In this document: positions 1 to 64,000 of the stretch, in pieces
Position numbering within the stretch: the first letter of the stretch is position 1
Layout: every line of letters begins with the position of its first letter
Assembly (NCBI RefSeq): GCF_038025025.1
Contig: NW_027117346.1
Coordinates: 434,001-498,000 of the forward strand
DNA length: 64,000 nt
Direction: 5' to 3'
Source of the DNA: Phyllosticta citribraziliensis
Lineage: Eukaryota
The notes under the pieces: model-generated
What the model was told of the DNA's origin: nothing
Seen by the model: the letters and a program-made list of their open reading frames with translations, nothing else
Databases searched by the model: none
Program-made: the position numbers and the translations under genes

Positions 1-584
1 AGCTTGCAGAGAACTTTTCAACCGAATTCACCGACCTCCCTCTGAGCCCGGTGGCTTCGTTCAAGGATAGCTCATGCTTTGAGAATGGCTCGGCCGAAAC
101 GAAGCCTAATCCTTTTGGCGGGTTTAGCTTCGTCGCCAGCTCAAGTCTGCTCGAGACTGGTGGATGGGCATTTTGACTATTCGAATCATTTATGGACATG
201 TTCTTGGAGACGATGGGCGGCCGCGAGGTTGGGCTGGTGGGAAAGTGGAGATTCGGCATTTTTCCGTCCAACGGACATTTTCGGTTCCTGTCCATAGAGG
301 CGTTAGAATGCACCTTTGTCGATATTCGTTCCTTTGAATCCAAGTGCTCAGCTCGAAGACATGCCAAAAAGGCATTTGAGGCTGAATCCGATCCGCCCTG
401 GCACTTAGTGAGCCGGAAAAGTTTCGGCTAAATTACAGGGCACGTCTCGTCTGCGCGCGCCATCGCGACGGGAACCATTACTCGTCAACCGCGCAGCTGT
501 ACAAGCTTCAAATTTGACATCTTTGCCATTCTTCTTCATCCACCAGCCCGTTCCGACCTTTGCTTCCGCCGTCCAGCAATTCAA

Positions 585-1878
585 ATGTCTTCTGGCTCGC
601 CATCGGGCAATCGAAGCCCAGGGCGGGGCCGGTCCCGCACCCGTTCGGCATCGCCAGCCCATTCACGCTCGCCGCGCCGCTCCGTGTCACCTCGCTCAGT
701 GTCGCGTTCTCGTTCAAGGACTCCGAGTCGCTCCCCTACACCGCGCAGCGACCGCCACAGCAGGCGCAATGGTCGGGGCAGGAGCTTCAGCAGGACTCCT
801 TCAAGAAGCGTCACACCGGACCGCAGCTCGAGGCGCAACAGGAGACGAAGCTACAGTCGCAGTGTCAGTCGTGGGAGTGCAACACCACCGAGGAGCTCAA
901 AGGTAAGTCGCAATTCTCGCGCGATGGCTTATGTGGGTCATGGAGGTGCTGGTCGAATTCTAACGCGGCGCAGATTGTGGTCGAGAAACTCACCAAGAAC
1001 GTCAACGAAGAGCACTTGCGCGAGATATTCAGCAAGTATGGGCACATTCAAGACTTGGACATGCCCATCAACCGCTCATGTATGACAACCTCCATCTTTT
1101 GAAAGCCTATACTGACTTCTGGGTAGTCATGACCAATCGGGGCACAGCCTACATCATGTTTGACACCACAGAGTCGGCCGAATCTGCCATTGCCCACATG
1201 CACGAAGCCCAACTCGATGGCGCCTTGATCAACGTCTCGATCGTCTTGCCTAGACGTCGCTTTTCACGCTCGCCTCCGCCCTCGCGCCGACCGCCTCCTC
1301 CCCCAATGTTCAACGACCGGCCGCAAGACCGCTACAATGACCGTTTCAACGACCACCCGCGCAACTACGGTCCTCCGCCTCATCGCGGTGGCTGGCGCGG
1401 AGGCCCACCGCCCCCTTCATATCCATCCAACTCACGCTTTCGCTCCCCACCGCCCTATCGCCGAGCGCGCTCCCCATTGCCCCCACCATCGCGGGGCTAC
1501 GGCGGCCCATCAGGTCCGCGCGGCAGAGGAGGCGGCGTTGGTGGTCCTCATGGCGAGTACAGCTACCGTCCACGCTCGTACTCGCGTTCGCGGTCTCGTA
1601 CGCGCTCGCCGCGCCGCAGCCGCAGTCGCACCCGGAGCTATTCGTCGCGTTCGCCTTCGCGCACACCGCCCACGTCGGCTAGGAGAGGCCGCGGTGGTGG
1701 TGTTGGTGGTGGTGGCGGAGGCAGCTTTAGGGGAAGCCCCGGTCCTGGCTATCCGCCACCTTCGAGGGGCAGCGGCGGCGGTGGAAGTGCGAGGAGGCGT
1801 CGTAGCCCGAGTTACAGCAGCTACAGCAGCTACAGCAGGAGCAGGAGCAGGAGCCCGAGAGGACGAGGGAGAAGGTAG
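585..1878 (+). CDS. RNPS1: RNPS1-like SR-rich RRM splicing / exon-junction-complex protein (exons 585-902, 974-1079, 1127-1878)
   Basis: RS-rich N-terminus, RRM (IVVEKLTKNVNEEHLREIFSKYG...NRGTAYIMF...MHEAQLDGALINVSIV) and RS/RGG/Pro-rich tail. Introns GTAAGT 903..CAG 973 and GTATGA 1080..TAG 1126 join three ORFs in frame. Confidence 0.85.
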
Positions 1879-3509
1879 ATAAATCATGGAGGGGACTGGC
1901 GAAGATCACTTACGAGGTGACCCACGGCGGCATGCGCAGCCTTTGAGCAAATCGACGCGCAAGAGGCTGCGAGTGAGCGAAGAAGCAGCCTTCGCTGGCA
2001 TACCAGCGACTCCTCCGAGCGGCTGACGGAAGCGGAACAGTTGCGTTGCAACATCACCGCAATGTCCCGGGCTATTAGGGAAGACAAGTAGTCTTGGACT
2101 CAAAACAAAAGGGAAAGGGCAAAAGGGCACTGTAGAAAAGCTGGTAGAGCGACTGAGACAAAAAATAATGCAAGCAAAAGAATTCATCGTCTTGGATCGG
2201 ACAAGGTGTATACGGCGCTCTCTACATGCACTCGACTAGCTGACTGCGTATTGGCTAGGTACACTATGTATTTTACCCGCATTTCCTGGATTAAAACAGC
2301 GCCTGTCCCCACGAGCGGAAGTGCGAGTTAGTTCCGCCATCCTCGCGGCAGAACGGCCAGAGACACCGCAGGTTCCGGAACTTCAGGTCCGATTCGTCTT
2401 GCCATGCCAGAGAGTGGAGGGCTCCCATCATTGCTGAGGAAGCGTTTGTTCTGGGAGGCGGGAGGCACCAATCATCCACGTACATGCCCAGGGCGCAGTC
2501 GATGATGGGGAAGTTGCCTGTGTCCATCAGGTACATCTTGTCCCAATTCCAAAAAGAGCTGGTGTCTGGAAACTACATGCAAGGTACCGCCGTGGGTGTT
2601 GAAGAAGCGATGCTCTTGGGTCCCGCGGCGACGTTGAGGGAGCATTCCTTCACTGCGGTAGTTGCACGTAAAGGGCTGTCGTTCGCTAACTGCTACAGTG
2701 GCATAAAAGATGTTTTCCGGAGGCGTACAACATCTACATGTGCGTTGAGTCTCACAGTACGCAGAAATGCGAAGCTCACAAGGGACAGACAATCTTGCGG
2801 GAGTGAAGGAAAAGGAGAAAGGTGCGAGCTTCTTGTCGTTCCCAGCTTCTTGCATGTATTTTTCAAACCTAGTTGGGAAGTAACTTGGTTTAAATAAGAT
2901 CAGAACGGTGCTATGGTAGCGTTTAGGGAGCATTCATCTACGACTACAGATGAAGCCAGGGAGCAGTCGTCCGCTACTGCACCTCAGTCGCGCAGTCAGT
3001 TCTACCCAAAGAGTCAGCTTTACTCACAATCGACGAAGCACTTCAGCTGGCCTATTCCCAAGTCTTTGATTTTTGTGTCGTCTTTGTCCTATTCTGTATA
3101 CTCACGCCTGGAGACGCATCCTTGCCGCAATGATTCCCTTTTTGTCCACCGCTTGTGCTTTAATCTGCTTGATGGCGTGAGACCATCGTAAGCGCACTCA
3201 TGCCCTGACCACTTTTCCCATGCCTGTTTTTCCTTCCCACCACTGCAGTCAATAGCCACATCGATCTCAATCTTCCAAAGTGATAACCTTTGCCCGTGAC
3301 CATCCTCATGGTCTGCATGTTTTCCAGTCGATACCGTGATTCCGCAATCGTGATGATGAGATCCACGTCTTGACTGCCTGTCCTGTCCATGAATTCTGTA
3401 GTGCTGGGCCATGATGTCTCCGCCGGGTGCGCCCTGTTCCCGGATGTCCGCAACCTTGCCAGATCTGTGTGACAACGCTATGGCGCACCGACCATGCGTC
3501 TTTTTCTTT

Positions 3510-4593
3510 TCACTTGTTGCCAAACAACAAGGGCGCTACTCGTCTCAACTTCTCCCATTGTGCGATCTGAATTTCTCTGGGTATCCTGGACTCCATCTCT
3601 GCACTGGCTGGTAGCGGCAATGGTAGCGGCGGGCCTGAAGTCGCGCACAATGCATCTAGCAACTTCTTGTGATATGCGATCCTCTTTTCCTCCAGCTTTG
3701 CCATGTCTGGTCGCGGTCTTGGTGGCGGCGAGGCTGGCGGCGTCTTCCTCAATGGCGTCTCTTGTGGTTTGTCTTCTGGCAGTGGGAGAGGCTGTGGGGC
3801 TGGCATGTCTTGTCGCGGCTTCATCAGCCTTCTGTCGGCCGGAGGACCGGGCCGGAAAGCCTCACTAAAGTCCAGCTTGGGCAATTCAAGGTCGAAGATG
3901 AAAGAAATCCATGCCCTCGTTTCCCAGTGACACCTCTTTCCTGGCCCACGCACACTGCACTCCATGTCAACCTCGTGCAGGAGTTCGACGGGCACAATCT
4001 TGTCGATCCCGAGGCTCAGAAAGGCTGCCAGGTCCTCGAAGTCGTCGTCTGTGACCATGGCGGGGTAGCTTTCCCATCTGTCCAGAACGCCTTCCAGTCG
4101 CTCGCTGTCTACTCGCTTGAAGTCGGAGTGTGGAAAGAGATTGTTGTGCATTTCCTGGCACGCCATGTAAAACCTGGTTGGACCGTTCTTCCAGTCGTCG
4201 TCGGCGAAGCCAGTATCAAGCACGTAGTTATCCAAGATGGTGCGGAATGGGATTTTGGCCCCCTCGTGGTTGATGATCTTGTTTGTGTATTTGCGAGGAT
4301 GACCCTCGAAGTGGTGCCAGGCAGGCTTGGTCGGATCGCCGCCTTCGAGACCGATGCGGATCCAATTCGGATTGCCGGGTACTGTCACGACGAGGCTGTC
4401 TTTCCAGTCATGCTTCTTCTTTTTCTCCTCCAGCCGGGCGATCTTGGCCTGGAGCTCGCCGACCTCTTGCTTGATTTGAGCCAGCTCCTCCTGCTCGGCT
4501 TCGGAAGCCTCCTCTTGCTTGATCGGCTGTTGCTCCTGGTCAGGTGTTAGATGAGCTTTGAGAGAAAGTGAGTGTCCTGAATCTTACAGGCAT
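3510..4593 (-). CDS. Orphan hypothetical protein, ~343 aa, with a short N-terminal coiled coil (6-nt first exon 4593-4588; exon 2 4535-3510)
   Basis: The ORF 3510..4388 stays open upstream (EQQPIKQEEASEAEQEELAQIKQEVGELQAKIARLEEKKKKHDW). ATG CCT is followed by a GTAAG donor at 4587, a CTAAC branch site and a CAG acceptor at 4536. No recognisable domain. Confidence 0.6.
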
Positions 4594-5254
4594 GATCTGT
4601 TGACGGGATGGGCAAGCTTGTGACGGTGAGGTCTTGTGTTGGTGTTGGTTATGGAAGAGTGTCTATCGCCGCAGTAGAAGAGACGTGCCTCAGTGCCGGC
4701 AGATGATCTGGACAAAGGTGCTTGGGTGAGGTTGGACGGATGGCGATGTGGCCGTGTCTAGGACTTAGAGAGAGGCGGTGGGTAGAGGTAGACAAGCCGG
4801 GTGGTGGGTGGTCAATGGCGAGGGAAGAGACTCTGAGCCTTGGAGAGGGACGTTGTGAAGTGTCAGGTTGAAGAAGATGAAAGGTGGTGGAGGAGCGAAA
4901 GAGGTTTTGAGGTTTTGAAAAGTTGTCCGGGTGCGCCGTTCACTTTCACGCTGGCACAGTGGATGAAGAAAGAAATGAGACACCCTAGGTCTAACTGCGG
5001 CAGCACATGAATGCTCCTTAAGCGCGACTGTAGCAGCAGATGAATGCTCCCCAAGTGCACTCATATTGCCAGGAGGTCTGTCGCATTTCTTTCAACACCC
5101 ACTGTGCTGGTGAAAGCTGCACACTCTCATCGTGAATGGGAAAACACAACACTGTTCCTAACATCTACCGCCATTTCAAAGTTGTTCCAGAACTGCATGC
5201 CGACCACGGCCTCATTGTTTCAATCTCAGCTCTTCAAAGTCGTGTACAACGTTT

Positions 5255-5720
5255 CAGCTATCCTGAGTAGCTTTGCAGCTCCACTGGTCTACTGTAGACA
5301 TCTCAGCTCAAAAGAAGCATGCCTGGCCTGAAGCAGTGGGTACTTGTTTTCGAGCGCGTTAGCAAAGCAATGTCAGCGCACAGGGAGCAGTCGTCGTCTG
5401 CTACTACAGTCGCGCGCAAGGGAGCTCCTCAGCTTTTCAACTGCCATGTAAGCATTTTCGAATGTGCTAGATGTTCGTTCGTTTCAGTCGAAGCTGCAGC
5501 TATCCTGGCTTTCCAGCTCTTCAGTCCACGGTAGACATCTCAGTGCAGACGATGAGTGGCCTGAAGCAGCTGGCGATGTTGAGCCGTTGACAAGACAGCG
5601 TCAGCGGCGCAGAGGGAGCAGTCGTCTGCGAGCCACCCACCACCCACTGTAGTCGCGCACAAGGGGGGCTGTCTGTCATCAGCCACAACTACTGACTGGA
5701 GCTACTGCAGCTCTTCCACT
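5255..5720 (+). repeat. Degenerate ~240-bp tandem duplication
   Basis: Colinear shared blocks: CAGCTATCCTG at 5255/5497, GTAGACATCTCAG 5294/5531, GGCCTGAAGCAG 5325/5558, AGGGAGCAGTCGTC 5382/5613, AGTCGCGC 5408/5651. Confidence 0.8.
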
Positions 5721-7011
5721 ACGCACCGCGCCACCTCAGCAAACATCCATCGTCAAACAGCACACGTACTGCACTGTACCTAGGCCAGGATCAATAGCAG
5801 GGCACGGCAAGTTCACTTGTGAGAGGCAAACAACAAGCCCAAGTCCTCGCCGCTTTACCGCCACCACCACTAGCTCCCTCATGTCTCCGACTCGACACTC
5901 ACTCTCCCTCTCGCTCCCTGCCTGCACGCACGCAACAGCGACAAGGCACAGACAGAACAGACCACCAACCTGCCTGAGTACGGGAACCCAGTGTACCTCA
6001 CCGACCGCACAAACCCCTCACCACTCACCGAACCGACCATCCCTCCCTCCACCCATCAATCCAGGTAGGTATCCCCAAACGTGCGAGATGCGATGCGCGC
6101 AAAGTGCGGCGGCCCCATCCCTGCCACCCCACCCCACCACAACCCACTACCGCACGCACTAACCCCCAAACAGCCTAACCCCCCAACCCACCCACAGACA
6201 AGGATCGCAGCCAGAACAAGGCAAGGTGGGTAGGGCTGGCTGGCTGGTGGCGGGCGGGCGGCAACCGGACAGGGCAGGGATGCAGCCGCCGCACAAAACG
6301 CGCATCACCAATTCAGCCGCTTTGTTGGTGACTCTCTGCGTGCGCCGTTTGTGCGGACGCTTCTTCCTTGATTTCGTTTGGCTTTTGGGGTCGAAGGTTC
6401 GAGGTGGGTGGGCAAGATAGGTAATGAGCGAGGGGTGCGTGGGTGCGATCGATCCGCGGGCCTTGTCGCGACAATTGTGCGGACGGGCGCGGCGGGCTGT
6501 TTGGTGTGGGTGACGAGGGACGTGGCGAGCAGCAGGCAGGCCATGTGAAGGCATGGCGCAGTTTCGCTGAGGTGTGGGCGGGAGACGAAAGCATTCACAG
6601 AGGCATTCATCGCACATAGCAGATGGGAAAGTTCAGGTAGAGACAGTACTTGATATCCATGGTCGAATTCTACCTCGAAGATGGCCCCGTTCAATCCATC
6701 CATCCATCCACCAACCCATATATTCCTGAAACCCAAAGCCGAGTCAAGCTCTCGCCAGGCACGAGGAAAGACAAGAGGAGAGAGAAATGAGTAGGAAAAA
6801 GAAAAGAGGAGCAACTACTGGTATCCATCATAACAATACAAAAGCCTAGCCAAAGTAGGCTGTTCAGAAGGTGAAAAGGAAAACCGAAAATCAAGAAAAT
6901 TCATCCGTCGTCGTCGTCAATCCGTGTTGAGCCTTTGTAAATCTCAATCTTCCTCCACCATCCTGGGTATCAACCGTGTAGCGTTTGTGGCCGGCTCGTG
7001 GTGGAACCGAT

Positions 7012-8243
7012 TTAGGAGGCAGGGGCCTCATTCTTGCCGCACTCGGCGCAGGCACATTGGCCGGCGGCACATGGGCACTCGGAAGAGTTGGCGCCGCAGT
7101 TGCACTTGGTCTTGTTGGTGCCGGGGACGTGCTCGAATCCGGACACGTCGCTGTTCTTTGCGCAGGACTCGCAAGCGCAGGCACCGGCGTCGCAGCCGCA
7201 CTTGGAAAGGGTGGCGCCGCAGTTGCACTTGGTCTTGTTGGTGCCGGGGACCGACTCAACGCCAGAGACGTCGCTGTTCTTGGGGCACGAGCCGCAAGCA
7301 CACTTGCCGGGAGCGCAGCCGCAGGCTTCGGTGGAGCCGCTGCAGTTGCAAGTCGTCTTCTCGGTGCCGGGGACTTGGTGGATGCCCGACACCTCTGGGT
7401 TCTTTGCGCACGAGTTGCAGGCGCACTTGCCAGGGGCGCAAGGGCAGGTGGTGAGGTTGGCACCGCAGTCGCACTTGGTCCTGTCGGTGCCGGGGATGGT
7501 CTCCATGTTCATGTTCATGTTGCCGGGGGAAGAGGGTTTCTTGAGGTTGGCGAGGTGGCGAGCTTCGTTGTGGACGTCGATGACTTGCTTGCTGCCTTGT
7601 TCGTAGAATTGGCGGAGCTTTTGGCCAGTGGGTGTGCCGAGGGCTTTGTCGAAGTAGGAGTTGAGGCTGCGCCAGCCAGCGTTGGCCTTCTCGGTGACTT
7701 TATACTTGGTGTCAATAGTTTGGGCCCGTTCACTAGCTTTGAACTTGGTGTCGAAATTGGTTAGAGCCGAGGTGAAGCGGGAGGATAACCCTTGCTTGTG
7801 GTCTAGCTCGAGGGCCCTTTCGATCGCCCTGTCGCTGATGACGTATCCGTGGGCCAAGTACTCGGCAATGATGCGGGCACGCGGCTTGTCCTCTTGCTCG
7901 ATAGGGTCTTCTTTGGGGAACTCTTCGCCGGCCTTGCCACCAGCAATGTCGTCGAGGCTCTTGGACGACGAGACCTTGACCTGGGCGGGACCGAGCTGGG
8001 TGTTGTCGAGGAGCAGGGCAGTCTTGGCAGCCGTCTCCTTCTCAAAGGTAACGGTCGCAGATTGAGTGCCGTCGGCGGTAGGCGTGACGGAGAGGTGCGA
8101 GATCTTGCCGCTTTTAGGCAGGGTTAGAGCTTGTTTGGGTGGAGGAGGGGAAGGGCGGGCAATGCGTACCAGAAGCTGAAGAAGTCGCGGATCTCCTTTT
8201 CGCTCGTCTGAGCGGAGATGTGTTCAACGTGAACCGAAGTCAT
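7012..8243 (-). CDS. vip1: Vip1-family RRM protein with four C-terminal 7-Cys metallothionein-like repeats (exons 8243-8170, 8110-7012)
   Basis: MTSVHVEHISAQTSEKEIRDFFSFCGKI...ATVTFEKETAAKTALLLDNTQLG...EQEDKPRARIIAEYLAHGYVISD...DVHNEARHLANLK is the Vip1 signature. Intron GTACGC 8169..AAG 8111 with a CTAAC branch site. Confidence 0.85.
7039..7494 (-). repeat. Four intragenic 123-bp (41-aa) tandem repeats, each CxC-x6-CxC-x4-CxC-x2-C
   Basis: The first Cys codon of each unit starts at 7473, 7350, 7227 and 7104, exactly 123 bp apart; 28 Cys in total. Confidence 0.95.
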
Positions 8244-9348
8244 GGCGAGATGCGGAATTTGTGCGGATTGTAGAGGGGTACCAAGGATTGCGGGTTGCGG
8301 GGTGACGGTTGCGTTGCGTTGGTTGAGTGGTAAAGGGCGAAGCGTGGACAGGTTTATGTAGGAGCTGGAGGCTGGTCGAGTGATGTAGGCAGGAAGCTCG
8401 GGGCACTGAGGGGCAACGGGGAGACCTACCTCAGCGAGACAGAACAATCCAGATTCGCTTGCGCCACACACTGCGTCATTGTCGCAGGCCACCACCAACG
8501 GCACCGTCCTGAGTGGCTGTGGTGGCATGCACGCGCCGGCAGTGGCCAGCTGCAGCAACCGCGTCCATTCTCACGCCTGCGAATTGTGTTGCCTGACGGA
8601 CCACATGTTTCTCATTGCGCGTCTCCTTGCTAGGTGCTTGTTTGCTTCCCGGTCGTACCCAACTCCCTGAACAAAAGGCTGCAGCGCCAACCCTCAACCA
8701 CCACCGCACCTCAAGGCAGCAGACATTTCAACCCGCCGTGACAGATGACAGGCTGCTGCTAAGTGTAGGACCTCGGAGCTCAAACGCTTGACCGTTAGCA
8801 GACGGCGCGCAGAGCCGACGTCGATGTGTGCCGGCGGAAACAGGATGCCAGGTTTCCGGGCGCGTCGTTTACGCCTGCCAGGATGTGCGTTTGGGACTCG
8901 CCGCTCAATCCACGATCCACGTCAATCCTGAAAATCATCAGCGCGGAATCATGTGTCGGCGCGCTGTGTCGCGTCGCTTGCAACCGTCGACGGCGAATTT
9001 TTATCCTCTCCTCGGTCCCCCGCTCTTGTGTTTTCCGGAGAAGCAATGCCATGTATCAGGGCCCCTTATCGCCCAGCTCGGGGACCCCTGGGCCCCTGGA
9101 CCCCCTGCAACCCCACCCCCATTCTCGTGTGCATTATCACTCAAGTCTCCCCACCTACGATAGGTGGAGGACAGGCCATGGCACAGCTTGGTAATGCCGA
9201 CCCAAAGCAGCAACCATGAAACTCATGGATTCAAATAAATCGCATCAAGATGCCGAGTCCCAAACCCCAACTTTGCATGTTGCAGCGTTAAGTTTTTGAA
9301 GTTTTTTTTGGTTTTTTTTTTTCACTCCAAGACCGACACATCCTCGAC

Positions 9349-10703
9349 ATGTTGCGCTTTCTTGGACTCTCTTCTGCGCCAGAAGATGTCAAGCCACAGC
9401 CTTCGCGCGGTCTTCCGGCCTCGTGGTATCGATCTCCAGAACTGCACCACCTCGAAAGAAGAGCCATCATTTCAAGAAAGTGGATACTAGTCACGCACTC
9501 GCTCAGGTTCAAGCAACCCGGCGACTACGCGTCGTTTGTATACGCCGACTTTCCATTCTTCCTGGTCCAAGACCGCCCAGGCAACATCAATGGCTTCCAC
9601 AATGTCTGTCGACACCGAGCATATCCTGTCGTGGAGACGCGGTCCGGCAAAGCCAGCATCCTCAGCTGCAAGTACCACGGCTGGTCCTACGGCTTCAAGG
9701 GCAATCTCGCCAAGGCGCCGCGATTCGACACGGTCAAGGGATTCGACAAGAGCCAGCATGGCCTGCTCCCCATCCACGTGCGCGTAGACCCGGCAGGCTT
9801 CATCTGGGTCAACCTTCAAGCGGGCGAGCCGGACGTCAAGTGGGAAGACGACTTTGGCGGCGTGTACGACAAGCCGCGGATGCAGAATTTCGACTTTGCG
9901 GGCGGCTATGTGTACGACCACGTGTGGGACATGGAGCTCGAGGCCAACTGGAAGGCAGTGATTGAGAATTACAATGAATGCTACCACTGTCCGACCTCCC
10001 ACCCCCTGATTGCGGGCGTGTCGGATCTGACAAAGTATAGAGTGCAGCCGAGCGGGGGCTGCCTGGAGCACGAAATCATCAACAAGGAGGAGCGGGGCGA
10101 GGACGATGCGTTTCGCCGGTCCATCACTTTCTTCTTCCCGTCGACCTCGGTCACCATCACGTCAGTCGGCTCGGCCATGTCTGGCCTCCCCCTGTTCAAA
10201 CGAGGACTGACATGAAAAAGTCAAAACTTCTTCTACATCCAGCGCATGATTCCCGTGGGCGCCACCAAGACCAGGATCGAAAACGAAGTGTATCGGTCCC
10301 ACGGGGCCACGGATGAGGAATTCGCAGCCATCAACGCTTTCTACAAGCAGGTGCTCGAGGAGGACAAGCAGCTGTGCATCGGGGCACAGGAGAATCTCAA
10401 CGCCGGCGTCTTCATCAACGGCGAAATGCATCCAGACACGGAAAAGGTGTGGTCGACCATGATTCCAACATGGAGACGTACTGACTGGTTGTTTGCAAGG
10501 GCCCAATACACTTCCAGAATGCCGTCCGAGAAGAAGTCATGAAGCATCGCGCAAAGGAATTGCAGCAAGGCGGCAGGGAAATCTGGCCAGCGACTCCCCA
10601 GTTGATTGGCGAAATGAAGACGGGCAAGCTGAGCGAAGAAGAGGCGTTTTGCTCAGAACTCGAGCGGGCGAGCTGCGCGTCACGGCAGGAGCTGGCGTGG
10701 TGA
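9349..10703 (+). CDS. Rieske [2Fe-2S] non-heme iron oxygenase alpha subunit, choline monooxygenase-like (exons 9349-10160, 10221-10446, 10500-10703)
   Basis: Rieske motif CRHR...CKYHGW and mononuclear-iron motif [13 protein letters not shown]...EED. Two introns restore the frame through to ...QELAW*. Confidence 0.9.
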
Positions 10704-11930
10704 GGAGCAGGACGAGGGGCGACGTTGGAAAAAGGTGCGCATGTTGGATCGGGGCGAAACACAAGCACACGTTCCTACAGTGCGCAACTCCGAGGCGAGG
10801 CACCGAGCCCTATTTTGATTAAACACGCCACGCGCAGCCGTGAGGAGTCGACTAGACTAGCGCGGGCATGTAGTAGACCGGGCTGGCGGCGGGAGGAGCG
10901 TAAAGGAATAGAAGCGGGTGCCACGGACGAAGCAGAGGCGACATGTTCCTTCGGGGCCAGGCTATGTCTCGAGTCGCACAGCAACAAGTGAGCGATTTTC
11001 TGGCAATATACAGACGGCAGCGGCTCAGCAGCGAGTGGGAGATGACACGAGAGAGCCGGTGCGACGGACGGGTCTAGAGTGAGAGGAGCGAGCGCGGCGG
11101 GAGCAGATACGAAGGGTCATGGGACGGCGAAGCGCAAGCAGCAAGCGTGTGTCAAGGTCGACGCCCGTCCTCATGTCGGCAGCGTCAACCGTGGGTGACA
11201 GGTCAGCGCGCAGGCAGTAGGCGGATAGCTTGGACCCTTGAAGTATAGTACGTGTAGTCTTGACCAAGTGGGCGCCATGGCGAGGATTCCTGTAACGACG
11301 TCCTGACCGGATCGGCGGCTCTGCCGTGCACAGACGAATTGGCCTATCACGCCGCGGCTGCCAAAAAGACGCACCGCAGCCGGGATGACGCTAGCGGCCG
11401 ATCACCTGGCAGCCGGGACCTGTTGACTCGCGCCGCGACGACGACGACCAGCAGCGAGAGAGCGTCGTCGGCGGACGAGTTGAGGAGCAGAGAGGATGCA
11501 GTCTGTCTGCGATCGCTAGCCGGCGCTGGCGATCGGATGCTGGCGGCGCCATCGCGTGGGCCGTGGCTCGGGACGATGCGCGGCGGGCTTTCGTGAATCT
11601 TCTGCCGATGCGAGTGGGTTGCCCAAGTGGGAAGCATCCCCCGCACAGACCACCCTCCCTCCCCGACCTGGAGCCCGGGCATGTGCGGTGGGCGCGCCGA
11701 AACAATAAAACCTTTGCCCGCACTACGCCAATATTTTTCTTCCCCTCCCACTCCCTCTGCTTTGCTCTCGGCGCCCACTCTCACGTCTGCTCGACTCGAT
11801 TGTGTGCTCGCTCGTCCGCAAGAAGAGGGCCCCTGTCAAGCGCTTCAATCCCAGCAACTCTGCCATCTCTTCACCAGCCACACCCCCGCGCCTTGACACT
11901 ATCGTAAGAGCAACAGGTTTTTGGAGAGAC

Positions 11931-13739
11931 ATGTTTCTTACCCGCCAGAGAAGATATCCTCGCGATCCCTCCAAGTTTCCCACGAGCCAGCTATTCGTTC
12001 TTGGTACGTTGCTCTTGTCCTCATTGTCTCCTCCGCCTCGCTGACTCGACCTCCAGCCCTCGTCAGAGTCGCAGAGCCGGTTGCCCTCACTTCCATCTTT
12101 CCCTATGCCTGGAAGCTCGTTCTTCACTACGAAGTCACCGACGAGAACAATGCTGCTCTCTACTCGGGCATCCTCATCTCGGCCTTTGCCCTCGCCGAGG
12201 CCGTCAGCGGCATGTACTGGGGCGGACTGAGCGACCGCATCGGCCGCAAGCCTGTGCTCCTGCTCGGCTGCGCCGGCACTCTTCTTTCGCTCCTCGTCGT
12301 CGGCTTTGCTCAAAGCTTCTGGGTCGCCTTGCTGGGCAGAGTCCTCGGTGGCATCCTCAATGGCAACATCGGCGTCATCCAGACCATGGTCGGCGAGTTG
12401 GTCCACAAGCCAGAGCACGAACGTAAGTTGGTCTGGATCCTTTTTCCAACGTCTCGCTGACATCTTCTTTCAGCCAAAGCCTACGCCGTCATGCCCTTCG
12501 TCTGGTCTGTCGGAACCATCATCGGTCGTAAGTACATTCCCTGGCTCTTGCTGACTGACGCTCTCGTTTCATCGCCTCCTCTTCTTGGTGCTGACTGAAA
12601 CAGCCTCCATTGGAGGGTACTTTGCTGAACCGTGTAAAAACTATCCCGCCGTGTTCCCCGAGGGCTCCATCTTTGACACCTTCCCTTACCTGCTTCCAAA
12701 CCTCATTTGCGCGCTGATGCTGGTTGGATCCATCCTCGCCGGATGGCTGTTCCTTGAGGAGACTCACCCTGATATGCAGCCCTGGAGTAGTCCTCAGGAT
12801 TTGCAGCAGACGTCGGCAGAGACTCCGCTCATGCCCACTGCCGGTGCCACGGCGCATGCGGCCGCTAACCTTGCCACCGAGTCGTACGGCACCTTTGACC
12901 AGATTGACGTGCAGCAAGAGCAGAGTTGGACGGTCAAAGCCGACGGACAAGCCGTCCAAGACGCTCCCGAAGTCAAGCCCACCACCGTCTTCACGAGGAG
13001 CGTGGTGATGCTTGTGATTGCCCTCGGTCTCTTCACTTACCACAGCATGACATACGACACCCTGCTCCCCATTTTCCTGCAAGACAAGCGTGCCCACGAG
13101 GACGTCGCTGCCCTGTCTTCTCTTCCCCTCGCCGGCGGCCTCGGCATGACGATCCAGCAAGTCGGCTTCATCCTCTCCGTCAACGGCGTCATTGCTCTCT
13201 TCATCCAAGGCGTCGTCTTCCCCCTCATGGCCTCGTGGCTGGGCGTGTGGCGCCTCTTCATCGTCGTCACCATCGGCCACCCCCTTGCCTACTTCATCGT
13301 CCCGTACCTCGTCCTCATGCCATCCAGCTGGCTCTACCCGGCCATTTATGCCTGCCTGATCGTCCGCAACTTCTTCTCCATCGTCGCCTACCCGCTGCTC
13401 CTCATCTTGATCAAGGAGGCGTCGCCCTCGCCCACCATGCTCGGCCGCATCAACGGCCTGGCCGCCAGCACCGGCGCCGCCTGTCGCACCCTGTCGTCCC
13501 CAATTGGCGGCTGGCTCTACGGCCTCGGCGCCCACGCCAACTTTACCGCGCTCCCCTGGTGGTTCAGCGCTCTTGTTGCGCTCATCGGCGCCGCGCAGGT
13601 CCCGCTCTTCAAGCGCGAGAACAAGCGCCAGACGCGCGTTGGCCCTGCTGCCAGCTGCCGCCTCATACCCAAGCCCGAGGACGAGTTTAAGCACGAGGTC
13701 GTCCACATTACCGTTGAAGACGAGGATGAAGAAGCGTAG
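11931..13739 (+). CDS. MFS transporter (YCR023C / ZIF-like multidrug-type family), 4 exons
   Basis: FPTSQLFVL-ALVRVAEPVALTSIFPY, MFS motif A GGLSDRIGRKPVLL, GGILNGNIGVIQTMVGEL, many hydrophobic helices. Introns at ~12004-12056, 12423-12473 and 12528-12603. Confidence 0.9.
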
Positions 13740-15509
13740 AACGCCTCTCTATCGTCGCAGCTTGTTTTTTTGCCTGTCGAAGAAGACTGATACGAATACA
13801 TACGAAAGAAAGAAGACCAGGATGTGGACGAAGACTTTTTTCGAAATTGATTGACGCAAAAAAAGAAGAGTGGGAGCATGAGAAGACTGCCATGATTTCT
13901 CTCACCTTTGGTTTGGTTTGGCTTGGTTTGGGGGTGGTTGGCTGTCACGACTTTTACGACGACTTCTTTGCCTGTCTGCTTGCCTTGTCTTTGCTCTTTC
14001 TTGGCTCTGTTTCCAGCTGTACACACGGTCGCGTCGTCTCTGGTTTCCGGTCATGGCGGGAAGGGAGGAAAGGGGCATAGAAGGCGTTGGTCTGCTTCGT
14101 CTCGTTTCTCTTGGTCCCCTTTCATGCAAGGCGTCTCGGTTTTCCTGGGTTTTGGCTCTTGGGCTTCTGATTTCTCTTCTCGCAAGGCGTTTAGACGGCG
14201 CTTTTCTGGGATTCCTCGCTGGTTTTGCTTTTCTTCTCTGTGTCATCTCCTTTTTCTACTTCTTCTTCCTTTCTTCTTCTTCCTTTCACTTCGCGCAAAG
14301 ATGACAGCGACGACGTAGAGTTGGCATGGCGGCTCGCATCTGCTCGCTCCTCTCGAATCATGACTGTTGCTGTTGGTTGGGTGCTGTTTGTTGAGCGGGC
14401 GGTAGACAGACTGAACTTTCTTCTTCTCGTCGATCAAGGTCTCTTTGTTTGGGTGCGTTGAGCGTGGCGCTGCTTCCATTAAGAACTTCGTCTCCTCTTT
14501 TTCCACTGCTTCTCGCTCCTCGTTCCAGAGCTCTCGCGCGGTTTTCGAAGCGTTGCGCGCCTGTCTCGTCCGGTCGGTCGGTTGGTGGGGTAAATTGCCT
14601 TGAAAGCGCTTCTTGTCGTCGCTCTTCGTCCAGCGTAATGTGTTTTGAGTCAGCGCTAAATTGTCCAGTCCAGCTGTCCGTCTCCTTTCTTTCTGCTTTT
14701 TCCGCTTTTTCAGCTTTCTTGATACCGTACGTACGCAAGTCTGTAGTCGCTCAAAAAAATTGAATCGAAAAGAAGTCTGAAAACCAAGTCGCGGTCTCAA
14801 ACAAGCCCAAATGCCTTTCATGAGTGTGATCCAGACTTGACAGTGTGCTAGGTATTCGCCGCGACAGGCGAGCGCAAAGACAGGAAAACGAGCTCCGGGT
14901 AAGGGCAGCAGCAGCAGCAGCAGCAGGCGGCGCTCCCTCCCCTTCTTATCGACGGCGTGCTGGGCGACTGCGTGTGCTCGTCCGTGTGACGCAGGGCGAG
15001 CACCTCACTCCACGTGCCATGGCGCCATATCTGGTCCACACCATCGCGTCGTGTGTGTGCGTACCAAGGCAGCCAGCCCATCGTCTGACCTTGCATGTGT
15101 TTGTAGTTGCTGAGGCGTCTTGGATGCGTGTGTGGTTCGGGTCGTTTTTGGGGTGGCGGAAGGAAGGATGGATGGATGGGTGGATTTGAGTTTGGGTGGT
15201 GGTGAGCGAAAAAGACAAGGGGGGATGTGGACATCAAGGTGCCTTCTCTCTGAAGTACCCACACCTCTGCCTGTTTACCGTACTCGTGTACATGTACCTT
15301 GTTGTCTACATGTCTACGTCATATTACACGGCGTCATGATAGATAGAAAGAAGGGTAAGCCAGAATGCCAAAGATAATACAAAGGAAGATGCTATAATGC
15401 TCCAAGGCCGGCCGTATCACGTCAAGCGCGAGTCGAGTCTATATACAGTGTATGTGGGGCGAGTGTGAGTGGTGCAATATGTACAAGTACCTACCCAATC
15501 TTCGCGAGC

Positions 15510-16946
15510 CTACCGGCTCACAGAAATCATCCAGCCGTCATCAAACGCCTTGCCCAGCTCGTCAACGCCGCCCCAAACAACGACGCTCGCGCCCTCGACC
15601 TCCGTGCCCCTGGCCGCCGCAAAGCCCGTCCGCCCGCCCATGCCCTTGGCGCCGGTCCCGGACAGCGACAGCGGCCGCTCCCTGACGACGTCGCCGGCGT
15701 CGTTGACGTACTGGTACAGCACCTCTGCCCAGAGGCCCTCGCGCGTCTCAAGCTGCGTCTGGCGGCGCGTGGCGTCCTTGAGGCTGGCGCCGCTGCCCGC
15801 CGTCGCCGGCAGCTGGTACACCCACATGTCGTCCCAGTAGGCGGGCGGCTCGGCGAGGCCGCGCAGCTCGCGCTCGGCCGCCGTCACGGCGTCTTGGTCT
15901 TTGCCGCCGCCCACCAGCAGCAGGTAGTGCCGGCCGTGGCCCGTCGCGTACTCGAGCAGCGACGCGCCCGTGCGGTTCCCGTCGGGCCCTTCGCCCTGCT
16001 CGTGCGGCAGCAGCTCCCAGTGCGAGTTTTGTGTACGTGCTGGTGGCCCGCCGGCTTCGGCGAACTTCCACAGCCCGCTCACGTCCAGCGTGCAGAGCTC
16101 CGAGGGCACGACGTTGCCGCCGCCGCTGGTGTCGGGCGTCGCGGCCGCTCCGCTCGATCCGCCTATCAGGTACAGCCGTGTCCCAACCATCGCCATGGCG
16201 GCGCCGATGCGTGCGGGGCCCGGCGGTGCAGCGAGCGACGTCCACGTCCGCGTGCGAATGTCAAACGTCCACAGGTCGTGAATAGGCGCGCCGCTGGCAA
16301 TGGGATTGGTGCTCGCGCCGCATGATATGAAGAGCGTGCCCCAGGAGCCAGGGGCCGGCGGTTCGGGGACGTTGAGCGAGGGGTCGGGCGGCTGTTGCGG
16401 GAGGCTCGGCGGTTGGCGCGGTGTCGATTCCTTTGGCCTCGGTTCCTCTGTCGATGTGAAGGCGTGGTGGGAGCGCGGCGCTGGCGTTGGCAGAGACGCA
16501 TTGCTCGGGTGCAGCGCGGTCCAGGTAGACCGAATCGGACTGAAGACCCAGACGACTCCTTCAGCTTCTTGCTCGTCGTCTTCCGACAAGACGCCCCCGT
16601 AGATGAAGATGTCGTCGCCGACTACCGACGCGCTGTGTCCTTTGCGCGGTGCGGGGACCGGTCCATCTGCTGCGGCGGGTTTAGCCTTGATCGAGTAGTA
16701 GTCTGCTTCCTGGACTCCCGAAGACGGCAGGATGATGACGTGCACGTCGTTGTCGGTAATGAGGCCGTCGGCATCCTCGCCTCCAAAGACGTATGCGCGC
16801 CCTTTTATTACGCTGATGCTGTGTCCAGTGCGCGGTAGCGGTGCTCCTTGGATCGGTGCAAAGGTCGCCTTGAAGGTTCGTTCGCCCTTGGCCAGCGATA
16901 GCGCGCCTTGGACGAGGTTGCCAGCGGCAGAGAGAAAGTTTGGCAT
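15510..16946 (-). CDS. Kelch-repeat beta-propeller protein
   Basis: Repeated kelch motifs (PRTGHSISVIKGRAYVFGGE, PRKGHSASVVGDDIFIYGG, LWTFDIRTRTW, RLYLIGG, VVWGG) in an intronless 478-aa ORF. Confidence 0.85.
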   Translation of the reverse strand: MPNFLSAAGNLVQGALSLAKGERTFKATFAPIQGAPLPRTGHSISVIKGRAYVFGGEDADGLITDNDVHVIILPSSGVQEADYYSIKAKPAAADGPVPAPRKGHSASVVGDDIFIYGGVLSEDDEQEAEGVVWVFSPIRSTWTALHPSNASLPTPAPRSHHAFTSTEEPRPKESTPRQPPSLPQQPPDPSLNVPEPPAPGSWGTLFISCGASTNPIASGAPIHDLWTFDIRTRTWTSLAAPPGPARIGAAMAMVGTRLYLIGGSSGAAATPDTSGGGNVVPSELCTLDVSGLWKFAEAGGPPARTQNSHWELLPHEQGEGPDGNRTGASLLEYATGHGRHYLLLVGGGKDQDAVTAAERELRGLAEPPAYWDDMWVYQLPATAGSGASLKDATRRQTQLETREGLWAEVLYQYVNDAGDVVRERPLSLSGTGAKGMGGRTGFAAARGTEVEGASVVVWGGVDELGKAFDDGWMISVSR

Positions 16947-18057
16947 TGCTGGAGGATGTCGAGGAGTTGAGGGATTGAAGCGGAGCGGGGATGGTGAGGA
17001 GCGGCGCGGAGGAGCTGTTAAGGCTGACAGTCATGTCAAGGAAGCTAAGTCCGGCTCGGGCCGTGCGTCAAGGCTGCGTCATCCCTGCGGCTTGCGCCTT
17101 GGGGACTTGGCGACGTTGGTGTTGACGTTATTGTCACCACCAAGTCGTTCGTGTCTGCTCAAATTGTCGTGTGGTATGAGCAAAACAACCACACGAGATC
17201 CAGTTTCTCAGGAGAAGATGCTCAGTCTCTCTAATCCCATCACTCTTCGACATCCAAAATCTTGGTTCTGTCAACACCGGTCCGTGCCGCTTCCCTTGGA
17301 TTCCGGATCGGCACATGCGCCACGAGGTGTGGATTGTCAACTCACAGCGACAGCGCATCCTTCCATGCTTTTTTTCGTTCTTCTCTTGTCTGCTTGGCCC
17401 TTGGCGCCTCCTTTCAATCTTCGCTCCTTGGACAATTTGTGGAAACAAAATCGAGACACTTTAGTCCCTTTCTGTGGATTTTTGGTGGATTCTTATCCCG
17501 CCTCTCCACCAAATCCGAATGTTCTTCGTTCCTCTTTTGCTTTCAGATCTAAGGCTCAACTAAGCTTCTATCCGATGCCGCCAAGATCCGTACAGCGCTT
17601 GGTCTCTGTCTTCTCTACATGTTTTGGTCTGCGCCACGCCTTGCACCGCCTCGAAACGTGATGTCGTCGTTCGCTCGACCCTCCAATGCGCCAACTTTAC
17701 GAGTTGCACTGCCAGTCCCGAATCGGTCTCGTTGGGTATCTTCCACTTTCATGGTCTCCGTTAAGAACTCGTGGGGTTCTTGCACCTTAGCCTAATTGTT
17801 TTACTTTTCTATCTTAATTGTTCAAGAGTTGGCTCCGTTGCTCAAACGACCTCAAACTTAGCCCAACGACGCAGCCAAAGACTATGGCTGTTGATCATCG
17901 TCTCATCTCTACTTGGACCCTGTCTCTGACAACTTGTCAGGTTGTGCTCGTCTTTGTATTTAGTCAATTGTCCGCATGTCAGTCTCATCAAAAATTGCAA
18001 CACAATATAATTTGTAATTGCGATCCAAATCCGCCACAAGTAAAACAACTTTACCCT

Positions 18058-18146
18058 GCTTCTATGGCTCAGTTGGTAGAGCGCGGCACTAGTACTGATC
18101 ACCATCAGTAATGCCGAGGTCCTGAGTTCAAATCTCAGTGGAAGCA
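18058..18146 (+). tRNA. tRNA-Thr(AGT) with a 16-nt intron (18095-18110)
   Basis: Acceptor stem GCTTCTA/TGGAAGC+A, D arm GCTCAGTTGGTAGAGC, anticodon stem CGGCA/TGCCG with AGT at 18091-18093, T arm CTGAG-TTCAAAT-CTCAG. 73 nt after splicing; T-runs downstream fit a Pol III terminator. Confidence 0.95.
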
Positions 18147-20142
18147 TTCCCTTTTGCTTTTTACCGGCTTCGCGTAAAGCGCGCGATCTGTTTACTTTTT
18201 GCCTCTTTTTCGGCCATGTCTCGACTTGAACCCAGAAGTTAGAGACTTCGACTCAGTTCCGTTCGCCTGCAGAAGAACCAACGCTGCCGTTTGCCAGTTT
18301 TCGACTGTGGTCCACTCCGACCGCCGTACAACCGCAGTACTTCCCGTTCTTCCAACGTCGAGCCGCCGTCCCCTCACTCGTTTTGCCTCTTCAAGAACAA
18401 GCGCGCAACTTCGCTGGGTCCGGAAATTGTGCCGTCTGAGCGCGTCTTGCGTCTTGTCCCGTCTTCGTCCTCGTGTTGTTTCGTCTTGGGGTTTGCAGAA
18501 AATACCGCTCGACTTCAGCCTTGCTTTCAACAGTCGTCGTATGATTCGACGTTCGGAGACATGATGGAGGCAAATTCAAAGTCCCCACGAAATTGACGCG
18601 GAGAGGAAAAGCCACAGGCAGGCCGAGTCGGCAGCTTTCGGAATGTTCCTTGTGGTCTTACAGATGGTTCGTCAACTCCGCGTTCACTGGCTGCAATGTC
18701 TCGTTCCACACGACATCAGGCGCCCTCGCGCCTGCCAAGGATCGCGCCGCTCTGTACTCGGGAGGTTTAGGGAGTTCCCCGCATTCGATTACCCTTGCTT
18801 GGCCAGCTGGAGGAAATGGCGTGTTGTAATGTGAAGGATTCGTCCGCATCAGCCACGTCGGCGGGGGGCGGCGGTGTCGCCAGAATCAGACGGTATGTCA
18901 GCCAGCAACGTCAGCAAGTACATTGAACACCGCGCATAGTGTTCCGCATCATTTCTTTCTGTCAAATGTCTTTGAATTTCAGTCTGGGGATGCGTGTTGT
19001 CGGGACGTGCGTGGAGTTCGACAAGCTTCTGCCGCGCGGAGCTTCCAAAGGCTTCTCAGAGTCTTGTCGGACAGCCGCCCGGCTTTCCGAAGCAGATTTT
19101 CTTCACAAAAGTCGGGCCGTGGACTTTGACCTCGAAACGAGAGCATCCATCACCCGCCCCGCTGCCAAGGTAGTCGGTATGGCCGGTGGCGTGCCCGCTG
19201 GAGCTTGGCGAAGTTGAGGGGACTATCGCAGTCCTCGTCTCTAAGGGAAGAATACCACGAGCAAGAGCTGTGGTTCTCGCGGAATTTTCCGAATGTCGGT
19301 TCAAGCTACTGCAAACGGACGTGTACGGTAGCGACCGAGCACGCGGGGAAAGCAGACGCGCATTCTTGCCAGTTCTTGGAACCCTCTGGCTGGAGCGAGC
19401 CTTACGGATCTGGACGTGCATGTAATCAGGCAAGAGTGGGTCACTGCGCGTGCACAGCAAATCCGGGGGAGCCAAAACCCCGGATCTGGGGTAAACCGCC
19501 GAGACCCACACTTTTGCGACTTCATATGGTCAGATTCTATCACGTACGGGCTGCCTTTTGCCTGTATCACGAGGCTTACTGTCGTACGACCGGCCTGGTC
19601 AACGTGACTAATTTCTCCCAGCCGGGCCACTGCGACGTCGCGCAGGCGGGCAAATATGTTGAGCTCTGGTGTGGACAGCGCCATCTTTCATGCTTGATGG
19701 TAATGAATTATTCAAGAAAGGCAGGTAATACTGCTACATCTGAGGAATCACATTGCTAATCGTTCAAAGAGACCCTTGCCGAACCACCTGCGCAGCGCGG
19801 CTACGACCTCAGCAGAGCAGCACCCCTCACTGGCTCATTCGTGCCGCGATACCCCAGATCCAACAACTTGGCACTCCTGATAAGTACACAAGCAAGCCCG
19901 GAGCATGACGGCTTGGCTGTCTTGGCCTCGAGCGAATGTGGCATGCCGGACAGAGTCCCACCCCAACCATGCTCAGGGCCAGCACCTCCGCGCAACCTCG
20001 CTGAGCCTACATACATTGATATGATGCAACGAGCGGAACGTCGTACGTATAAAACGAAAGGTTCCTGCTCTATCTGCGACTCTCGTTGTCGTTCAAGCTC
20101 GAGTTCCTTCCTCAGTCCAGTCCTCCTCTCAGTTCCGCCGAC

Positions 20143-21932
20143 ATGTCACAAAACGAACCAGCCGAACCAATAGCCACCGGCGTCTTTGCTGTGGCCAAGC
20201 AATCCTTCGGCGACCTCTTCAGGTGGAAGCAACGAGTCCTCGTTACCAATGAATACGGCGAGGAGCGCACCGAGTGGCAGGCCCCTGAGCCGCTACCAAA
20301 CCCCTTCAGCCTCTTCGCCCAACTCACCCTTCGGAACTGGGTCTTCTACATCGTTGGTTGGGCTGCTTGGACGATAGATGCGTTCGATTTCCACGGTTCT
20401 TTTGCTCTCTTTCGGTGGATTTCTCGATTGCTAACATATTTTATAGCTCTCAGCATTCAAACGACGAAGTTGGCCGACTACTATGACCAGTCAAAAACCA
20501 ACATTACCACGGCCATTACCCTTACATTATTACTTCGATCAGTCGGCGCTGCAGTCTTCGGCCTTGCCGGCGACAGGTTCGGTCGCAAATGGCCAATGGT
20601 TTTAAACATGATCATACTGGGCGTGCTCCAGATTGCCACAATCTATTGTGCGACCTTTTCACAGTTTCTCGCAGTGCGCAGTCTGTTTGGTCTCTTTATG
20701 GGTGGTGTATATGGCAATGCCGTGGCAATGGCTCTTGAAAATGTCCCGTAAGTCTCATTTCATCCATATTTCTCAAAACTCGTGGGATTTGAATGCTCCC
20801 CGCTGGCAACAAAGCTGAATTTCTCCAGTGTCAACGCCCGCGGTATCATGAGTGGCATAGTAAGTCGGAACTACTACCAGGCTCGCGAACCAAAAGGTCT
20901 AACGACAATAGATGCAATCCGGGTACTCTGCTGGCTACGTCTTCGCTGCATGCGCCAACCTGGGAGTTGGTGGAGAGACTGACACCTGGAAAACCGTCTT
21001 TTGGATTGCAGCCGGTCTCTCCATTGGCATCGGTCTGATTCGCATCGCTTTTCCCGAGTCGAAGCAGTTCCTTGAAGCGAAGGAAGCCCGCAAGGTTGCC
21101 GGAGGGAAGAGCGCCAAGGCTCCTTCAGCCTTCTGGCAGGAAACCAAAAACATGCTGGCCAAGGAGTGGAAGATGTGCCTGTACTGCATCCTCCTGATGA
21201 CGTGGTTCAACTACTACAGCCACACGAGCCAGGACAGCTACACGACATTCATGCTGACGCAGAAGGAGTTGAACAACGCGCAAGCGAGTCGCGCGAGTAT
21301 CCTCATGAAAGTAGGCGCTTGTGCCGGTGGCACGACAATCGGTTACGCATCGCAATGGTTTGGTCGCCGTCGCGCCATCATTGTCTCTGCTCTCCTCAGC
21401 GCCTGCTTGATTCCAGCGTGGATTATGCCCGAGGGCGAGAGGGCCCTCTCCGCGACTGGATTCTTCATTCAGTTCTTCATCCAGGGCGCCTGGGGTGTCA
21501 TTCCCATCCACTTGAACGAGCTGTCGCCGCCGGCCTTCCGCTCCAGTTTCCCTGGTGCGCCTCAAATACCATCCCCCTCTGGCTTTGATCCAGCTAACAA
21601 GTTCTTCAACAGGTATCACGTACCAACTTGGCAACATGATTTCATCCCCGAGCGCGCAAATCGTCAACGCGATCGCCGAGAAGACGTTCGTCACGCTCGA
21701 CAACGGCGACCGCGTGTCAGCGTACGGCCCGGTCATGGGCGTGGCGACAGCCATCATCGCCCTCGGCATTGCCACCACCGCTGCTTTCGGCCCCGAGAAG
21801 CGCGGCAGGAAGTTCGAGGAGGCCAAGGTGGCCGGCGCCGTCGTCGAGCCGGTCAAGGATGTCGAGGAGGGCTTTTACGACAACGAGAAGCCTGTGGAGC
21901 AGAGGATTGAGAGGGTCGAGAACAAGGCTTAA
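20143..21932 (+). CDS. JEN1: Jen1-type carboxylate:H+ symporter (MFS, sialate:H+ symporter family), multi-exon
   Basis: AWTIDAFDFH, GLAGDRFGRKWP, the Jen1 signature NYYSHTSQDSYTT, QGAWGVIPIHLNELSPPAFR and YQLGNMISS. Several canonical introns, including a ~31-nt exon near 20829-20859. Confidence 0.9.
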
Positions 21933-22236
21933 GGTAAATGGGTTTGGGAATAAGCTTTGGCATGGTTGGAGGAAGCGAGAGAATCTAGAGGACTGACTGC
22001 GATGCATAGCGGGCTCAGGAGTCGTAGATGGAGGCACAGGAGTCTTTCATTATGGTTGGAAGGTGGAAACTCCCGGTCATGAACCAATTGATTACCCTCA
22101 TTTTGCGACAGTCGCATTTCCTCGACAGGAACGTGATGAATGACCAAGAGCAGGAAGGAGATGTCCAATCGAGCCCCTGTTTGCGATGACAGGAGGAGGC
22201 CAGGGAAATCGAAGAGAGGCGAACGAAGCGCAAACG

Positions 22237-22350
22237 GGGAGCATCCATCAGCTGAAGCAAGCGACTGACTGGAAGCATTCAAGGCACCCTGGCTGGAGCC
22301 CTTGGGAGCATTCAAGTGTCTACACAAGACACTCACAGGGAGCATTCAAG
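22237..22350 (+). repeat. Four-unit array: 13-bp conserved head GGGAGCATTCAAG with variable ~21-bp spacers
   Basis: Heads start at 22237 (GGGAGCATCCATC), 22271 (GGAAGCATTCAAG), 22304 and 22338 (both GGGAGCATTCAAG); spacing 34/33/34 bp. Confidence 0.75.
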
Positions 22351-23013
22351 CCCCAAAGCATCAAAACAGCACTTGTGTTTGCTACGACTTGTGCTATCTA
22401 GCTTCAAACGGTACCCAGTCCATCTGCCAGCATATCTAACCCTCTGAACTGAGCACCCTGGCACTGGTTTATTTCCCAGAATTCCTATCAAGAACAGAAG
22501 ACTGCAGAGTCAGATTGTGAACGCGGTGCGAGACGTGTCAAGAGCAACGAAAAGACGCTGACCAGAAAATCAGTCGGCGCGAGCGCGAAACGAGCGAGGA
22601 GGAGTCTTCGACTTGCAAAAGAAGAGGTAAATTGGAGTTGAGCATCCAGGTCGTGTTGGGTCGCGGGTTCCTCATTTGGAAGTCGCCGCTCAGGCGCCTG
22701 CAACTTCAACCTTCCGCCGTCAACCTTCAGCCTCCAACCTTCGAGCTCCTCAATATCAACATTGTGACTCTTCCTCCTCAAGCTCATCTGCACCAAATCT
22801 CGACGCGCTGCACCAATCGCCAGCACGCCGCAAGACGAGCTGATACCCGCTCCTTTTCGAGGACGAAGTTGAACGGTCAGTTGGTCCTCCTCGCGGAAGG
22901 ATCATGATGCTAACATGAGTATACAAAGCCAAGTCTCGCAGACAAACTCGTCGGCGCCCATCTGAAAAAGAGCTTGATCCGTCGGTCGGAAAGCGGTACA
23001 GCCATCTCTCAAG

Positions 23014-23430
23014 ATGTCGGCGAACAACCTCCCGCCCTCGGCCTTCATCAGTCCATTCCCACCCCGATTCTGGATATGTGCCGAATGCCTGGTTCCCCGT
23101 GCAATTCAGTACCTATCGAAGACCAGCGGCGTCTGTCGCTATTGCGATATCGGCTCGAAGGATACAAGGATTGAGCATAAGTACTGCATTGACGGCGGCC
23201 ACGATGCGTTTCGCGTCGACTTTTTCGACCCTATTGGCGAAGAGATGGACACTTGCCTGACATGCCAACGTCTGGACTTAGGGCCAGCGAAGAAGAGGGT
23301 GGATACGGGAGCTGGCAAAGAATTACCTGGACTTCATGCATCATCCTCGACGACCGAATCCTCTGCGCCAACGAGACGCCGAGCGAAGGCGAAGATGGAT
23401 GCGAAACGTAACAGCATAGTACCATGCTAA
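23014..23430 (+). CDS. Small orphan protein (138 aa) with a putative double zinc-binding module and a basic tail
   Basis: CAEC-x16-CRYC, then C-x4-H ... CLTC, and a basic RRRAKAK tail. An upstream intron-like element (GTCAGT 22876, GCTAAC 22909, AAG 22928) suggests a spliced 5' UTR. Confidence 0.5.
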   Translation: MSANNLPPSAFISPFPPRFWICAECLVPRAIQYLSKTSGVCRYCDIGSKDTRIEHKYCIDGGHDAFRVDFFDPIGEEMDTCLTCQRLDLGPAKKRVDTGAGKELPGLHASSSTTESSAPTRRRAKAKMDAKRNSIVPC

Positions 23431-24301
23431 GCCTGTGCACCATCCTACATGATCGGTAGCAATGCTGGTACAGAATTGCGTTTGCCAAGTTTGCCGACGT
23501 TACCTACCCCTGCTGCAACTCGGACGTCTTTAGTAAACATTACGAAACAATTCATTGAGGAGTCCAGCAATCCAATGTCCTCCAGGAGACGATCATGAAT
23601 TTCGGGTCACCCCGTCACCACCTACCATCATACAAAGACAAAGCAGCCTTATTCGGACGAGCAACATGGCTATTCACAGCCAACGACCATCCGGCTGCGA
23701 AGAGGTTTCATGCTGAGTATGAAGGAGGTTGTTCTCACATCACTTATTTGCTGTGTGTTGCTGGGTATCATAGGCCGGGGTTGTGGGTGCAACAAACTCT
23801 AGCTCCGAGAAGAAGCAGCTCGAGGAAAGACTTTGTCCTTCAGTCTACTATTTCAACAGTGGGATTTAAACCAATGAGAGGCCTGGGAAACAGAGGATGG
23901 AGGACATCGAGAATGAGGATTGGGTGAGTGCACGGTAAGATATGGAAAAATGCGGCCGTGGATCAATCGAATACCCTCCTTTCATGACGACCGCCTTTCC
24001 TTGCCGTGAAGTCGATGAATGACCAACAGCTTCGGAGGAAGAATACGCAATCAAGGCAGTGGGTGATTGGATGGGGAGCAGACAAAGAGCATTCGTGCGC
24101 TTTCGCAGGGGAATGATGGTGAAGATCCAAGCTCTATGGTGCCAGGGTGCTTCAGAGTAAACAAGCATTCTCAAGGCTGGCAATGAGAAGCATTCATGAG
24201 CTTGGTATGTCCTTGCAAGCGAGGAGGAACCTCGGACTTGAAAAGAGACGTGACGGGAGCACCGTAAGCGAGACAGATGGAGTTGGGTCGCAGGTTCAGC
24301 A

Positions 24302-24537
24302 TATAAATCGCCGCTTCAGCGCCGGTCACTCCTCTCCTCTCCACTCCACTCCACTCCACCCCACTCGAGTGAAGTCACCCCAGACCTCCCTCATCTTCGC
24401 GGTCTGAATATCCCTCCTCGAGATCACCTCAAGTCAACCCGGCGTGCTGCAATCTCCAACACACCTCGACGGTAAGTCGATCCTTGCACCACCTCTCCCT
24501 CACCCATGTAGCTGACCAGCTGTCTTCTTGACCTCAG
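24302..24537 (+). promoter_or_regulatory. TATA box, CT-rich initiator region and 5'-UTR intron upstream of the Gag-like ORF
   Basis: TATAAA at 24302, a (CTCCA)n pyrimidine tract ~24328-24366, donor GTAAGT 24472, branch GCTGAC 24511 and acceptor CAG at 24537 (alternatives at 24519 and 24556). Confidence 0.5.
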
Positions 24538-24687
24538 GTGGTCCTGTCCCTCGCAGGTACCTTCTGACAGCTTGCTTCATCAACACTGTCGCCTCCGCTG
24601 CTGTCTGCTCTTATTGGGTTGCGCAGCCGTCCGACACATCACCCCTGGCCGTGATCTACCAGACCAACAACGATCGTCGAATTCACT

Positions 24688-25731
24688 ATGCTCCAACCCA
24701 AAATGAAGGATCTTGAGGAGATGAAGGCCCAGTACGAGGCTCATGGACCTGCATTTGACAAGCCCAATCAGGCTTCGGATTGCGCGAACGTTTCAAACAG
24801 CGAGCAGCAGGCGTATGTCGAGGAGGCAAAGGCAACCATCGTTAGTCTCGAGAACCAGCTCAAGGAGGCAAAGGCAATCATCGTCCGTCGTAACAGGCAG
24901 CTCGATGCAGGAGAGAGAACCAGCAGCCGTCTCGGAAAGCAGCTCGATGCCGAAGAGGCAACTAACTACAGTCTCAGAAAGCAGCTCCAGAACGAAAAGT
25001 CCACCACCATCAGTCTCAAGAGGCAGCTTCAGGATGAAGAGGCAACCAATATTAGTCTCGGAAAGCGGCTCAAGGACGTGAAGGCAGCAAGCATCAGTCT
25101 CGAAAAGCAGCTCCAGGACGAAGAGCCAACCACCATTAGTCTTGAGGAGCAGCTTCAGGACGAAGAGGCAACCGACGTCAGTCTCGGAAAGCAGTTCCAG
25201 GACGAAAATCCAACCGCCATGAGCCTTGAGGAGCAGCTTCAGGACGAGGAGGCAACCAAAGCCAGTCTCGAAAAGCAGCTCCAGGACGAAAAGTCACCCA
25301 CCGACAGTCTCGAGAAGCAGGTCCAAGACGTCGCATCTTCCGACGCCACCAGGCCGCAAATCGAACGCGCCCCTCGCCCATTCTGCTTCAACGGCAACTC
25401 CATCGACTGGCGCGAGTTCAAGCTGAAAATGCGCTCCAAGATGCAGCTCGACGGCCACCTCTATCCCACCGCCAACGACCGCTGGATGTACGTCATGAGC
25501 CAGCTCATGACCCGGCTCAAGGCCGATGCTTTTGACGAATTCTGCTCGTTCTTAAAAGATGGCACTATCAGCATTCCTGACAAGCCTCACGGCGACTTCG
25601 AGGACTTGCTCCAGATCCTTGAGAATGTTTTTGACCCCCCGCCCCGCTCGCGCACGGGTGACAGTTCTCGAAGGGCTCGTGGAAGGGGACGCAATTCTCA
25701 CAGGCGTCCGTACCCTTCCGATGTTTTCTAA
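24688..25731 (+). CDS. 347-aa protein: tandem coiled-coil repeats + retrotransposon Gag (capsid)-like domain + Arg-rich tail
   Basis: PFCFNGNSIDWREFKLKMRSKMQLDGHLYPTANDRWMYVMSQL...FEDLLQILENVFDP resembles the fungal Ty3/gypsy Gag pattern (PxxFxG...F...KL......P....R..Y..S.L...F..L...L...F.DP). The ORF is uninterrupted. Confidence 0.7.
   Translation: MLQPKMKDLEEMKAQYEAHGPAFDKPNQASDCANVSNSEQQAYVEEAKATIVSLENQLKEAKAIIVRRNRQLDAGERTSSRLGKQLDAEEATNYSLRKQLQNEKSTTISLKRQLQDEEATNISLGKRLKDVKAASISLEKQLQDEEPTTISLEEQLQDEEATDVSLGKQFQDENPTAMSLEEQLQDEEATKASLEKQLQDEKSPTDSLEKQVQDVASSDATRPQIERAPRPFCFNGNSIDWREFKLKMRSKMQLDGHLYPTANDRWMYVMSQLMTRLKADAFDEFCSFLKDGTISIPDKPHGDFEDLLQILENVFDPPPRSRTGDSSRRARGRGRNSHRRPYPSDVF
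24844..25347 (+). repeat. 12 x 42-bp (14-aa, two-heptad) intragenic tandem repeat, consensus SLEKQLQDEEATxx
   Basis: Units run in exact 42-bp phase from AGTCTCGAGAACCAG at 24844 to AGTCTCGAGAAGCAG at 25306. Confidence 0.95.
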
Positions 25732-25987
25732 TTGCCCGCCCATGTGAGAACGCGGAGGGGCGATGACGGCGATCGAAAGGCGAGGGGCTGCACAAAAGGA
25801 GCAAAAGAGGTTGTCGAAAGAGACCCAATGCATGCTCTATGGGTCTAGCTGCGGCGGTGGAGGACAGCTTCCAACGAATGACTGTGGCAGCGGCGGAAAG
25901 TTCCTTGCCCTCATTTGCGTTGATGAATGGGTGCTCCACCGACACGGCCAAAGGTACCAGGAGACACCATTTCTTTTGCCAGCCACT

Positions 25988-26303
25988 GTGGGAGGTCCGG
26001 TATTGGTGCGTGGCATTTGGCAGGCTTTTGGATTTACACTTTTCTTCACACCCATGGTGGGAGGTCCGGCATTGGTGCGTGGCACTTGACTGGCTTTTGG
26101 ATTCACACTCTTTTCTTTCCCTTTTTTTTCTTTTCCGTCCAAGACCGACGACAAAATTGGGGCCGGAGAGGGATTACTCGGCCAAAAAAAGGGTGGGGAG
26201 TGGACATTCGGTCGAAAGGCTTCTGGATACACACTTCTTCCCTATTCCGTCCAATGTTGACGATAAAATTGGGGTTGGGGAGAGATTACTTGGACAACAA
26301 AAC
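25988..26303 (+). repeat. Nested degenerate direct repeats downstream of the Gag-like ORF
   Basis: GTGGGAGGTCCGGYATTGGTGCGTGGCAYTTG..GGCTTTTGGATTYACACT at ~25988 and ~26057; GACGAYAAAATTGGGG..GGAGAG.GATTACTYGG at ~26147 and ~26259; a third GGCTTCTGGATACACACT at 26218. Confidence 0.75.
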
Positions 26304-26724
26304 GACGGGGAGGGGAAACTTGGTCGAGAACTTGGAAGAGACTTCTTTTGACGATGAGAAGCTTTCGGATCTTGGGCATCCAGAGAGACAGAAGCTAGTG
26401 GAAGACGGATTCATCATCTGACAATTGCTTTTCGTGTGCGATACCTCCTTGCAAAATTTGAAACTTGAGTCTCCCCGGATGAAAAGAGTCGCTCGTAGCA
26501 GTCTGGCGTCGTGCGTACTTGGAATGTCTACGTTTCTGTTTTGTTCGACCTACACAGCAAGACGTCAAGTCAAGCACACGAGCAAGCAGATATGCAGCTA
26601 ATTGAGTTGAAAACCCTCAAAAAGCCAGGTGAACGGAGTAACCCACCCAAAACAAAACACCCGTGTATGCTCAAAACCGTTTTTGCAACCCACCATTTCC
26701 CATTTCCATTCTACCACCCGTCAC

Positions 26725-28701
26725 TCACATCTCAAGCGTAGCGATTCTGCCTCCAACTTCGCCATCCCTGGCCCACAGACCTTGCGCCACCCTCTCTCGC
26801 ACCATCTCCAGGTAGCTGGCACGGCCGGGCACCGCGTCATCATCCGCACACTGCTCCAGGCGGCGCATGATTATCTTGAGCGCTTCAAACTTGCGCAGCT
26901 GTACCTGGTACGCCGTCGTCTCAGCCTCGCCGCGGCCGCCGACCAGATTCGTGAAGCGGGGCGCCGGGCGCAAAAGGCAGGGCAGGATGGGGTTTCCTGG
27001 GCGCAGGATGCAGGCCAGACCGGTGGACGGGAAGTTGGAGGGCACGGGGATTGTGGATGACGCTGAGGTGGACCAGTTGGCTGTTGCGACGGCTTTGACA
27101 AAGTCGAGGGCGGCGATGGCGGTTTCCTTGAGCGCCAGGGTCTCGGCGCATTGGGTGATTTCGGAGGCGAAGCCCGAATTGTCGGTGGTGTAGAGGTAAT
27201 AGAGGATGCGGGCGGCGTTGCTTTCGGCCTCGATGCGTCCAGGAGCGGTTGCGCTCGAGTTGGGAGTAGCAACCGGCGCGGGAAATGTGATTTCTTTAGA
27301 TGTGTCGGGCCCGTGGAAGACGGTGGCGAGAGTGCGTAGTGCGTCAGCATTGGTGTGGCGATTCAGGGGGACCAACGCAAGAGGTTTTGAATCCCAGAGC
27401 GCCTCGGATTCGGGCAAAAGCGTTGCGCGGGGGAGCGATGAGAGGACATGCAAGTCGTGGATGGGAGACTCCCCGTGTGCCCACTGTGTGGTTTTTACTT
27501 GGCTCAAGACGTCCATGATCCGGGCGAGGACTCGCTTTCTAATGGGGCCACTTGTTTCGAAATCAGAAGGATAGGTGGATGCGTACTTGGAGAGGTAGTT
27601 TGCTGTAGGCCGGTAGAGGTAGGAGACTTCAAATGTTGGGTGAGATTTGGGATCAATGTAGTAGCTAAGAGTGCGTTCGTGAAGGCCAGTAGACTTGAGG
27701 TATTCAAGGGCAATGGACTCGTGATGAGATGCAACCGACTTGGAGGGCTGATTGCAAGCCTTGAGCAGGTCTGAGAAGAAGTCCACGAGACTGATGTGCA
27801 TGAGCACGTCTCCGTCGTAGTCGACAGCATACAACGATATGAAGTCGAGCAGGCCGGTAGACTTGAGACCAAAGCTTTCTTCGACGTCAGGATGGTGCGA
27901 GTGGCTAATGGCACACCAGCTCAGGGTGCCAACCTTGGGCAACCACGTCATTAGCCTTGCTTGCGCTACCGTTTTCCGAGATTTACTTGGGGGAGGAATT
28001 TGGGAACGAGGGCCTTGGGCGCCGCAAAGGGCAAAGAAGAGACTGTAAACGTCCTTGTCTCCAAAGACACGTTTCCACATGAAGCCGGTGCCATAGCTTG
28101 CAGTCGCCTCTGGGCTCGGCACGGTAGCTGTAGGATCGCCATGGCCCATGGAGTTGGCGTCGGGAGCAGAGTCGATCCCGAGGACATCTGCGGGATCCTT
28201 GTCGACCTGGAGGAGCTTGAACAGGATGTGACCCGCTCTGTCGGCTACCCCGATATCTTCAGCGGCAAGCCATAGCTGGATGAGACGAGAAACAATGTCT
28301 GGGGTGCTGGCGATGAATTCGGCGTGCCTGCTACTAAAGGTGGCCTTTTCCAACAGCGACAAGGCCAGCGTGTGAAAGGGGAGGGCGGCGAGGTCAAGTC
28401 CAGCAGCAAAATCGACTGGAGGTCTTATCGATCTAAGAAAGTCAAAGTCATGGCGATCTATGAGTTTGACCAAAAGCTGGATTACGGGCGTTGGGTCCTG
28501 CTGGAGCTGCGGGAGAAGGCGGGCAAGTTGCTGAACCAAGCCCTGCGTTTCGGCCGGCTCTATCCTGAACTGGGATGAAAGAAAGGGCTGCAGGGTATCA
28601 AAGAGGGTCGTATCCAGAGGATGGGATGGATTCTGCTCGACGTCGTCAAGATGGGCAGGCAAACGCTCGAGAGTGGCCGAGACGAGATCCTGAGAGGCCA
28701 T
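26725..28701 (-). CDS. Conserved helical-repeat protein, probable Hsm3/PSMD5-like proteasome assembly chaperone
   Basis: Intronless 658-aa Leu-rich helical ORF. Motifs LQQDPTP, WKRVFGDKDVY, KTVAQARL and the terminal EVGGRIATLEM recall the Pezizomycotina HSM3-domain family (from memory, not searched). Confidence 0.65.
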   Translation of the reverse strand: MASQDLVSATLERLPAHLDDVEQNPSHPLDTTLFDTLQPFLSSQFRIEPAETQGLVQQLARLLPQLQQDPTPVIQLLVKLIDRHDFDFLRSIRPPVDFAAGLDLAALPFHTLALSLLEKATFSSRHAEFIASTPDIVSRLIQLWLAAEDIGVADRAGHILFKLLQVDKDPADVLGIDSAPDANSMGHGDPTATVPSPEATASYGTGFMWKRVFGDKDVYSLFFALCGAQGPRSQIPPPSKSRKTVAQARLMTWLPKVGTLSWCAISHSHHPDVEESFGLKSTGLLDFISLYAVDYDGDVLMHISLVDFFSDLLKACNQPSKSVASHHESIALEYLKSTGLHERTLSYYIDPKSHPTFEVSYLYRPTANYLSKYASTYPSDFETSGPIRKRVLARIMDVLSQVKTTQWAHGESPIHDLHVLSSLPRATLLPESEALWDSKPLALVPLNRHTNADALRTLATVFHGPDTSKEITFPAPVATPNSSATAPGRIEAESNAARILYYLYTTDNSGFASEITQCAETLALKETAIAALDFVKAVATANWSTSASSTIPVPSNFPSTGLACILRPGNPILPCLLRPAPRFTNLVGGRGEAETTAYQVQLRKFEALKIIMRRLEQCADDDAVPGRASYLEMVRERVAQGLWARDGEVGGRIATLEM

Positions 28702-29040
28702 TTTGTGCGCGAAGCCAATGCGGTAGCTGCAGCTCCACCCGAGTGCTCTTCCTCAACGCGATGCAAGCTTATAGTCGTGAGTGAGATGGAGATGGATGGT
28801 GTGAGATGGGGTGCGGACTTGGGAGTAGTGGTAGCGGGGCATGCCCGTCCCCCACCAAGGCGTCCGTGCACGAGCCCTGGCTTCTGGCGCTGCGCGCTCT
28901 GTCATAACTTTTTCCACCTCGTCTCGACATCACAACAATGCACAACGCGCCCCCGGGCCTCGCCTCATTGCCCACTGCCGCGCCGACCTCAATCCTCCTC
29001 GACCGGTAGCAGTCGACAATCAGCTCTCACACGGCCCATC

Positions 29041-30035
29041 ATGCCCCCGAAAATGGGCTTCTTCCCCGGAGGCGGTGCCGGCCGCGGCGCCGGCAAGATT
29101 GCGGGCGTCGATGTACCCTGGGAGGTTGACCACGACCTCAAGATTGACCACAAGCCGTCAGAGCTGTTTCCAGTAAGTCCAAGTTGTCGGTTGTGTCCGT
29201 CTCTCTTTCACGCCGCGTCATGCGACACACCTCGACCACTGCTGAGCTAGCCACATGGCTGCTCCCCGCCTTATCCTCTGTGCCTCTCAGCCCAGTCTAT
29301 CATCCACAACACAGCATGCGCACACATCATGGATACCACGAAGCAGTGTTCAAAATTCAAGGATCCGAAGCTGACGACATGCAAGCCCAGGGCGCCGCCT
29401 TTGGCACCGCCGCCTCGTCGCAATGAGAGGACCTCAGTTGCCCGCTACCGCGCCCTTCGAGAGCGCATCCACGAAGGTCCTCTCTACACCGTCCTCGGCG
29501 ACTCGTCGCGCGTCACCAAGAATCGCGGAACCCAGACGACTGCTCAAACCAACCCTTTCGAGAGCATGCCGACCTACACGCAGAAGTACAAGAAGCAGAG
29601 GCGCACGATTCCGCGTCTGGATACACGCCCATACAGTGAGTCGCCAACGCGCTCTAGGCCGAACAAGAGTTCCAACTAACTTTGGTAGTCGAGCGCTTCT
29701 TCCCGCCTGAGCTTTGGACGACACTTGATCCCGCGATGAAAGACGGAGCAAACGCCGAGGCTCGCAAGAAACGCAAGATGCTCAAAATCGCCCTCACGAC
29801 GAAGCTGTCGCGCCTCGAACAGCTCGAAGAAAACGGCAACCTCGGCCATGAAGATGACGAGGACATGGACAAGGACGACGACGACGACGACGCGCAGCAG
29901 GAGGAAGAGCAGGACGTCAACTTTGAGGACGAGGAGGAAGACGACGACGACTACAATGCCGAGCAGTACTTTGAGAACGGCGAGGACGACGACTACGGCG
30001 GCGACGACCCGGGCGGTGACGGAGAGTGGGATTGA
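29041..30035 (+). CDS. RPC31: RNA polymerase III subunit Rpc31 (exons 29041-29172, 29386-~29635, ~29689-30035)
   Basis: KPSELFP, HEGPLYT, NPFESMPTYTQKY, FFPPELW and a long acidic tail with DDDYNAEQYFENGEDD are characteristic of Rpc31/POLR3G. Confidence 0.9.
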
Positions 30036-33000
30036 ACATGGCGCGAACGGGTCTTTCTCTGGTCTTGGTGTTGCATGGCTACATGGCGTTTTGGTTCGGC
30101 GCTACAGTGCGCACTCAAGATGGCGACTTTGGCGCAACTTGCTCTTGGGAGGCGCACCTCCATCTCCATCTTCCTCTTCTGGCGCATTGGTTGCCCGCAG
30201 TGCTTGCTCCCCTCGTGTGGGGCTGGCTAGCCACTCGGTAGGAACTTGGGCACCTACACATCTGTCGAGCGACAGGAATACAAAAACCGCAGATCCGATC
30301 CGATCAGATCTGACACTTCTTCCATGCGCTGCTCACCTGGCTTACACAAGATGCCCGCGTTTCCACGTGCTGCTGCAGCGCGCTGTCCTGTCCTGCATTA
30401 CTCAACACCCCGTCCGTCCCCCTCATCCATGTCATGTCATGGACCACCCCGCATGTATCATGTGAAAACCGCACCGCTCGTCGACGATCTGGGATAGGCA
30501 AGGTAAGCGGGGAAACACGCCAAACAAACAGTGAACGCACTGCCGAGAACACCTCCACCAGCATGATACAGTTCTGCCATCCATTGTCTGTCTGCCTTCT
30601 CGCATTCATGTGCCAGCGCCGTCGACACATGTGCGAACCCCACCACCTACCTGTCCGCTGCGTTCGCTTCCCCTCCCTCTCTGCCTTTGCGATACCCCGC
30701 GGCATCGCTCGTGTGCTGCTACTGCTTGACTGCGACCCTCACGTCACAGCGAAGTCTCGGTCGCCTATCGTGGCAGCCAGGAAAGTTACGCCAAAGTGAT
30801 GGCGTGAAATGACCCGAGCGTCGGTGCAGAAGAGGACGAAGAACGGGTAGACAAGCAATGGCGAGACAGGGAAACCATGAGAGGACGCAGAGCAGCGTAG
30901 AGCAATGCGGAACCTTGCCATTGCCAGAGTCACCACTGCTTCCCTTACGTATTTTGCTATCATTTGTTTCTTTCTCAGTGAGTTGAGCTTCAGAGCTTCA
31001 GAGACAGAAGCGCGGCTTACGGCTCAGTATCCAGCACGGCTGCCAAGGCGAGATACTCATCGCAGGTACCGTACTGTATCTTGCACGGCTGATGCTTGAT
31101 TGACTTGGCGTCTCACCTCATCTCATCTCGTCTCGTCTTACTCCCCTATGTTCCGTCTCGACTCTGGGTACGCGATCAGTGGTGGTGCTGCTGCCCAACA
31201 ACCCGCCGCCCGCCGCCCGCGTGTTCCCGACGGACAAACAGAAACACTATCGCCCCAGATCCTCTCCTTCTCACTTACCATCAACCGCACAAACGCAGTC
31301 AGGGCCACCGCGGCAGTGCAAGCTTGACGAAGCCCTTCCCGCGCGCCAACTCTGCTTGTTTGAGCGAGGGGAAGGCGCAGCGGGCTAGCAGAGCAGATTG
31401 ACGGATTGACGGATTGGGCACCATTACCACGCTCACCCGCTCATCCGCCATTTCGTATCCCGAGCGATCGGAGACGGATGAGCGGGAAAGGTACGCGCAG
31501 GCGAGCGAGCGGTTTGCTGAGATTCAGGGCAGGGCAGGGCAAGGCAGGGCCGGGCGTGACGTCGGAGGGTATGGTAGGGTAAGTTGGTGAAGCAGGGCAG
31601 CCGTTGCGTGCGTGCGTGCGCGCGCGCGGTCAAACGGTCAACGGCAGGCCATTGGGCAAGGCAGACAGCTCAACGGGCAGGAAGGGGTCCCAATGGGTTC
31701 GTCAAAGTACCTTGCTCTGGAGTTGAATGGGTGGTGTGTGCGTGTAGCATAAGCCGCATCCAACACAGGCAGGCAAGCAGACAGACGTGGGTTGGACGAA
31801 ACCCGCGGCCAGTAGTGAGCAACATCTTGCAGGGGCTTTGAAGCGGCTGAAGCGAGCATCCAAGAGTTTTGCCCTGGGTTTGAGGCTAAGACGCCGTTTC
31901 GAATTTTCAGATAGAATAAACTGCCGTGTCTTGTCGACATGATTAAAGACGAATGCGAAGGGCGCGCCAGGTGTGGCTGGGAGCTATGTATAGCTCGACA
32001 CAAGAAACGAGAAACGGATAATGACGCGGATGGCGGCGTTTCAAGGCGTAGAATTAAGCGTAGACGAAAGGAAACTGCTAAGGAACGGAGAGACGATAGA
32101 TTTGCGAGTCGCGATGAAACTGCGTGTGCTATATATATTGAGAATGTGGTTGGTCTGTGGGTCGAGGAGGAGGAAAATAAGGGGGCTGGAGTTGATGGTT
32201 TGCCAGGGGGAGGCTGAAGGGAAGCAAAGAGCAAGGATCCTGGTGATGGTGGGTGTCGTGTATGTAGTGTGGTGAACATGGGCATTAGTATTTCTGTGTG
32301 AAGCAGGTCGATGACGAGAGGCCAAATTGGTACAATGAAAAGTTGTTTTTGCAATTTAAAACAGCAGGAAGCCGAGAAGCAATTACCGTGATTCTGCAGA
32401 GCTGGCGAATGGCCTCGAAGACTCGGTGATGCCACGAGCAGCGGACACCCGTCTGCCGTGCAGTAGAGGAGATGAGATGTGTACCACTCTGCATGTCTCC
32501 GCAAAGTGACCAGACGCGCGATGCGCAGCTTCACAGCGCGACGCGCCCATCGCGCGGCAGTCGAGCACGACAGGGTAGATAAGAGGAGCGCACATGAGAC
32601 TCGACCAGCAGCGCGACTACCGGGTCGAGTCGAGTCCAGTATCTCTGCTGGAGTGACGGTGGTCGAGGCCGACGCAGAGCCTCGCCGTCCCCTCACCTTC
32701 ACGATATTTTGTCGACTCCACCTCGCTCCTCGGCTGCTGCGTCGCAGTCCCCTCTTCACGATCCCATTTCGAGGATGTCGAACAACACTACACCACTTCT
32801 GGCTTTGTGCTGTTTCTGCCCAACTTGGTCCCCGATGATGGTGCTTCGCCGTCGCATCGCATTGCGTCACCAAGTTCCGGCCATGGCAGCAGCAGCACGC
32901 AGGCACCGTGGCAGGCTGCTTAACCTTAACGGCGGTCGTCTGTCATGGATAACGGGCTTTGGGCGACGAGGACGACTCAGAGGCCGGCTGGCGTTCGGCG

Positions 33001-34651
33001 GGTGTTGGCCTAGGGATCTGGCGATCGCGTGCAGGCCGTCTGGGCCGCGAGCTTAAGTGCACTTCGACGCTGTCATTGTCGCAAGCACAGTCGCCGAGTC
33101 TAATGTGGAAAGGTGCGTCTGCGCTGCCGGTTGCTGGACGGGCGTGTGCGACTTGTGCCTGCAGGTCGCAAATTGTTTCATAATATGAATGGTGTTTCTG
33201 TGCGGACCGTCGGTATTGGGCGCACCGCCGGCACTGCGGTCCTCGAAGACTCGACGACGAATTTGTCAGGTCGGCATACTGGGGAGGATTTGCCGGACGA
33301 GGGACAAAGTACCTTACGTCACAGAAGGCTGGGGAGGCCCCGGTAGAGGAGAGGAGCGGCGCGGCAGCGGGAGGTTCCTGGGGTCCGTCGCGAAGCTTGG
33401 CCCGGTTTTGCGGTTAGAGTTTGAGAAGTTTTGACGACCGAGACATTTGGCGGGAGAGAAGAGCGCGCTGGATGCGTAGACTCGGCGTCGATTCGCGGTA
33501 ATTTGCAAGCAAAATAGGACCGTGGGCATGCAATTGGTTGTGGGTGTGTTTGGCGATGTGGTCGTGGTCGTGATAGCCTCTGGCCGGGTTGGCATGTAGT
33601 GTGCTGGGTTGGGCATGCATCCTCATGAGGTGTCAGTCCAAGTGGATGCGGCGTCGGCGTCAACCACATGCAGGTGCAGAGCCCGCCAACGCTTGACATT
33701 TTACGGCATAGCTCAGGTCACGACGGCCCTGCTCAACGGTCGCTATCGTGCGGTCGGGCCGAGGCTGATGGCCTTTGAGTCGCTGTGGGTGTCCAGGTCC
33801 ATCATCAACGGCCAAGATTCCGTGACACGGCGGAGGGCCTTCACAAGTCGTTGTACAGTGCTGCCAGGGGGGAAATGAGGCCGTTGCAGCTGGAAATTAA
33901 CGTCCTGTTGTAAGAGGATAGGATAGGAGAGACGCAGCAGCATAAAGGCCTCGTCTAATTGGCCGTTGTCTTGTGCACCGACAGCGGAGAGGGCCATTTG
34001 TCGACGGCTCGACGGCGCGGCCTCTCGACAATCAACACCACGCCCGACATCCGAAGAGGTGGACTCCAGACGACCCGTCATCCTCACCGTCCCCTGCGCA
34101 ACCTCCCTCACCCGGCTGACGTGCGCTTCCTCCGCCACTGTATTGCATTGCATTGCCGTGCAACGCCCGCTGAAACAATGCACCTGTGCCGTCTGATGTC
34201 AGTCTGTCAACCAAGCACATGCCACGGCCTTGTACATCAACAGCGGGGCTCGGTGTCACGCAGCAGCACTCCAGGCCAGCACATGAGCAGAGCCCTGGAC
34301 CCCGCTACTCAGCGCTTCTGGAAGAGGAGAACCCCTGTCCCCGCCATGGTCGCACCCATGCACCCACTCTCCAGCATCAGGCCTCTTGCCCCGCTGAATC
34401 GTCCGTCCCACTGTCCTTGAAAGCGACAACATCTGCTCCACCGACTCTTATCGAGCCCGCGCCTCCTCTCCACCCTCAGCAATGACCGACGCTCCCTAGA
34501 CCTTCCAACTCACAGTCTCCACTGTCTCGAAACAAGTCGCCATGGCTGAAAGTGACCGGTCAACTGCCCCGGGCCTCGAGGTAAGTCCATGTTTATATGC
34601 TCCTCGTCCTACGCCTCGCGCGCCACCCGCCGCTCCTCTCCAGACAAAATC

Positions 34652-37029
34652 ATGCTCATTGAATCCGTCCAGGTCTCCGTCGCCGTGTCTGCTGTCGTCT
34701 CCGCCTTCAACAACGGAGCCGGTCTGCTTCACGCCCTGCGCAAGTCCCGTGTCCGCAGGAGGAGAGGCGAAGAGGGCTTCAAGGAAAAGGTCTTGCTCGA
34801 CTCCCTCCTCAGCGGTGAAAAGGCAATCGACGAGCACTATGCCGCCTTGTGCAAGGAGTTTGGCAAGCCTGCTCGCTCTGGTGATGGTGAGGTGGTGCCA
34901 CCCCGAGCGGGAGAGCCTTGAGCTAATTTGTTCGTCCAGCCATTGCGCGTGATCGCCTCTTGCACGTTGCCGTCTCCATGCAGCCAGAGGTCATTCGAAG
35001 CCTGCAGATTGCGACGCGCAACGACTCGGCAATTCTCGATTTTACAAAGCTACACGAAGCTTCGGTCATGCTCCGTCGCGATGCTCTCGAGGCCCTGGCA
35101 GACTTTCGCCAACGACTGGCCGACGAGCATCCATCCAGCCCGACCATCCCGCCCTACTCCACTCATCGGTCTTTGAGCAGCAGCCAAAACTCAACCTTGT
35201 CTAGCCCTTTCCAGCGCTCGCGATCCTCGAGCTACTTTTCCTGCGCGGACGTCCCTCCGACTGTCACCATTCTCCATGGAGACGATGCAAAGGCGAGCAG
35301 GCTCTCTCGCGTCTTTTCGCGCCGAAGGAGCAACTCGGCCCGCAGCTCCGTCAAGCCCGCGCGTGGCCTGACTCGAATGAGTTCGGCCGTCAGCCTGTCC
35401 AACAACCAATCCTGGGTTTCGTCCCACAAGGCCGACGAAAATCAAGATATGCTTAGTCCCCTTCCGCAGGCGTCTCCGGTTGAAGTTCCGCCGCGACGCA
35501 GGCCGTTGATGGATCCTCTCCCGCCGCCACCGCCACCTCCGGCCTATTCGCCGCGTCGCCGGAGCAAGTACATCGGACTGGACGAAAAGGCGGCCGAATC
35601 TGTTCCTCGTCGTCCTGAACATCCACTGGAGAGGCAAGCTCGCGATTCTGACGACTCTTACGACCAAGATGACGCCGAAATTTCCCCCGTGTCCGAGCCA
35701 GACTCGCGTCAGGATTCGGTCATGCCATCTCCAGGGGACACCAAGTCCACCGAGGAGCTCGACCGGGCCTTTACTGACGTCGCTCAGCGTTTGAATATGA
35801 GGGAAAATGCGGAAGCGCGCCCCAATTCCTGGGAAAGCTCCTCTGCTTCTGTCTCGTCGGCTAGTGTCTACTCGACCGAGGAGAGCATTCAACAAGACAA
35901 TACAACCGTCGCGTCGACGGCCTATACATCATCGCATCACTCTCCTTCTGGTAGCCGTACGTCTGAAGAAGTCAAGAGCGTTGCCCCATATAGCGCCAAG
36001 TCGCCACCCCTGGCTCGTCACAGCTACACTTCCATTGTCAACAGTACGCCGTACTCTGAGATTCCTGCGGCACCCGCTGCAGCCCATCCTGTGAGGCGCC
36101 CAACCGCTATTCGCTCCATACGCTCCATACGTTCGTACTACGGTGGTCACCGCCACGCGAGCAGTGAACCGACTCCTCCACTCCCTACCTCTCCGCTGTC
36201 TTCATTCTTTTCCAAGCCTTTTGTCGGCCCTCGTATGCAAGATGGACCGTGCAAGCAAAATGGCTACTACAACTTTTGCAAGGGTGCCTGGAACCTCCGC
36301 GAAGACTTCAAGAAAGGGCTCGTGATTCACGCCAAGCCCCTAGGCATGTATACTTCTGCCATGGTCTGGAGGTGCAAGAGCTGCGCTTTTGAGGGGCCTG
36401 CCTGGGTCAAGGGCAAGCCTTACCGTACTGACCCCAACGTCTACACGTTCGAGTGTCGCGTCCCTAGCGGTCCCAACTCGGACACCACTTTGCTTGTCAA
36501 CATCCGTTACAAGTGGATATTTTTGGCCAAGTCGCACGTCAAGGTAAAGCCAAACGGTCTGTTCCGTCGATCGACCCTCTCGGCATCGAGTCTGTCTTCC
36601 GGCTACTCCAGCGCAGCTGCCAACCCCCATGTCCAGCAAAACCTCGTCCTACGCGCGTTCTACATTCCTCCGCCCGCCTCCGCCGGTACCTCCGTTTCCC
36701 ACCGCAGCCGCAGCCGCAGCAGGTCTCCGTCGATGCCGTCACTCATGGCTGCCGCATCCAGGGCTGAGCAGGATCCTCCCAAGCAAAACGATCGCTACTT
36801 GCGCAAGACCGGCCACAACTTTGGCTGCATCTTTTGCTGCGCCGAGGGACGAGTGACGAGCGTATTTGGCAGCTTGGAACTGATGCTCAGACACGTGGCC
36901 GAAACGCATGCGCAGCCGGGCGTGCTCACAGTCGACGTCATGGAACGAACAAAATGCGTGGCGGGTCGCAGTCCCGGTCCTGGCGAAGAGTGCGATGTCT
37001 GGTGGACGGCAGTCGAGCAAGACTCGTAA
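34652..37029 (+). CDS. Conserved fungal hypothetical protein: N-terminal helical domain, long Ser/Pro-rich linker and C-terminal Cys/His (zinc-binding-like) domain (exons 34652-34886, 34940-37029)
   Basis: Intron GTGAGG 34887..CAG 34939 joins MLIESVQVSVAVSAVVSAF...FGKPARSGD to AIARDRL. C-terminal motifs FCKGAW, WRCKSCAFEG, RYKWIFLAKSHV and FGCIFCC...HVAETH. Confidence 0.75.
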
Positions 37030-39064
37030 TGTTTCACACGCAAGGGAAGATGACGGGACGACGACGACGCGGAAGACCGCGGATCCATGACAAACACGAT
37101 GCAACGCCGCAGGGATCTCGCGCAGAAGCGGACGCAGAGGCGGATGCCGGGCCGCCGCCAGGCGGAAACATCAAAACACTTGACCTCAGGAGACGGACGC
37201 GCGGTGACGCATCCATCCTTGCGGTGGTTGCGCATCCAGTCGGATTGGAGTGCAGCAGCAGTCCGGTCAGCGAGCTCGACTGCACGCTGATTATTCTTTC
37301 CTTTTTTCCCTTTGCCACTTTTTCTCCTCATCACTCTTCTTTTCTTCCGTCCGCTGGACCGGCTGGCTTGGGTGCGCGCGCGCATGCGTGGCTTGTCCAC
37401 ACGGCGCTTCCACACCTTGTCGAAAAACCCACTTGCCTCACCCATCATTTGTAATCCCCCAGATACCCGGACCGTTGCACCGACGACGACAGACCGACAG
37501 GCGGGCTGCTACATACCTGCTGCTGCGCTGACGGGCTGTCATCTGTCGTCCTACAACGGTCAGCTTTTTTGTCCATACTTTTGTTGTCTGTCCTACATGG
37601 ACGGCACTCACACCACCACCACGGCACGCTCTTTTTGTCCGGCTGGCTTGCACCTAGCCCCTCGACCCCAAACCAAAATCTCACACCGCACTTACCTTGC
37701 CCCTCTGGGCACAAGACACAAAACACAAACACAACCAACCCCACCCCCCCCTTTGACGACTTCCTTGTAATGATGTCTGTATGTACAGCGCTTATACCCA
37801 CACCCCACCTCTTTCGCTCTTTTACGCCGATCGATCTTTTCTTTTCCTTTCCTTTCCTTTCCTTTCCTTTCCTCTCTCTGGGTGACGCTCTCCCCCTTTC
37901 TTGTATATACTTTATTGAATGATGGGTGTTGATTGGATTGGATGGTTGGACAGATGATGGCCGGATTACTACTACAAATATTGTACCTACCTACACTACA
38001 TCTTAACTTTTATCGTCTGTTGTCTGTTGTCTGTTGGTGGCGTGCTTTTCTGGAGCGCTCTCTTGTGATCGTTGTTCGTCTCTTTTAGGTTGTTCTGATA
38101 GTTGCGCTGTGTGAGGTGTGTCTGTCTGTATGGCATGCGTGGCCTCTCCCACAGTCCCTCCCCCCTTCACGTCCACGCCACAAAATCTGCTCAATTCCTC
38201 TGTACATACATATGTAGGCTTTCTTAATCTCATAATTCACCGTCGCCCTTACTCGGCGTGCTCCTTCTCTCTGTGCCACACGACCATTAGAACAAGGTCT
38301 ACCTATCATCTCGGCAGCCAGCATTGGGCGCCAGTCCTGCCAGTCCAGGAAAACCCCTGAGGCGACGCCGAGTGCCTGAAATGGTGGAGGGGGTGGGGTG
38401 GCGATGGGCGATGGCGGGGGTGGGTACGTTGGTCTTTTGCCGACTGTGGGACGTCTCGACTGAGCGATGGGCTTTGGATATAGAGGGAGGGTGTGGTGGA
38501 TCTGTGGATCTGTGGGTCAAGTATGATGCCTGGCTTGTTGGACTAGTTTGAGTTGCTTCTGGTTACGGTGGTTGATGGTGATGCAGCTTTCTATATTCTG
38601 ACAGACTATGTGGAGCTGAAGTCATGTACACATCCGTCGCCTCGCCGTCACCGTCGCCGCTCACATGTCGCGTTTCACGCATGACACGACAAAAGGAGCG
38701 CAGCACTTGTTCTTTGTATGAATGGATTCAGCTGCTGCTGCTGCTGCTGCTGCTTCTTCTTACCGCTGCTAACCAGAGTAATGAGTATATCCAGATAGGT
38801 AAGTAAGCAGCTAGCTAGGTAGGTAGGTCGCTTGCGCTCTGCTCTGCTGTGCTCTGCGTCGTCTAATCTGCCCAAGCCACCTGATGCCATTCCATTCCGT
38901 ACCGTGCGTAGGTGGGCCTTCCTTTCCAGACTGCATCTAGGGTTCCAGAGTCCTAGTGCCATCATCCCAATCCGCCCATGCATCCCATGCGTTCGTCCAG
39001 CGTGCGTCGCGTATCATGTCGTTCCATGCATGCCATGCCATCCAAAAATACCAGAAATCCCAAC

Positions 39065-42000
39065 TCAAAACGTCTCATCGTCATCAAGGCCCTCAGCGCC
39101 AGCAGGCACATGCGACGCCGTCGCAGCACCCAGTCCCAAACCTTCCGGGCCAACGACCTCCATCTCCTCCAGCAGCGCCGAATCCTCTGCATCCGCCTCA
39201 CCATCCCCCGCTTCCACTGCATCGAGCTCCACGCCCTGCATCTCCCCGCGCTCCCTCGCAACAGCATCACCCACACTCTGCGGTCCACCTTCCGCAATGC
39301 GGCCACGACACCACCCCAGCACGGCGCTGGTGCCGCGCTGCAGGACGGTCCACGGGGGGACGCGGAAGAGATTGCCGCGCAGCTCGACGGCGCGCAGCTG
39401 GCCGCCGGCGTCCGGGTCGCCGAGGAGGCCGATCTCCGGGGGCAGGCGGGCGATGGCGTTGTTGGAGAGGTCGACGGTGGCAAGGCCGGCGAGCGCGCAG
39501 ACGCTGACGGCGTCGATTTGGTTGTCGGCCGCGAGGAGCGTCGTCAGTGCGGGGAAGGCGTCGCGGAAGATGGGGAGCACGCCGGTCAGTCGGTTGGCTG
39601 TGATATCGAGGGATGCGAGGCGCGGGGCCGAGAGGTTCGATGTCAGAGGGGTCAGGGAGGTGAGGCCGTTGGTGGCCAGGCGGAGAGAACTGAGGTAGGG
39701 GAGTTCGAGGGAGGTCGAGAGGAGCGTGGTGCTGGCGAGGCGGTTGAAGGAGAGGTCGAGAGTATTAAGGGCACTGGAGACAAGGGAGAGCGAGGAGGGC
39801 AAGGAGGTGAAGGCGTTGTGATGGAGAGTGAGGGTGCGGACGGATGAAGCAATGGGAGAAAGCTTCTCTGAGGATAGTTCGGATAGGGTTTTGGATGACA
39901 GGTCGAGCGTGCCTGCAGGGCTCGGCACCCACGAGTCTTTGGGTGGTATGACCGTCGTTGTTGGCTCCTCTACATCCGCGGCGGCGGAATGCTCCTCATG
40001 CAACGTCGGATCGAGTCTCATTTTGAGGTCCCGCTTCAACTCGCTCGTGCTCGATGTAATGAACTTGCGTTCCCGCAGCGGGTTCGCCGCCAGGTCTAGC
40101 CGCTCCAAGCTCTCCATGAGACCGACTTCGTTGTCAATCTTGCCAATGTTGTTGCCACCAAAGTTGGCATGTCGCAGCTTCTTCAGCGTTGTAAATCCAG
40201 AAGGAAGTGCGGACAGTTTGTTCTCTTCAATGAGCAAAGTAAGGAGATTGGGCCACTCCGAAAGGTCCGGCAGCTCATTGATGCGATTGACGGACAGGTT
40301 CAAAGATTGCAAAGCCGGCATGGACAACGCCGATGTGCAGAGGGCGCTTAGTGCATTGCTCGAGACGTTGAGGGTCTGCAGACGTGGCAGGCACACTACA
40401 GTGTCTGGGAACAGTGTGCCACTGAGAGAATTCTTTGATGCCTGTAGGTCGACTAGAGGCAACCCCTGAAGTATCTCGACGGGGAGATCCGAAAACGAGT
40501 TGTTTGAGAGGTGCAGTGTCTTGAGGCTGGCCAACTCCCGCAGCGAGTCTGGGAGGCGCCGTAATTTGTTCCCTTGGAGATCTAGGAGCTCGAGATTGGA
40601 CAGAGATCCAAGAGAATCCGGAAAGTCGCCATGAAGCGCATTTTCCGAAAGTCTCAGCTCTCGCACATTCTGAATTTGCGAAATGATTTGCATACAATCG
40701 TTGCCGAGTCGATTGCATGACTGTCTTGATCAGTAGATCGATCCGAGTCTTTTATGAGGGGACTCACCAAATTCAAGATTGACAAATTCTCAAGCCTTCT
40801 CAGACCAAGAGGCAGCTCGGTGAGAATGTTACCGTGGAGATCCAGCGTCTCCACGCCTCCAAACTGAGGTCCGGGAGCATCCAAGTCTTCTGCGACATCA
40901 GTGGGATCAATGTCAGGGAACAAGTCGTCAGGCAGCCTCTCGATATCATTGTCTGCCGCTATGAAGCGAACCAGGTCGACAGCCTCTGACCAGGCCGCAT
41001 TGGACTCAGGATCGTACTCGTACATGGACATGACTTGACTTGGGATTTCGCTCAAGCCCATGTTGGCAAGATTCAGCCGCCCTTCCGACCTCGCAGCAGC
41101 AACCCTCTTCTTGATAACAGCATCTCCGCCCTTGGGCATCTGATTAAAGGGGTCTTCAAAAGAATCAAAATCTGGACCCTGGACCAAAGGTTTCGCAGGC
41201 GAAGGTTGCTTCTTCGCAGCTGCCTTGGCTTTGGCTATCTGCTCTCGAAGCGCTGCAGACGAGCTCGCAGTCTTTTTGGTCGATTCCGGAGATTTCGATT
41301 CCCTTTTGGGCACAGACTTGGGCGTAGTGCGAGAAGCGGGTCTGGGTGTGACTTTCTTGGGTGGCGAAATGACTGGCGCAGTCCAAGTCTTTCCTTCACT
41401 TGGTGACGCAAGATTGACGTCTGCCGCAGGACGAGTTCGGGGTATACGTCCTATCATATTCTGTCCTGGGCTTAATGGCATTTTGGATACTCTGCTGCTG
41501 GGACTCTTGACAGGGCTCTTGACAGGGCTCTTGATGGGACTCTTGATGGGGCTCTGAAGCGGCCCATCTTCCGGACTTTGCGCTGTCGCAGGTGATCGAG
41601 GTGCAGCACTCACGCTTCTCCTGGTTGGAGTACTTGTCGACAATGACGAAGCCCCCAGAGCACCACCATAGGACGCGCGCATGCTGCTGGAAAGATATGA
41701 CATGCCGCTGGGGGTAATTGGCCTGGCCTGAGCTCCGCCGCGGAGTATAGAGTTTCTTGATTCAGGCCGCGCCGGCCTGCTCATGGCGGAAGCGGGTCTC
41801 GACGGAATGCCTCGTGGACTCGTAGGGTTCAGCCAGCTCGAATGTCGTGCGGTCGGCGACGTCGGATTTTGCATCATGATGTTCTGAATTGTCTCGGCAG
41901 CGCGATCGGACAATGAGGCGGTTGATACGTCTCTCTTCCTTGAATCAAACTGGGCTGGAAGTGTGTCAGGACCGGCAGCTCAACAAGGGGTCGATGCGCA

Positions 42001-42459
42001 CTCACACACAGGCAGCTCCTCATCGTCCCAGTCTCCCGGAGAGTCTCGGTGGCTCAGCCTTGAAGAGACGCGGAATCCATTCAAGTCACCTAGCTGGTCG
42101 TCCTCCTGCTCCACGCGTGTGGATATGGCGGCGACGGCAGGTCGTTGGATTCGCGACCGCGCCTGGCGCGACATTGGGCGCGGTGCGGGTTTCTTGAAGA
42201 CGGCGTCATCGTTTGTCGCGGAAGGCCTGGAAGTAGAACCGAGACTTGGTCGAGTCGTGGAGGCAGCGCGGCCTGGCAGTGACGAGGTTGGGCCCTTGGA
42301 AACGGCGCGCGTCGATGAAGGTGGCGGCTGAGGAGTCTGTGATGGTTTGGGTAGAGAGGAAGGAAGCGGGAGCTTGGAGCCGGAGGACTTGGTCGTGGAA
42401 GCTCGCGGGATGGCGGAGGGTCTGGGGAGCTTGGAGGAGGAGGAGGAGGAGGGATCCAT
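39065..42459 (-). CDS. Leucine-rich-repeat protein (LRRC40-like) with a disordered Ser/Pro-rich N-terminus (exons 42459-42006, 41954-~40768, ~40721-39065)
   Basis: Many LxxLxLxxNxL repeats (LELLDLQGNKLRRLP, LKTLHLSNNSF, LQSLNLSVNRINELP), LRAVELRGNLFRVPP near the end, and GTGAGT donors joining three ORFs in frame. Confidence 0.88.
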
Positions 42460-42988
42460 TGCGCGCGGTGCAAGACGGATTTGGGATGGCCTGGGTAACA
42501 GAAAGCGACGCGCTGTAAGGACAAGTCGCCAAATCACGTTTGTGGAAGAGCGTGGACAAGGGCAAGGGCAAGGGTGCAAGGCGGGAGCATTGCCGTAGAA
42601 ACCAGAAACCAGTGCAGCCACTTGCACCATACCACACCACCGCACCCACGCCCACGCCCACGCCCACCCACACCCACCCACACCCACACCGCCCTCCGCT
42701 CGCCCAAGCCCAGGCAGCTTGTCATCCACTCCAGCTGTCACTGCCCCCCGCCCTCTCCATAATCCACATTTCTTCTTTCGCATCGCATCGCATCGCCTGC
42801 ATCTCCAAGCTCGTCTCGTCGCTCACCTCGTCTCTGTCTCCACACTGCCGTTTCGTTTGCGTCGATCGGGCGTCGCCGTCGCTCTCGTTCTCCCTCTCCT
42901 CTCCGCAGCCTGTTGCCCGACCAACACCATCCCATCTTGGCGCACCGCGCCTCGCCATCGCCCTTAGCCCCCCGCCTCCCGCCGTTGG

Positions 42989-44614
42989 ATGCGCCCCGTC
43001 GCCCCGTCGCCCTCCGTCATCGTCCCCATCAACACCATGGACAGCAGGACCTCGGCCGCACAGGACCTGCTCGCCATGGCCCAGGAAGAGCGCCTTCACT
43101 CGGCCGCCCGTCTGCTCTCCGACTCGCAAGACACCCTCTCGACCCACAGCGCTTCCCAAAAGACGGAGCGCGACAAGTTTTCGTCGCCAGTCCCCGCCGC
43201 GTCCTCCATAACTCCTCCACCATCGTCCCAAGTCGCGCCCGTTGTCCCTGCCATGCGGACATCGGTCCGCACTCCCACTCCACCTACACCTGTGCTGTCG
43301 TCGCCTCCTCCGACCTCGCGCACCAGCACCCAGCTGTCCGGACCCGCCTTGTCCTTCACAACCGACCAGATTAATGGCGCTGCCGCCGAAGAGCTCAGAG
43401 ACATGGTTGGCGAGCTCCTGATAGCGCTCCGCGAGGCGCGCACCTCGGCCGCGCATCACAAGCTGCAGTACAACATGCTCAGCATCGACAGCGCCGAGGC
43501 ACAAAACCGGATGGCTGTTGAACTCGCAATGGCGCAGAGGGAGGTCGAAGTCCTTCAGCAGTCGGACGAGCGCCGTCGCAACACGACCACAACTACTGCT
43601 ATTTCTCCTCCCGCTTCTCAGGATCCTGCCGTCGCCACGGCCAACTCTGCGGTGCTGACTGAAATGACCCGCCACCTCCAAGCTGTCCAGAGTGAAAACG
43701 AGGAGCTGCGCGGAATGCTGGATCAGTCCAAGCGCGTAACTGAAAAGCGCGAGGGTGAAATTGCAAGCCTTATGGAACAAAACGAGCGTCTCCGTGGGCG
43801 CATTAGGAAAAACCGTGATCACCTCAATGGCATGTTGGGAGATGTCTACGAGGGTAACTCTCCAGTCTCGGTTACGGGCACACCGCGCTATCCCACGACA
43901 CCCCGAAGCCGTAATCGCGCACATGCCGTGGCTGATCCAGGTCGGGAGAGGCAAGCTTTTGAGGCGTTGCTCCTGGCGGACCAAATGCTCAGTGGCAAGA
44001 CGACCACAGCGCCCACCACTCCAAACAAACCAAAAGGCCGCGTGAGCCACACTCGAGGTTCGCAATCACTCTCCTCCTTGCCCACTACCCCAAACCGGAC
44101 ATCAGCGCCAACTGGTTCCCAACCCACAGTAGTAGTTCCGCGCACACCACCCACATTTCACGCCATCAATCGACCTTCTCAAACGACTTCGGCCGCCCCA
44201 GTTGCGATTCCCAGGCGCCGGGAGAGCACAGACTCGACCATCACAGCGTCGAGCGTTGGAGAAAATGTCGTCAACGAGTCGGACAAGGACACGGAAATCA
44301 TCGAGTCGCAAGCCAGCCAAATGGCTAGCAGCATGCTACGCCGCACGCCGCAGCATTTTACGAGCAGTGCATCACCACATGCCAGCCAAAGCCACAGCCA
44401 GCCGCAACGATTGACCAGTGGCTCGATGCAGACCAAGTTGTTTGGCCATGTCAAGAAGCCTGGAGTGGGTAGGCCTTCTCTTGAAAAGGAGAAACGCGGC
44501 ATCTCTAGTGTTGACGACCACCATGACGGTCGGACCCCGGCGAAGCGAGGACGCACTGAAGCGGGGATTGGCTTGGGCATTGGTGGCATGAGCGGGAGTC
44601 CCAGGCAGAGGTGA
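42989..44614 (+). CDS. Conserved fungal coiled-coil hypothetical protein (541 aa)
   Basis: Long intronless ORF with a central coiled coil (AAHHKLQYNMLSI...MAVELAMAQREVEVLQ...NERLRGRIRKNRDH) flanked by S/T/P-rich regions. No catalytic motif seen. Confidence 0.75.
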   Translation: MRPVAPSPSVIVPINTMDSRTSAAQDLLAMAQEERLHSAARLLSDSQDTLSTHSASQKTERDKFSSPVPAASSITPPPSSQVAPVVPAMRTSVRTPTPPTPVLSSPPPTSRTSTQLSGPALSFTTDQINGAAAEELRDMVGELLIALREARTSAAHHKLQYNMLSIDSAEAQNRMAVELAMAQREVEVLQQSDERRRNTTTTTAISPPASQDPAVATANSAVLTEMTRHLQAVQSENEELRGMLDQSKRVTEKREGEIASLMEQNERLRGRIRKNRDHLNGMLGDVYEGNSPVSVTGTPRYPTTPRSRNRAHAVADPGRERQAFEALLLADQMLSGKTTTAPTTPNKPKGRVSHTRGSQSLSSLPTTPNRTSAPTGSQPTVVVPRTPPTFHAINRPSQTTSAAPVAIPRRRESTDSTITASSVGENVVNESDKDTEIIESQASQMASSMLRRTPQHFTSSASPHASQSHSQPQRLTSGSMQTKLFGHVKKPGVGRPSLEKEKRGISSVDDHHDGRTPAKRGRTEAGIGLGIGGMSGSPRQR

Positions 44615-45493
44615 ATGCCCATCCCTTTTCGTTACGCATTTTCCCAAAACAGTCATTCTCAAATGGAGTCGCGGAGTTTGAGGGTGTGGATTCACGGTTA
44701 CCATGACCAACATTTCATCATCATCTCATTGCTCGCGGATACAACCCCTTTCCGCACAAATATTCTCATTCTGTATTCTGTTGGTAGGCCTGGGGGTTTC
44801 GGATTTCTTGGAGGTTGGGAGGCGACGTTTGGGTACTTTTGGGCTGGAATTTGGGATACCTTTGTGCACAGCGTGCCTTTTACTTTGCAGTAGCAGCAGC
44901 AGCAGCACTTGAGTCGCTAGCATTGGTGTCCGGCGTGTAAGCTACTGGGCCAATTGCTTTGTTTGATCCCGCAGGCGGATCGATTGTTGTGGAGGAAGAT
45001 CAGGGGACTACGTATGTAGCTACGAATCGACGAACTGAATTGATCTCGAACAGCCTGGTGCTCCCATTGTGCGTCCGTGTATCCTCAACCAAACAAAAGT
45101 CACATCACTCCCATGTCGAGCACCACCTCCGCGTCGACAGGGGGATCACCAACGCCCGGCGGGCCTCCGCTCCCGTTCCCGGACCGACCCACTCCCAAAC
45201 GGTGCCATACCGTGCCGAGCTTCCGCCAAGACACCAATGCGTCTGTACAGATTACATGTGCCTTGGCTGCCACAACTACAAACCTACCTTCATACCTTCC
45301 CAGCCCGTCTTCAGCTCACTTGCGTGCCAGCCTAGTCTTGTCTACGAAATCACCTCTCCGGACCTCGCAGCAATCGCCTTGACCGCGCCTGACCCCTGCG
45401 ATTGACGTTCCAAAAGCGGTCATTGACCGGCGGAGGACAAGACGGGCGGGACGACTAGACACCGCCGACGCATCGACTCTGTCTGTATAGCGA

Positions 45494-46817
45494 ATGGGAC
45501 ACGGCGCAGTGGTGGCGGTGGTGGAGGAAGCGAACCGCAACAGCAAGAGCACCAGAATGGGTGGAACAAGAGCTGCGGCGACATCAACAGGAGACGGGAC
45601 GCACGGGAGGAAGCGGAGATGGATGTGGAGAGGCGCCGGCAAAGGTTCGCTACTCTTGATGCTAGCGCTGGCGCTGGCACTCTGCATAGGGACAGCAGAG
45701 GCCTCGATTGGTGACCGTTTGCCGGATTTCAAGAATTGCGTCAAGGTACGTATGCGCAGTGAACGAGCGCAAGAGCTGGGGCTTGAGTGGAAGAGTTGGA
45801 GAAGAGAACGCTGAACAATGAGCGGTAGGTCTGTATCGAGGCCAATTGTGACGGGCCAGATAGGACGCACATCCGTAAGTCCATCCAGTCGAACTCCTTT
45901 TTACAAACCGTAGACTGACAAGCTCAGCTATCCACCGCCGCCTCATGCTTTGGACGTGTCCCTCCGAATGTGACTACACCTGTCAACACATCACAACGCA
46001 CCAACGCCTCGCGCGGGATCCGCCTTACCGTGAACCGATTCTCCAATTCCACGGCAAATGGCCGTTCCACCGATTTCTGGGGATGCAGGAGCCCTTCTCG
46101 GTCCTCTTCTCGCTGCTCAACTACCTCGCGCACCTGCACGGGCTGTCGCTCATTCGCTCAAACATCCCGCCATCCTACTCGCTGCGTAAATACTACATTG
46201 GTTTCGCGCTGGCAGGCATGCACGCCTGGATCTGGAGCATGCTGTTCCACACGCGCGACCTGCCCGTCACCGAGACGATGGACTACCTCGGTGCGGGCGC
46301 CAGCGTCATGTATGGCCTGTTTTATACGCCCATCCGCATCTTCCGGCTAGACGCGCAGGCGCCGCCGTGGAAGGCGTCGCTGTTGCGCCTGTGGACTCTG
46401 GGCTGCGTCGCCCTCTACATCGCGCACGTCAGCTTCCTCTTGCTCGTGCGCTGGGACTATACGTACAACATGGCGGCCAACGTCGCGGCGGGCGTCGTGC
46501 AGAACCTGCTGTGGAGCTGGTTCAGTGTTCGGCGATATCGCGCCTTGAAGCGCGGCTGGGCTGCCTGGCCCGGTTTGATTGTTGCGTGGATCATCAGCGC
46601 CATGAGTCTGGAGCTCCTCGACTTTCCGCCGTGGGGCGGCATGGTTGATGCGCATGCGCTGTGGCATGCGGGTACCATCATCCCGACTGTGTGGTGGTAT
46701 AGGTTCGTTTCGCCCTTCTTGTCTGACGCGTGAACGTTTTTGACTGACACCCCGGCGCTCAGTTTCTTGATCAAGGACGCCGAAGAAGACCTCCAGGGCG
46801 CGCGTTTGAAGGCCTAG
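45494..46817 (+). CDS. PER1: Per1/PGAP3 GPI lipid-remodelling protein (CREST superfamily), multi-exon; start codon uncertain
   Basis: Signal peptide + ASIGDRLPDFKNCV, LWTCPSECDYTCQH, QFHGKWPF.RFLGMQEPFSVLFS, WSMLFHTRD, SLELLDFPP...DAHALWH, ending FLIKDAEEDLQGARLKA*. Confidence 0.92.
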
Positions 46818-49800
46818 CTGGTCTAGCCAGGTATAAAATCTGACGCCGTCCTCGTCCCCATCTCGCCGTCCTCCTGCCTATCCGACCAACCTCATCGTCT
46901 CCGCACTCATCACAATCTGCCCGGTCGGCAAAATTCTAGATCGGAGTACCTACCACTCAAAGCGCATGATGCCCGCCACGTAGCTCTCTTGGAGCCTCGT
47001 ATTCCCGTGTCGTCGACTGCGTATGGAGCAGAATAGAGATGAGCTCTCACGAGCTACTTTGGATTGCCAGCAGATGGTGAATTTCGCTTAGTTTGTCACT
47101 CCCAACACATTGGTGGCTGCATCAAGGGACGATGCAATGCTCTCCGAAGGATGCAGCACTGCCCATTCTACGATTCTTCGATTCTTCCTGTTCACGCGGC
47201 CCAGATATCGCCAAAATGCAGACCACCTGGCGCGCGTCTTTGATCCAGTATGGAGTCCTTACTTGACGCTAGCTGCTCTTGCACGGACGCTGATCCAGCC
47301 GGCCGTCAGACACGACATCCTTCACTCACCAGCTGGTGTTCGACGGAAGAAAGGACGAGGCGCAGTGGGCAGAGGCGCGCGTCTACGGTAAACGGAAAAA
47401 GTACGTGGTCTGGCAGTACCGCGGCAGCGGTTGGTGGTGAGCGGCGTTCAGGAGAGAGCGGGGGGCCACGGGGCAAGGCAGATCAACGGCTTGAACACAC
47501 TCGGGAAAGACTGGACGAGGTAAACCAGAGCGCGGCGACAACACGCAGAGCAAAGCAGAGGGGGATGGGAAGTGTAAGTAGGCGGGGGATGAAGGATTAG
47601 GCGCAGCTGTCATTCTTGTTGTGAAGCGGTTGATTGAGCGAGAAAGCGATGGGTGTATACATGTAGCTATGGTAGTAGGTCTGGGCAGTTGAGCGGAGCG
47701 GAATGGGTGATACCCCCGGTGGATGAATTGATGAATGGATTGGATTGCACGGTTGGGTTTTCTGATGCTGGTGTGTAGCATTGGTAAGGGCGCGAATATG
47801 GACTGTGTTGTCCCCGGCATCGTGACATGTCGAGCAACGGGATGTGGCGCTGCCCGGCTTTCGCATGTTTCGCCGACGCGCAGCACGCGCCTCTCCTCTC
47901 GTTTCGTTCGTGTTCGCTCAGCGCCACTCCAGCGACGTCGCGACCAGGCGTCTAGTTCTACGTACTGCTCTTTCTCGCGGCAGCTCACGCCTCGCACCAA
48001 GCGGTTCAACAACAGGCCGCCAACACGGTTGTGGCGGTGGGTGGGTGGGTGACTACTAAAAGCGGTGTACCTATCCATCCACCGTCCGCACAGGGATCAT
48101 TCATGTAGCGCCTCTGTCTGGACCACCATTCACGGCGCTCTGGTCCGCTGGTCGCTGGTCGGCGCGTCGCATGCAGGTGAAGGTAGTTGGCTGCTGCTGC
48201 TGCTGCTGCTGCTGCTGCATGTATGCATGTAGGTAGTGCGGCGCCGTTTCTGCAGACACGCCCGCAACAGGCACGGATGGATGGATGGACAGGGGAGAGA
48301 TGTGGTGGTGTGGTGGCAGCGCTGACGATGGTGCTGATGGATTGTCAAATTGCTCACCATGGGCACATACAGCTTGATGGTTGGGAAGATTCATGGCGCC
48401 AATATGACTGCACAGAAGGCACCCACTGCGCAACTGCCGGACCGTCGGCATTGACAGGAGGAGGGGAAAAAAACCAAACGCGATAGTTCAAGGCAATTTT
48501 GACTCTCGAAATGACCGCCGACGCTTACCAAGAGAGGCAACTTTGGCAGAGCAAAAAAGGGCGACAGAGTTGTAGGCAAAAAGGCAACTTAAATGACCGG
48601 CCGAACTAGAAAGCTCAGCAGGGCGGCACTGCATGAGCGGCAGCAAACGGAGATTTGGCCCTCCCAGCGTCGCGGGCGGCGTGCGTATGCGAACAGCAGA
48701 GGACAAGAATTGCAAAACAACCATGGGGCGCGTGTCGACTGCTTGCTGGGGAGCTCATTAAACGGGCTGCAGGGAGCCTCGTATCAGGACGCGCGTGCGG
48801 ATCTATTGCTGGTCAATCTGGACGGTCTTGGACAGGCAGCGATGTGGAAGAGATCGTTCTGGGAGGGTGGCCATGTTTCAACGCGACGGGTTTGGGGGAA
48901 TGAGAAACGCTGGTCGGATGGTTGGAGAGATGACGATGGTGCGGAGCGGACATGGAGGTGCGGTGATGGATGATGGCTGGGGCTGATGAAATGAGGCTGA
49001 GGCCGCGCTCGGGTGAAGGGCAGCGGCTGGGATGACGCGGCCACGACCTTTGCTGGGCCTCCGCCACTGCCGACATGTCGTGGCCTCGGGCGGTGTTGAT
49101 CACAGGCATCGTCTCGTCTCGAAGAAACGGAGCCGCAAGAATTAAAGGATCGAGAATGATGGAAAGCAGAGGGTCGGTGATGGGCGAGGCTGTCGTGGCT
49201 GGCTGGCTGGTCGGCGGTGATGGTCGAAAACGGAGGTTGGCCGTTGGACGCAAGAGACAGGGCACGGCATGACAGAGGGTGGGTGTTTGGTCCAAGGGTC
49301 GGCGCAAAAAAATAGGTATCTAGGGGAGCAGACGTTTCAGCGGCAAGTGTTTGAGCTGCCTTGACCTGGAGGGAGGAGCTGAGGAGTAGCAAGTGGGTGG
49401 GCCACGTTTTTGGCCACGGGCGGCGGTGGCAGGAGAGCAGGAAGGATGGAGGGATGGGTCGGGTAATGCTGGCAATGTCATTGGCATTGGCATTGGATGG
49501 ATGAATGCGCTGAATGAGGGAAGACTGGAGCGAAGGACGCAATCGGACGCTGAGGTGGGCTTTGTGTAGGCGATGACGTGGGCAGCGGACGAGGGCAGCC
49601 AGGGCTTTGACGGTGACAGCGGAGGACGACAACATTGACGAACATCAACAGCGAGGGTGCGGTGATAAACCGGATTGCGGACTTGAATTCTCGTGCCGAG
49701 CAGGAGGGCGAGGCTGCTTTGATTGCCGCTCCCATCCATCCATCCATTGCACTGTACCCTGACGCCCAACCCGACGAGGTCCAGCCTGAACCAAGTTAGA

Positions 49801-50327
49801 GCACTCTGACCCGACGACCTCAACTTTACCTCTGACTCTCTCTCTCCAGCTACCTGACCTAGTCCTGCTCCTCCCCCTCGACGACTCCTTCTCTTCTTCT
49901 CTCCACTCGCGTGCTCCCTCGCCGTTGACACAGCCTCGACTCTTCGTCGGGCTTGCCGTCCGCCGTTTGTCGCTTCGCTTCTGGACCCTACCTAGGTGTT
50001 GCCGTCTGGTGCCACGGCCAGCCTGAGCCAGCTCCCGCCCGCCTATCACCGCCCATCTCTCTCCCACCTCCACCGTCGCTCACGTCGCTGTTGCCGGCCG
50101 CGCTTCCTCAACCCCAGACTCGTCCTGACGCATCCGCTCCATCCACGTGTCTGGCCGAACCGGCCCACGGTCAAGTCCACACACCTTTCTCCCTCGCCCT
50201 ACGACATCTCGATCCCTCCGTCGCGACACTGCGCTCCCAACACGCCCGACACCTCATGCCCGCCTGAACACCCTGCCTCGACGCCCTCCCGACTCTCTCC
50301 TCCTCTCCAGCCTCCGCTGTCTGAGCC

Positions 50328-53358
<3,031 letters not shown>

Positions 53359-55184
53359 AGAGAGACGAGGCATCATCAGCGAGAACAGGCATTTGTACGG
53401 ATTACGACTTAATCCCTCTTTCTAGGATGGAGTAACTTTAAGTCAGCACTCTCAGATTCGTCGTCTATTGCGTTTGAATCGACGGAATGGACGGCTTTGG
53501 GCGTATCGGGACTACTGCTGCTGCGGACAGTGACTGCTAGGGTGGGTGGAGGGGGGGAGGCTTACTTTTTTCCCACATTCTCTCTTCTTCCAACAATCCG
53601 AACAACAACAACAACCAACAGCCACATCACACATCATCACTCTTGTTCTACCATTTTGGGCCAACAGACAAAAAGCAAGCAAGCAAGCAGCAAAATATCC
53701 CATCCCACCCACCATCTCTCTCTCTGTTACCCACAGTATCGCCATTCGCAGATTTTTCCCGGCGCAGGAGCACGCACCAGTCAGTCGCCCGTGGATGGGC
53801 GCTGCGGAGGGTCAAATTGCCTCATCGGCGTGCCAGTCGATATCCGTCCGGCGCTGACAACGCATCTTGCGTTCGGGCGCGTCCGTCATGATCAATCAGA
53901 CTCATTTCATTGTCGACGCGTGAAGAGGGGCCACGAGAGATGCAGGCAGAATCAAACAGATCAAAACGGGTGGTAGCCAGGTTAGGGCGGGCGAAGAAAG
54001 AAAGAATGCAAAGCAACAGATGGGCGACGGCGGAGCTGCTGAGATATCAATTGGCACAGTGCAGTATGGCAAAGAAGGCATGGAATCGAGCGGGCGGGCT
54101 TCACGACCTCGGTCAATATCAACCCAAGAGCGCGGGACAGAGGGAGTCAAGAGCAGGAGGCAGAGAGCGGCATGACTCAAAGAACGAGCCGGCGTGGCGT
54201 AGCGTGGTGGTCTTGCTTGCTCGCTTGCTTGCTTGCTGCGCAGCACAACAAACGGAAACGGGACTAGGTGGTGGACTGCACGACCCATCGACGGACTGAC
54301 TGGATGGGATGGGATGTGAAGGATCAATGCACGGAGTACGGGAGGGAGGAAAGGAAAGACTTGTTCATTCATCTTGCTGCTACTCTAACTTACCTACCTT
54401 ACGCTACCTTTACCTATGCTCCTACTTTCGTACTTACCTGGTTTGCTAAGCCGCGCTGTGCTGCGATGCGATGCGCCTTGCCTGCTTTGCCTAGATGGGT
54501 AGGTGGGTGGGGGGTGTTAGTAAATGTAAAAGGGGGGATTGGTTATTCGAAAAGGGGAGTCCGTCAATTCGGCGTCGTGGAGGATGCGTATGTGGGAGTG
54601 GGAATGGGTCAATGAGAGCGGTATAGGGATGAGTCACGGAGGGCGAGTCGGCCAGGGTGTTCATGGCTTGAAGACCTGCCGAGCCCACAATTGACTTGAC
54701 GATGATTTTTGCTGCCGCTTGGAGTCGTGTTTGTGCGAGTGATGGCGATTCCAGTTGCTCGTGACGGATTTACTGGCAAGTCGATGGGCTGGGAAGTTAA
54801 TGGGAAGTCAGGATTGGGTCTTCTGTCTCTCTGGTTGTCTGCTGCCTTGATGTGTTCGCCACAGTTACACCAAGGCTTCTTCCACCGTTTGATACCTTCG
54901 GCTATTCTTGCCGGTCAAGTGCTGTTGGGGTGAAGTATGTTGTGGTCTCCGTCGGTGTCTTCTTGGTTCTCAGTTCAGAGCACCGTGAATGTATCTCTCT
55001 TGACATGTTCGGCTTTCCCTCGATGGTATGGTAAACAAAGACTTGATTTGAAACTCCTAGTAGAATGATTGATACGGATCGTGAGAAGGTCGTGACGAGT
55101 GAGGGAAAGGAAGTAGGCATCAACCGGGAGGGAGGCGGTGCGAGTGTGGATTAAGGGAAAATCTCAGAGTAATGTCCCTTGCGT

Positions 55185-58100
55185 TCAGATTTCAGATCTT
55201 TCTGAGTAAAGCTCGACGAAAAGTCGTTCTGATTCAATGTCCCTCGTCGCCATTTCAATCATCTTGTGCTCATGTCGACATTGGTCGGAAACTGAATCTT
55301 CCTCCGAGATTTCCTCTTCGTCTCCAGTTTCTCCTTGTAAATCTTCCTCCTCTTTGCATTTTCTACACAAATTGTAACGGCATTCACTGCATTTATATCG
55401 CACCCCATTGATCCAGTGTTGGCGTGGGTGAGTCCTTTCCCAGAGGTCATGGGGATAGGATTGGTAGCAAAATGGACCATAGCATACCACTCCAACGTGA
55501 CAGTCGTCTTCTGGCTCAACTGCCTTCGCTTTCCGCAGTCTTTTTATAGTCTTGGCCAGTCGAATTTGCATTTCGATGCCTTCGTATTCGGTGGTGCGTT
55601 GGAATCTATAGAGAGCGGATTCCAACGGAGAGCCAAAGAGGTCAGGTTTGTCCACGTTCGCTCCCGCAGTAATCAGAGCATCCACAATTTCAGTTTGGCC
55701 GCTGAATGAGGCACTTGAAAGCGGTAGTTCACCAATCCGGAAATATGGGTTTGCCTCTTGAACTTCCCGAGGAAGTGCACCGTGGCTCAGCAAGATCCGC
55801 ACAATGGTCCCCTTTTCATTGTACATCGCTGCTTGTAAAGCCATGTCCACCTGGGACTGGCTGAACTGTCGAGCTGAGAGGAGGAGCTTTACCACTTTTT
55901 CATTTCCCCCCTTTGAAGCTGCTTCAAGGACAGAAGTCCATTTTCCAATAGCAGTGTTGGCTTCTGCTCCGGCAGCAAGCAAGAGCTTGACTGCCTCTAC
56001 TTGCAAATCCGTATCATTTGTACGGAGCAAGCAAAGCGTTGAAAGCGCTGTGCCAGTCTCACTGCTGGCGTTGATATCTACGCCGCTGTTGATGAGCAGT
56101 TCGACGATTTCGAGCCTTTCCTTGTTGAAATCTCCTGCAAATGCTGCTTCTAAAACAGTGCGCTTGGTTCCTTCCAGCTTGATAGTCGATAATTTATCGC
56201 TCCGTGGAGTGTCGTACAGTAAAGTTGGTTGTAGTTCATGTACGTCAGCACCGCGATCAAGCAGAAGACGGACAAGACTGAGATCACCGCCGTCGCAGGC
56301 GGCGTGAAGCATCAAGGTTTGGCAGCTTTGATTGATATCCGCTCCAGCGTCAATCAGGGCCCTTGAAATAACTTCATGGTTCCTGAAAGCGGAGTATATG
56401 AGTGGGGACCCAACTGTGCCATCAGATGCATTGATGTCCGCGCTGTGCTCGAGCAGAAGTTGAACGGCGGGTAGACTGCCACTTAAAGCAGCAGCGTGTA
56501 GCGCAGTGCCCATGTCAGGCCCCTTCACGTCAACTTCAGCTCCAAAATGGAGCAGATGTCGCATTATTTCGACGCGTCCCTGGTAAGCTGCGTAATACAA
56601 GGGTGATTGATTTGGTACGGAATCTCCGTAAATTGTCTCCTGCCCCATGAGAACATCAGGCTGAAAGGTGTTTGCGTTTGGATTCACGCCTTTCTCCAGA
56701 ATGGAGTACACTAGCTCTTCAGAATTGGCAATCATAGCATTCCAGAGCGTTCGGCTCCTTGGACGGACTTGCATATTGAGGAGAAAGCGCGCTACACCAT
56801 TGTCTTCACGCTTGGCCGCGGTGTCGAGTGCTTTGGAGAAGGTGGAGTCTCCCTCTATTCCCTTGGCTCCATGCGAGAGAAGGGTCTCGACGACTTGGAC
56901 GGAGGAAAAATCACAAGCATGTTCGAGGATAGTACCGGAGAAGTAGGGCTCGTTGGCACCAGCCACTCCCGAATTTAGCAGAAGCTCAATCATGTCTCGT
57001 CCTTGGTGCGCATACGGCATAATGGCCGCAAGTGGGGAACTACAGTCCGGAACTGCAATGATTTCATAGTCAAGGAGTTTCCGAACTCTGTCAATGGAGC
57101 CTGTGGTGCACGCGGCACACAATGTCCATTGATGAAGAGCCGGAGTATTCCATCTCTCGTCCTCTGCAACAGCTGAGAGCTTGTAAAGTTGTGTGATGTG
57201 GATTAAGTCCATTGCGGTAGCTTCTCTCGCCGAAAAATGATTCCTTTTACGTGCAATACTGCCAAGGGTAGAAGCGTCCATGGAAAGTAGCGAATCGAGG
57301 TGCCCGCGGATGTCTTCGAAGTGCTCTTTGGCAGCGGAGGTGATATGTTCGTCAAAGTACCGAGCGCAATAACTGTGAAATCCGAATCTGTCATCCCAAC
57401 TCTTCTTCTGCCACTTGACTGGGCCATCTTCGGAGTGGTAGAGCTTTAGAAATACGAGGCAAACCTTCGCCATTTTCGATTCCATGAGCTGCTGGTCCTG
57501 AAGTTCTGCAAACGCGCCGTCCTTGATTGCCTTTTCTTGCTCGAAAAATTCGGCAAGACTGTAATGTACGGGTCTTACTGCCCCATTCTCAAGGACAAGC
57601 AGATTTTGACAAGTATCCAGAATATCCTGTTTCGTGTATTTCTCACACTTTTCCAAAATCTGTCCAAATGTGGTGAACTCTGAGTCGGTTGCGATGGCAC
57701 AGACCAACGATCCCATCTCGAAGGGCAGCCAGTCCTTGACCTTGAGTGCCCACATTAGACTCTTCAAGGCAAGAATCTGCAGTGGTTTCGACTCTTGTTC
57801 AATTCGTCCAAGAATGCGGTCATACGTCTGAAAGAGATCCCTTGGTAAAGTTGACAGAACTTCGAGAACGTCTTCTCTATTCGCTTGACGAAAGATGTTG
57901 TCCAGCTGCAACTTTACCCACAGGAAGACCCCATTGGCGTGATCGACAAGTTCCTTGTAAATGAGATCCTTCGTCTCGACGTCTGTGACACGAAATCTGC
58001 GTTGGTTGTTCCGCTCCCCTGGCGTTGGTGGTTGTGTGCGGGATTCAAGCTCGCCCCTTATATATTCTTCAATATCGTTCCGGGTATCCGCGGTCTTGAT

Positions 58101-59552
58101 CTCCAAATTGGTTATTTTTTCGAAATTGAACGTCTCTCTGATGGAGGATTCGGGTCGACTGGTGATAAAGAATTTCGCCTCGGAACGTGAAATAAATTGG
58201 AAAATCTCTGCTCGCGGTCTTTCTTCGCATTCGTCGAGCGCATCCATCACGATGAAGGTCTTTGAAAACAGACTGTTGAGCTTGGAAATCATCTCGGTCG
58301 TGGCCTCAGGTGAGGGGAATCGATGGGTTTCAAAGTGAGCAGAGAGAAAATCGGCAAGATCCACAGGGAAGCTTTTCAGTTGCGATGACAGTTGTTTCAA
58401 GACCGCTGCAATGATTTTTGCGGGCTTCTGAGTCTCCATGTCATCATATCTGAATGACACAAAGGCTTTGCCCACTCCGGCATTGCTTGTGGCCCTGTCT
58501 TTTTGTATGTGATCCATCACGATGCTGCTTAATACCGATTTTCCAGAGCCAGGCCGTCCGTGGCACCACAAAACTCGAGGTTGTTGGCCATGAAACCACT
58601 CCTTGTATTTTTCGTGGTTTAGTAGCCAATTGCCAGTCCCGGGCCATCTCTTTTGCAAACCCTCTCGTTGGATGGTATCAAAATCCTTGGGTGAAATCCA
58701 CCCGAAGTAGTTGTGGCGTTGGTCCTCAGAGAGTATTCGTGTTTGTTTCGTGGACTCGCTTTGAAGATTCGAGATTTGATGCAAAGCCTCCGTGCCCTTG
58801 GCTTGACTCAGTACGTCGAGAGAGCTTTGGATTTCTTCCTCGATTTCGCCAAACTTAGCATCGAAAGGCTCCCATTGGACGCGTCCGAATCTCCTGATAT
58901 GGCCCAAGGTATGCTCTTGGTGGTCTCGGGTTTTGAAAACGCTGTAGGCCTGATGATAGAATTTCAAGATGCCGACGTAGACGTCTGCCATGCTTTGCTG
59001 CACGAGAACCATTTTCTCAGGAAGTTTTGAGGCTTCCTGAAGGTGTCTCAGGTGAGCGGTCAGTTTCTCCAGCATTCCCGTCAACTTTTCAAAGAAATTG
59101 ACGTAGTTTAGCGCCATTTTGATGATGAGCCTGGCTCCGCCAATAATGATCGATGCAACGTCTGGAATACCAAGTGATGCAAAGGAAGATGTTGTTGCAA
59201 GCAGCTGGTCCAGTATGGTCAAGAATTCCTTCGTCGGGCCGACAAGGCTTCGAGCAACAGATTGGCTGTCCTTGCGATCCAAATCGCTGATTTCCTGGAC
59301 CAAGTCCTCGGGAGAGACAGATTTGTGCGCATCGATAAAGGCTTTTCGTTCTTCTGGAGGAAGCCTATCCAAAAACTTCATCCAGGCGACCTTGAAGGCA
59401 TTTGTATCTGTACCGATTTTCGCAAGGCTGGGCTTTGGTGAATGCTTTACGAGCAAGGCCACTGTGGGTTGGGATGGATCGGATGCTGAAGATGCCCCAG
59501 ACCCGCGCCAGAGCTTGAATTTGTCGCGGAATCCACGTCGCTGCGAGGACAT
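55185..59552 (-). CDS. Fungal NLR (STAND) protein: N-terminal helical domain + NACHT + ankyrin repeats + C-terminal ZZ-type zinc finger
   Basis: PGTGNWLL, Walker A GRPGSGKS, Walker B IVMDALDEC, FFITSR, ANGVFLWVKLQL, VHYSLAEFF, multiple ankyrin repeats (SPLYYAAYQGRVEIMRHLLHFGAEVD; TALHAAALSGSLPAVQLLLEHSADIN). Intronless; first ATG at 59552. Confidence 0.9.
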   Translation of the reverse strand: MSSQRRGFRDKFKLWRGSGASSASDPSQPTVALLVKHSPKPSLAKIGTDTNAFKVAWMKFLDRLPPEERKAFIDAHKSVSPEDLVQEISDLDRKDSQSVARSLVGPTKEFLTILDQLLATTSSFASLGIPDVASIIIGGARLIIKMALNYVNFFEKLTGMLEKLTAHLRHLQEASKLPEKMVLVQQSMADVYVGILKFYHQAYSVFKTRDHQEHTLGHIRRFGRVQWEPFDAKFGEIEEEIQSSLDVLSQAKGTEALHQISNLQSESTKQTRILSEDQRHNYFGWISPKDFDTIQREGLQKRWPGTGNWLLNHEKYKEWFHGQQPRVLWCHGRPGSGKSVLSSIVMDHIQKDRATSNAGVGKAFVSFRYDDMETQKPAKIIAAVLKQLSSQLKSFPVDLADFLSAHFETHRFPSPEATTEMISKLNSLFSKTFIVMDALDECEERPRAEIFQFISRSEAKFFITSRPESSIRETFNFEKITNLEIKTADTRNDIEEYIRGELESRTQPPTPGERNNQRRFRVTDVETKDLIYKELVDHANGVFLWVKLQLDNIFRQANREDVLEVLSTLPRDLFQTYDRILGRIEQESKPLQILALKSLMWALKVKDWLPFEMGSLVCAIATDSEFTTFGQILEKCEKYTKQDILDTCQNLLVLENGAVRPVHYSLAEFFEQEKAIKDGAFAELQDQQLMESKMAKVCLVFLKLYHSEDGPVKWQKKSWDDRFGFHSYCARYFDEHITSAAKEHFEDIRGHLDSLLSMDASTLGSIARKRNHFSAREATAMDLIHITQLYKLSAVAEDERWNTPALHQWTLCAACTTGSIDRVRKLLDYEIIAVPDCSSPLAAIMPYAHQGRDMIELLLNSGVAGANEPYFSGTILEHACDFSSVQVVETLLSHGAKGIEGDSTFSKALDTAAKREDNGVARFLLNMQVRPRSRTLWNAMIANSEELVYSILEKGVNPNANTFQPDVLMGQETIYGDSVPNQSPLYYAAYQGRVEIMRHLLHFGAEVDVKGPDMGTALHAAALSGSLPAVQLLLEHSADINASDGTVGSPLIYSAFRNHEVISRALIDAGADINQSCQTLMLHAACDGGDLSLVRLLLDRGADVHELQPTLLYDTPRSDKLSTIKLEGTKRTVLEAAFAGDFNKERLEIVELLINSGVDINASSETGTALSTLCLLRTNDTDLQVEAVKLLLAAGAEANTAIGKWTSVLEAASKGGNEKVVKLLLSARQFSQSQVDMALQAAMYNEKGTIVRILLSHGALPREVQEANPYFRIGELPLSSASFSGQTEIVDALITAGANVDKPDLFGSPLESALYRFQRTTEYEGIEMQIRLAKTIKRLRKAKAVEPEDDCHVGVVCYGPFCYQSYPHDLWERTHPRQHWINGVRYKCSECRYNLCRKCKEEEDLQGETGDEEEISEEDSVSDQCRHEHKMIEMATRDIESERLFVELYSERSEI

Positions 59553-60117
59553 TTTGGCCGTATCCTGGTGCGAGTGGGAGGTTGAACTCAAGATGTCATC
59601 TGGACTCAGAGGTGAATGTCATCCTCGGTGCTGTGCCCCTCTTCCCTGCAGATTATTTTGGCCCCCAAAGCCCACTTGACATCCCCGTCTCTGCACAACT
59701 TGATTGCCTCTCTTAGAACTAGTTTCCGAATATCAGCCAACAATGAGGCCATTTGTCCGTGGAGAGCCTTTGGATCGCCGGCGGCTTGAGTGTCAGCGGG
59801 CATCGTGCCTCCGTCTTTGGAACAGAGCAGAGTTGGCTCTGACTAAATGCTCGAAGATGAAGGCATAGCGAGATTTTTGGAGGAACCAGCTGCACAAGTC
59901 GATGATTGGCGCAAATTTAAGTTGTTGAGGTGACAAGAATGTGGATATTCAAAGTCGAAGGGGTGCGTGGTCGGCGGGCATCGTTGTTGTTAACCTTCGC
60001 AAGCTAAACCCGACTCAGCATCTGCAGGTGCCGACCACAACCCTCTTTCCATTGTTTCTCTACGCGCGTTTCATCTACCATCTCTCACGGCACGTATTTT
60101 GAAGGAACCTAGCTGCC

Positions 60118-61038
60118 ATGGCGACCACAGACCTCGATACTTCCTACGTCCTCGATGAGGCTGAAGACTTCCGGGTATTTCCCGTCCAATACGGACATGC
60201 TGTTGAAGAACCGCGACGAGACCTTGGGGCGCTCGATGCCCTGCCTCTTGAGCTCATCCAGTTAACCCTCTCTTTGGTCGATCTTCAGACCCTCAAACAC
60301 TCTCGAAGATTCAACCGCAAAGCGCTCAAAGTTGTCGAAGGCATGTCCAAGTACAAAGCCGTAGCTACATGTGCACCGAAGGCGCTCCGTGGCATCCAAG
60401 TCATAGAAGCCGACCGGTGGAACACCTGTAAAGCTCTCTACAAGGCCCTTTGCACAGCCGAGTGTGAAACTTGCGGCGATTTTGGCGGTCACTTACAACG
60501 ACATTTTCCGCCCACTCTCTTTCCGAGACGACTCTGAAATATTTGGCATGCGTCAACGAGATGTCGAGAAGCTGCCTCACATGAAAACGTCCCTGGCTTT
60601 TACTCTCCTAGACAATTTTCACGTCCCAGAAGACTGAATTTCGTTGATTACCGCTCTGTTTGTCAAGAAAGCCTCACGCTCCGTGGATCGACTTGCACCG
60701 TGGAACGATGTGTTCCGCCCCCGACTAAACAGGAGCGAGAAAACGATTCCGGAGAAATCAGGATGATCGATATCAGAGAAACCGAGTTCAAAGAAACCAG
60801 GATGGAAGGGACTACGGGAGGAACCAATTGCCCAGAACGATACATCGCAATTGTTCGGGCACCAGTCCTAGACCCCGGAACTAGAGAGTTGGAGTTCGGC
60901 GTCCACTGCTGCGGATGCAGATACTCGCACCACGAGCGAAGGTCGAATTAACATCTCCGCAAATATACACGAGCATCTTTTGCTGCCCACGTAGCTGAAT
61001 TTGGCCCTGTTGAAGGCACAAAGCCCATTCGGCGCTGA
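60118..61038 (+). pseudogene. Disrupted F-box-domain gene
   Basis: F-box LGALDALPLELIQLTLSLVDLQTL and CETCGDFGG. Homology-like sequence continues in shifted frames (FRPLSFRDDSEIFGMRQRDVEKLPHMK; PGFYSPR...RYIAIVRAP...EFGVHCCGC) and past an in-frame TAA at 60949-60951 (RKYTRASFAAHVAEFG). Frameshifts lie near 60490 and 60590. Confidence 0.75.
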
Positions 61039-62992
61039 CCAGGAAAGGATTTCTCCAAAGACGACTGGCTCCTTCGCGACGAATGCCATCTGCTTTATTT
61101 TCTGATCAAATGGAACTCGCACATGAGCGACGACGCTCCGCTCGACTTCTCAGTGATGGGACCGCACTTTACGCTGGTACCTCTGCGTTTGGCACACTGG
61201 GCAAACTCGGCCTGCAACTCACTTCCGCACAATACGTCCAAAAGTACTGGATGCACCCCCTGACCACGGACTTACATCTTTGCTTCAGCTCAGCTCATGC
61301 GTTCCGGATGTTTCCGATTGTCCGTACCTACAGATTGGGATCACAATTAAGTGGCTTGGATGTAGTCCGGCGCACAGGGTAGGGTGACTTTGCGCTGGTT
61401 GACCGTCAGCACGCGATTTAATCATCATTAAAGCCTCTTTGCCTTGTGCTTCTCTTTAGGAGTCGGTGGTCAAGTTGGTGACGAGAGGATGAGTATGGCT
61501 ACCAGCGCGTAGCTGGCGATGGGAAGTGATCAGGCTGACCCAGCGTCCAAATGCCAAAACCAAACTTTCCCCTAATCCGACGAGCCCTGGATTACGCCCA
61601 CGTGCTGTTACTCCCTGTCTGTATCCACGGTCAATGTCGCACGACATCTTTTGAGCCTCAAAGAGTTCACCTCTCCACAGTTTGCCAGACCACCACGCCT
61701 CACTGAACCACGATCCAATCACCGAACTTTTGACAACACGCGAAGCTGGAAGCCCCCAAACTGAAGCAACTCCAACCAACAAATATTTTCCAGCATGCAG
61801 TCAGCAAGCTGGAGCAACACAGGCGGTGCCCCAAGGCGACACGAGACGAGACGAAACGAAGCAGAAACAGAACGAGCACGAGCTGCGTGGACGGCGTCAC
61901 CAATGAGCTGATTTTCACATTGCTCTCATCAATCCTTTTGACACTTCCTTTCAGCGCCGCGCGCACATCCATCCAGCGAAGCGCCGTCCTCTCATCTCAT
62001 CGTCCGACTGTGTCGTTCGTCCAAACTCACGCTCCCAAACCACCGCCCCCACCACGCGCCACTCCTCGCCAGCTGCTCCTCTAACACATTAGCTAGACCG
62101 GCAAAACGCGTTTCAAATCCCACGACCCCCTCCTCATTCTCCCGGCGCCTACAGCCATTCTACCACCCCCTGCGCATGGCATAATCTGATCAGTTTTCCT
62201 CCCCTGCCGGCCGAGCGCAGCAGCCGACGGATCAGATCTCTGGTACGGCACCTACACAAGCGCAGACACGCTCCAGCACGGCGCGCGCAACCCCCGACAC
62301 ACCGAGCCCGGGGTTTCGGTAGTCGAGTCGCAAGTGCCGGCAGGACGGGGCAGCAAAGGAAGGATCCGAGTCGACGCCGGATGCGGACGGTGCAGGCGGG
62401 AGTGGAGGCAGCGGCGGCGTCGGTGGCGATCGGAAGCTCTACCCCGAAGGGAAGGTTCTGGATGGCGGGCTTGACTGGCTGCGTGGGTGGTTCGACGTGT
62501 CGGTAGGCGGAAGGAGCGGTCGGTGGTCGGCGTTGGCGTCGAAGAGAAGAAGGAACAGGAGAGTAGAGGGAGTCGGTGCCGATGGGAAGCGATGTAGCGA
62601 GCGAGCTAGGACGGGCAGGCAGACTGATGGGCGGGTGGGCATGATGTTTGTAGGCGATAGCGTGGTGGCGGAGGAGAGTCGCGGCAGTGAAGGGCGTGGC
62701 AAAGCATAACGTGGCAAGAAAACGAGCGGAGTGGCGAAGAACGTTTGGAAGAGAGATGGAATCGATATTAGCTGAGAGGAGAAGTCGTTTTGTTTTTGTT
62801 TCTGCACACACGGCGCGAGCGCAGTGATGCCATTATTTGCCACCCAGTGAGCCAAATGAGCAAGTTGTACGCAGGCCGTGGCAGACAAAGTCCAAGTCCC
62901 GTAAATACTTCCCCTTCAAACATTCTGACAGTCCGGCTTGATGTGGAGGACGGACAGCATCTCAAATAAGCGATGAAGGATCGCTGTTTTGG

Positions 62993-63445
62993 TTACCCCT
63001 TACCACCCTGGGGATGCGTAGCAGAACCAATAGAATTACTGCTCTTACCACTATCCTGGCGCCGCGAGAAGTGCCAAATACCGCTTATGCTGCGGCGGAG
63101 CGATCGTCTCCTACTGCACCGCGGCGAAGAGGTAGAAGAGGTAGAAGGCCTCGAGACGTTTGTACTACTGCTGCTGCCACTCGCAGAATTGCTGCAGTAC
63201 ACGTGGTTGGCTAGATTCACCATGCTGCCACTGTTGCCCACAAAATTCTTGTCGTTTTTGACTGTTTTGATATTCTTGTTGATAGTGTTGTCGATCTTTA
63301 TAATGTTGTTGTTGATGGGTTGGTTGCTCTCAAAAAAGTAGTAGTCGGTCTCATCCGCTGGACTACTGCCATGACTGCTCCTGCTGTGTCGCCGCCAAGG
63401 CGACCGCCGAACATGTCGCTTTGTATCATGCTCGCTGAGTATCAT
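62993..63445 (-). CDS. Possible low-complexity Ser/Asn/Arg-rich orphan protein (~150 aa)
   Basis: Open frame from the ATG at 63445 (MILSEHDTKRHVRRSPWRR...). No domain and no supporting splice evidence. Confidence 0.25.
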   Translation of the reverse strand: MILSEHDTKRHVRRSPWRRHSRSSHGSSPADETDYYFFESNQPINNNIIKIDNTINKNIKTVKNDKNFVGNSGSMVNLANHVYCSNSASGSSSSTNVSRPSTSSTSSPRCSRRRSLRRSISGIWHFSRRQDSGKSSNSIGSATHPQGGKG

Positions 63446-64000
63446 CAGAAACGACGCCTGCCAAATAAATCGAAGAGAAGCCGAGAGGGAAATTGGTATG
63501 ATGGGGCGCGAAATCGAAAAAGTGAGGAGGATGTGACACTGTGGCGCGCATAGTGACAAATGGCGCGGGAGAGCCCGACGCTGGTTGCAATGGGTTGTGA
63601 TGACTTGACACAGGAGACGTGGTACTGAAACGGGACAGTCCAACGCCCACAGAAACTGAAATACAGACGAGAGAATCGTCAAGTATGAGGGATGGGTGTG
63701 TGTTTGAAAGATCAGAGACAGAGGGAGAAAAAGGTGTCCGTATTATCAAAAAGAGGAGAGTAAATAAACCGCCGTCCGTCGATCATCGCAAGTCGATTGT
63801 CGTCGTGGCCGCGTTGACGTAGAAGCGAAGTCGAAGTACGTTGAACCACACCTACATAATCTGCTGGACCCAGACCTACGAAAATTGTCAGCAAAATGTG
63901 TCGAAAGCGCCATTTATTGGTGGTGTTTGCTTACCTCCATCTTCCCCATCTCTTTCCGCTCCCTCTTCGCCTCAGCACTGCAACTCGAAATGGCCATTTG

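Follow-up and report, generated by a model that had tools for sequence, protein, structure and literature searches.

The locus described here is a two-exon gene on the minus strand of a 64,000-nt stretch of Phyllosticta citribraziliensis DNA (the window), running from 8243 to 7012 and giving a spliced product of 390 aa, in which an RRM and a helical core are followed by a linker and four cysteine-rich modules (Table 1). Exon 2 alone encodes a protein of 365 aa without internal stop (P0001). Among the neighbouring genes no link to metal handling was seen, and the promoter, taken as the 1057 nt upstream, held no Mac1-, Ace1- or Zap1-type sites by consensus motifs; a few MRE-like and stress-element-like matches do occur in the same 1057 nt, counted without a control, and no conclusion is drawn from them.

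Table 1. Features of the Vip1-type gene and its neighbours, in window coordinates.
Feature	Positions	Strand	Basis
Exon 1 (ATG at 8243; 24 codons + 2 nt, start of the RRM)	8170..8243	-	translation and splice reconstruction
Intron, 59 nt, GT..AG, with CTAAC branch-like site	8111..8169	-	sequence; CT..AC joint in X1, X3 and X8 contigs
Exon 2 (remainder of RRM, helical core, linker, four 7-Cys modules; stop at 7012-7014)	7012..8110	-	translation; X8 contig
RRM domain, residues 6-65, split by the intron	7990..8228	-	Pfam RRM_1
Helical Vip1 core, six predicted helices	7540..7896	-	AlphaFold2; invariant columns; S. pombe Vip1 match
Linker between core and tail	7495..7539	-	sequence; pLDDT < 50 at P0001 residues 192-197
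NMNMNM run in the linker, three in-frame ATGs	7504-7521	-	sequence
7-Cys module 1, 41 aa	7372..7494	-	pattern; pLDDT block means 84-89; clade support 99/91
7-Cys module 2, 41 aa	7249..7371	-	pattern; pLDDT block means 84-85
7-Cys module 3, 41 aa	7126..7248	-	pattern; pLDDT block means 62-73; clade support 100/93
7-Cys module 4, 37 aa, ending at the C-terminus	7015..7125	-	pattern; pLDDT block means 84-87; clade support 99/93
Neighbour: Rieske oxygenase	9349-10215	+	
Neighbour: Kelch protein	15510-16946		

Contigs from four public RNA runs were aligned to positions 6700-8600, three of the runs coming from the same species (X1, X2, X3) and the fourth (X8) being an RNA-Seq library whose record names a related organism. 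The splice from 8110 to 8170 (59 nt) is present in contigs from three of the four runs (X1, X3, X8), and the X2 contigs end at 8010, short of the intron. All four runs bridge the boundary between core and tail (X1 7306-7818, X2 7222-8010, X3 7222-7923, X8 6809-8110), and a single 1453-nt X8 contig leads from 6809 across the four modules, the linker and the core and on over the splice to exon 1. The initial annotation had read core and tail as one ORF, and the contigs do run unbroken from the one to the other, with no stop or splice before about 7500. The same-species contigs show 0 differences from the window, and no joint skipping the tail or lying within it is listed in X1, X2 or X3. A low-depth X8 joint from 7447 to 7565, with 153 other letters between, was set aside as probably belonging to another organism. 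Contig depth is high for this gene, although contig depth cannot rank genes and is therefore no measure of expression.

The X8 contig differs from the window by 62 other letters and 44 gap positions, and the related-species mRNA carries small in-frame deletions in the linker. Twenty-one codons were classified against this mRNA, a partial count that leaves out 21 further differences and the linker indel region: the tail accounts for 17 of them (9 synonymous, 8 non-synonymous) and the core for 4, all synonymous. No Cys is lost among the listed differences, and one Cys codon is changed synonymously.

That the N-terminal part belongs to the Vip1 family, as had been proposed from the window, is borne out by both an RRM_1 match above cut-off and a match to the fission yeast protein. 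The Pfam RRM_1 model recognises the partial stored protein P0321, free of mismatches to the window protein across 319 aa, at E 3.9e-07 and 30.3 bits (cut-off 20.7); exon 2 alone matched 0 Pfam families at E<=10, the RRM going unseen because the first 25 residues are missing from that query. When the core without the tail (190 aa) was searched against 1.84 billion representatives, 453 proteins were found at E<=0.001, and S. pombe Vip1 (P0244) aligned over query residues 1-190 at E 6.1e-27 with 40% identity. An alignment of 119 rows has 25 invariant columns, and the core carries the conserved motif QEDKPR..AEYLAHGY. S. pombe Vip1 (257 aa) thus has an RRM and a helical core homologous to those of the window protein, whereas it possesses one Cys and a Ser/Thr/Pro/Ala-rich tail without the 7-Cys module, of which the window protein has four. 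Closer at hand, the window protein shows 0 mismatches to two records of P. citribraziliensis, 7-15 to P. citrichinensis, P. citriasiana and P. citricarpa, and 33 to P. capitalensis; Phyllosticta belongs to the Botryosphaeriales in the Dothideomycetes.

The linker follows residue ~215, and the modules start at residues 231, 272, 313 and 354 (41, 41, 41 and 37 aa), each with the pattern CxC-x6-CxC-x4-CxC-x2-C, so that the four together hold 28 Cys. The tail abounds in Gly, Ala, Ser, Asn, Thr and Lys and has a single Phe, two His and neither Trp nor Tyr; the cysteine count, the spacing and the scarcity of aromatic residues that had been described earlier are all seen in the translation. Six-frame translation of the 64 kb yields the 7-Cys pattern 4 times, always in the Vip1 gene, and shuffling the tail's own residues produces it in 35 of 100,000 trials. 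The period found by Tandem Repeats Finder is 123 nt, with 3.4 copies, 72% matches and a score of 392. The initial annotation had spoken of four exact 41-aa repeats, of which the period is indeed exact, but the sequences are not: any two modules agree at 49-65% of protein and 62-74% of DNA positions, and module 4 is shorter and has no VSG at its end. Third codon positions are only 57-65% identical, and this degree of divergence at all three levels indicates that the amplification is old.

Public models of the Vip1-type gene in Phyllosticta conflict within the repeat array, giving 390, 386, 344, 319 (partial) or 308 aa, and this region calls for RNA-guided correction. Such disagreement is what might be expected if the array were an artefact of assembly or annotation, or if the tail lay outside the Vip1 frame, but the identical same-species contigs, the 1453-nt related-species contig that joins four modules, core and splice, the four-module records in five Phyllosticta species and a DNA identity between modules that is too low for an error of collapse or expansion leave that account with practically no probability, and the RNA contigs together with the five-species conservation exclude it.

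A search with the exon-2 protein, restricted to proteins of 200-639 aa, returned 1688 relatives at E<=0.001, of which the best 120 were examined. At least one 7-Cys module is present in 119 of these 120, a proportion to be read with the fact that the query carries the tail and its ranking favours tailed relatives, and the sole module-less protein is a record marked partial. Module counts among the best 120, in which the pattern undercounts a few degenerate modules, are one in 24 proteins, two in 73, three in 13, four in 4, five in 2 and six in 3. That the fusion may predate the four-fold amplification had been suggested, and this agrees with the count of modules across orthologues, which runs from one to six with one- and two-module tails as the commonest state. 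The spacing of 6, 4 and 2 residues is kept in 257 of the 258 modules of the best 120 relatives. Beyond the cysteines, the 243 canonical modules have Thr preceding the first Cys in 97% and Lys or Arg two residues before it in 92%, Pro (81%) and Gly (99%) in the x4 spacer, and Lys two residues past the last Cys in 98%. The named carriers comprise many Dothideomycetes, Helotiales, Chaetothyriales, two lichen-associated lineages and Geoglossum.

The core-only search gives a different sample, unbiased with regard to tails, in which a canonical module was found in 22 of the best 150 among the 453 representatives; 91 of the sampled proteins include the end of the core, 19 of them with a module and 72 without. 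Named tail-less Vip1 proteins include those of S. pombe and of the Sordariomycete relatives Cytospora, Daldinia and Hypoxylon. Judging from these sequences, the 7-Cys tail is an ancient but non-universal addition to Vip1, and since tail-less relatives exist, the tail is not required for the function of the core. Some distant relatives have other Cys-rich tails with a first spacer of 5 or 8, mostly with the same CxC-x4-CxC-x2-C half.

Searched on its own, the tail leads back to Vip1. Among proteins of 88-280 aa, 39 of 40 matches were Vip1 proteins or fragments, the exception (P0131) being a metagenome protein, possibly chimeric, in which a DUF3072-like N-terminus meets the Vip1 sequence at the linker; of the matches with 30-87 aa, 3 of 3 open with the last part of the Vip1 core or with the linker. 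A free-standing relative of the module was not found in these tail-only searches (30-280 aa), which need shared 5-residue words, so that distant thioneins could escape them. This bears on the suggestion that transcription or translation starting at the Met cluster of the linker yields, beside the full-length protein, a free four-module metallothionein as the active form, which would be compatible with the other readings considered below. The three in-frame ATGs stand immediately ahead of module 1, at least one module has a Met 11 or 13 residues ahead of its first Cys in 55 of 119 relatives, and Met occupies positions -11 and -13 in 45 and 34 modules, its overall frequency being 0.9%. However, the leader Met is missing in 64 of the 119, no relative consisting of free modules came to light, and every RNA contig that covers the linker extends into the core, although contigs cannot reveal starts. 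On this evidence we regard a free isoform as very improbable.

As regards the history of the modules, a four-module record exists in all five Phyllosticta species, and the other Botryosphaeriales seen (Saccharata, Aplosporella, Lasiodiplodia, Macrophomina, Neofusicoccum, Botryosphaeria and Diplodia) have one module. In a tree of 60 modules over 33 columns, with its deep forks left unresolved, modules 1, 3 and 4 of P. capitalensis, P. citricarpa and the window fall each into a clade of its own (support 99-100), and for module 2 the window agrees fully with P. citricarpa and at 94% identity with P. capitalensis. Since the modules group one by one across Phyllosticta, the four-module state predates the split of these species. 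Elsewhere the modules of one species cluster together, namely in Teratosphaeria (modules 1-5), Exophiala, Bimuria, Clathrospora and Diplocarpon, with modules 2 and 3 of Diplocarpon being identical, and this within-species clustering indicates repeated independent amplification or homogenisation. A copy number of one to six together with such clustering suggests a modular evolution typical of metallothioneins.

AlphaFold2, run on the 119-row alignment, predicts an RRM-like sheet and helix, then six helices (P0001 residues 72-190) and a low-confidence linker. Block-mean pLDDT is 84-89 in modules 1, 2 and 4 and 62-73 in module 3; the whole model has a pTM of 0.30, which would fit modules arranged as beads on a string, and module 1 modelled alone reached a mean pLDDT of 81.0 and a pTM of 0.53. 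Foldseek against the PDB gave nothing at E<=0.001 for the whole model or for a single module, and VIA-align returned 0 of 48,161 chains at Z>=2 for the single module, results that are uninformative on the fold because an irregular cluster domain of 44 residues is a poor structural query. Confidently predicted, compact modules with fixed Thr, Gly and Lys beside the cysteines could also be structural zinc clusters that offer surfaces for contact with protein or nucleic acid and have no role in metal homeostasis, a proposal that gains from the failure of any Pfam metallothionein model to match. Nevertheless, rapid gain and loss of modules with homogenisation within species would be unusual for an interaction domain, a CxC-rich sequence of Gly, Ala, Ser and Lys with next to no aromatic residues is thionein-like, and neither Foldseek nor VIA-align found a structural match to any zinc domain, which makes such surfaces, in our estimation, decidedly improbable.

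Resemblance to known metal-binding motifs was considered at the level of spacing, using the patterns given in the cited sources. Neurospora and Agaricus metallothionein has the pattern X2-CXC-X5-CXC-X3-CXC-X2-C-X3, the Tremella TmMT, a demonstrated Cu-thionein, has a 7-Cys block CXCX3CSCPPGXCXCAXCP, and the 7-Cys boxes of CnMT form Cu5 clusters (PMC4755600). The copper-sensing REP motif of Mac1 is CXCX4CXCX2CX2H (PMC4992176), and the Cu(I)/Zn(II) motif of CopY is CxCx4CxC (PMC12648655). Sequence searches were silent on this point: the tail matched 0 Pfam families at E<=10, and hence no metallothionein family model; it gave 0 matches in the PDB sequence search, where module 1 gave one chance-level match (NPC1L1, E 6.9); and the ESM Atlas returned no usable match to the tail.

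The Tremellales Cu-thioneins (CnMT1, CnMT2 and TmMT) share with the Vip1 tail a build of tandem 7-Cys blocks with short spacers, small residues between the cysteines and varying copy number. No sequence search joined the two groups. Against the TmMT block as published, only the second half of the module fits (CxC-[A/E/P]PGx-CxC-xx-C-[A/P], with the consensus C-P-C-A-P-G-K-C-A-C-x-x-C-A/P), since the first spacer is 6 in the Vip1 module and 3 in TmMT, and the Tremellales proteins are free-standing whereas the Vip1 blocks form the C-terminal domain of an RRM protein. The metallothionein of Neurospora crassa and Agaricus bisporus (family 8, 26 aa) has the same three CxC pairs and a final C two residues on, so that the closeness claimed for it in the initial annotation survives in the number and order of the cysteines; it fails in both spacers, which in that source are X5 and X3 as against X6 and X4 in the Vip1 modules. 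Moreover, the Neurospora protein is a single free peptide and the Vip1 modules lie inside a protein of 390 aa. The distant Vip1 relative P0185 has spacers X5/X4.

Read from Cys3 to Cys7, the module, which sits in an RRM protein where Mac1 and CopY regulate by binding DNA, has the spacing CXCX4CXCX2C of Mac1 REP-I and REP-II, preceded by two extra Cys, and it contains the CopY motif as well. From this likeness the modules could be a metal-sensing switch, in which Cu(I) or Zn occupancy would reshape the tail and so toggle the binding of Vip1 to RNA or partners. The restriction of the module to Vip1 in the tail-only searches, a fusion kept in at least three named classes, in the Geoglossomycetes and in lichen-forming lineages, and non-Cys positions that are nearly invariant would all suit such a device. 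On the other hand, the terminal His of REP is lacking, its position being taken by Asn (48%), Ser (26%) or Ala (21%), and one to six copies with repeated amplification in separate lineages would be unexpected of a sensor. Even for S. pombe Vip1 the bound RNAs are not known (PMC7397868). We therefore hold a switch to be possible, though unlikely.

Any explanation has to account for a continuous gene with a spliced mRNA, a conserved module pattern that is restricted to Vip1 (P0131 excepted) and a copy number that varies. The account that we find on balance probable is that the tail is a modular metal-thiolate domain, probably for Cu(I), tethered to Vip1 and with a capacity set by the number of modules; the binding of metal, its identity and stoichiometry and the buffering role are inferred from analogy with fungal thioneins. 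After the RRM and helical core of Vip1 would come a flexible linker and then four modules that fold independently, the seven Cys of each wrapping a small metal-thiolate cluster. The metal would most probably be Cu(I), with Zn(II) or Cd(II) as possible occupants, and by analogy with the blocks of fungal copper-thioneins each module may take up roughly four to five Cu(I), or ~16-20 for the tail. Vip1 would in this way become a tethered, high-capacity metal buffer, and evolution would have adjusted how much it can take up through the tandem duplication and the loss of modules. It should be added that a plain metal sink would explain no better than a dedicated structural or regulatory domain why non-Cys residues are fixed and why the linkage to Vip1 is both exclusive and ancient.

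A bolder extension of the metal-thiolate account, which we put forward as speculation and think rather unlikely, is that the Vip1 tail might be the long-sought cytosolic copper-thionein of Dothideomycetes, Leotiomycetes, Chaetothyriales and their lichen-forming relatives, and that its loading with copper might switch the RRM and core, coupling copper status to the fate of bound RNA or partners, with module number setting both capacity and threshold.

In full-text literature, for the most part outside subscription journals, no description of a Cys-rich or metallothionein-like tail on Vip1 was found, and the papers naming both 'vip1' and 'metallothionein' concern other proteins, to judge by their titles. 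The novelty claimed for a multi-module fusion in the initial annotation accordingly stands as far as that literature goes, in which no paper was found, but not as a peculiarity of this genome, four modules being present genus-wide and up to six in public sets. Those databases list the tailed proteins under the names 'Protein vip1' or 'RRM domain-containing protein', and no family model covers the tail. In the available portions of two reports, 'protein Vip1' is among the ten genes with the highest expression in germinating conidia of Pseudocercospora fijiensis (PMC10607838) and is more abundant in melanised Paracoccidioides (PMC7711940), the tail not being remarked upon in either portion.

What the sequences present is a conserved 7-Cys module of thionein type fused to an RRM protein, a union that seems to have lasted for hundreds of millions of years and in which the copy number has been repeatedly re-tuned. 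Metallothioneins are nearly always small free proteins, and the small metallothioneins of ascomycetes such as those carrying the tail are hard to annotate. If the tail binds copper, it would locate a part of copper buffering in many plant-associated, rock-inhabiting and lichen-forming ascomycetes, it would offer a natural series of one to six modules relating capacity to module number, and it would open the prospect of an RNA-protein biology under metal control. The question may also be of relevance to the Phyllosticta species that dwell on citrus, a crop on which copper sprays are used.

The repeat array of the Vip1 gene at 7012-8243, which encodes four 7-Cys modules, has been modelled differently among the public records P0003, P0317, P0319 and P0321. 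In P0003, a 308-aa record from P. citribraziliensis, a stretch of exactly 82 aa is missing, corresponding to two modules, although the record shows no mismatches to the window protein. Two 344-aa models, from P. citriasiana and P. citricarpa, are short by 46 aa, and P0321 ends prematurely in module 3. Among the contigs assembled from same-species RNA, no joint is listed that would skip the parts of the array absent from these public models, and therefore the shortened models seem to stem from mistakes in annotation or assembly and not from alternative isoforms. In the region 8268-8600, a 3578-nt contig from the same-species RNA run X1 has its first position at 8268, which places it 25 nt before the Vip1 ATG on the upstream side, and carries a second spliced joint of minus-strand type from 8371 to 8430 (58 nt, CT..AC). 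The word depth of this contig is about one tenth of that of the Vip1 contigs, and it could represent either an intron-containing, extended 5′ leader or the transcript of a neighbour.

Other Cys-rich tails, containing 8-40 Cys, are found on seven distant Vip1 relatives (P0198, P0223, P0241, P0171, P0185, P0182, and P0207), whose core identity is about 38-53%. In these tails the first spacer is 5, 6 or 8 residues long, and CxC-x4-CxC-x2-C is mostly retained; the 5-residue first spacer of P0185 is shared with the printed Neurospora copper-metallothionein pattern. Vip1 of Macrophomina phaseolina is represented by two differing records, one with a single module (P0035, 291 aa) and the other with two (P0123, 279 aa), which may reflect a paralogue or a strain difference. 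In the metagenome protein P0131, a DUF3072-like N-terminus (precomputed PF11272) precedes the linker of Vip1, which is followed by two modules. This protein may derive from a chimeric contig or a chimeric gene call; should it be genuine, no other non-Vip1 carrier of the module was seen.

Two further ORFs were recorded in the window, and the one with the RRM_1 match probably represents a single exon from a different gene for an RRM protein.

Additional ORFs in the window
Feature	Position	Strand	Remark
ORF with partial RRM_1 match	1078-1878	+	weak match: E 6.7e-4, 19.9 bits, slightly below the 20.7 cut-off
ORF with Rieske [2Fe-2S] and ring-hydroxylating alpha-subunit domains	9349-10215	+	divergent in orientation from the Vip1 gene

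Follow-up and report, generated by a model that had tools for sequence, protein, structure and literature searches.

A Phyllosticta gene derived from a Ty3/gypsy Gag capsid N-lobe: a candidate decoy against retrotransposon Gag

The window analysed here (the whole stretch of DNA, 64 kb in length) contains a solitary gene that the initial annotation had described as a candidate domesticated Gag, which raises the question of whether a fungal host has taken over part of a retrotransposon capsid and, if so, what for. On re-reading the sequence we recovered the main features of that description, namely an intact ORF of 347 aa, 12 in-phase repeats, a Gag-like domain towards the C-terminus and an Arg-rich tail. 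By analogy with RTL8 and Drt2, our main reading is that this may be an exapted, genus-restricted Gag that retains only the capsid N-lobe and acts as a Gag-binding decoy, for which we estimate a probability of roughly one in three.

Gene layout, repeat array and leader

In the ORF list of the window the coding sequence starts with an ATG and occupies 24688..25731 on the plus strand (347 aa plus stop), and its product is identical to one already on record (P0001). Its composition is host-like, with a GC3 of 0.68 compared with 0.66 in the neighbouring gene. The N-terminal region (residues 1–52; 24688..24843, +) is common to the related protein P0002, in which the residues matching ∼24–44 are duplicated (26 extra residues); the same duplication is present in a contig of a relative from run X5. 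This is followed by the array of 12 × 14 aa (residues 53–220; 24844..25347, +), which is acidic (net −13) and helix-prone, and by the Ty3/gypsy Gag capsid N-lobe (residues 221–318; 25348..25641, +), as assigned by phmmer, hhalign, an AF2 model, VIA and the Atlas. The protein ends in a basic, RG-rich tail (residues 319–347; 25642..25728, +) that contains RRARGRGRNSHRR and has a net charge of +7. This tail is common only to the window protein and P0002, and is missing from P0003–P0005. As NCPPM, the last residues of P0002, is encoded just 3′ of the stop codon of the window ORF in the +1 frame, the extreme C-terminus is not fixed. A chance ORF was considered and ruled out by the existing homologues together with the spliced leader described below.

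Running TRF on the window gave a period of 42 with 11.9 copies and 69 % matches at 24830–25330, and in-frame parsing resolved the 12 units, in which positions S1, L2, Q5 and L6 are kept in 10–11 of the 12. The number of units had been proposed as a point to check, and it does vary among close relatives (12, 10 and 7 units), always in frame: P0002 has 70 residues (five units) fewer in the array, leaving 7 units, whilst 84 nt are missing from the array in a relative's X5 contig, where 10 units remain. The reading frame is preserved by every indel seen in the relatives' repeats: those in contigs measure +78 nt, −84 nt and +3 nt, and the alignment gaps span 26, 42 and 28 residues. Pooled pN/pS of the repeat units was 0.44 for adjacent units (units 3–12) and 0.73 for all pairs.

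The array had also been described as a coiled-coil stalk with two heptads per unit. Arithmetically this stands, each unit being 14 aa long; as a canonical coiled coil it is not supported, since the hydrophobic periodicity at 3.5 residues was no stronger than in permutations of the unit positions (matched by 869 of 2000). Hydrophobic core positions are present in just one of the two heptads of the unit, and the array contains three Pro and four Gly. Pfam PUMA_CC barely passes on residues 39–90 (31.3 vs 30.1 bits), the Atlas look-alikes of residues 1–220 are long-helix proteins at TM 0.31–0.44, with none at 0.9, and a complex prediction for two copies of residues 40–320 scored 0.18 against a mark of 0.32, which neither supports a homodimer nor decides against one. 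We therefore treat the coiled-coil stalk as putative.

Upstream of the ORF we found the two promoter-like elements noted previously, a TATAAA box (putative promoter element; 24302..24307, +) and a CT-rich tract, (CACTC)×8 (24327..24366, +; TRF period 5, 8 copies, 88 % matches). The putative 5′-UTR exon 1 (24310..24471, +; 5′ end unmapped) is ATG-free and ends at the GT of a 66 nt intron (24472..24537, +; GTAAGT..CTGAC..CAG), after which exon 2 (24538..24687, +) is again ATG-free up to 24688. The spliced leader thus lacks any ATG, the sole upstream one (24506) being located inside the intron. Removal of this predicted intron was seen in one contig of run X2, whose RNA nature is a guess, as none of the runs containing this sequence is registered as RNA: 24470/71 is joined to 24537/38, and 66 nt with GT..AG ends are absent (depth 97.4). 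A second X2 contig retains the intron (depth 123.3), and a further canonical splice joint is present in this run within the neighbouring minus-strand gene. In run X1, a contig passes straight through 24472–24537 with no joint. As the X2 contigs extend further upstream of exon 1, no transcript start is readable from them. On the basis of X2, with its guessed RNA label, the locus appears to give rise to a host-type spliced transcript.

Capsid ancestry, truncation and genomic surroundings

A phmmer search of 1.84 billion proteins returned 16 matches, with fungal Gags at E-values of 9e-6 to 6e-4. Nine of the 16 are Gag-type proteins of fungi that match DUF4939, Retrotrans_gag or Ty3_capsid, and zf-CCHC is also present in five of these nine. 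Profile–profile comparison with hhalign aligned 89 columns with positions 163–251 of the Gag P0009 (99.2 %, E 7.3e-20, 34 % identity). With the Pfam Gag models DUF4939 (PF16297), Ty3_capsid (PF19259) and Retrotrans_gag (PF03732), no Gag family was detected in the window protein (whole protein at E ≤ 10, domain alone at E ≤ 1), and two of the five members of its family gave DUF4939 matches that fell short of the cut-off, the best of them with an E of 1.3e-4 and 22.2 bits where 29 are required. Searching PDB sequences with the domain alone gave a best E of 0.42, whilst a PDB profile search with alignment A1 found only zinc knuckles, Ty3 via its knuckle at an E of 0.013 and, at 0.024, the C-lobe of PEG10, all of them parts that are absent from the window protein. 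A metagenome scan with alignment A2 gave 71 pattern matches, none of which was confirmed.

The AF2 model of the domain (pLDDT 73.8) has four helices. When compared with 48,161 chains by VIA, its top three matches were the dArc1 and Ty3 CA N-lobes, at Z-scores of 7.0, 6.7 and 6.7, where values below 8 can reflect a common helical arrangement; 26 of the 30 best VIA rows were retroelement capsid or Gag-derived chains. In the structure rows of the Atlas the domain aligns to DUF4939 regions. Foldseek returned 13 rows for the same model, six of them capsid lobes and none at E ≤ 0.001, and no matches for a single-sequence AF2 model (pLDDT 61.5). The fold evidence agrees with the sequence evidence and would not be decisive alone. 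The earlier assignment of a Gag-like domain is thus upheld by phmmer and hhalign homology, with concordant structural matches, and we regard it as nearly certain that the gene is Gag-derived.

The alignment of the N-lobe stops at FDPP, where related Gags run on into the C-lobe. No capsid C-lobe was found in the window protein by hhalign or by alignment with Gags, there was no zf-CCHC match in Pfam, and the tail is devoid of any Cys or His pattern. Judged by sequence, what is retained of the parent Gag capsid is only its N-lobe. The relatives that share this truncation are only four proteins (P0002–P0005), three of which are named from Phyllosticta species. All five family members end ∼5–30 residues from the FGDP/FDPP motif, each with a different C-terminal end, and together they form one clade (100/99) with a common 4-residue KPxx insert. 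The N-lobe of the window protein differs from those of the other members by a 4-residue insertion (MSQL) in helix 2 and a 1-residue deletion. Databases contain ORFs of the family from P. citrichinensis, P. paracitricarpa and P. capitalensis; in protein searches no family member was named P. citribraziliensis or P. citriasiana, both species being represented in the database, whilst the 90 % clusters of P0003 and P0004 list their members without names. The family is restricted to one genus, Phyllosticta.

The surroundings of the gene agree with the initial annotation, which had seen neither an LTR pair nor a protease, RT or integrase ORF nearby. The locus is placed between an MFS transporter and an HSM3-like neighbour. 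Between 14000 and 36000 we found no inverted repeats and four direct-repeat families, none of them LTR-like, and the 14 neighbouring ORFs scanned gave no Pfam matches for RT, protease or integrase. Using tblastn with 17 proteins, no second Gag-like locus was found in the 64-kb window. Relaxed tblastn of 25600–26750 revealed no co-linear C-lobe or knuckle remnant; the best row (residues 113–146 of P0015 on the minus strand, with an E of 0.003 for a database of 1.15 kb) was dismissed as noise, being neither co-linear nor present in the whole-window search. Membership of an LTR element was rejected, as no LTRs or pol are found nearby. P0002 and P0018, the orthologue of the neighbouring gene, are recorded on contigs of equal length, 6,270,332 (with close locus tags, 315052 and 315059), and X5 contigs of a relative cover the ORF and both flanks, none of them spanning the gene and its neighbour together. 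It is likely that the gene has the same position beside the same neighbouring gene in P. citrichinensis. Overall, it very probably no longer belongs to a mobile element.

Constraint and competing explanations

The domain is 77–82 % identical to that of P0002 and the whole protein 59 %, whereas the neighbouring gene is 94.5–95 % identical between the same two species; across the lineages of the family the neighbour ranges from 95 % to 80 % identity to that of the window. On these figures the protein diverges ∼4-fold faster than its neighbour, a rate close to that expected under little or no constraint. Within the domain the block KMQLDGHxYPTANDRxxYVM is nearly invariant and the rest falls to ∼40 % identity. 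In the absence of selection, 53, 72 and 119 aa differences should be accompanied by ∼3, 4 and 6 stop codons (nonsense/missense ratio 0.057), a crude estimate that uses non-independent pairs and a protein database that takes in only intact ORFs. A test for retained Gag-type constraint gave a weak signal (Spearman 0.19, p 0.09 for identity; 0.28, p 0.009 for BLOSUM). In the tree the end branch of the window protein is 0.19 and that of P0002 0.0065; we nevertheless do not claim lineage-specific acceleration of this gene, as the long branch was not borne out by relative-rate counts (9 vs 5, 4 vs 7 and 4 vs 3, all non-significant). Among the papers listed on Phyllosticta genomes, none was relevant by title or abstract. 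The picture is thus mixed, with ORF retention and in-frame indels favouring purifying selection and fast divergence speaking against it. On balance, we think it probable that the gene is maintained for some function.

Several other explanations must be weighed against a decoy. The initial annotation had suggested RNA-packaging particles formed in the manner of Arc or PEG10 through the basic tail, and Gag ancestry and the tail itself would suit such a capsid former. With the C-lobe and zinc knuckle lost and no remnant downstream (25600–26750), however, an Arc-like capsid carrying RNA is unlikely. The tail is, moreover, missing from three of the five family members, and RTL8, which also consists of an N-lobe only, forms no particles by itself according to the available portion of one report (PMC11684626). 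As such, we consider this reading extremely improbable. That the gene is the gag of a low-copy element, either non-autonomous or still able to move, is scarcely more credible: family members do occur in several species, on contigs of unseen context, but neither LTRs nor inverted repeats nor pol were found nearby, just one locus is present in the 64-kb window, GC3 is host-like, the leader has a spliceosomal intron and the neighbouring gene is likely to be the same in P. citrichinensis.

More serious is the proposal that the locus is a transcribed relic, a gag fragment stranded by a host promoter, held open by chance and youth and drifting near neutrality without function. This would account for fast divergence from P. 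citrichinensis (∼80 %, against 95 % in the neighbouring gene), unstable C-termini with an ORF end frame-shifted relative to P0002, a 4-residue insertion in a core helix, the lack of a homologue bearing the name of either P. citribraziliensis or P. citriasiana and the weak result of the Gag-type constraint test. Yet ORFs are kept where the neighbouring gene is only 80–86 % identical and several stops would be expected under neutrality, the indels seen in relatives' repeats are without exception in frame, adjacent repeat units have a pN/pS of 0.44, the domain contains a nearly invariant block, and a 5′-UTR intron appears to be spliced out to leave an ATG-free leader. The stranded-fragment alternative is weakened by these observations and still stands because the protein evolves fast; we consider it unlikely, though a real contender. 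A comparably low probability applies to exaptation for a host role unrelated to transposons, in which the N-lobe would be a peptide- or protein-binding module, the repeats a spacer, and the RG tail a nuclear-targeting or RNA-binding element. In its favour are the absence of any close transposon Gag found as a target, structural matches to Arc N-lobes that are peptide-bound according to the entry title (4x3h, Z 5.6; 7r24, Z 6.0), the net charge of +7 in the tail, and the many domesticated gag genes with cellular roles described in the accessible part of a survey (PMC8321522). However, the tail is found in only two of the five family members and so cannot be the core function of the family, and fast evolution and a shifting repeat number are less usual in housekeeping. 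Restriction to one genus also speaks against this role.

Returning to the decoy, a host gene of a Phyllosticta species (Dothideomycetes) would have been built from the gag of a Ty3/gypsy retrotransposon, using its 5′ portion. The helical region ahead of the capsid would have been kept, with one 14-aa unit in it amplified to 12 copies, as would the capsid N-lobe, whilst the entire pol would have been lost together with the C-lobe and the zinc-knuckle nucleocapsid; gains would comprise the TATA/CT-rich upstream region, the spliced 5′-UTR intron and, in one sub-lineage, the RG-rich tail. Lacking a C-lobe, such a protein would not be expected to form closed capsids. Its N-lobe may bind the matching N-lobe surface of a related Ty3/gypsy Gag, so that the particle lattice is capped or mis-assembled, and the repeat array could supply length and possibly multivalency. 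We infer that selection keeps the gene, that Gag is bound by its product and that the repeats form multimers. Arguing from analogous systems, a dominant-negative or restriction activity would be the most plausible mechanism, and antagonism of Gag is a tentative assignment of function. More doubtful is the specific version in which the gene would be the fungal equivalent of RTL8, Fv1 or Drt2 and the N-lobe serves as a lattice cap against Ty3/gypsy elements, with its reach or valency tuned by the array (12, 10 or 7 units) during an arms race, from which fast evolution of the gene would follow. The nearest transposon Gags are 31–37 % identical in the phmmer listing and 25–32 % in alignment A1, and no candidate target was found among them. 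Transposon proteins are often missing from annotated proteomes, and for this reason the lack of a close target Gag is not decisive.

Comparison with known Gag derivatives

The fungal Ty3/gypsy (Metaviridae) Gags P0009, P0011, P0014, P0015 and P0017 (396–476 aa) have an N-lobe homologous to the window domain and, by eye, also resemble the window protein in having a helical region ahead of it. Relative to these Gags the window gene is without a C-lobe, CCHC knuckle, pol and LTRs, and its additions are an insert of 4 residues, an array of 12 units, an intron-bearing host-type leader and a new tail.

In animals, the co-option of gag genes has been studied in depth. For fungi, the portions of the literature available to us describe three deep cases (PMC8321522) plus yeast Drt2, derived from Ty1 (PMC13709905); the available text of a fungal co-option screen mentions no capsid capture (PMC10799480). 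The three deep cases, Crtg12–14, are single-copy and expressed (Wang and Han 2021; PMC8321522, as seen in part). Two derive from Ty1/Copia and one from Bel-Pao, and they are older than family level, in contrast to the window gene, which is of Ty3/gypsy type and confined to one genus, a range that falls below the threshold of that screen as given in the same partial source (PMC8321522). A lattice cap, if true, would be the first exaptation of a Ty3/gypsy-derived Gag reported for fungi. It would also be the first restriction factor to work via the N-lobe of the capsid instead of its C-lobe. Furthermore, in a young, genus-level case the steps of capture would still be readable: the protein was cut short where the two lobes meet, a promoter and an intron in the leader were acquired, the repeats expanded and a new tail was added. 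Phyllosticta includes citrus pathogens, and transposon control in this genus therefore bears on genome plasticity.

Among animal genes, RTL8 (mammalian, with a DUF4939 region) is, like the window protein, a truncated Gag derivative consisting of an N-lobe only, and LDOC1, which we take to be another mammalian N-lobe-only derivative, is grouped with it. RTL8 binds the PEG10 N-lobe and reduces particle yield, as stated in the accessible part of its description (PMC11684626). In the Atlas, the window domain aligned with DUF4939 regions in clusters of the RTL6 and RTL3 types at a TM by query of 0.61. Compared with RTL8, the window gene would be an independent fungal capture, with no direct sequence match and with a repeat array added. 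Fv1 of mice is a fast-evolving, Gag-derived restriction gene with an N-terminal coiled coil and a capsid-binding domain; it comes from another retroelement lineage and binds incoming capsids. Fv1 is also mentioned in the available part of PMC13709905. The dArc1 capsid N-lobe (6tap_A) was the best VIA match (Z 7.0, rmsd 2.7, 76 aligned), and the N-lobes of rat and human Arc also match; Arc, however, has both lobes and forms capsids, whereas the window protein has one lobe.

Drt2 and Ty1 p22/p18 of Saccharomyces cerevisiae are fungal, endogenised or truncated single-lobe Gags, and Drt2 (9rxy) was itself among the VIA fold matches (Z 5.9). Both Drt2 and p22 poison Ty1 particle assembly, Drt2 being 91.5 % identical to the Gag region that is poisoned, according to the portion of the report available (PMC13709905). 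This is in contrast to the window protein, for which no close target is known. Moreover, Drt2 and p22 represent a C-lobe derived from Ty1/copia, whereas the window protein is an N-lobe, and the gene described here would permit testing of whether a capsid N-lobe alone can poison assembly.

Gene layout, splicing and surroundings

The Gag-derived gene consists of a single forward-strand ORF (24688..25731) that begins with ATG and specifies a protein of 347 aa. Tandem Repeats Finder reported a period of 42 bp (11.9 copies, 69 % matches) at 24830–25330, and parsing in frame yielded 12 units of 14 aa at residues 53–220, confirming the in-phase repeats of the initial annotation. The unit has the consensus S-L-E-K-Q-L-Q-D-E-E-A-T-x-I, with S1, L2, Q5 and L6 retained in 10–11 of 12 units; the array as a whole is acidic (net charge −13), and is followed by a domain of ~98 residues and a basic tail (net charge +7). 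We class residues 53–220 as a helix-prone repeat array. That each unit equals two heptads holds only arithmetically; the proposed stalk gained no support as a canonical coiled coil, the period-3.5 hydrophobic amplitude being equalled by 869 of 2000 permutations and the array including 3 Pro and 4 Gly. Core positions are hydrophobic in one heptad of the unit (L2, L6), the other presenting E9 and a variable residue. Structural neighbours of residues 1–220 in the Atlas were long-helix proteins at low TM, and Pfam returned PUMA_CC just above the cut-off on residues 39–90 (31.3 versus 30.1 bits) and otherwise only coiled-coil-type families.

Upstream of the ORF, on the same strand, we read a TATAAA at 24302, a (CACTC)x8 tract at 24327–24366 and a 66-nt leader intron (GTAAGT..CTGAC..CAG, 24472–24537). 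This predicted intron is supported by sequencing run X2, which bears the organism label of the best-matching run (0.99 of the words): one contig joins 24470/71 to 24537/38, skipping exactly 66 nt with GT..AG ends, although the status of X2 as RNA is a guess, no run with this locus being recorded as such. Another X2 contig keeps the intron, and in the minus-strand neighbour gene this run shows a further canonical joint (26547 to 26645, CT..AC). As two canonical joints stand beside unspliced forms, X2 is best explained as probable cDNA. The spliced leader contains no ATG, the sole upstream ATG falling within the intron; contig coverage reaches upstream of the TATA box and so marks no transcript start. 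The X2 contig running into exon 1 also covers a 138-aa ORF (23014–23430, forward strand) containing several CxxC pairs; Pfam gave no match for it. Also upstream of the gene, an 88-nt direct repeat (70 % alike, 22064–22151 and 23943–24030, copies 1879 nt apart) might derive from a small dispersed element or from duplication of part of a promoter.

No neighbouring sequence belongs to a transposon. In agreement with the earlier observation that neither an LTR pair nor a pol ORF is nearby, no inverted or LTR-like direct repeats were found in 14000–36000, and no reverse transcriptase, protease or integrase in the 14 neighbouring ORFs scanned, which are host genes or unannotated (including MFS transporter pieces, Kelch, LRR, Rieske oxygenase and NACHT-ankyrin proteins). 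A tblastn search with all 17 collected proteins revealed no second Gag-like locus in the 64-kb window, and the GC content (0.55) and GC3 (0.68) of the gene resemble its surroundings (GC3 of the neighbour, 0.66). 

That neighbour is a convergent downstream ORF of 658 aa (26725–28701, minus strand) with no Pfam match, whose relatives some sources name 'DNA mismatch repair protein HSM3 N-terminal'; its orthologues are 95 % (P. citrichinensis), 94 % (P. citribraziliensis), 86 % (P. citriasiana) and 80 % (P. capitalensis) identical, and about 59 % in Neofusicoccum. The intron skipped at the second X2 joint (26548–26644) lies past its stop. The 3' flank of the Gag-derived gene holds a 69-nt tandem duplication (81 % alike, 25968–26105) and a looser third copy near 26200–26290; this stretch differs in copy number among relatives, as contigs of relatives from run X5 skip 69, 131 and 263 nt within 25968–26290. 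Elsewhere, a 1455-aa ORF (55185–59552, minus strand; GC3 0.52) in the lowest-GC stretch of the window (0.50) carries Goodbye, NACHT/NPHP3_N, ankyrin-repeat and ZZ domains, and is therefore of the fungal NLR (STAND) type.

Gag ancestry and extent of the domain

Although Pfam found no Gag family on the protein, an exhaustive phmmer search with its last 136 residues (1.84 billion representatives, E ≤ 1e-3) gave 16 matches: four short Phyllosticta-type relatives, nine Gag-type proteins and three others. The nine (115–476 aa) carry DUF4939, Retrotrans_gag or Ty3_capsid, five of them also a CCHC zinc knuckle, which identifies them as fungal-type Ty3/gypsy Gags. Two of the others, P0006 and P0008, were set aside as multi-stretch matches to proteins bearing other domains, and P0012 (3919 aa, domains not scanned) was not counted as family evidence. 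A profile built from the five short proteins, aligned with one built from the nine Gags, gave an hhalign probability of 99.2 % (E 7.3e-20, 89 columns, positions 163–251 of the 460-aa fungal Gag P0009), upholding the Gag-like domain of the initial annotation.

An AlphaFold2 model of the domain (14-sequence alignment) has four helices (pLDDT 73.8, core 83–91). Its best three matches among 48,161 PDB representatives were N-lobes, namely the dArc1 capsid N-lobe (6tap_A; Z 7.0, rmsd 2.7, 76 aligned), a second dArc1 entry (6s7x_A; Z 6.7) and the Ty3 capsid N-terminal domain (6r22_A; Z 6.7, 74/74 aligned), and 26 of the best 30 rows were retroelement capsid or Gag-derived chains. The ESM Atlas structure search matched residues 225–322 to the DUF4939 portions of clusters of the RTL6, RTL3 and gypsy-polyprotein types (TM by query 0.58–0.65). 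As Z < 8 is middling by the aligner's own warning and Foldseek gave no match at E ≤ 0.001, we regard the modelled fold as consistent with the sequence-based evidence and do not count it as independent proof.

In our alignment of family members and Gags (A1), the domain starts at the ERLPDPxxFxGDRKD motif of the Gags and ends at FDPP, where the Gags have FGDPNRV and go on into the Retrotrans_gag/C-lobe region and zinc knuckle. Judged from this alignment, the gene keeps only the N-lobe of the capsid; a relaxed search of 25600–26750 found no co-linear remnant of the C-lobe or knuckle.

Relatives and in-frame variation

Only four other proteins share this truncation: P0002 (P. citrichinensis, 306 aa; 77–82 % identity over the domain, 59 % over the whole length), P0003 (P. 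paracitricarpa, 154 aa; 53–61 %), P0004 (P. capitalensis, 192 aa; 42–44 %) and P0005 (76 aa, from a 993-nt contig; 44–48 %). Together with the window protein they form one clade apart from the Gags (support 100/99), share a 4-residue insert (KPHG/KPHA/KPQA/KPNA) absent in Gags, and end within a few to about 30 residues of the lobe boundary.

By eye, P0003 and P0004 each show a single 'ISLxKQLxD'-like unit ahead of the N-lobe, indicating that the array expanded from an ancestral unit. In P0002 the array is 70 residues shorter (five units, so that 7 remain), an X5 contig of a relative is 84 nt short there (two units, so that 10 remain), these two share a 26-codon N-terminal duplication, and another X5 contig has a 3-nt insertion at the site of the extra Asp in P0002–P0004; every one of these indels is in frame. 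The RG-rich tail is common only to the window protein and P0002. The terminal NCPPM of P0002 is encoded in the window in the +1 frame, immediately beyond the stop of the ORF; the extreme C-terminus has therefore shifted. A second X5 form (depth about 120) joins 24440 to 25272, and represents either a relative without N-terminus and repeats or one in which that part is too diverged to place at 80 % likeness.

Selection, function and known systems

Evidence on maintenance by selection is mixed. In its favour, the ORF persists in P. citrichinensis and P. capitalensis, where the adjacent HSM3-like gene matches that of the window at 95 % and 80 % identity; P0003 has no such baseline, no P. paracitricarpa orthologue being named among the neighbour's matches listed. 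P0002 lies on a contig of equal length to that of the neighbour's orthologue, and the two carry close locus tags. From a nonsense/missense ratio of 0.057 for this CDS and 53, 72 and 119 aa differences, about 3, 4 and 6 stops would be expected without selection, a crude figure from non-independent pairs and databases that take in intact ORFs only. Adjacent repeat units have pN/pS = 0.44, and one N-lobe block is near-invariant while the remainder drops to about 40 % identity. Against selection, the domain has diverged about four times as much as the neighbouring gene, four residues are inserted into helix 2 of the window's copy, a test of Gag-like constraint gave a weak result, and no family member is named P. 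citribraziliensis or P. citriasiana, although both species have named proteins in the database. Faster evolution on the window's branch, suggested by the tree, was not upheld by relative-rate counts.

A transcribed relic and a host role unconnected with transposons are serious alternatives, each a little less probable than the antagonist reading favoured below. A still-mobile element, in surroundings free of transposon sequence, is very improbable. The RNA-packaging particle suggested initially is hardly credible, since that reading requires a full capsid protein and the gene retains one lobe; according to PMC11684626, mammalian RTL8, likewise only an N-terminal capsid lobe, forms no particles on its own. 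We tentatively favour (probability about one in three) a truncated Gag antagonising Gag assembly, in which the single N-lobe would bind full-length Gag and spoil assembly. This antagonist reading suffers chiefly from the failure to find a closely similar target Gag, the best candidates being 31–37 % identical in the phmmer listing (25–32 % in A1); this is weak counter-evidence, because annotation frequently follows the masking of transposon genes.

Co-opted gag genes are already known as a kind, and it is the architecture here that is unusual. As far as the consulted portions of these sources go, the screen across eukaryotes by Wang and Han, which covered only above family level, lists three fungal cases, two Copia and one Bel-Pao, none Ty3/gypsy (PMC8321522), and a fungal co-option screen names gag only in passing (PMC10799480). 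Within the literature searched, neither this gene nor the capture of a Ty3/gypsy Gag by a fungus has been reported.

The gene combines a single capsid lobe, a long variable spacer, the lack of a nucleic-acid-binding knuckle and fast evolution; its closest working models are truncated Gags that attach to full-length Gag and disturb its assembly. RTL8 attaches to the N-lobe of PEG10 and reduces the yield of particles (PMC11684626), whilst yeast p22/p18 and the endogenised Drt2, with 91.5 % identity to its target region, poison the Ty1 lattice (PMC13709905). RTL8 resembles this gene in comprising the N-terminal capsid lobe only, whereas p22/p18 and Drt2 act through the C-lobe and this gene keeps the N-lobe.
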